Translations under genes and position numbers: made by a program
Shown here: one piece after another, positions 1 through 32,000 of the stretch
Numbering within the stretch: the stretch's first letter is position 1
Layout of the letters: the number at the start of each line of letters is the position of its first letter
The notes under the pieces: model-generated
Databases searched by the model: none
Told to the model about the DNA's origin: nothing
The model's input: the letters and a program-made list of their open reading frames with translations, nothing else
NCBI GenBank assembly: GCA_021498095.1
Contig: JAIZWK010000001.1
Span: 2,100,001-2,132,000, forward strand
Source of the DNA: Candidatus Harpocratesius repetitus
GTDB lineage: Archaea; Asgardarchaeota; Lokiarchaeia; Sigyniarchaeales; Promethearchaeaceae
Reading direction: 5' to 3'
DNA length: 32,000 bases

Positions 1-13
1 TTATGAACAGTTA

Positions 14-2776
14 ATGAATTTATTTGGAAAGGAACAGCGACAATTTTCAAATCTTACCGTACGTTGGGTTCTCTATTCTAGTTTTGGAGAAGATCCTCAA
101 AAGAAAGTAATCGATTCCATTTGTGATCTTATTTTTGACAAAAGTAGTTCAGTTGAGCGAATTGATTCTGAATTTTGCGGAATTACTGAAATATATCACT
201 TTTTACCCCAATTGAGATGGAAATGCAGTAGTTCTGATAGTGATCAAATAATAAATGTATCAATACCTGGTCATCGGTTGCTGAATATATCTATCGATGA
301 TGATAATATTTTGATTAGTTTTATGCCTCATGGAATTAGGAAAATTACAGGATTTCCAGTTGAGTTTCCAGTTGCATGGGGACAATTTATTTTGGTAGGA
401 ATTACTGAAACAACAGATGGTAAAGAATTGCTTCAATTATTGAAGAAAATATTATATTTGCAAGAATCTGAAAGTGTAGATCATCCCGAGAGCATAGATC
501 AGTCTGCAGGCAAAGATCAACTTAATAAATCCACTTTAAACATTGATAGTTTGAAACCACGTGCTCGCTGTTCCAGTTGTGAAGGAATTTTGTTATTACG
601 ACCACTTCCTCAAAATAAAGATCCCAAAGATCCTATTTCAAATCGAAATTTCATATGTACGGATTGTTTGATGGCTGCGTTGAAGTATTATGAAGAATTA
701 GAAGATCAGATAATCGAACAAGAGCAAAAAGGGAAGATTGAAGGCAATATTGAGACATTGCTTGATATTATTGATGGGGGGATTACATTGGCGCGGAATC
801 TTCAAGATGAACGTCTTATGCACGAATTTTTTATGTTTCGCGCTTTTGTTTTAGTTAAAAGTGATGATCCAGAGATTCTTGAAGAAGCTCAAGATTTGGT
901 TGAAATTGTCTCTGATTTTGCCGAAGCAAATGAATACTCTAAATTGAGTCGAAATGCAACTCAACTGAGAAAAACCATCATTAAGAAGAAGTCAAAATTA
1001 AGTGATTCTAAAATTGAAAAAATAGAAAGTATAGAAACAAAAATTACCGCTGAATCAGGAATAAAAATTGCAGATAACGCAGAGGCAAAAATTACTAATA
1101 AAGTAGATTCAAATATATCCAGTTTAGTGCAGAATGAATTAGCTAAAGAATTAATTGATGAAGTATCTACTAAAAATTCTACCGATTTAGAGTTTGTAAT
1201 GCCTGATGATATAGAACTGGACGAAGATGCAATGGCATTGGGTGAAGCTTTAAATTACGTTCCTAATGAATCAGATCTGACTACAAAAGTTCCATTTATC
1301 GAAACTGAACAACAAACAATTTCTGAAGTTTCAAAAAAATCTACCGCTGCAAAAATTCCCAAAGTCATCAAAAATCTAAAAATTCCTAAAATTCCTAAAG
1401 TCCCTAAAAACTCTAAAGTCCCTAAAAATGAAATGGTAAATAAAATTCTACAAGACTTGCCTCTTAAGAGTATTTCCAAAGCTACTGAAAATTTCCCAAA
1501 ATCAGAAGAAGTTTCATCATCACCTCCAACAATTACTGCATTCAAAAATGAGAGAACATTGATGAATAATGAAAATAATGATTCAAAAATATCAAGTATC
1601 AGTGAGAGAAGCCAAGAAACTGTTGCATATTTTCAAGATGATGAAGAAGACGATGATGAATTTGCGATTCCAAACATACCAAAGCGAAAACCAATACAGA
1701 TTCCAAATTTAAACATTGAAACCACGCTTTCACAAGATGAAACACAATCTTCAGCGACTTTAAGTTCTGCAGAAAGTGTTGCAGATTCTAATTTTCACTC
1801 TTCTGAAGGTATAGAAAATCAATCAAATGTCGAATTTTCTATTAATTCAGAGACTATCCCTTCAAAATCTGAATTAAAGGACAAAAGTTTGGATAAAAAA
1901 CCAGAATTTGATTCTGAAGAAAGAATAGAAAATAATCTAAAAGAAAATGTTGGAGGAATTATTGAAGGAAAGAGAGAAGAGAGTTTTGATAATCTCTTAG
2001 ATAAAAGTTCAGAAAATCTTAATAAATCCAAGAAATTTGAAAATGTGCTATTTTTCGGTGTTCCTAAAGAAGAAGAATCTTCCGAACAAGAAGAAAGTGG
2101 AAAGGAATTATTTCAGTTTTTCAATCTATCCCGAAAATTGAGTACAAAGGATGAAAATGTTCAGAAATCTGGTCGAGAAGAAATTTTTAAACCAAGTTTA
2201 ATAATAAGACGGGGTAAAAAATCCAAGAAAGCAAAGAAAAAAACAGATAAAATGAAAGAGAGAGAAGATCACAGAAATAGAGAAGAAAGAAAAGATAATC
2301 AAGATTTATCAGAAATCTCCAATTTTAATAAGAAAATAGCTGGACCTAGGAAAATTACCGATCTTAAAGAAATTATTAAGACAAAAGATATTTCTAAATC
2401 CATAGATAATTCTAAGCCTCAAGTTATTTCTAAACCTCAAGTTATTTCTAAACCTCAAGTTATTTCTAAGCCTCAAGTTATTTCTAAACCTCAAGTTATT
2501 TCTAAGCCTCAAGTTATTTCTCTGCCTATAGATAAATCATTACATCAAGATACATTAGATTCACAAAAAAATCGATATGAATCGAAATCTGAAAAATTAA
2601 CTATAGAACAAAAAATTCAGAAAAATAAAAATAAACAAAGTGTACAGGGAATTCAATATGTTAAAAAATTTAAAAGACGACATTCTGTAAGGCAAAAGAA
2701 AATAGAATTATGCCCAATGTGTGGAAAGGTCGCTCAAGAATGTACATGTGGTTATATGCAAATGCGAAATCGATAA
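14..2776 (+). CDS. Large hypothetical protein: N-terminal globular region, CxxC..CxxC Zn finger, long low-complexity/disordered region, C-terminal CxxC-x6-CxC knuckle; may be 5'-truncated
   Basis: 920-aa ORF with CSSC...CTDC and terminal CPMCGKVAQECTCG; long E/K/S-rich tract. The frame is open to the window edge (tat gaa cag tta atg), so the true start may lie upstream. Confidence 0.8.
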   Translation: MNLFGKEQRQFSNLTVRWVLYSSFGEDPQKKVIDSICDLIFDKSSSVERIDSEFCGITEIYHFLPQLRWKCSSSDSDQIINVSIPGHRLLNISIDDDNILISFMPHGIRKITGFPVEFPVAWGQFILVGITETTDGKELLQLLKKILYLQESESVDHPESIDQSAGKDQLNKSTLNIDSLKPRARCSSCEGILLLRPLPQNKDPKDPISNRNFICTDCLMAALKYYEELEDQIIEQEQKGKIEGNIETLLDIIDGGITLARNLQDERLMHEFFMFRAFVLVKSDDPEILEEAQDLVEIVSDFAEANEYSKLSRNATQLRKTIIKKKSKLSDSKIEKIESIETKITAESGIKIADNAEAKITNKVDSNISSLVQNELAKELIDEVSTKNSTDLEFVMPDDIELDEDAMALGEALNYVPNESDLTTKVPFIETEQQTISEVSKKSTAAKIPKVIKNLKIPKIPKVPKNSKVPKNEMVNKILQDLPLKSISKATENFPKSEEVSSSPPTITAFKNERTLMNNENNDSKISSISERSQETVAYFQDDEEDDDEFAIPNIPKRKPIQIPNLNIETTLSQDETQSSATLSSAESVADSNFHSSEGIENQSNVEFSINSETIPSKSELKDKSLDKKPEFDSEERIENNLKENVGGIIEGKREESFDNLLDKSSENLNKSKKFENVLFFGVPKEEESSEQEESGKELFQFFNLSRKLSTKDENVQKSGREEIFKPSLIIRRGKKSKKAKKKTDKMKEREDHRNREERKDNQDLSEISNFNKKIAGPRKITDLKEIIKTKDISKSIDNSKPQVISKPQVISKPQVISKPQVISKPQVISKPQVISLPIDKSLHQDTLDSQKNRYESKSEKLTIEQKIQKNKNKQSVQGIQYVKKFKRRHSVRQKKIELCPMCGKVAQECTCGYMQMRNR
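1379..1429 (+). repeat. Imperfect 9-bp in-frame tandem repeat (KIP/KVP/KNS tripeptides)
   Basis: aaaattcct aaaattcct aaagtccct aaaaactct aaagtccct aaaaat, read directly. Confidence 0.7.
2411..2521 (+). repeat. 18-bp in-frame tandem repeat x6 encoding (SKPQVI)6
   Basis: Six contiguous copies of tctaa(g/a)cctcaagttatt at 2411-2518 plus tct; the units differ only at one synonymous position; no spacers. Confidence 0.97.
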
Positions 2777-2779
2777 TTG

Positions 2780-4333
2780 TTATTTTTTATAATTATGTCT
2801 ATAATTTTGCCTTATTTTCTTTTTTTCTTTTCTTTTTTCATCCAATTCAAATGGAAGAACATTGACTGCTAAATTTCCCATACTTTGAGCAGCTAGCGGT
2901 GAGATTTCATTGTCCGTGGCTTTTCCCATTTTAATTAAGCTTAAATACTTTATTTTATTTTTAGATTGAAACCAGTTTAGAAAATCTTCAAAATGAGTGA
3001 ATTTTCTCGTTTTTTTCGTTACCCAATATCCATTTTCAATATACGATTTCGGATGTTTTTCTCTAAATCTCGCAACATGTTCTTCAGCCTCTATTTCGGG
3101 TCCTATTCGGAGATATTCTTTAGAAATTTCAGGTGTTGAGGTAAATAATGCTAATACATAATCACCTTGGTTTGCATCAAAAATCAATTCTCCAATTACA
3201 TCTTCAAATCGTGCTTCTAATGTAAGTTCATTCTCTGCTTGTTTTATCAATTTTTCAAGTAATGAATAAATTTTATCTCTAAATTTGGTGTAATGGGCAT
3301 AATCTGTTGTCTGCCATTCCAAATAAAAAAAATTTGATATTGGAAAGGATTGATGGCAATTACGAATATCTGGTAAAGGTTTGAACTTGAAAAATTCCAT
3401 GGATGGCTGTTCTAAGAATGATTTAAATGCATGTTTTACCACACGATAAGCGCGTATTGAAACAGAGGAACCTACATTTCGATGAAAATCAGTAGGATCA
3501 ATTATAATTAAGAAATCATTAGGAAAATATTGTTTTCGAATCTGCTTAATATTTAGATTTGCATAGGGATTAACTACATTTGGATTTTTTGGAGATAAAA
3601 ATAATATAATGTTTTCTAGATCTTCAAAATGTTCCATGAAATTTAGGACTGTTTTATATTTTATGATAAATAGTTCTGCTAAATATCCAATAAAGCCACT
3701 TCGCCCAACAGCGCTTTTATCTCCATAACAGTGTAATTTTTGAAATAAATATTTTAAAACACGCACTTCGTCTTTCTGTTCATCTAAAAGATGTTCTAAA
3801 ACATAACGAGTATGATGGGGAGATCTATCTACTGCTGTCAGAGGTCCACGTTGAAATAAAAATTCATCGGAAATATCAAAACAAAAAACAATATCTAATT
3901 TTACATTTTGATATATGGCTGAAACATAAGGATGTTCAGCATATTTCATGACTGGATTTTGTAGACCTGCATTATTAAAAACAGGGATCAACCAAGATAT
4001 AATCATATCTTTAAATAATTCTCGAATTTTGTTTCTAAGATAAGACTTTGATTTCTGCTTAAGATCTGGTAAAATAGATGGATCTAATCCAATGAATAAA
4101 TCTATATCAGAAGAGTTTCTTAATGCAGTATCTTTTAATCCTGTTGATCCTTGAGGTGTTATGAAATTTATTTTTAGATTTTTTTGAGGAACTGAGTTGA
4201 AAATGACAGTGCTTACATAATCCACAATTGATGCAAGTTTTTTTCTTTCTTGAGAAGTAGGATTTAGTTCTGCTTTTTTAAGATTGATCATCGATTGAAT
4301 TTGATTTCGTATTTCAAGTGATAGCATTGTCAT
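2780..4333 (-). CDS. cca: Archaeal (class I) CCA-adding enzyme / tRNA nucleotidyltransferase
   Basis: GSTGLKDTALRNSSDIDLF nucleotidyltransferase motif, YAEHPYV, TAVDRSPHH, EVRVLK, GFIGYLAELF, IIDPTDFHRNV; 517 aa. Confidence 0.93.
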   Translation of the reverse strand: MTMLSLEIRNQIQSMINLKKAELNPTSQERKKLASIVDYVSTVIFNSVPQKNLKINFITPQGSTGLKDTALRNSSDIDLFIGLDPSILPDLKQKSKSYLRNKIRELFKDMIISWLIPVFNNAGLQNPVMKYAEHPYVSAIYQNVKLDIVFCFDISDEFLFQRGPLTAVDRSPHHTRYVLEHLLDEQKDEVRVLKYLFQKLHCYGDKSAVGRSGFIGYLAELFIIKYKTVLNFMEHFEDLENIILFLSPKNPNVVNPYANLNIKQIRKQYFPNDFLIIIDPTDFHRNVGSSVSIRAYRVVKHAFKSFLEQPSMEFFKFKPLPDIRNCHQSFPISNFFYLEWQTTDYAHYTKFRDKIYSLLEKLIKQAENELTLEARFEDVIGELIFDANQGDYVLALFTSTPEISKEYLRIGPEIEAEEHVARFREKHPKSYIENGYWVTKKTRKFTHFEDFLNWFQSKNKIKYLSLIKMGKATDNEISPLAAQSMGNLAVNVLPFELDEKRKEKKKIRQNYRHNYKK

Positions 4334-5233
4334 TCACGAAGTCGAGTCTGGCCCTGAGCTTTTTTGAGCTGCCAAGAATTCATCCAAAGTTTCTTTTGGT
4401 GGTCGATGGAAAGCATTCAATAAAATTTGAAAATCATTTTCGATTTGGATTCTATCGAAAGGAAGAACTGAAATATTTATCATACCATCTGATGTTGGTC
4501 CATTTCTTTTTGCTTTATTTCTTTGTTCTATAGGTGAAAGAGATGAAGTATTGTATAATTCAATGGCTTTTACTCTTCCTCGCTGAATGAAAATTCTTGG
4601 AGTATAATTTGCGAAAAAGAAACGTCCTTCTGGAATATTTCCCAATTTAATTCTTTCTTTCACAACTTTTCGTTTTGGTAAAAAAGAGATAAGTGAAGAT
4701 TGGGTACTGTATACTGAAGTATTAATTACTATCATTTCGCGGTCTGATTTATCCAAATCCGGAGGTTGGGGTTGATGATCGAGGAGATCTAAAACTTCTG
4801 AAGGTTTTACTTTGTGAAAAATAATAAGATCTTCTGATTGCAAATGTTCACGCCAAGCAGTATCAATTCGTAATTGAACTCCTGAAGTTTTTTGGAGTAA
4901 TTCTGTTAGTTCATTTATAGAATATAAATCTGGATTGAAAATTTGAGGTACATTTCCAACTGAATCAAGAGTTTTTTCTTTTAAAGTAGACCATATTTCT
5001 TGAGACATCGCTTCAATTTGATATAAGGTTGCCATATGGCTTTTAATTTCTTTAGCAAGATGATCAACTAAAAACCGATAGACAAGACCTGCCTCTGAGC
5101 CTAAAAATGTATATATGACATGATTAGAATCATCAGTGATAATATATGCTTTTTTAGGATTAATTTGACTTCCTAATGTATCTCCATGAATTTCACGTGT
5201 TTCGACAGAAGTAAGTGCTTCAAATAATTGCAA
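4334..5233 (-). CDS. Gelsolin-like protein: one gelsolin domain plus a C-terminal Asgard 'X'-type domain (1DGelX-like)
   Basis: N-terminal AYIITDDSNHVIYTFLGSEAGLVYRFLVDHLAKEIK matches the gelsolin-repeat pattern (hhhD..hhhWhG.......h..A..h). The C-terminal REMIVI..VYS..LGNIPEGRFFFANYTPRIFIQRGRVKAIEL resembles, from recall, the X domain of Asgard gelsolins. GAGGAG lies 9 nt upstream of the TTG start. Confidence 0.65.
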   Translation of the reverse strand: MQLFEALTSVETREIHGDTLGSQINPKKAYIITDDSNHVIYTFLGSEAGLVYRFLVDHLAKEIKSHMATLYQIEAMSQEIWSTLKEKTLDSVGNVPQIFNPDLYSINELTELLQKTSGVQLRIDTAWREHLQSEDLIIFHKVKPSEVLDLLDHQPQPPDLDKSDREMIVINTSVYSTQSSLISFLPKRKVVKERIKLGNIPEGRFFFANYTPRIFIQRGRVKAIELYNTSSLSPIEQRNKAKRNGPTSDGMINISVLPFDRIQIENDFQILLNAFHRPPKETLDEFLAAQKSSGPDSTS

Positions 5234-5330
5234 TTCAAAATTCTCCTCTTAAGCAAGCATTTCTTTTTTTACTTATAAATATCTCTTATGTATCAGAAAA
5301 TAAATATTTTTAAGTTGAAGAATTTTTTAA

Positions 5331-5930
5331 GTGTTAATGAAATTATGTGCTTCGGCTTCGCATGGAATTTATTTTAATTGTACTCAATGCGGAAAATGTT
5401 GCTCTAGCGATTCCGAAGGATATATTTTTGTTTTTTGGAACGATATAAAGCGTATTTCAACTTTTTTAAAGTTAAGTTATGAAGAATTTGCACAAAAATA
5501 TTTGAATATAGTAGAATTTGAATTCACTTTATGGGATACAAATTTAGAAAATACACATATTCAGAAATCCATGGATACTCTTGTACTAAATTTTAGTCTG
5601 GATCAAAATTGTATATTTTTAATATCCATTGATGAAATATGGGGTTGTCAAATTTATCAAGCTAGGCCTAAACAATGTGAATTATATCCTTTTTGGTCAA
5701 TGATTATGATTTCTGAACGAAATTTTATTAATCATCAAAGAATATGTCCAGGATTTCGCATTAAAGGTGAAGAGAAGGATTATTATAATCCAAATCAAAT
5801 TGAAAAGCTAGTAAAAATTGAGCGAAAAATTGAACGTGATTATTATTTAAAAATGAAAGAAGTCAATTTTGATATTTTTCAGATGTATCCGTTTTTGAAA
5901 AATGTTCGCAAATTTAGAATTAATAAATAA
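5331..5930 (+). CDS. YkgJ/UPF0153 family cysteine-cluster (putative Fe-S/Zn) protein
   Basis: FNCTQCGKCC, CIFL, CQIYQARPKQCELYPFW and ICPG motifs. Confidence 0.88.
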   Translation: MLMKLCASASHGIYFNCTQCGKCCSSDSEGYIFVFWNDIKRISTFLKLSYEEFAQKYLNIVEFEFTLWDTNLENTHIQKSMDTLVLNFSLDQNCIFLISIDEIWGCQIYQARPKQCELYPFWSMIMISERNFINHQRICPGFRIKGEEKDYYNPNQIEKLVKIERKIERDYYLKMKEVNFDIFQMYPFLKNVRKFRINK

Positions 5931-5964
5931 TTTTAAAAAATTTGACAAGCTAACTTTACGTACT

Positions 5965-8430
5965 ATGACTTATGCAAATAAGATTCTTCGCATCAACTTG
6001 GAAACGCAAGAAATACGCGAAGAACCTTTGGATTTTGAAATTGTGCAGAAATATTTAGGTGGTCGTGGGCTCGGAGTAAAAATTTTGTATGATGAACTCC
6101 AACCGAAAATTGATCCATTATCTTCTGCAAATAAAATTGCAGTAATGACCGGCCCGATGACTGGAACAATTTCTCCTACCTCATCTCGTTGGTGTATGGT
6201 GTTTAAAAGCCCTTTAACCAAAAATACATTAAATGATACTCACTGCGGTGGTTCTCTTGGAATTCAATTAAAAAAAGCAGGATTTGATGGAATTATTATT
6301 GAAGGTAAGTCTCCAAATCCATGCTATATTCATATTCAAGATTCTAAAGTAGAAATTTTAGATGCCTCTGATTTATGGGGTAAAGATACATATGAAACGC
6401 AGCAAAAATTAAAAGAAAAACATGAACGTCATTCTGTCGCTTCAATTGGACCTGCTGGAGAAAATTTAGTGAAATTTGCATGTATTTTGAACGATGCTCG
6501 ATATGCAGGTAGAGGCGGGATAGGTGCAGTATGGGGATCAAAGAACCTTAAAGCAATTGCAGTAAAAGGATCAAATCGAATTGTTCCTGCGAATGAATAT
6601 GCTTTTAAGAAGGTTACTCGTAAATTTCTTAATATTCTTAAAGGACACCCTATTACAGGAACAGGATTGGGATTATATGGAACACCTATTTTAACCACTG
6701 CGGTTAACAAGTCAGGTGTTCTTCCTGTAAAGAATTTTCAAGAAGGTATTTTTGACAATGTTCGAGCTATTGCAGGAGAGACTTTAAGAGAACTTTTGGT
6801 TAAGCAAGTACCTTGCCAAGGATGCCCTATTGGTTGTGGGCGTTCATTGAAATTTGAAGATAATACCACTCATTTAGAATATGAATCGTTATGGGCTTTG
6901 GGTCCAAATTGCAATATTAGCGATTTGAAGATTATTTTTGAAGCCAGTGAAAAATGTAATCGTTATGGATTAGATACTATTTCTACAGGAAATGCAATTG
7001 CTTGGTATATGGAATGTGCTGAACGAGGTTTGGTTTCAGACGCTCCTAAATTTGGGGATGGTGATGGACTATTAAAACTTATTGATGATATTGCCACCCA
7101 GACTAATTCAGGACAATTATTGGCTCAAGGAGTAAAGAATGCTGCAGAAAAAATTGGTCAAGGTTCTTCTGATTTCGCATGCCATGTAAAAGGATTAGAA
7201 ATGCCTGCATATGATCCTCGGGGAATCAAAGGGATGGCATTAAGTTATGCAACTTCAAACACTGGTGCAACTCATTTAAAAGCTTATACGGTTATTCAAG
7301 AAATACTCAGTACTCCACATTATGTCGATCCTTTAGCAGAAGAGGGGAAAGCAGAATTAGTTAAAGAAATGCAAGATGTTTATGCTACGTTAGACTCTGC
7401 AGAATGGTGTAAATTTACTTCAATGGCTGTTTTCTCAACATTAAAATGTGAAGTTGATATTTATGCCCAATTACTTACAACCGCCACAGGCTTTTTCATT
7501 GATTCTGCAGAATTTAAGAAAATTGGTGAACGAATATACAATTTAGAGCGATTATTCAATTACCGAGAAGGTCTATCTCGGGTAGATGATGAATTACCTA
7601 AACGATTTTTAACAGAAAAATTGCCTGCAGGACCTGCTAAGGGACAAGTTGTGGATAATTCTGCATTATTGACTCAATTTTACCGTCTTCGAGGCTGGGA
7701 AGATGATGGAAGTCCATCTGATCGTAAATTAGAAGAATTGGGTATTAAACCATTGCACACATCTGCAAAGCTTCAAGTTGCATTAGATTTACGAGATATG
7801 GATGAAGCAATTAAAATTGCCAAGAGTGCAGTTGCTGGTGGTGTTGATTGGTTAGAATGTGGTACACCCTTAGTAAAATCAGTTGGAATGGACATCGTTC
7901 GAAAACTACGGGAATTATTCCCACATAAGACCATTGTATGCGATTTAAAAACCATGGATACTGGCTTTTTAGAATCAGAAATGGCACATTTAGCAGGAGC
8001 TGATATTGTTTGTATTTTAGGAATTGCACCTGATACTACAATTGTTGATGCTGTTGGTGCTGGAAAGAAATTTGGAATTAAGATCCATGCTGATTTAATT
8101 GGTGTATCTAATCCAATCGAACGAGCAATCGAACTTGAAAAACTCGGTGTAGATTACATTGGTTTACATATCGGAATCGATACTCAATTAAGATCAGGTT
8201 TCGATAAAGTACCCTATCCTACATTAAAGAAGTTGAAAGAATCGATCAAAATTCCTGTGGCAGTCGCTGGAGGATTAAATGCTGAAACAATTCCAAAAGC
8301 TGTAGCAACAGGTGCTGATATTCTTATTGTAGGTGGTGCAATTACTCGGTCTGCCAACCCTGAACAAGCTACCCGCCGATTAAAAGAAAAAATCCGAGAA
8401 GCATCGCTTCAGAATGCAAAAAATACATGA
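5965..8430 (+). CDS. aor-hps: Fusion: tungsten/molybdenum aldehyde:ferredoxin oxidoreductase (AOR family) + C-terminal 3-hexulose-6-phosphate synthase (HPS, OMPDC-like barrel)
   Basis: AOR part: KILRINL, YLGGRGLG, AGRGGIGAVWGSKNLKAIAV, CQGCPIGC (6814-6837) plus WCKF, EYESLWALG, YGLDTISTG, HVKGLEMPAYDPRG, GERIYNLERLFN. HPS part from about 7765: LQVALD, ECGTPL, DLKTMDTG, HIGIDTQ, VAVAGG, IVGGAIT. ATG 5965 (MTYANKILRINL) fits a typical AOR N-terminus better than the ORF-track start at 5902. Confidence 0.93.
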   Translation: MTYANKILRINLETQEIREEPLDFEIVQKYLGGRGLGVKILYDELQPKIDPLSSANKIAVMTGPMTGTISPTSSRWCMVFKSPLTKNTLNDTHCGGSLGIQLKKAGFDGIIIEGKSPNPCYIHIQDSKVEILDASDLWGKDTYETQQKLKEKHERHSVASIGPAGENLVKFACILNDARYAGRGGIGAVWGSKNLKAIAVKGSNRIVPANEYAFKKVTRKFLNILKGHPITGTGLGLYGTPILTTAVNKSGVLPVKNFQEGIFDNVRAIAGETLRELLVKQVPCQGCPIGCGRSLKFEDNTTHLEYESLWALGPNCNISDLKIIFEASEKCNRYGLDTISTGNAIAWYMECAERGLVSDAPKFGDGDGLLKLIDDIATQTNSGQLLAQGVKNAAEKIGQGSSDFACHVKGLEMPAYDPRGIKGMALSYATSNTGATHLKAYTVIQEILSTPHYVDPLAEEGKAELVKEMQDVYATLDSAEWCKFTSMAVFSTLKCEVDIYAQLLTTATGFFIDSAEFKKIGERIYNLERLFNYREGLSRVDDELPKRFLTEKLPAGPAKGQVVDNSALLTQFYRLRGWEDDGSPSDRKLEELGIKPLHTSAKLQVALDLRDMDEAIKIAKSAVAGGVDWLECGTPLVKSVGMDIVRKLRELFPHKTIVCDLKTMDTGFLESEMAHLAGADIVCILGIAPDTTIVDAVGAGKKFGIKIHADLIGVSNPIERAIELEKLGVDYIGLHIGIDTQLRSGFDKVPYPTLKKLKESIKIPVAVAGGLNAETIPKAVATGADILIVGGAITRSANPEQATRRLKEKIREASLQNAKNT

Positions 8431-8481
8431 AAACTAAAGTCTTAAAAGCTTAAAGGCTTAAATATTTGAATTTATCAATGT

Positions 8482-8775
8482 GTGAGAAAATTGATTAAAA
8501 TCATCCTTACTTTTTTTGCTAATTTACAACCACTTTTTGGTGAAGAACAGGTAATCTATGTAGAATATCCAATAAGAATTATTGAGATCTTTCTATTATT
8601 CAAGACTAAGGAAGGAATTAGGGCAGATAATGTGTTTTTAGATGGAAATATTTCATTAAAAGAAGATTTCAACATTCTTCTAAATGGAAGGCATATTCTT
8701 GCTTTTAATGGGCTTAAAACAATTATAAATGAAGATTGTGAAATATCCTTTTTCCCAAAAATAGGTGGGGGATAA
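8482..8775 (+). CDS. moaD: MoaD/ThiS/SAMP ubiquitin-like sulfur carrier
   Basis: 97 aa; ILLNGR..., ends ISFFPKIGGG (C-terminal Gly-Gly); directly downstream of a pterin-dependent enzyme. Confidence 0.85.
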   Translation: MRKLIKIILTFFANLQPLFGEEQVIYVEYPIRIIEIFLLFKTKEGIRADNVFLDGNISLKEDFNILLNGRHILAFNGLKTIINEDCEISFFPKIGGG

Positions 8776-8920
8776 AGAAAAATTTCAAGATTTTCATCTG
8801 TAAGAAAGAATGAGTTAAAAGAATGAGAAAAAAAGATTAAAAATCAAGATTTCAAGTGAAGTTAAGTTTTAACGATTATTTTTTCTTGATCATATTTGAC
8901 CAGTTTTTGATTTGCAGCGA

Positions 8921-11900
8921 TTAAGCCTTTGATTTCTTCGATTTTTTTGTTAAATTGCTCGATTTACTTTTTTTAATTGATTTTATACTTCTTTTTGATG
9001 ATTTTCGTTTATTATTCAATGCTTTTTTGTTTGTTTGATTTTTTTCATCAGTTGTATTTGGTAATGCTGTTCGATTTTTGTGATAACTTATGAAATTTCG
9101 CTTATGATCATTTGCTAACACTGGTTTAAGATATTTTCCTGTATAAGATTTTGGATAAGCTGCTATTTCTTCCGGAGTTCCTGATATAACAACTTCTCCT
9201 CCATTATCTCCACCTTCAGGTCCCATGTCGATAATATAATCAGCAGATTTGATAACATCCATATTATGTTCAATAATAATTACTGTATTTCCATGATCCA
9301 CCAGTTTTTGAATCACTTTCAACAATTGAAGTGTGTCATGAAAATGTAATCCTGTAGTAAATTCATCTATAAAATAAAGAGTATTTCCTGTACTACGTTT
9401 GCTTAATTCGCGGGAGAGTTTAACCCGTTGTGCTTCACCGCCTGATAATGTGGTGGATGATTGACCGAGCTTGATATAGCCTAAACCAACATCTATAACT
9501 GTTTGTAGAATATTCCGAATTTTAGGAAAGTTTTCAAAGAAATCAAACGCTTCTTCATGAGACATCTCTAAAATATCTGCAATACTTTTTCCTTTAAATC
9601 TAACTTCTAAAGTTTCTGCATTGTAGCGCGTACCTTTACAGACATCACATCGAATGTACACCGGCGGTAAGAATTGCATTTCAATAAGATTGAATCCCGA
9701 TCCTTTGCATTTTTCGCAACGACCTTGTTTAACATTAAAACTAAATCGTCCTCGATCATATCCTCTAAGTTTTGCTTCTTTTGTTGCGCCAAAAATATCA
9801 CGAATATAATCAAACACTTTTGTATAAGTTGCAGGAACAGATCGTGGAGTTCTTCCTATAGGTGTTTGGTCTATATGAATAATTTTATCAATAAGTTCTG
9901 CACCTTCAATTTTTTCGAATTCACCTGCAATTAGATGAGATTCAGGATTTTTCATTCTTTTCAAGCCTTTATATAGGGTTTCCATAACGAGTGATGATTT
10001 TCCAGCACCACTCACTCCAGTCACGACTGTAAGGACTCCTAATGGTATTTTTACGGTAATATTTTTTAAATTATTTGAACGTGCTTTATGTATAGTAATC
10101 CATTGGCTAATATTGTTTCTCCTGAGGCCAGGAGTTGGAATAAATTTTGTTCCTTGCAAATATTGAGCCGTTAATGAGGTGGGATGATTTAATATCTGTT
10201 CTAAAGTTCCTGCAACTACAATTTCACCGCCATGGATTCCAGCTCCTGGGCCTAAATCTACAATAAAATCAGATGAGCGAATTATATCTTCATCATGCTC
10301 AACAACCAGAATAGAATTACCTTTATCACGTAGAGCTTTTAACATATTGATTAGTTTAAATTTGTCTCTGGGATGAAGACCAATTGAAGGCTCATCCAAT
10401 ACATACAGTACACCTACTAAATTTGATCCAATTTGAGTGGCTAAACGAACCCTCTCTGATTCTCCTCCTGATAGTGTACTGCTACTCCTATTCATTGTGA
10501 TATAATGCAATCCCACATTAAGTAAAAAGGTATATCTACTAATTAATTCTTTAAACACATCACGGACAATTTCCATCTCGCGTTTAGATGTATTTTTTTT
10601 AACTTGCTGAAGAAATTGAAGTGCACTATCTACCGTTAAGGCGGAAACTTCTGCAATATTTTTTCCCATGATGGTTACAGCTAAAGCTTCTGGTCTTAAA
10701 CGTTGTCCATGACATACCCGACAGATCCTTTCGTCCATCCATTTTTCATAAAATTCACGGCTGGATTCAGAATTAGTTTGATGATATCTCCGTTCTAATG
10801 TATTCAAAATTCCCTCAAAAGGACGACTAACTGCGTACGAAAATTCACGATCGTTTCCATTTTCATCAATCTTACTTGTTTCGATCCGAAAATCAATAAA
10901 CTGAGTTCCTGAACCATATAGCAAAACATTCCATACATGTTCAGGAAGTTGGTTGATAGGAAGATTCAGATCAGAATCGAAAAATTCGGCAACATTTTCA
11001 ATCATTCGCCATGTATAAGAATCTCGTTTTCCAAAACCTCCAATTCTTCGTAAATTACTTTCATAAATTGATTTCGATTTATCTGGAAATAATCTTTCTT
11101 CAGTGAATACTTTAGATATTCCTAAACCATTACAAGCCGGACAAAGTCCAAGAGGTGTGTTAAAAGAGAAGAGTTGGGGACGTAGTTCAGGGATAGATAA
11201 TTGATCATTAGGACAAAACAAGTGTTCAGAATAAATTTTTTCTTCACCATTAACAATAGAGATTTTAACTAAACCCTCTGTTAGTCGGGAAGCTTGTTCA
11301 ACTGCATCTGCCAATCTTTTATGAAAATCGTCTGTATTTTTCAAAATAAGTCGATCAATAACCACATCAATATCATGAAATTTATTTTTATCTAAGATTA
11401 TTTCTTCATCTAATTCATATTCTAAATCGTCCACAATTACTCTTACAAATCCTTCTTTTTTCAATTGTTTAAAAACTGCTGAATACTCTCCTTTTCTTCG
11501 TTGAACAATCGGAGCTAATACTCTAAATTTGGTTTTTGGTTCCAGATTTTTCATAATATTCTCTGTAATTTCTTGAGTGGTAAGCGGTGTTATTTCATTA
11601 CCGCATTTAGGACAATGAGGAATTCCTATATTGGCATATAATAATCGTAAATAATCATAGATTTCAGTAACAGTTCCTACAGTACTACGGGGATTTTTAC
11701 TAACTGCCCTTTGCTCAATTGCAATTGATGGACTTAATCCTTCAATATAATCAAGATCTGGTTTATCCATAACACCCAAAAATTGTCGAGCATAAGTATT
11801 AAGAGACTCTAAATAACGGCGCTGACCTTCTGCATAAATGGTATCAATTGCCAGCGAAGATTTACCTGATCCACTTAAACCGGTAAATACAACCAACTTA

Positions 11901-11977
11901 TTTCTGGGAATGGTAATATCAATATTTTTAAGATTATTCTGACGGGCTCCTTTTAAAATAATAAATTCTTGGTTCAT
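8921..11977 (-). CDS. uvrA: Excinuclease ABC subunit A
   Basis: GARQNNLKNI, GLSGSGKSS and GVSGAGKSS Walker A motifs, two LSGGE signatures, Zn fingers, LYVLDEPSIGLHP. Confidence 0.98.
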   Translation of the reverse strand: MNQEFIILKGARQNNLKNIDITIPRNKLVVFTGLSGSGKSSLAIDTIYAEGQRRYLESLNTYARQFLGVMDKPDLDYIEGLSPSIAIEQRAVSKNPRSTVGTVTEIYDYLRLLYANIGIPHCPKCGNEITPLTTQEITENIMKNLEPKTKFRVLAPIVQRRKGEYSAVFKQLKKEGFVRVIVDDLEYELDEEIILDKNKFHDIDVVIDRLILKNTDDFHKRLADAVEQASRLTEGLVKISIVNGEEKIYSEHLFCPNDQLSIPELRPQLFSFNTPLGLCPACNGLGISKVFTEERLFPDKSKSIYESNLRRIGGFGKRDSYTWRMIENVAEFFDSDLNLPINQLPEHVWNVLLYGSGTQFIDFRIETSKIDENGNDREFSYAVSRPFEGILNTLERRYHQTNSESSREFYEKWMDERICRVCHGQRLRPEALAVTIMGKNIAEVSALTVDSALQFLQQVKKNTSKREMEIVRDVFKELISRYTFLLNVGLHYITMNRSSSTLSGGESERVRLATQIGSNLVGVLYVLDEPSIGLHPRDKFKLINMLKALRDKGNSILVVEHDEDIIRSSDFIVDLGPGAGIHGGEIVVAGTLEQILNHPTSLTAQYLQGTKFIPTPGLRRNNISQWITIHKARSNNLKNITVKIPLGVLTVVTGVSGAGKSSLVMETLYKGLKRMKNPESHLIAGEFEKIEGAELIDKIIHIDQTPIGRTPRSVPATYTKVFDYIRDIFGATKEAKLRGYDRGRFSFNVKQGRCEKCKGSGFNLIEMQFLPPVYIRCDVCKGTRYNAETLEVRFKGKSIADILEMSHEEAFDFFENFPKIRNILQTVIDVGLGYIKLGQSSTTLSGGEAQRVKLSRELSKRSTGNTLYFIDEFTTGLHFHDTLQLLKVIQKLVDHGNTVIIIEHNMDVIKSADYIIDMGPEGGDNGGEVVISGTPEEIAAYPKSYTGKYLKPVLANDHKRNFISYHKNRTALPNTTDEKNQTNKKALNNKRKSSKRSIKSIKKSKSSNLTKKSKKSKA

Positions 11978-12070
11978 TTTAAGTTCTATCCTGTTTCTGA
12001 ATGAAATACTGTATAAGATTGAGAAATTTTATCTTTTGAATTTGTTTTTTTTGTTAAATTAAGATTTTTT

Positions 12071-14290
12071 TTAATTAGTTTTCTTTTTTTTTGATTTCTG
12101 AGATCGTTTCATTTGATGTAATACTTTTTTCTTGACTTCACGTTTAGCAATATGTTCTACAGTTCCCAGTAGTTGAAATCCAGGAAAAGATTCGCTCTCT
12201 TCTTCTTCACTATAATCTTCATCCCCTGAATAATTTTGAATAAGATTGGGAGATATTTGTTCTAATTTCTGCGCTATTCTTCTATTTATTTCTGAGGTTT
12301 GAATTTTATTGGTTTTTATTTCTCGAATAATATCACGTAAAATAGCTGCTAATTCAAACTCGAGATCTTTTGCAGCTTTGAGCATCGATCTTTCAAGTTC
12401 TTGTAAAATAATTTCTTCAGATGCATTTTCTTCTAAAGTTTTGTGTAGTATTTCAGAAAATAATTTCTTCGATTGTTTTTGTTTTCCATCTTCATGAGTA
12501 TCTGCAAGAGCGTCTTGAACGCGTTTTTGAATAGTTTGAGGTGTTATTCCATGTTTTTTATTATAAGCAATTTGTTTTTTGCGACGTCGATTGGTTTCTT
12601 GAATTGCGTTTTCAATAGATTTTGTCCGTTTATTGGCATAAATAATTGCTCTCCCTTCTGCGTTTCTAGATGCTCGACCGATTGTTTGTATTAAAGAACG
12701 AGTGTCTCGTAAAAATCCTTCTTTATCTCCATCCAAAATTGCTACTAATCCGACTTCTGGTAAATCTAATCCTTCACGTAAAAGATTTATTCCTACAACT
12801 ACATCAAAAACTCCTGATCTAAGTTTCCTAATTAATTCCATCCGTTCAACAGTATCAATATCAGAATGAAGATATTCAATTTTAATTCCAACATCTTGAT
12901 AATAATCTGCAATATTCTCTGCCATTCTTTTCGTCAAGGTTGTTATCAAAACTCGATGATTTTTTTTTATTTCTAAGCGAATTTCTGCTAGAAGATCATC
13001 TATTTGATTATCAACAGGTCTAATTTCAACTAATGGGTCAACTAATCCTGTTGGACGAATAACTTGGTCAACCCAAACATTTCCACTCTTTTCTAATTCA
13101 TATGGTCCAGGTGTTGCACTAGTACATATTACATAACTTAGTTTTTTTTCCCATTCTTCAAACTTTAATGGGCGATTATCCAATGCACTTGGAAGACGAA
13201 ACCCATAATCAACTAAAGCTTGTTTTCTTGCTTGATCACCTTTGATCATTCCTCTAATTTGGGGGATTGCAATATGAGATTCATCTATTATGAGAAGAAA
13301 ATCTTCTGGAAAATAATCATATAAACAAGCTGGCTGTTCTCCTGGTTTTCGCCTATCCAAAAATCTGGAATAATTTTCAATTCCTTTGCAATATCCGACT
13401 TCTCTAAGCATTTCAATATCATAACGGGTCCGCTCTTCAATTCTCTGAGCTTCTGCCCATTTATTTTGCTTTTTAAAATAGGCAATACGTTCTTCTAATT
13501 CTTCCTCAATTTCTTTTGTCATTTGGTCCATTATTTCTTCGGCAGTAACATATTCACGTGTGGGAAAAATCTTTAAATTTGAGACTTCATGCAATTTTTT
13601 ATTTGTAATTGGATCCATTTCCGTAATTGATTCAATTTCATCCCCAAAAAAGCTCACTCTGTAAAAATTATCCAAGTATCCTGGAAAAATATCTACAGTA
13701 TCGCCTCGTATGCGAATTTTTCCTTGCGTAAAATCAATATCATTTCGTTCAAAATGAATTGAAATTAATTTAAGCATCAAATTATTGCGGGTTATTTGCA
13801 TTCCCTTTTCAATAACAAATGATTTCCTTGCCCATTCATTAGGATTCCCGATTCCATATATACTCGAGACTGAAGCGATTACAATTACATCTTGACGAGT
13901 TAAAAGTGCATGAGTAGAAGCTAACCTATATTTCATTATTTCTTCATTTACACTGCTATCTTTTTCTATGTATTTTCCTGATGAAGGTAAATATGCTTCA
14001 GGTTGGTAATAATCAAAATAAGAAATATAATAATTTACTGAGTTTTCAGGAAAGAATTCTTTAAATTCTTGGTAAAGTTGAGCAGCAAGTAATTTATTTG
14101 GAGCAGTAACCAATGTGGGTAAATTAAGATGCGAAATAACCTGTGCCATAGTATATGTTTTACCAGTTCCTGTCGCACCTAATAGTGTTTGAAATCGTTT
14201 TCCTTTTCGGATTCCATCAAGCAATTCCTTTATTGCTTGAGGTTGATCACCTTTGGGAGTATAATCCGACACTAATTTAAATTTAACCAT
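12071..14290 (-). CDS. uvrB: Excinuclease ABC subunit B
   Basis: PKGDQPQAI, GATGTGKT, YFDYYQPEAY beta-hairpin, DESH, GINLLREGLDLPEV, QTIGRASRN, C-terminal UVR coil (LEFELAAILRD). Confidence 0.98.
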   Translation of the reverse strand: MVKFKLVSDYTPKGDQPQAIKELLDGIRKGKRFQTLLGATGTGKTYTMAQVISHLNLPTLVTAPNKLLAAQLYQEFKEFFPENSVNYYISYFDYYQPEAYLPSSGKYIEKDSSVNEEIMKYRLASTHALLTRQDVIVIASVSSIYGIGNPNEWARKSFVIEKGMQITRNNLMLKLISIHFERNDIDFTQGKIRIRGDTVDIFPGYLDNFYRVSFFGDEIESITEMDPITNKKLHEVSNLKIFPTREYVTAEEIMDQMTKEIEEELEERIAYFKKQNKWAEAQRIEERTRYDIEMLREVGYCKGIENYSRFLDRRKPGEQPACLYDYFPEDFLLIIDESHIAIPQIRGMIKGDQARKQALVDYGFRLPSALDNRPLKFEEWEKKLSYVICTSATPGPYELEKSGNVWVDQVIRPTGLVDPLVEIRPVDNQIDDLLAEIRLEIKKNHRVLITTLTKRMAENIADYYQDVGIKIEYLHSDIDTVERMELIRKLRSGVFDVVVGINLLREGLDLPEVGLVAILDGDKEGFLRDTRSLIQTIGRASRNAEGRAIIYANKRTKSIENAIQETNRRRKKQIAYNKKHGITPQTIQKRVQDALADTHEDGKQKQSKKLFSEILHKTLEENASEEIILQELERSMLKAAKDLEFELAAILRDIIREIKTNKIQTSEINRRIAQKLEQISPNLIQNYSGDEDYSEEEESESFPGFQLLGTVEHIAKREVKKKVLHQMKRSQKSKKKKTN

Positions 14291-14756
14291 GATATATTAT
14301 TCTTCCATAAATATTATTATTGTAAGAAATTGATTAATTACTCTGTGAATCGAAGAGAATATTCTAATTTACTTCAAATTTAATAATTTTTTTTAGGATT
14401 TGAAAATTTGGGTTAAAATTTATTATTAAATCTTTATACGACTAATTTCTATTTAAGAATATTCTGCTTCAATAAAGTATAAGAAAAGGAATTTGATTTC
14501 TATTAAAAGGATTAGGAGTTCGAATGTTTAGTGATTTATTAACTAATTATTAATAATTTTTATTCCAGCATCTCTTAAAATTTTAAATTTTACCCGTTTG
14601 AGCCATCTTACAAGAAGAAAAAAGTTTTTAAGCCGCTATATGTGCAAAAGATTTTAGGGGATTCTGTATTTTATAACTTAAACAGAGAAATCTGCAATTT
14701 TTCTTGAGGGAGTTAAAAAAACAATATTTTATCAATTTTTAGGTTAGAAAATTACA

Positions 14757-14999
14757 ATGTTAAATGTAAAAAACCAAAACCAAAATATGAGATCTTTAAT
14801 AGGAATGGTTATTCCATGTGGGAATTGCAGTTATGCAAAATCAATGCAAATAACCAATTATAAGAAAGTTATTGTTGATTGTTGGCTTTCAAAAGAAGTT
14901 ATCTTTGATATTTCTGAAGAATATTTAGAATCTCATATAATTAAGTGTCCCTGCAATGATTTAAGAGAATTAGTTCCAAATTTTGAAATCTGTGAATAA
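14757..14999 (+). CDS. Small Cys-rich hypothetical protein (possible metal binding)
   Basis: 80 aa with CGNC, C, CPC and C (6 Cys) in an otherwise AT-rich intergenic stretch. Confidence 0.55.
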   Translation: MLNVKNQNQNMRSLIGMVIPCGNCSYAKSMQITNYKKVIVDCWLSKEVIFDISEEYLESHIIKCPCNDLRELVPNFEICE

Positions 15000-15226
15000 A
15001 TCTTGCTTTTTTTCTTTTCATTTGTGTCTATCGCAAGATTCAATATTCGAATAAATATTTTGAAGATAACTTGATTTTCTATAAATTCTCATTCTTTCTT
15101 TAATACTATGCTTTTTCTGTAATCACTCTTATATTCTGAAGACAATTTGAATTAATTTATTTTTATAAAATATCCTCCGGAGGATAAAAATAACAAATTT
15201 TTCGATTTAGAATATTTGTCTATTAA

Positions 15227-15406
15227 ATGCAAATTAGTGTTGATAAGTTCCAAGAAAATATTATACAATCAAAAAAAATTTATAATTCACTATTAAACCG
15301 AATAATATCCAGATATGATCCAGATCATTCAGATCATCCAATAATTCATAAATTAGACCAAAATGAAGAATTCTCAAATTTACAAAGATCTTTAAAATTT
15401 TTCTAA
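15227..15406 (+). CDS. Possible 59-aa small protein, not in the ORF track
   Basis: My translation: MQISVDKFQENIIQSKKFYNSLLNRIISRYDPDHSDHPIIHKLDQNEEFSNLQRSLKFF*; ends 38 nt before the GTPase gene on the same strand. Confidence 0.35.
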   Translation: MQISVDKFQENIIQSKKIYNSLLNRIISRYDPDHSDHPIIHKLDQNEEFSNLQRSLKFF

Positions 15407-15444
15407 AGCGATACTATTTTGGAGACATTTCTTTATATTAATAT

Positions 15445-16788
15445 ATGCCATTGGGGATAGTCCTTATTACAGTTAATTGTGATCAAAACTTAAAAAAATG
15501 GAAAAGTGAAATAATTAATTCTTATCCTGCAGATTTTATGCCATCTCGTGCATTGGTTCACAAAATTATCGATATTATCCATAATTCTACTGATAGATTT
15601 AACTGTGAATCTGAAGAAACTTTAGAATTAAAATACCGAGATAAAATAATTCTTGTTCAAAAAATAATTGTGCGCCCAAATGAAAAAGAAGAACTATTTG
15701 TGGTAATTTTACAACCAAAAGAGGCATTAAACGTTCAAAAATATTATAATATTCTCGTTTCTATCTTTCCTCATAGTGATTCTCAACCAATTTCTGAATA
15801 TCCTAATCAATTTACTGAATATGCCAAACAATTCTTCCCCAAATCATACCGTCGGAAAGTATTATTTATCGGTCTTCGCTCTGCTGGAAAAACATGCATT
15901 AAAAAGAGTTTTTTTGATGGAGTTGCTCCTTCAAAACTATTAGGAGAATATTCCCCTGAACCAACTGTTGGACTCGCTCACTTTGTTTATTCTTGGTTAG
16001 ATGCAGAAATCGGAATTATTGATTCATCCGGACAAGAATTTGATCGATATGTTTCTCCTGCAAATGATTTCGAACGAAAAATTGCATTTGAAGAAGCAGA
16101 TGTAATTCTTTACATTTTTGATATCACTCATTGGCAAGAAGATAAAAATAAAGTATTAAAAAATTTGGAAAAAGTAATTTCAACAAAAAAAATATTTGCT
16201 GGAAAAGGAAAAATTTATGCATTTTGTCATAAAATCGATCTGTTAAAGGGTTCTAATGAAGATAAATCTAAATACTTCCTTCAAATCAAGCAGCAAATTG
16301 AGCAGAAATATCACATTAAAACCATTTTTACATCAATTCAGCCTGATTTGATTCATACATTATTCCGTTCCATGCAGATTATTTTAAATGAACTTTCTAT
16401 TATCGGAGGAACGCTGGAAGCTTTTTGCGATGATATTCTAAAAGATCAAGAAACTAGTGCTGTATTGCTTTTTAACGAATCAAATGCAGTTATTAGTCAA
16501 AAAAGTACTCCTGATTTAGAAGTATATAATTTTACTAATATTAGTGCTTTGGTTAAAAATCAAAGAAAATTACTATCAAATTCTCCAGAATTGGGGGATT
16601 TGGATTATTCAATTATATATACTCTTTCAGGGTTCGCCTTAGTAATAAAATCTATCCGATTGATTAAATATGGTGTATCAACTCTTGCGTTCCTAAGTAG
16701 AAACATCAATAAAGAGTCTCTTTCTCAGATTATAACCAAATTAGACCAGCGTTTATCCTTTGAAATTCAAAAAGAGAAATATTTATGA
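15445..16788 (+). CDS. Rag/Gtr-type small GTPase with an N-terminal longin-like domain and a C-terminal roadblock-like domain
   Basis: G1 GLRSAGKT, switch I PTVG, G3 DSSGQ, and Rag-type G4 HKID and G5 TSI. By eye, the C-terminal segment follows the roadblock pattern and the N-terminal ~135 aa follow the longin pattern. Confidence 0.85.
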   Translation: MPLGIVLITVNCDQNLKKWKSEIINSYPADFMPSRALVHKIIDIIHNSTDRFNCESEETLELKYRDKIILVQKIIVRPNEKEELFVVILQPKEALNVQKYYNILVSIFPHSDSQPISEYPNQFTEYAKQFFPKSYRRKVLFIGLRSAGKTCIKKSFFDGVAPSKLLGEYSPEPTVGLAHFVYSWLDAEIGIIDSSGQEFDRYVSPANDFERKIAFEEADVILYIFDITHWQEDKNKVLKNLEKVISTKKIFAGKGKIYAFCHKIDLLKGSNEDKSKYFLQIKQQIEQKYHIKTIFTSIQPDLIHTLFRSMQIILNELSIIGGTLEAFCDDILKDQETSAVLLFNESNAVISQKSTPDLEVYNFTNISALVKNQRKLLSNSPELGDLDYSIIYTLSGFALVIKSIRLIKYGVSTLAFLSRNINKESLSQIITKLDQRLSFEIQKEKYL

Positions 16789-16957
16789 TTTTTTTAAAAA
16801 AAAACAGGATCTTTCATATCAATCTTCCTTATCTGTTTTAATGATAATATGTCGATGATCAAGGTAGGGTGAACGATTACTGTGAAACCTCATAAAAAAA
16901 AATATCACTTATTCATGAACACTTTTTTATGATTGAGTGATTACCTATAAAGAATGT

Positions 16958-18148
16958 TCATTTTTTGAATAATGCAAAATCCTTTTCTATTTGATCACCA
17001 AAAACATATGCTTTCAATCTCTGAAAATTATGTATCTTTGAGAGAACTTCTCTAACTTTTTTGTAACCTGGAATTCCTTTAATCCACCAGATGGAAAGTC
17101 TTCTAATTTCTGCAAGTTTAAATCTATCATTATTCCAAAATTTTGATAACTCCTCTATATAAGCCTCAATTTTTGTTAAATATTCTCTAATCTGTGTTAA
17201 GGAATGATAAGTGTTTTGAGATTCAATTACGATTTCATCAGCATCTTTATCCTTATTCTTATCTTCGATTCTATCAATACTAATATCCATCAATGAAGAA
17301 GTTGAAGTGTTGTTTGCATTCAATCTGGATATAATTTTTGAAAATATAGCTGGATCAAACATAGCGGCCCTACCTATCATAACTGCATCGCATCCAGTTT
17401 CACTTTTTATTGCAAGATAGGAAGAATAATCAATTACATCCCCATTTGCAATCAAAGGAATTTCAAGTTGTTCTTTTACCTTCTTTATCATAGTGTAATT
17501 TGCCGCTCCTCTATATTTTTGTTCAATTGTGCGGCCATGTAAAATTAAGAATTCTAAACCTGCATTATTGATAATTGGTAATAAATCGAAAATATCAGTT
17601 TCTCTATGAAATCCCAATCGAGTTTTTAATGAAACAGGGAATGGAGAATATTTTAATGTGGTTTGAATTACATTTTCTAAACGTGAAAAATTATGAGTTA
17701 GATGATATTCCTTAAGAAATCCTCCTCCACCACCTGAACGCATAGTATGGGGTGCAGGGCAACCGGCATTAATATCAATTAAATCAAATTTATAGGAACT
17801 TAAATAATCTAAAGTGTAGCGAATATGTTCTGAATTTTTTCCATTACTTACTAACTGTACTGCTGCTGGGCGTTGTCGTTCAATCAATTCTAAATGGGGA
17901 ACAATCGTTTTTGGTGCAGCTACGAACTGTTGGACAAAAAGCATTGGAGTTACAACCAAGCCAACTCCACCTAAATCATAGATTAATTGGCGAAAAGAAG
18001 GAGTAGTAACATCCATCAAAGGTGCTAATGCCAAGTCTGTAGTTATATCTAACGATCCAAGTCGCATTCTAAGCAAGTTAATTAGTTTTGCATTGTACAA
18101 AAAATTATTTGCTTTTTCTCTCATCACTTGTTGATTACTATTTTCCAA
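16958..18148 (-). CDS. dus: tRNA-dihydrouridine synthase (Dus family); start probably ATG 18067
   Basis: LALAPL, IDINAGCP (catalytic Cys), PVSLKTRLG, LHGRT..QKYRG, IPLIANGDV, AVMIGRAA. MRLGSLDITTDLALAP at 18067 resembles the usual Dus N-terminus. Confidence 0.9.
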   Translation of the reverse strand: MENSNQQVMREKANNFLYNAKLINLLRMRLGSLDITTDLALAPLMDVTTPSFRQLIYDLGGVGLVVTPMLFVQQFVAAPKTIVPHLELIERQRPAAVQLVSNGKNSEHIRYTLDYLSSYKFDLIDINAGCPAPHTMRSGGGGGFLKEYHLTHNFSRLENVIQTTLKYSPFPVSLKTRLGFHRETDIFDLLPIINNAGLEFLILHGRTIEQKYRGAANYTMIKKVKEQLEIPLIANGDVIDYSSYLAIKSETGCDAVMIGRAAMFDPAIFSKIISRLNANNTSTSSLMDISIDRIEDKNKDKDADEIVIESQNTYHSLTQIREYLTKIEAYIEELSKFWNNDRFKLAEIRRLSIWWIKGIPGYKKVREVLSKIHNFQRLKAYVFGDQIEKDFALFKK

Positions 18149-18320
18149 GCATCTTCTACTATAGAATAATCAATATGGCAAAGATGGATCATTTATGCTT
18201 AATATTAATGATTTTCTTGGAATTTCTGTTTCAATCATTGACTTCCTAAAGGTGTATGAAAAAAGCGATTACTATTATTATTATTTTTTCGGAGTTCACT
18301 TACTTGGTTGATAAAGAAAT

Positions 18321-18379
18321 TTTATTTGATAGTGGTCTTTCATATTCTTCCAATTTATATGATAGTGGTCTTCCATATT
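18321..18379 (+). repeat. 26-bp direct repeat x2, period 33 bp
   Basis: tttatttgatagtggtctttcatatt (18321-18346) and tttatatgatagtggtcttccatatt (18354-18379), 2 mismatches. Confidence 0.8.
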
Positions 18380-18694
18380 ATATCCATTTTTATGAAAATA
18401 TTTTCTTATTCCCTGATGAATTGCAGATCGGATTACCGATAATTTGATTACATATTTTTGGTGAAAATGAAAACTCCAGAATCAAGATATAAGAGAGAGA
18501 AAGATAAAGATCTATTCCCAGAAACGTCACATATAGAGATTTTAAACCTTAATGCCTATATCAAGTAATATTTATTGGATTCGGGTTGTATCCTTCTGAA
18601 TCATAAACAAAACAAACTAAAATTGATTTATATCTAATAACATCAATAATATCTTCAAAATCTTCCTATATTTAATATAAAAAAAATATTTAAA

Positions 18695-18720
18695 TATGTA
18701 TTACATACAATCATATATGA
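18695..18720. promoter_or_regulatory. Candidate toxin-antitoxin operator: two adjacent inverted repeats
   Basis: TATGTA-T-TACATA (18695-18707) and the perfect palindrome TCATATATGA (18711-18720), which overlaps the likely antitoxin ATG. Confidence 0.4.
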
Positions 18721-18947
18721 GAACAAATATTGTATTAGATCCTTCACAACAAGAAATTTGGTGGGAAATTAAACGAACAGCTAAAAATCTTAAAATGACT
18801 ATTGGAGAATATTTCATTTTCTGTCATCAATTTCGGAAAAATCAAAAAGAAGAAGAAGAACTAGAAAAGTTGCTTGAAAATCCTTTAATGGGAGGAAAGA
18901 AGGACTTGGATCTTATTGGAGCATCAAAGAGTATGTGGAAAACATGA
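18717..18947 (+). CDS. Probable VapB-like antitoxin
   Basis: MRTNIVLD N-terminus (start 18717 preferred to 18696); small size; ATGA overlap with the downstream PIN gene. Confidence 0.6.
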   Translation: MRTNIVLDPSQQEIWWEIKRTAKNLKMTIGEYFIFCHQFRKNQKEEEELEKLLENPLMGGKKDLDLIGASKSMWKT

Positions 18948-19354
18948 AAGGAATAGATACTAATATAATCGTGTATTCTCTGGCAGGAGATTACCCAGAA
19001 CATCTGCAATGCAAAAGATTATTTTTGCAGATTGCCAAAGGTGAACTTTCTGTAGTTTTATCAGGAATTACGATTATGGAAGCATATCATACTTTAGTTT
19101 ATAAAATTAAATATTCCCCACAAGAAGTCAAAAAGCGTCTCATTGCCATAATGAAATCAAAGAATATCAATATTATACAAATTACAAGCAAAACTGTGAG
19201 ATTTGCTTTAGAATTAGCATCTCAATATATAGTGGGAGGCCGTGATGCATTAATTACAGCAAATTATCTCGAATTTGGCTGTAAAGAGATATTTTCTCAT
19301 GATTATGACTTTGATAAAATTCCACTTCTCCGACGAATAGATCCTATTGAATAG
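18944..19354 (+). CDS. vapC: PIN-domain VapC toxin
   Basis: GIDTNIIVY, TIMEAYH, GRDALITA, IFSHDYDFDKI; ATG 18944 overlaps the antitoxin TGA. Confidence 0.88.
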   Translation: MKGIDTNIIVYSLAGDYPEHLQCKRLFLQIAKGELSVVLSGITIMEAYHTLVYKIKYSPQEVKKRLIAIMKSKNINIIQITSKTVRFALELASQYIVGGRDALITANYLEFGCKEIFSHDYDFDKIPLLRRIDPIE

Positions 19355-19394
19355 ATTTTTAACTGCTGATAATGATTTTTTTTTACTGATTGAG

Positions 19395-19420
19395 TTAAAA
19401 GCTATAATTGTAGCTCTTAA
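19395..19420. terminator. Hairpin between convergent genes (possible terminator or processing signal)
   Basis: TTAAAAGCTA-TAATTG-TAGCTCTTAA; 10-bp stem with one G-U pair on the minus-strand RNA. Confidence 0.3.
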
Positions 19421-19575
19421 TTAATATTCACAAGTATTTAATGTGACGAGATGTGCTCGACCTTTGATAGTCTTTTTAATGTCAGCTCATTCAACCGCTT
19501 CACTACCCACATTGGCAGAATTATATGAAGAAAGGAATATAAAAAATTGAGAAAAAACGAGAAAAAAATGAAATC

Positions 19576-21747
19576 TTACATTGAAAATTGAGCTTCAGAT
19601 GCTGTAGCTTCTTCATCTGTCGGTTCAATGGTATAACGAACTTCTACTTCACCATCAGCGGGAATTTCTTCGATCATCCAAATTAATACTTCTCTACCAT
19701 CGAGTTTTTCAGTTTCAGTTGGTTCAATACTTGGATCCTTAACGTCAAATTTTGCTGGGACACGATCACGTAATTCATAATTTTCAACAGCAAATTCTCC
19801 TCTATTTCGGACTTTCAAGACAATCTCATATACATTTTCTGTTCCAGTTGCCAAAACTGATTTTCCACGGAAGATTTTAAGACGTCGGTGAATAACTTCA
19901 ATTTTAACTTCTTCACCTTCTTCTGTAATAACAATTGGTTCACCTCTTGGTAGAGTATTTGCTTTCCAAGTAATAGGTGAAACAAAAGATTCTTCAGGAC
20001 TTAATTGATCGGCAATTATTGGGAAAATAACTTGTAATTCTTGATTTGGTTCAAACATTCCCATTTCTGTATCTTTCAATCCATCCATTTCAATAAACAA
20101 TCTTCGATCTTCTATTTTAATCCAATCAGGATCTAAATCATATTCTTTACCATCCACAGTCAATTTAATTTCTTCTTTTTCAGGCATCTTGAAATGTTCA
20201 GGAACAGTTTGTTCAATCGAAAGATAGTCAAATGGTGTTGCACCGCCGTTGGTTAAGGAGTGTGTGGCTGTAAATGGAACCTCCCTGTATGATTCAATTG
20301 TTTCAATATCATATGAAACTTCAGCATTGAATATGGCTACGGCTAATTCGATATCTTCTATTTGTACAGTTGTTGAAGTAATTGCCTTCAAATCATGAAG
20401 AAGAATGAATTGGGCTGTTTTTTGGTATTTTGGAATTTCACCTTTTGTATCAATCTCCCATGTATTTGACTGCCAGATTCCACCAGCAGATAGGAAAATT
20501 TCGCTATCTTCAGATAATTCAATTAATTCTGGTGCATTGTCCTTCTCCATTTCTTTAACGCTTACTTTCTTTAGTTTTGCTATATATGGACTGAGATTTT
20601 CATACTCTAAAAATCCTATGAATATATCCGGCCGATCTTCTATCTGTTCTTCTGTGGTTGATACCATGTTTTCTCCAGTCGCTTCAAAATTCTCTACTGT
20701 TAACTCTGATAAGGAAGTTGCTGCATCATATTCAATCTCCACCATTCCAGAGCGTACCTTTTCTTCTTTATCAGCAATATGCACTGTCAATGTAAATTCT
20801 AAAGATGCATGAGCATTCGATTCAAGTTTCTCGATTTCCCAAATTAAATGATTATCTTCAGTTCGATGTTCTCCGATAGAAACACTTTTGATATCGACAT
20901 TACTGGCTCCATCAAACAATTCTTTCTTTACCACAATATTCTCAATAGGATATTCTTCTGTATTAGTAAGTTCTAGGTTGAAGTAAACTTCGTTATCTTG
21001 ATCCATATTCAAAGAATATGTAATAGTATTAGGATCATTAATAGTTGAGATATTTTCTTTCAATTTGAGAGAGGGCTCTTTATCTGCTTTGATTTTATAC
21101 TCAATTGGATACTCTTCTTCACCATTCAATTCTTGAATTGAAAATTCTTCATCCAGATTTTCGATGGCTCCATTATGTTTGAATTGACCCGTAATATCCC
21201 AAATTCGTTGATCACTTGCAATATTTTTAAATATAATCTGACCATCACGAGTTAATATTCCATAACCCTCACTAGGTTCTTTGGATTTTTTTTCTTCTTC
21301 CCCATCTTCTGTTTCTTCTTCCCCTGTTTCATCTGTACTCTCTTTTTCATCTGAAAGAAAATTATATTCATATTTTGCAATTATTTTTTCTTGAACATTT
21401 ATTGCAATTCGTTCGCCTTCAACCTCTTCTTCTGAGCTTCCGACTCTTTTTCCTTGTGATGTTTTTGAATTTGTATCTTTTGATTCATATGTTTTTGTAG
21501 GTTCCCCTTTTTTTGCTTCTTCTTGTACTCTTGCAAAATAAGATTCTAACTCGTCTTGATCTTTAGTTTTCTCTTCACGACCAGAATTAATTGCTGATTT
21601 AACTGTTGATTTTGCTCGATCGGATAACATATTTCCTAAAATCTTAAATCGTTCGAAAAATTCATCTGCCGAAATGTTTATGTTGCATTTTATCTTCTTT
21701 TTATTTATTTCGACAGTTCCGTATTTATCTAGATTGTAATTTGGCAT
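19576..21747 (-). CDS. Acidic protein with about five tandem Ig-like beta-sandwich (DUF11/CARDB-like) repeats; no visible signal peptide or TM helix
   Basis: 723 aa, very E/D-rich; recurrent h.h.N....h..h.h...hP ... hW.I..L/I....h.h motif, e.g. LELTNTEEYPIENIVVKKEL..LIWEIEKL and LKVRNRGEFAVENYELRDRVP..LIWMIEEIPADGEVEVRYTI. Confidence 0.6.
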   Translation of the reverse strand: MPNYNLDKYGTVEINKKKIKCNINISADEFFERFKILGNMLSDRAKSTVKSAINSGREEKTKDQDELESYFARVQEEAKKGEPTKTYESKDTNSKTSQGKRVGSSEEEVEGERIAINVQEKIIAKYEYNFLSDEKESTDETGEEETEDGEEEKKSKEPSEGYGILTRDGQIIFKNIASDQRIWDITGQFKHNGAIENLDEEFSIQELNGEEEYPIEYKIKADKEPSLKLKENISTINDPNTITYSLNMDQDNEVYFNLELTNTEEYPIENIVVKKELFDGASNVDIKSVSIGEHRTEDNHLIWEIEKLESNAHASLEFTLTVHIADKEEKVRSGMVEIEYDAATSLSELTVENFEATGENMVSTTEEQIEDRPDIFIGFLEYENLSPYIAKLKKVSVKEMEKDNAPELIELSEDSEIFLSAGGIWQSNTWEIDTKGEIPKYQKTAQFILLHDLKAITSTTVQIEDIELAVAIFNAEVSYDIETIESYREVPFTATHSLTNGGATPFDYLSIEQTVPEHFKMPEKEEIKLTVDGKEYDLDPDWIKIEDRRLFIEMDGLKDTEMGMFEPNQELQVIFPIIADQLSPEESFVSPITWKANTLPRGEPIVITEEGEEVKIEVIHRRLKIFRGKSVLATGTENVYEIVLKVRNRGEFAVENYELRDRVPAKFDVKDPSIEPTETEKLDGREVLIWMIEEIPADGEVEVRYTIEPTDEEATASEAQFSM

Positions 21748-22063
21748 AGTTATGCACGTTTATTCCATTGGTGGAGAAACTTAAAAAACTTCGTCCTTTA
21801 CATTTTTCCGACATAAACTGTGATTTTATTGAATTGATTGACATTATTGTGTATGACTATTTTTTCTAACTAAGCTCATCATTTTGTCTTGAAATACATT
21901 TTTTAAAAAAGTTAATAGATTTTTTTATTTTAATTGATTATATCAAAGAAACAATAGAATCATCAGATATTCAAAAAGTCGCATCTTTTATCTCAAGATT
22001 ACCATTTAAAAGAATTATTTATCCTATTTCATTCAATATCAGTAAAATAATAAAGAAACAGCA

Positions 22064-22165
22064 TGGACTCGGAGGGAATCGAACCCTCGATTTCTTTTGC
22101 ATTCATATCAAGAAATCTGATATGAAGCATGCCAAGCAAGCGATATACCGCTAATCCACGAGCCC
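22064..22165 (-). tRNA. tRNA-Ala(GGC) with a 30-nt intron (22097-22126); CCA not encoded
   Basis: Minus strand: GGGCTCG/CGAGTCC acceptor stem with the G3-U70 Ala determinant, discriminator A, GAGGG-TTCGATT-CCCTC T arm, CTTGC-TT-GGC-AT anticodon arm. Removing 22097-22126 restores the CTTGC/GCAAG stem and a 72-nt tRNA. Confidence 0.95.
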
Positions 22166-22315
22166 ATGAATTATTGTTTTTGTATGAGGAAGAATGTATT
22201 AGAATAATTAAAAATTTTATGAATCAATTCGCTTTACATTTTTGAATATTAAAAAGATGGAACTAATCACCATAGTAATTACAGCTGTATAAAGAGGAAA
22301 TATTTCTTTTTTGGA

Positions 22316-22696
22316 TTATTCTTTCTTCTTTTTACTTTCTTCTCCAATTTTACTTATTTTTTCTTTAGCTTTCCTAATAATCATTTTCTTTGCTTCTTCT
22401 ACTGCGATATCCTTAGCTGTATTTAGAACCATTTTTGTCACTTCACTTTCAGCAATTTCTTTAGCTTTTTTTAAAGCAATCTCTTTATTTTTTTCAAACT
22501 GTGGTTTTACAGTTTCAATTTTTTCTTTCACACTATTTGTTATATTTTGAGTTTTATTTTGAGCTGATTCTTTGACTTTTTCTCCCAAATCGATAGTTTT
22601 TTCTTTTACATTTTCAAGTTTTGGCTTTACTGATTGAAGACTTTCTTTTGCTTTTTTTTCCATTTCTTTTGCTTTTTTATTCAATTTATCAAACAT
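22316..22696 (-). CDS. Small K/E-rich amphipathic helical protein (LEA/apolipoprotein-like pattern)
   Basis: Repetitive AKE/VKEK helical pattern; a GAGGTGA Shine-Dalgarno sequence upstream supports ATG 22696 (MFDKL) over 22708. Confidence 0.7.
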   Translation of the reverse strand: MFDKLNKKAKEMEKKAKESLQSVKPKLENVKEKTIDLGEKVKESAQNKTQNITNSVKEKIETVKPQFEKNKEIALKKAKEIAESEVTKMVLNTAKDIAVEEAKKMIIRKAKEKISKIGEESKKKKE

Positions 22697-22774
22697 CCAA
22701 TTTCTCACCTCTAATTGACAATAATCTTAATACTGTTTAATTATTTGAACTTTTTTAAAAAAAAAATAAAAAAA

Positions 22775-23182
22775 TTAGTTCAATTCTGTTCCGCAATTTG
22801 GGCAAAAGCGTATATTTTGGCTTTCTATCCTATTTCCACAATTTGTACAAAATGAAATTGATAGTGATTTTGTAGTATTATTTATTCCTGAAATACTATT
22901 TTCTGTAAAATTGTTCTTTTCATCATCCTGAATGACAATTTTTTGAGAGGATATTATCTCTCCAACAACTTCATTATTGGGTTTTGACGAAGAGTGGCAG
23001 CACGATGAGCCAGATATTTTTTTAGGCATGGCTACACTTCGAACAAACCAAAGCAGGAAAAGAATACAGAATATGGCAATAAGAATACCTATGATCCAAG
23101 AAAAGTTCCCAAGATCAGCATTCCAATTCATCATGTTTCCTTCTTCTTCCCACATTTCATGATTATTGATATTAAGTTGCAT
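22775..23182 (-). CDS. Single-TM membrane protein with an SCCHS motif and a C-terminal zinc ribbon
   Basis: Hydrophobic WIIGILIAIFCILFLLWFV; C-terminal FCTNCG...FCPNCG; start uncertain. Confidence 0.75.
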   Translation of the reverse strand: MQLNINNHEMWEEEGNMMNWNADLGNFSWIIGILIAIFCILFLLWFVRSVAMPKKISGSSCCHSSSKPNNEVVGEIISSQKIVIQDDEKNNFTENSISGINNTTKSLSISFCTNCGNRIESQNIRFCPNCGTELN

Positions 23183-23326
23183 TTTTTATTTTTACTCCAT
23201 GTGTTTGTAATTTTTGTTTGTTGTTATTAAATATAAAAAAAAGATAGTTTCATTAATTTTCGATAAGTCTAATGAGCGAATTGCTCTTTTATGTAAAGGA
23301 ATGCAAGTATAATCAGATTTTTCACT

Positions 23327-23488
23327 CTAATTTATTTGCATTAGTTTTCCACAGTGGGTTGGGATTGCTTGTGCACCACAATGAGCTCCCATATGACAGA
23401 CTAATTGGTCACCTTCGATGTGCATTGGTTTTCCACAATGTATTGGGACTGGTTGAGTTGCTCCGCAAGTTTGACATTTTAATTCCAT
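23327..23488 (-). CDS. 53-aa Cys/His/Met-rich metal-binding mini-protein, not in the ORF track
   Basis: MELKCQTCGATQPVPIHCGKPMHIEGDQLVCHMGAHCGAQAIPTHCGKLMQIN*; perfect GGAGGTGA (23493-23500) 4 nt before the ATG; internally duplicated HCGKxM; directly downstream of copA on the same strand. Confidence 0.85.
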   Translation of the reverse strand: MELKCQTCGATQPVPIHCGKPMHIEGDQLVCHMGAHCGAQAIPTHCGKLMQIN

Positions 23489-23623
23489 CTTATCACCTCC
23501 AAGAGATTTTATTTGATATTTTTGAACCTTATTTATTTGGTTCAGGTTAAAAAAGTAAAGTTATGTGAAAAAAAAGTTGATTAATTGAAATGAAAAAAGG
23601 AAGATTCAGCGAAATTATGAATT

Positions 23624-26218
23624 TTATTGTGATTTGTTGTAATTTGGCTGGATATTTACTCTTCTTAATAAGTTAGCATTAGAAACCACTGTAATAGAGC
23701 TGGTTGCCATGGCTATTTCTGCAATTATTGGATGAGCAAATCCTAAGATTGCAAACGGTAATGCAAATAGATTGTAAAAGAATGCCCAGAATAGATTTTG
23801 TTTAATTTTTTTGAAGGTTGCTCGAGATAACTTGACTGCGGTGATTACTTTTCCAAGATTTCCAGAAACTAAAGTAATATCTGCAGCTTCAATTGCAATA
23901 TCAGTTCCTGTTCCAATGGCAATTCCAACATTTGCAGCTGATAATGCAGGTGCATCATTGATTCCATCTCCAACCATTGCAACTAGGTTTCCTTCTTTCT
24001 GAAGTTGTTGAATTATTTCTAACTTTTGCTGAGGCATCAATTCTGCATAGACTTTTGATATTCCAACTTTTTTTGCAATAGCATCTGCTGTTCTTTGATT
24101 ATCTCCAGTAAGCATTACTGTTTTAATCCCAAAACTATTCAATTCTTGAATGGCTCGGGGTGAATCTTCTTTAAGATTATCAGCAATTCCCAATATACCT
24201 CCTAATTTATCTCCAATTGCTAACAAAACAACTGTTTTTGCTTCCCTTTCAAGTTGTTCGATTTGTTTACTTTCTTGAAATTTAGTGACGTCAATGTGAT
24301 AATCTTTCATTAATCCAATATTCCCCAGTTTAATTGATATTGAGGGTGATATAGAAGGTGATATAGAAGAATTGCCCGTTAATTCATCGATAGTATCGGA
24401 GGATTTAATATCAGCTACTACTCCTTTTCCTGAGATTGATTTGAAATTTTCTACGCTTAGTAAAGGTATTTTTTTATCTTTTGCTAAAGAAACAATTGCA
24501 AAAGCTAAAGGATGTTCTGAATTATATTCAATAGATGCGGCATATTGAATTACTTTCTTCTCAGAAAATCCAGGTCCGGTGATAATATCAATAACTTCTG
24601 GTTTTCCTTTTGTAATTGTTCCAGTTTTATCAAATATAATTGTATCAATATTCTTTAATGTTTGAATTGCTTCGCCGTTACGAATTAAAACTCCATTTTC
24701 TGCCCCTAACCCACTACCAACCATTAAGGCTGTTGGTGTAGCTAATCCTAAGGCACAAGGACAAGCAATAACAAGAGTTGAAATTAATGAGGCTAATGCT
24801 AATGTAATGATTCCCAAATCTATATTTATCCAAGGTAAAATTGGTTCTCCGATAGCAAGAATGCTTACCATGAATTTTGAGAATAATAGCCAAGCAATTG
24901 CCCCTAAAGTGGCAAGGATTAAAACAATAGGCACGAATACAGCAGTTACATTATCTGCAAATTTTTGAATTGGAACTTTTGATCCTTGAACTTCTTCCAC
25001 CATTTTAATTACTTGTGCTAAAAATGTTTCTTTTCCTACCTTTTCAGCGCGAATTTTAAGCACACCTGTTTGATTTATGGTTGCACCGATTACTTGATCA
25101 TCCTTAGATTTTTTGATAGGTAAAGATTCTCCAGTAGCGATGGATTCATCTACAGAACTGCTTCCTTCAACTACAATTCCATCTGTGGGTATCTTTTCTC
25201 CTGGTCGAACAATCATGATATCTCCTTTGGATATTTCTTCAATTGGAATTTCTCTTTCTATCCCATTTTCAATAATTTTTGCAGTTTTTGCTCCCAATTG
25301 TAGCAGCTTTTTAATAGCTTGTGATGCTTTTCCTTTAGCTTTAGTTTCAATATATCTTCCTGTGAGATGAAATGCCATAATCATGGCTGAAACACCAGAA
25401 TAGTTAAAAACAGGAATAATAAAGCTTAAAGGTCCTGAAAGAAATGCAAAGAATGTTCCTAAGAATATCAACACGTCCATATTTGCACTTTTATGTGAAA
25501 TTGCTTTCCAAGCGGTCCTATATGTATCGAATCCTGCCCAAAATATAACAAAAGCAGCTAAAGTTATTATCGTAATATTATAAACAAGACTACTTGGCCA
25601 CATAATGTTCCAAATCATTTCTAAAAGCATATATATTGTGATTGGAATAGTAAATCCCCAAGAAATTGCGAGTCTTTTTTGAGCCTTTGCATACTTTTCT
25701 AAATCTTTTTTCATTTCAATATCGTATTTTGAAGATTCCGTTTGTGTTTTATCAGATTTCTGAATTATTGCTTTGTATCCTGTATTATTTATTGTTTGAA
25801 TAATCTCATCATATGTAATTAATTCAGGATTGAAAGTTACTGTAGCTTTTTCTGTAGCCAAGTTAACAGAGCTTTCGATAATACCTGTGGTTTTTGTTAA
25901 ACTACGTTCAATGGTTTGTGCACATGAAGCACATGTCATTCCTTCAATAGGAATAATCTCTTTTTTTGTTTCAATTTTAGTGCTATAACCAGTACTATCT
26001 ATTGTTTTTATTATATCATTCAATCCTATCTTTGTCGGATCGAATTTAATATAAGCTTTATCTGTAGCAATGTTTACATTGACTTTCAAAATACCTTCTT
26101 CTTTATTTAGGGCTTTATCAATCGTTTGAGCACACGAAGCACAATGCATGCCTACGATATCTAAAGTAATCGCTTTTTTTGCTTGATTTTGCGGATTAGA
26201 ATTAGTATTAGATGACAT
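23624..26218 (-). CDS. copA: Cu(I)-translocating P1B-type ATPase
   Basis: Two HMA domains (GMHCASC, GMTCASC), TGES, transmembrane CPC ([12 protein letters not shown]), [13 protein letters not shown], and YN and MxxSS copper ligands. Confidence 0.96.
24335..24370 (-). repeat. 12-bp in-frame tandem repeat x3 (S-I-S-P) inserted in the CopA nucleotide-binding domain
   Basis: Plus strand tgatattgaggg tgatatagaagg tgatatagaaga. Confidence 0.8.
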
Positions 26219-26228
26219 TAAATAAAAT

Positions 26229-26240
26229 AAGATATATCTT
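26229..26240. promoter_or_regulatory. Candidate operator palindrome upstream of copA
   Basis: Perfect 12-bp AAGATATATCTT 10 nt upstream of the copA ATG; related AAATATATTT at 26321-26330. Confidence 0.3.
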
Positions 26241-26342
26241 TTTGAAATATATTCTCATTATTAAATATAAAGAAAAGGTCTTATTTGAATTTGGAAAAAG
26301 TAAATATGTATATTTTTTGAAAATATATTTGCATTAAGCTTA

Positions 26343-26822
26343 TTGGAGAAATCAGCTATATATTATTTAATGTCAATAAATGAAAAATCCCTTTTATCTG
26401 ACTTTACTCGTTTTTATTTACTTGTTTTATTATATGAAAATCCAAATCACGGATATGGATTGCGGGTAAAATTTGAAGAAAGATTGGGCAAAAACATTAG
26501 TTTTTCTTTAATATACCCTTTTCTAAGCAAGTTGGAAGCAAAAGGATATGTTTCTATTGAGAGAAAATTAATCGGTCATAAAGAAAAAAAAATATATCAT
26601 TTGACAGAAGCAGGAAAAAAATTCGCTGAGAATATGTTTCAGCGATTTTCAGGAATAATTGACACTGCAATTGAGTCTAATATCCAAATTTGTGCTGGAT
26701 GTGGAATAAAACTATATCAAAACTCTTATCAAGAAATCATTAATGGAAAAAAATATTCATTTTGTTGTCGACATTGTGCTGCTGCTTTTAAAAATAATGA
26801 GGTACATAAACACAACCATTAA
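26343..26822 (+). CDS. PadR-family winged-helix regulator with a C-terminal TRASH/YHS metal-binding domain; start probably ATG 26370
   Basis: HGYGL..., LIYPFLSKLEAKGYV, KKIYHLTEAGK; C-terminal CAGCG...YSFCCRHC and an HKHNH tail; divergent from copA. Confidence 0.88.
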   Translation: MEKSAIYYLMSINEKSLLSDFTRFYLLVLLYENPNHGYGLRVKFEERLGKNISFSLIYPFLSKLEAKGYVSIERKLIGHKEKKIYHLTEAGKKFAENMFQRFSGIIDTAIESNIQICAGCGIKLYQNSYQEIINGKKYSFCCRHCAAAFKNNEVHKHNH

Positions 26823-26857
26823 TTTGGACAAAAATCAATTGGAATTTGGTGAATCGA

Positions 26858-29011
26858 TCATATAACGAAAGGTTTTAAAAAGAAATCAATTATATTTTCC
26901 CGTATTTCGTGCAAAGTTTCTGTAGTTACATCACTAATATCTAATATTGGACGGAATTGTAATGTAAATATTTGCTCTATTTTTTCTCTCTGATTTAAAA
27001 GAGCACTAAGCTTTTGCGGATATATAAAACAGGTAATAAAGAAGATTGATCCTTTTCCTCGACCTTCATTTTGAGTTGAATCGTGAATCATAGTAGAATA
27101 TACTAAAGCTCGAAAATTGCTACCTCCAAATGGAAATGGACCATATAATCCTTGATGATAACCATGACCTTGGCCAAGACTAACCATAAAAATATTCCCT
27201 GCCATTTGTAAAGGTTGTTGCAAATTTCGATCATCTACATCAACATTCTCTGCAATATGAAGAACTGTTCCCTTTTTTTCATCAATTTTGTAACATACCA
27301 TGAAAATGGAATCAATATCCTCTTGAGTAAGTGTGCATTGTATTCCTTGAGTTGTAATTTGCTGAATCTCTTGCATAAGTAGATTGTAGATTTGGGATAA
27401 AATAAATTCTCGATCTAAAGGATTTGAATCGAGTCTATCAATTAAATTCTCAATTCGCTCTATCTGAGCTTGCTTATTTCTTATTTCATGCGCAATTACT
27501 AAATCTTCAGCTAAACTTAAAACTTTACGCGCTTCAAGAAGATATCCTTCAAAAGCATGAAGTGTTGCTTGCAAAACTAACGTATCAATGTATCGAGGCC
27601 ACAATGATTTATTCTTGGTTAATCCAAGCACTTTATGAATTAAATCAGCGATTTCTTTTAATTCCTTAGAATATCGATGTTGCTGAGTTTTTATTAAATA
27701 AGTTAAAGCAAGAAGAAGAAGCGAATTGATATTAATTTCAAAAAATTTTGTTGTTTGAGCGATTCTATTTGCTTCAAGTAGAAGGATTTCTGCTTCATGG
27801 AAATTTGAAAAAGTTAAGCTTAATCGGGCACGTTCGATTAATGCTAATCCAATTCCAACTTTATTCTGTTGTTTCCATGCTAATTGAACAATATCTTTTA
27901 AAAGTGTATATGCTGAATCTACATTATGAAGGGCAAAATGAGTTTGTACTAATGTAATAAGAATTTGGATTTTTTGAAAGTTTAACTTAGTATTTTCAAC
28001 TATATGTAAAGCTTTCTGCAAAAGCTCTATAGATTTGAGATAATTTCCTTCAACTAACCAATATTTTGCATAATTATTTAATAATTGTAAGTAATTAAAC
28101 TTCATCTCAACTTCTTTGAATAAATCCATTGATTCATCTAGGAATTTTCGTGCCTTAGATAATTGACCTAATTCAGTGTAGAATCCTCCTATCTCAGATT
28201 TTATAACTGCAACATTTGAAAGATTTTGCGCTTCTTCTGCTATTTGCAATGCTTCGAAATATTTTTTTTCAGCAAGAGAATAATCACCTAAGTATTGAAG
28301 AGTTTCAGCATAATTACTCATCATAATTGTAAGATCACGAGTGAGATGCAATTTTTCAGCAAGATCCGCACATTGTTTAAATTGTTCTGATGCATATTGA
28401 ATATCACCTGTATATATTTGAAAAAGAGCTAAATTATTTCTTGCTGATATTTCTATCCTTGAATTATTAATTTTCTGAGCCAATGAAATTGCTTTATGAA
28501 GATATTCTTCCCCTTCTTGAAGAAGGCCAGTATATGACCGATTAACTCCCAGTCTGTTATAAACATGTGCTTCCTTAGCAGTTTTTCCCAGCTTTTGATA
28601 AATTGGAAGTGCTTCAAAAAAACGATCTGATGCAGATTGAAATCGTCCTCTAGAATTCTCTACCATGCCTAATCCTACCAAGGCATCAGCGAATAATTCA
28701 TCATTATCCAAACGAGTTGCTTCAAGAAATACTTTTTTATAATTACGTTCTGCTTCATCGATTTTTCCTAATGTCCATTGGATATTTGCTAATAATAATC
28801 GAAGTTTTGATTTTTTTTCAGAATCTTTTTCAGATTGAAGAGTTATTACAATCTCTTTTTCAGTTTCTGCTGGTGTAGTTACACTTTGTTGGGAAAGACG
28901 ATTATACATTATATCCCATTTTTTTTTATCTGATTCTATCGTATTTGAAGAAAGGGATGTTTTTTTTTGTTTTTTCTCATTCTTTTGGGATATTTTTGGA
29001 TAATCGGTCAT
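26858..29011 (-). CDS. TPR-repeat protein with a C-terminal longin-like domain
   Basis: Many 34-40-aa repeats (LG..Y...G...A...F..AL); the C-terminal ~150 aa show a beta-beta-alpha-beta-beta-beta-alpha-alpha pattern with GLYGPFP; AAGGAG upstream. Confidence 0.75.
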   Translation of the reverse strand: MTDYPKISQKNEKKQKKTSLSSNTIESDKKKWDIMYNRLSQQSVTTPAETEKEIVITLQSEKDSEKKSKLRLLLANIQWTLGKIDEAERNYKKVFLEATRLDNDELFADALVGLGMVENSRGRFQSASDRFFEALPIYQKLGKTAKEAHVYNRLGVNRSYTGLLQEGEEYLHKAISLAQKINNSRIEISARNNLALFQIYTGDIQYASEQFKQCADLAEKLHLTRDLTIMMSNYAETLQYLGDYSLAEKKYFEALQIAEEAQNLSNVAVIKSEIGGFYTELGQLSKARKFLDESMDLFKEVEMKFNYLQLLNNYAKYWLVEGNYLKSIELLQKALHIVENTKLNFQKIQILITLVQTHFALHNVDSAYTLLKDIVQLAWKQQNKVGIGLALIERARLSLTFSNFHEAEILLLEANRIAQTTKFFEININSLLLLALTYLIKTQQHRYSKELKEIADLIHKVLGLTKNKSLWPRYIDTLVLQATLHAFEGYLLEARKVLSLAEDLVIAHEIRNKQAQIERIENLIDRLDSNPLDREFILSQIYNLLMQEIQQITTQGIQCTLTQEDIDSIFMVCYKIDEKKGTVLHIAENVDVDDRNLQQPLQMAGNIFMVSLGQGHGYHQGLYGPFPFGGSNFRALVYSTMIHDSTQNEGRGKGSIFFITCFIYPQKLSALLNQREKIEQIFTLQFRPILDISDVTTETLHEIRENIIDFFLKPFVI

Positions 29012-29022
29012 GATTTAGCTCC

Positions 29023-29454
29023 TTAAATGCTTGGAATTAATTGAGTAATATCATAATTTAGAATCGTTGAAATCCAAGTTACTATACTTGGGGTGAATAG
29101 AAATAGCACAATTAAAATTATTGTAAAAACTATTGCATATATTAAAATTGCACCTAATGCACCGAAAAAGGTAGTTTCATGTCTATTCATTATCACAAAC
29201 ATTGATACTAAAAGGGAGATTAAAGTACCAATTAAAGCCCATCCTGGAAGTAAAAGTTGAAAAACAAAAGAAATTACTCCTGCTAAAAATACAGCAATTA
29301 ATCCAGTTATAAAAACAGCACCAAATTCAGTGTGTTCACCTTTTACAGCATTAATACCAATGCTTAGGGAAATTACTGCAAGGGCAATGGTTATAAAAAT
29401 TAACAACAAAATCCATCCAATAGTAATGAGAATTTCTGGTAATTGTGATAACAT
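29023..29454 (-). CDS. Hypothetical integral membrane protein (about 4 TM helices)
   Basis: 143 aa, almost entirely hydrophobic segments; its stop overlaps the SD of the TPR gene. Confidence 0.75.
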   Translation of the reverse strand: MLSQLPEILITIGWILLLIFITIALAVISLSIGINAVKGEHTEFGAVFITGLIAVFLAGVISFVFQLLLPGWALIGTLISLLVSMFVIMNRHETTFFGALGAILIYAIVFTIILIVLFLFTPSIVTWISTILNYDITQLIPSI

Positions 29455-29501
29455 ATTTTAAAATAGCATCGATTTCCATTTAAGCATTTGCTTCTCGGAT
29501 T

Positions 29502-30314
29502 TTAAAGAGAGATTAAGGGTTGACAAATTGTACAAAAAATTGTTGTTCTTTGCCCTACGATTCGTTTTTCTAGTTCTTTACCACATATTGGGCACTTTCC
29601 ATTAATAACGCGAGCATGTAGAAAAAAATTCGATGGAAATTCGCCATATTGTGCGTTATGATCTATTGCAATTTGAAGAATATTCTGAATTACTTCATGT
29701 AGCTTTTTAATTTGAGTTTCACTTATTTGAGAACCTAAAATTAATGGATTAATTTTACTTTGAAATAATGCTTCATCGGCATAAAGATTTCCAATTCCTG
29801 CAATACGGTGTTGATCTAATAAAATTGCTTTTATCGGGCGTTTGCTACTTTGAATTGCTCGTGAAAATTGAGGATATGTAATATTTAGCGCATCTGGACC
29901 GATTTTCCTTTTATTAATAAAATCATCAATCGAATGCCACAATTCAATACGCGCAAATTTACGCTGAGAGATAAATGAAAGAACCTTGTTAGATTGGAAA
30001 TGAAAGCGAATTCGATCAAATCGAGTGATTTTTGCATCTAATTCTTGCAACTTTGTATTCGAATCGTATCGAAGATTTCCTGTCATACCAAAATGAAATA
30101 GAAGAATTTCTCCTGAACTCAAATGAATGAAGAGATATTTACCCCGCCGAGATATTTTTTTAAATTGAATTCTTACTAAGGATTTGGCGAATACTTCTGG
30201 ATTTGGAACTCTAAGAATTTTTGCATCTCTAATTTCTATGTGGTGAATTGGTTGATTCAGTGATGTGTTTTCAAGATAACGCCTGTAAATTTCAACTTCA
30301 GGTAATTCTGGCAT
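29502..30314 (-). CDS. mutM: Formamidopyrimidine-DNA glycosylase (Fpg/Nei family)
   Basis: N-terminal MPELPEV, RRGKYL, HFGMTG, H2TH motif LLDQ..IAGIGNLYADEALF, C-terminal CPICG...R.T.FCTICQ zinc finger. Confidence 0.96.
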   Translation of the reverse strand: MPELPEVEIYRRYLENTSLNQPIHHIEIRDAKILRVPNPEVFAKSLVRIQFKKISRRGKYLFIHLSSGEILLFHFGMTGNLRYDSNTKLQELDAKITRFDRIRFHFQSNKVLSFISQRKFARIELWHSIDDFINKRKIGPDALNITYPQFSRAIQSSKRPIKAILLDQHRIAGIGNLYADEALFQSKINPLILGSQISETQIKKLHEVIQNILQIAIDHNAQYGEFPSNFFLHARVINGKCPICGKELEKRIVGQRTTIFCTICQPLISL

Positions 30315-30474
30315 ATTTAAAAGATCCTATATTATGATATTATTTTACTATGTATTCTTAACAATATTTATTAAGTTTCAAAATAGATAATTTACATAGA
30401 ACAATAGTAGTAGTTGATGGATTAAATCATGTTAATTTCTACTAAGTGTATTTTTTTCCTTATAATTAATAAAT

Positions 30475-31071
30475 ATGAACAATTACGATTTTTTCTACAA
30501 TTTTGGAGATGAAGTTTTAATGAGTGAACTATCAAAAAACAATGAAATGCATCTGAATGAATTTAATGAGGAAGGTTTAAGGAAAATTGCCAAAGAAATT
30601 GTTCTTCATCGATTCTTTCTTATTTTGCATGTACTACTTTATATTTTTGTAAATCTTTTGCTGTTTATTATTAATTATTTGACAAATTGGGAATATCCTT
30701 GGTTTCTCTGGGCACTTACTGGTTGGGCAGTCATACTCTTTACTCATATCTTTTATTATATTCTTTATAAAAAGGGGATTGTTCATATTGCTACACTCGC
30801 TCTTCTTTACCATGTTTGGGCATTTATAGTTCTCAATTCATTTTTATTATTTATTAACTTCTTTACAAATCAATCTCGATGGAATTTTCAACCTTGGTTT
30901 TGGTTTCCATTTGGAAGTTGGGGCTCAATTTTAATTATTCATACTGTTCTTTACTTCTATATTACTCCTGCTCGTGATGAATCTACCGAAAAAACTTGGA
31001 TAGAACGGAAAGTGGAACAAGAATTGAAAAAACTCAAAATGATCGAATCATCAAAAAATTTGAATAAATAG
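30475..31071 (+). CDS. Membrane protein with two 2TM-type domains
   Basis: Two copies of H...Y/W..VN/LN..L..IN......PWF.W/F....W...L..H. Confidence 0.8.
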   Translation: MNNYDFFYNFGDEVLMSELSKNNEMHLNEFNEEGLRKIAKEIVLHRFFLILHVLLYIFVNLLLFIINYLTNWEYPWFLWALTGWAVILFTHIFYYILYKKGIVHIATLALLYHVWAFIVLNSFLLFINFFTNQSRWNFQPWFWFPFGSWGSILIIHTVLYFYITPARDESTEKTWIERKVEQELKKLKMIESSKNLNK

Positions 31072-31085
31072 GACCTCAAAAAAAA

Positions 31086-31715
31086 ATGTTTTGGCTAGGA
31101 AAATCTGTGGAAGTTGTGCCTTCAGAAGGCGGAAAAAGTGATAAAAAAAGGGAAAAAATAAATTTAAGCCCTTTGGAAGTGTTAATTTTAGCACAACTCC
31201 GATCTCGGGAATTACGCAATAATGGAGAACCTGTGGGACAATATGGATATGAAATGATTCAAGATCTAAATAAACTTTTTGCAGGTTCTTGGGAAGCCAA
31301 ATCTGGCACTATTTATCCCATTCTTTCAAAATTAGAAGGAAAAAAACAGATGATTGTGGGATCTCGAAAAAAATCACCTTTAGGACCTGTTAAAAAAGTA
31401 TATAATCTACTTGAACGGGGAAGAAAAGCCATTGATGAGATAATTTTGCATAATTTTGAAGGTGATTTAGATTTTATTTTGCAATATCTAAATCTTATTT
31501 CACCTTTTTTGATAAAAATTGATGAAAAAGACCAAAATGATGAAATCTTTTCAAAATTAACAACAATCCCTGCAAGAGTTGCAAATATTGGATTAGAAAA
31601 ACCTAAAACATTAATAGACCAAACTTTAAGACGAAAGAAATTGGAAGCTTTACAGGAAAGCTTTAAGTTAAGCTTGCAAAATATTGAAGAAGAAATCAAT
31701 AAATCAAATGTTTAA
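31086..31715 (+). CDS. PadR-family transcriptional regulator
   Basis: LEVLIL..., YGYEMIQDL, WEAKSGTIYPILSKLE, KKVYNLLERG. Confidence 0.85.
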   Translation: MFWLGKSVEVVPSEGGKSDKKREKINLSPLEVLILAQLRSRELRNNGEPVGQYGYEMIQDLNKLFAGSWEAKSGTIYPILSKLEGKKQMIVGSRKKSPLGPVKKVYNLLERGRKAIDEIILHNFEGDLDFILQYLNLISPFLIKIDEKDQNDEIFSKLTTIPARVANIGLEKPKTLIDQTLRRKKLEALQESFKLSLQNIEEEINKSNV

Positions 31716-31730
31716 TCGTTGCAAAATTGC

Positions 31731-32000
31731 TTAACACTCTTGATAATAAGAGAGAATGGATTCAATTATTTTTTTTGATAGATGTTTCGGAATACTATCC
31801 ACCGTTCCTTTTCCAAATGAAACTCCATCGATAATCTCATTATCATTTAAGATTTCAAGTAATTGCACTTCATTAATCCAAGAATAGGATATTCTTTCAT
31901 GATTTAATTTAGCCAATTCACATGCACAAGTTAAAGCAGCTAAATTTGAGGTGATTCCAACTAAAAAATCATTTGCGCTCTTTTCAACAGCAATTCCACC
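31731..32000 (-). CDS. 3' end of a gene that starts beyond the window; function unknown
   Basis: The frame is open for 90 codons from the right edge: GGIAVEKSANDFLVGITSNLAALTCACELAKL...YYQEC*. The ORF-track start at 31916 is probably internal. Confidence 0.7.
   Translation of the reverse strand, partial: GGIAVEKSANDFLVGITSNLAALTCACELAKLNHERISYSWINEVQLLEILNDNEIIDGVSFGKGTVDSIPKHLSKKIIESILSYYQEC

Follow-up and report, generated by a model that had tools for sequence, protein, structure and literature searches.

We have analysed a gene of Candidatus Harpocratesius repetitus that encodes an AOR-family enzyme and an HPS barrel on one polypeptide. The gene lies in a 32,000-nucleotide window of contig JAIZWK010000001.1, and all positions given here refer to that window. 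Judged from sequence, the AOR-HPS fusion is real and old. It is also apparently uncharacterised; full-text literature searches found no paper describing an AOR-HPS fusion. The protein probably serves pentose synthesis by the RuMP pathway run in reverse, and the polypeptide that releases the toxic formaldehyde would also oxidise it, yielding formate and reduced ferredoxin. For this scheme we infer the activities of both halves, the direction of flux, the bound metal and physical channelling.

Gene structure and the junction

A single open reading frame with no internal stops runs from 5902 to 8430 on the forward strand. Homologues all start at the equivalent of 'MTYANKILRINL', so that the ATG at 5965 is taken as the true start. 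The features of the gene are collected in Table 1. A preliminary description of this DNA had read it as a full-length AOR-family enzyme that continues in frame into a complete HPS barrel, and the Pfam domain assignments agree with this reading; the gene encodes one 821-aa protein. The same description placed a linker without stop or Met at about 7741-7785; the linker is now delimited more narrowly, in DNA free of stop codons, start codons and homopolymer runs. The junction reads ...KLEELGI-KPLHTSA-KLQVALD..., where the conserved KLEELGI closes the AFOR_C region and the alignment with 1AOR extends end to end.

Table 1. Coordinates of the AOR-HPS gene, its parts and its conserved neighbour, counted from the first nucleotide of the window.
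Feature	Position	Strand	Basis or remark
AOR-HPS fusion gene, complete	5965..8430	+	ORF, start by homologue alignment, domain matches; 821 aa plus stop
AFOR_N domain, residues 5-202	5977..6570	+	Pfam PF02730, E = 5e-82
AFOR_C domains 2 and 3, residues 217-594	6613..7746	+	Pfam PF01314, E = 3e-131
4Fe-4S motif C284-x2-C287-x3-C291	6814..6837	+	fourth ligand C482 at 7408-7410; alignment to 1AOR
Clade-specific insertion after C482, residues 487-496	7423..7452	+	F490, T492 and E496 invariant
Linker KPLHTSA, 7 residues, K595-A601	7747..7767	+	between AOR C-terminus and HPS strand beta-1
HPS (beta/alpha)8 barrel, residues 602-821	7768..8427	+	TIGR03128 match, solved-HPS matches, model superposition
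HPS catalytic motif D660-x-K662-x-x-D665	7942..7959	+	invariant in 24 single-barrel fusions; aligned to KGPDC D62, K64, D67
ThiS/MoaD-like small protein, GGG C-terminal end	8482..8775	+	Pfam PF02597; conserved neighbour of the fusion

The fusion is common to more than 100 protein clusters, which come from Asgard archaea, Methanomethylicia, Nezhaarchaeales and Thermoplasmata; the Asgard carriers are the Promethearchaeota lineage of the window, Hodarchaeales and Heimdall groups. All homologues of ~815-840 aa have a linker of 7-8 residues. Comparison of the junction in relatives, as the preliminary description proposed, showed that over 100 homologous clusters, drawn from several phyla, retain it. 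The chance that the fusion is an artefact of assembly, frameshift or gene calling that joins two adjacent genes is thus practically nil: the genome is closed in a single contig, and the identical in-frame junction recurs in over 100 clusters that are independent of one another and stem from many studies. The one point in favour of an artefact is that the only junction-spanning Logan contig, of 193 nt (window 7638-7830), derives from the sample of the probable source itself; contigs from two other Logan datasets provide short, partly unlike pieces only, and those of one more dataset contribute almost nothing. The sole relative that appeared to be split also argues against an artefact. This protein, P0281, is annotated as a 'stand-alone' HPS of 234 aa and falls within the fused clade; it was rejected as a split form because its locus holds an intact 850-aa frame, and its gene start is therefore miscalled.

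The two halves of the protein

The AFOR_N and AFOR_C profiles of Pfam are both covered end to end, which marks the N-terminal half as a full-length AOR-family enzyme. The preliminary description left it between the AOR and FOR clades. Membership of the AOR family stands, while a FOR-type enzyme is contradicted by the scores: 1AOR is matched with 525 bits and 45% identity end to end, with a model superposition of TM 0.94, against 370 bits and 36% identity for the FOR structure 1B25, where both identities are Foldseek values. The four cluster cysteines C284, C287, C291 and C482 align with Cys288, 291, 295 and 494 of 1AOR and are invariant in 24 to 27 homologues. E307 and H437 are the equivalents of Glu313 and His448 of 1AOR, and D337 and D477 those of its pterin-binding Asp residues; all four are aligned and invariant. 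We take Glu313 and His448 to be active-site residues and the Asp motifs to be pterin-binding. With its cofactor and catalytic residues intact, the AOR half looks catalytically competent.

The fused AOR domains form a group of their own. In a tree that included 46 stand-alone representatives and the five other AORs of the genome, the 29 fused domains make up one clade to the exclusion of every stand-alone AOR (SH-aLRT 95). The insertion after the fourth cluster cysteine is shared by 29/29 fused AOR domains, whereas 38 of 51 stand-alone AORs have a gap there and 1AOR lacks it. An exhaustive search gave 643 and 635 bits for fused representatives; the highest-scoring stand-alone AOR reached 540 bits. 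The AOR half thus has in common with P. furiosus AOR (1AOR) the fold, all cofactor ligands and the Glu/His catalytic residues, as well as an aor-moaD-type gene arrangement, since a ThiS/MoaD-like accessory gene adjoins the AOR-HPS gene too; it differs in the added C-terminal HPS barrel, in the insertion and in its separate clade. With P. furiosus FOR (1B25) it shares family and fold, and the name of that enzyme matches the proposed chemistry, but the fused AOR domain lies outside the FOR clade and is clearly less similar to FOR than to AOR. Because the nearest relative is a broad-specificity AOR and not FOR, formaldehyde is a plausible substrate only.

In the C-terminal half, the TIGR03128 HxlA profile scores 211.2 bits for the fusion protein (cutoff 200) and 215.3 bits in the genome search, and Pfam assigns residues 602-805 to the OMPdecase domain (E = 6e-35). 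The best match among solved structures is the HPS-PHI 9LJ9 (219 bits, 51% identity); the HPS 3AJX gives 141 bits and a model TM of 0.94. The KGPDC models remain below cutoff for this half (NF009831/NF009832: 101.8 vs 250 and 78.7 vs 294 bits). No variation is seen among 24 single-barrel fusions at D608, E631, D660, K662, D665 and H735, and the last five align with E33, D62, K64, D67 and H136 of KGPDC, the catalytic set of the OMPDC suprafamily, which comprises the Glu and Asp that bind Mg, the DxKxxD motif and the catalytic His. At the positions that distinguish KGPDC from HPS, 112, 139 and 169, the Glu112, Arg139 and Thr169 of KGPDC are missing and D710, I738 and A768 are found, which is the HPS-type combination of Asp, hydrophobic residue and Ala. 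The KGPDC mutant E112D/R139V/T169A, identified as such from PDB titles, scores 84 bits vs 78 for the wild type. Profiles, solved structures, residues and tree all group the barrel with HPS and not with KGPDC or OMPDC, the alternatives that the preliminary description had wished to see separated. The motifs to which it drew attention, CxxCxxxC with a distal Cys, DxKxxD and HxGxDxQ (H735 to Q741), are intact, and all are invariant in the 24 single-barrel homologues. The HPS half, too, looks catalytically competent, a prediction from its intact catalytic residues. The HPS tree has the same three sub-clades as the AOR tree, which indicates that the two halves co-evolved.

The AlphaFold2 model of the full-length protein has a pLDDT of 90.2 and a pTM of 0.89, the latter being the model's own confidence. 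A two-chain interface prediction, in which an alignment of AOR was set against one of HPS, scored 0.00, a value that speaks neither for nor against contact between the halves.

Genomic context and proposed function

No transketolase, transaldolase or Fae was found in a genome-wide search of the closed genome of 4.36 Mb; a PHI-like isomerase, which had also been proposed for this search, is present. The AOR-HPS fusion is the only canonical HPS of the genome. A 225-aa HPS-like paralogue was rejected as a canonical HPS: D608 is replaced by Asn, the equivalent of position 139 is Arg and the phosphate loop is broken. RpiA and Fhs (formate-THF ligase) are both encoded. The candidate isomerase, encoded elsewhere in the genome, is a divergent tandem PHI-like protein of 396 aa, and its score of 80 bits is below the TIGR03127 cutoff of 160, so that completeness of the pathway rests on synteny: in four f21 genomes and at the Heimdall locus, a tandem PHI-like gene adjoins AOR-HPS. 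For formate dehydrogenase, as a candidate sink for formate, only a weak FdhA-like match was found (109 bits vs cutoff 666). The genome also carries five further AORs, all stand-alone, and two RuBisCO-family genes, on account of which pentose metabolism may have further routes.

A homologue of the ThiS/MoaD-like neighbour adjoins the fusion in the Heimdall, Nezhaarchaeales and Methanomethylicia loci, with 47% identity to the Heimdall copy, and this small protein is probably an accessory of pterin-cofactor maturation. The CxxCxxCC protein encoded upstream (5331-5930, PF03692) was considered as a conserved electron partner and rejected, as the loci of Heimdall, Nezhaarchaeales and Methanomethylicia lack it.

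Many archaea run the RuMP pathway backwards to obtain pentoses, releasing one formaldehyde per pentose. On the evidence of its gene content, this genome would need the reverse RuMP route, and the fusion would be its only formaldehyde sink of a known kind. In the scheme that we consider probable, the PHI-like isomerase would convert fructose-6-P to D-arabino-3-hexulose-6-P, the C-terminal HPS barrel would cleave hexulose-6-P to ribulose-5-P and formaldehyde, and RpiA would supply ribose-5-P from ribulose-5-P. The N-terminal AOR module (tungsto-/molybdo-pterin plus 4Fe-4S), seven residues away from the HPS, would oxidise the formaldehyde to formate and reduce ferredoxin, and the formate could be excreted or, by way of formate-THF ligase, feed the C1 pool. 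With the oxidation on the same chain, the fusion would replace the role that Fae has in Fae-HPS, H4MPT would be unneeded, and two low-potential electrons would be recovered. A route from RuMP formaldehyde through AOR and formate to Fhs was proposed earlier from separate genes (PMC9723716). The pathway idea had thus already been put forward, and the conserved covalent fusion is strong genomic evidence for the link between HPS and AOR.

The distribution of Fae was as predicted for such a replacement: within the phylum, fusion-carrying lineages are without Fae. Of 151 genomes sampled from the phylum, 103 have Fae, but none of these belongs to the three fusion-carrying lineages, and the sister genus has Fae-HPS in place of AOR-HPS. 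The complementarity between Fae and the fusion is imperfect: the two occur together in one Nezhaarchaeales genome, and in many Asgard families without Fae the HPS is unfused.

The enzyme might instead work mainly in the opposite direction, the AOR half reducing formate with reduced ferredoxin and the HPS half condensing the formaldehyde with ribulose-5-P to hexulose-6-P, as a formate-assimilating or pentose-to-hexose module. We regard this as quite improbable. AOR-family enzymes are reversible acid reductases and HPS is reversible as well, a fusion would hold steady-state formaldehyde low, as an uphill reduction requires, and the organism has formate metabolism (Fhs) and five other AORs, all of which would suit the reversed direction. 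But the genome is without transketolase or transaldolase, which rules out regeneration of ribulose-5-P and with it an assimilatory RuMP cycle, and without a pentose-phosphate pathway the cleavage direction is needed for pentoses. The two RuBisCO-family genes further provide an alternative route of pentose breakdown, and the reduction of formate by ferredoxin is thermodynamically uphill, which also weighs against the reversed direction. There is correspondingly a slight chance that, under reducing, formate-rich (syntrophic) conditions, the fusion acts as a natural ferredoxin-driven formate-to-sugar module that keeps formaldehyde inside the protein; if true, this would make it a ready-made enzyme of C1 assimilation and evidence for an intramolecular formaldehyde tunnel.

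The fusion might also serve co-expression or stability alone, the AOR half being a general aldehyde oxidoreductase or acting on some substrate other than HPS-derived formaldehyde, for example aldehydes derived from amino acids. This class of organisms does ferment amino acids (PMC7015854, PMC8027215), and the P. furiosus AOR, to which the AOR half is closest, has a broad specificity. We nevertheless think it unlikely, since a dedicated clade, with its own insertion and signature residues, unites the fused AOR domains and sets them apart from the five stand-alone AORs of the genome, since the two domain trees contain the same sub-clades, and since the linker keeps its length of 7-8 residues from phylum to phylum. 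The fusion moreover occurs where Fae is missing, and neutral fusions of unrelated enzymes would rarely be expected to persist across phyla. Oxidation of HPS-derived formaldehyde during reverse RuMP pentose synthesis is the function that we continue to favour.

Comparison with other HPS fusions and significance

The preliminary description regarded AOR-HPS as a third solution among HPS fusions, beside HPS-PHI and Fae-HPS. This count has to be corrected: HPS-RraA-like fusions (NF005442; P0114-P0121) also exist, so that AOR is at least the fourth fusion partner of HPS. The HPS domains of these proteins, named 'bifunctional hexulose-6-phosphate synthase/ribonuclease regulator', are sister to the AOR-fused HPS, and such fusions occur in related Promethearchaeota; their partner is C-terminal and RraA-like, and there is no redox module.

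Fae-HPS (NF009833), found in methanogens and other H4MPT-using archaea, resembles AOR-HPS in that HPS is fused to a formaldehyde-handling enzyme with a reverse RuMP role. The partners, both N-terminal to HPS, have unrelated folds, Fae being ~160 aa long and the AOR partner a pterin/Fe-S oxidoreductase of ~595 aa. Fae-HPS condenses formaldehyde with H4MPT, whereas AOR-HPS would oxidise it to formate with ferredoxin. The Fae domain (PF08714) is absent from the fusion protein and from the whole genome, and NF009833 scores 153.7 bits vs a cutoff of 274, over the HPS half only. HPS-PHI of Thermococcales (NF041755, 9LJ9) has the most similar HPS half and the same role in pentose synthesis as is proposed for AOR-HPS, which it fills in the absence of a pentose-phosphate pathway (PMC12628685). 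AOR-HPS differs in having an oxidoreductase attached and no SIS/PHI domain in the chain, the isomerase being separate, divergent and tandem; no SIS domain was found in the fusion protein with Pfam, and NF041755 scores 215 bits vs a cutoff of 500, matching model positions 4-213 of 391.

Public annotations call the fusion proteins 'HPS', 'AOR' or 'OMP decarboxylase'. Each of these names covers one half, and metabolic reconstructions are therefore likely to miss the other. The fusion offers a single protein in which the formaldehyde link between HPS and AOR can be tested, and for synthetic C1 assimilation there would be interest in an enzyme whose redox site and C-C bond-forming site keep formaldehyde between them. 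The reverse RuMP route has been put forward as a source of reducing power in early Asgard archaea (PMC10307638), a statement that the fusion fits, reduced ferredoxin being a product expected of the AOR step. For cells with neither H4MPT nor Fae, what becomes of RuMP formaldehyde has so far been guessed at, with AOR as a suggestion (PMC9723716). The AOR-HPS fusion probably shows how formaldehyde is disposed of while pentoses are made in cells without the usual formaldehyde carrier.

The fused gene and its two halves

The AOR-HPS gene occupies a single open frame. All homologues begin where the ATG at 5965 lies ('MTYANKILRINL'; alignment consensus 'MxYxGKILRVNL'), and the start was therefore placed there, giving a protein (P0001) of 821 aa. 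Three Pfam domains match it with very low E-values, each profile being covered end to end. The junction reads ...RKLEELGI, KPLHTSA (linker), KLQVALD..., and its DNA is free of stop codons, start codons and homopolymer runs. The preliminary description of an AOR enzyme running in frame into HPS was accurate.

The genome forms a single closed contig (4.36 Mb). The only contig found to span the junction, from X2 and identical to it, shares its sample with the probable source and is not independent. The independent evidence that the fusion is real is the conservation of the predicted proteins across phyla. A word-indexed search found >110 clusters (806-859 aa) sharing all three domains and labelled as Promethearchaeota, Hodarchaeales, Heimdallarchaeota, Thorarchaeota, Methanomethylicaceae, Nezhaarchaeales, Thermoplasmata and Thermoprotei. 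Aligning 27 diverse members shows every time a linker of 7-8 residues, which separates the conserved AOR end from the HPS 'KLQVALD'. The junction, for which a stop codon in close relatives had been considered, is in frame throughout; the sole apparent split form, P0281, was rejected, its start having been miscalled within an intact 850-aa frame.

Over its full length the oxidoreductase half aligns with the AOR of P. furiosus (1AOR, 525 bits), and it matches FOR clearly less well (1B25, 370 bits), which places it nearer AOR. The cluster cysteines C284, C287, C291 and C482, E307 and H437 (Glu313 and His448 of 1AOR), and D337 and D477 of the pterin motifs are all present and invariant in homologues. 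The fused AOR clade has as its signature an insertion of ~6 residues directly after the fourth cluster cysteine, absent from most stand-alone AORs, with invariant F490, T492 and E496, then 'LLTTATG'.

The barrel, which might have been KGPDC, is of HPS type: P0001 scores 211 bits against the equivalog model TIGR03128 (cutoff 200), whereas its scores with the models for KGPDC and OMPDC lie well under the respective cutoffs. Positions 112, 139 and 169, which separate KGPDC from HPS, are D710, I738 and A768, the HPS pattern; consistent with this, the E112D/R139V/T169A KGPDC mutant (identified from entry titles) outscores the wild-type enzyme. None of D608, E631, D660, K662, D665 and H735 varies among 24 single-barrel fusions, and the nearest solved structures are HPS-PHI 9LJ9 (219 bits) and HPS 3AJX (141 bits). 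AlphaFold2 models the protein with confidence (pLDDT 90.2, pTM 0.89), and each half of the model fits its solved counterpart, 1AOR or 3AJX, with a TM of 0.94; no solved chain covering both halves was found (best TM by query length 0.70).

Features of the window and of related loci
Feature	Location	Strand	Remarks
ORF, 920 aa	14-2776	+	no Pfam match found
ORF, 299 aa	4334-5233	-	no Pfam match found
AOR-HPS (P0001)	5965-8430	+	open frame 5902..8430
AFOR_N	residues 5-202 of P0001
AFOR_C	residues 217-594 of P0001
OMPdecase	residues 602-805 of P0001
Span of X2 contig	7638-7830
Linker	7747-7767	+
ThiS/MoaD-like	8482-8775		adjoins fusion
UvrA	8921-11977	-	C-terminal tail about 70 residues, Lys/Ser/Asn-rich
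UvrB	12071-14290		adjoins UvrA
Gtr1/RagA-type GTPase, 447 aa	15445-16788	+	eukaryote-like signature
Adaptor medium-subunit (mu-homology) domain + DUF11, 723 aa	19576-21747	-	eukaryote-like signature
Copper-type P-type ATPase; PadR regulator	23624-26822		divergent genes; two HMA domains in ATPase; C-terminal TRASH/YHS metal-binding domain in PadR
Tandem PHI-like protein, 396 aa	G000:C1:1227777-1228964 (L010:799-1986)		window's genome
HPS-like paralogue, 225 aa	G000:C1 about 2033918-2034595 (L003:1405-2082)	-	window's genome
AOR with two barrels	L022:4569-7544		among P0035-P0043
HPS-HPS (P0274, P0276)	L026 and L027, 5001-6188		393-395 aa
Fae domain in long frame	G012:C1:1166309-1166782		example

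Origin, variants and distribution

When 1.84 billion representatives were searched exhaustively by HMMER, with the AOR half alone as query, two fused proteins ranked first (643 and 635 bits), followed after a gap of ~95 bits by the best stand-alone AOR (540 bits). A tree was built from 30 fused AOR domains, 46 stand-alone representatives and the five other AORs of the genome; 29 of the fused domains fall in a single clade (SH-aLRT 95). The fused HPS domains likewise form one group (support 84), sister to HPS-RraA-like fusions, and repeat the three AOR sub-clades: Asgard, Thermoproteota, and a third comprising a Thermoplasmata-labelled protein, its relatives and double-barrel forms. This agreement points to one main fusion event, after which the halves co-evolved. 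The divergent AOR-OMPdecase fusion P0169 (826 aa) lies outside the main clade, its AOR domain grouping with P0147, a 562-aa AOR treated as stand-alone; it could reflect either another fusion that arose independently or a branch that evolves fast.

The double-barrel proteins P0035-P0043 (about 990-1004 aa) carry two HPS-like barrels in tandem after AOR. The middle barrel keeps DxKxxD and the terminal one has lost the third Asp (DLKTL[A/R/C]xG). In this suprafamily that Asp is contributed from across the dimer interface, so the arrangement resembles a fused pseudo-dimer in which one active site is complete. P0274 and P0276 are HPS-HPS proteins without an AOR domain, and no AOR gene was found nearby; their halves cluster with the two barrels, middle and terminal, of the ~990-aa variants.

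Among 151 genomes of the phylum, AOR-fused HPS, scored where an open frame reached 800 aa or more, is confined to the window's genus (3 genomes) and two families, f21 (4/7) and f24 (1/1). Fae is found in 103 of the 151 and in none of these three lineages, and the genus that is sister to the window's, within its family, carries Fae-HPS in place of the fusion. As 10 of 25 families lack Fae, a complementarity in three lineages out of three is suggestive but falls short of proof. Beyond the phylum, Fae is also missing from Heimdall, Methanomethylicia and double-barrel genomes; one Nezhaarchaeales genome, a counter-example, carries both. Many Asgard genomes have Fae domains within open frames about 490-530 aa long, and in family f7 there are often two side by side; these are fusions of Fae distinct from Fae-HPS.

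Metabolic context and proposed role

Searches of the closed genome for Fae, transketolase and transaldolase found none of them. For phi, also named in the preliminary description's proposed search, there is a PHI-like candidate: nothing passes the TIGR03127 cutoff of 160, the best match being a 396-aa protein of two PHI-like SIS halves (80 bits). Its homologues directly adjoin AOR-HPS in a Heimdall genome, and they neighbour AOR-HPS in four f21 genomes and stand-alone HPS in two further genomes, which supports it as the pathway's isomerase. It may represent a new type of 6-phospho-3-hexuloisomerase that arose by duplication. RpiA (219 bits) and formate-THF ligase (836 bits) are present, an FdhA-like match is weak (109 bits), and there are two RuBisCO-family genes. 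Three genes belong to the OMPdecase family, namely AOR-HPS, a type-2 pyrF and an HPS-like paralogue of 225 aa. The last has Asn in place of D608, a KGPDC-like Arg at the 139-equivalent and a disrupted phosphate loop, and is non-canonical; similar ~228-aa paralogues occur in the Fae-less family f5. A ThiS/MoaD-like gene, the usual kind of accessory beside AOR genes, adjoins the fusion here and in Heimdall, Nezhaarchaeales and Methanomethylicia loci; the remaining neighbours in the window are unrelated housekeeping genes.

The best reading, and a probable one, is that AOR-HPS would act as a reverse-RuMP pentose synthase whose AOR half would oxidise the formaldehyde by-product in situ to formate and reduced ferredoxin; the enzyme's activities, bound metal, flux direction and channelling are all inferred. 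Were the AOR half instead to reduce formate, with HPS pulling the reaction, the chemistry would be possible, but with neither transketolase nor transaldolase there is no way to regenerate Ru5P, so that this direction is very unlikely here. A purely incidental joining is somewhat less improbable, though still unlikely against a dedicated AOR clade, congruent AOR and HPS trees and a linker of fixed length.

That Asgard archaea run reverse RuMP is accepted (PMC10307638, PMC8027215), and the logic of pentose synthesis with formaldehyde oxidation has already been put forward from separate genes in Culexarchaeia (PMC9723716); a full-text literature search found no paper noting the fusion itself. Compared with Fae-HPS, AOR-HPS would be an H4MPT-independent counterpart. 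These fusions are widespread yet uncharacterised and inconsistently annotated, and AOR is a new fusion partner for HPS, beside PHI, Fae and RraA-like proteins.
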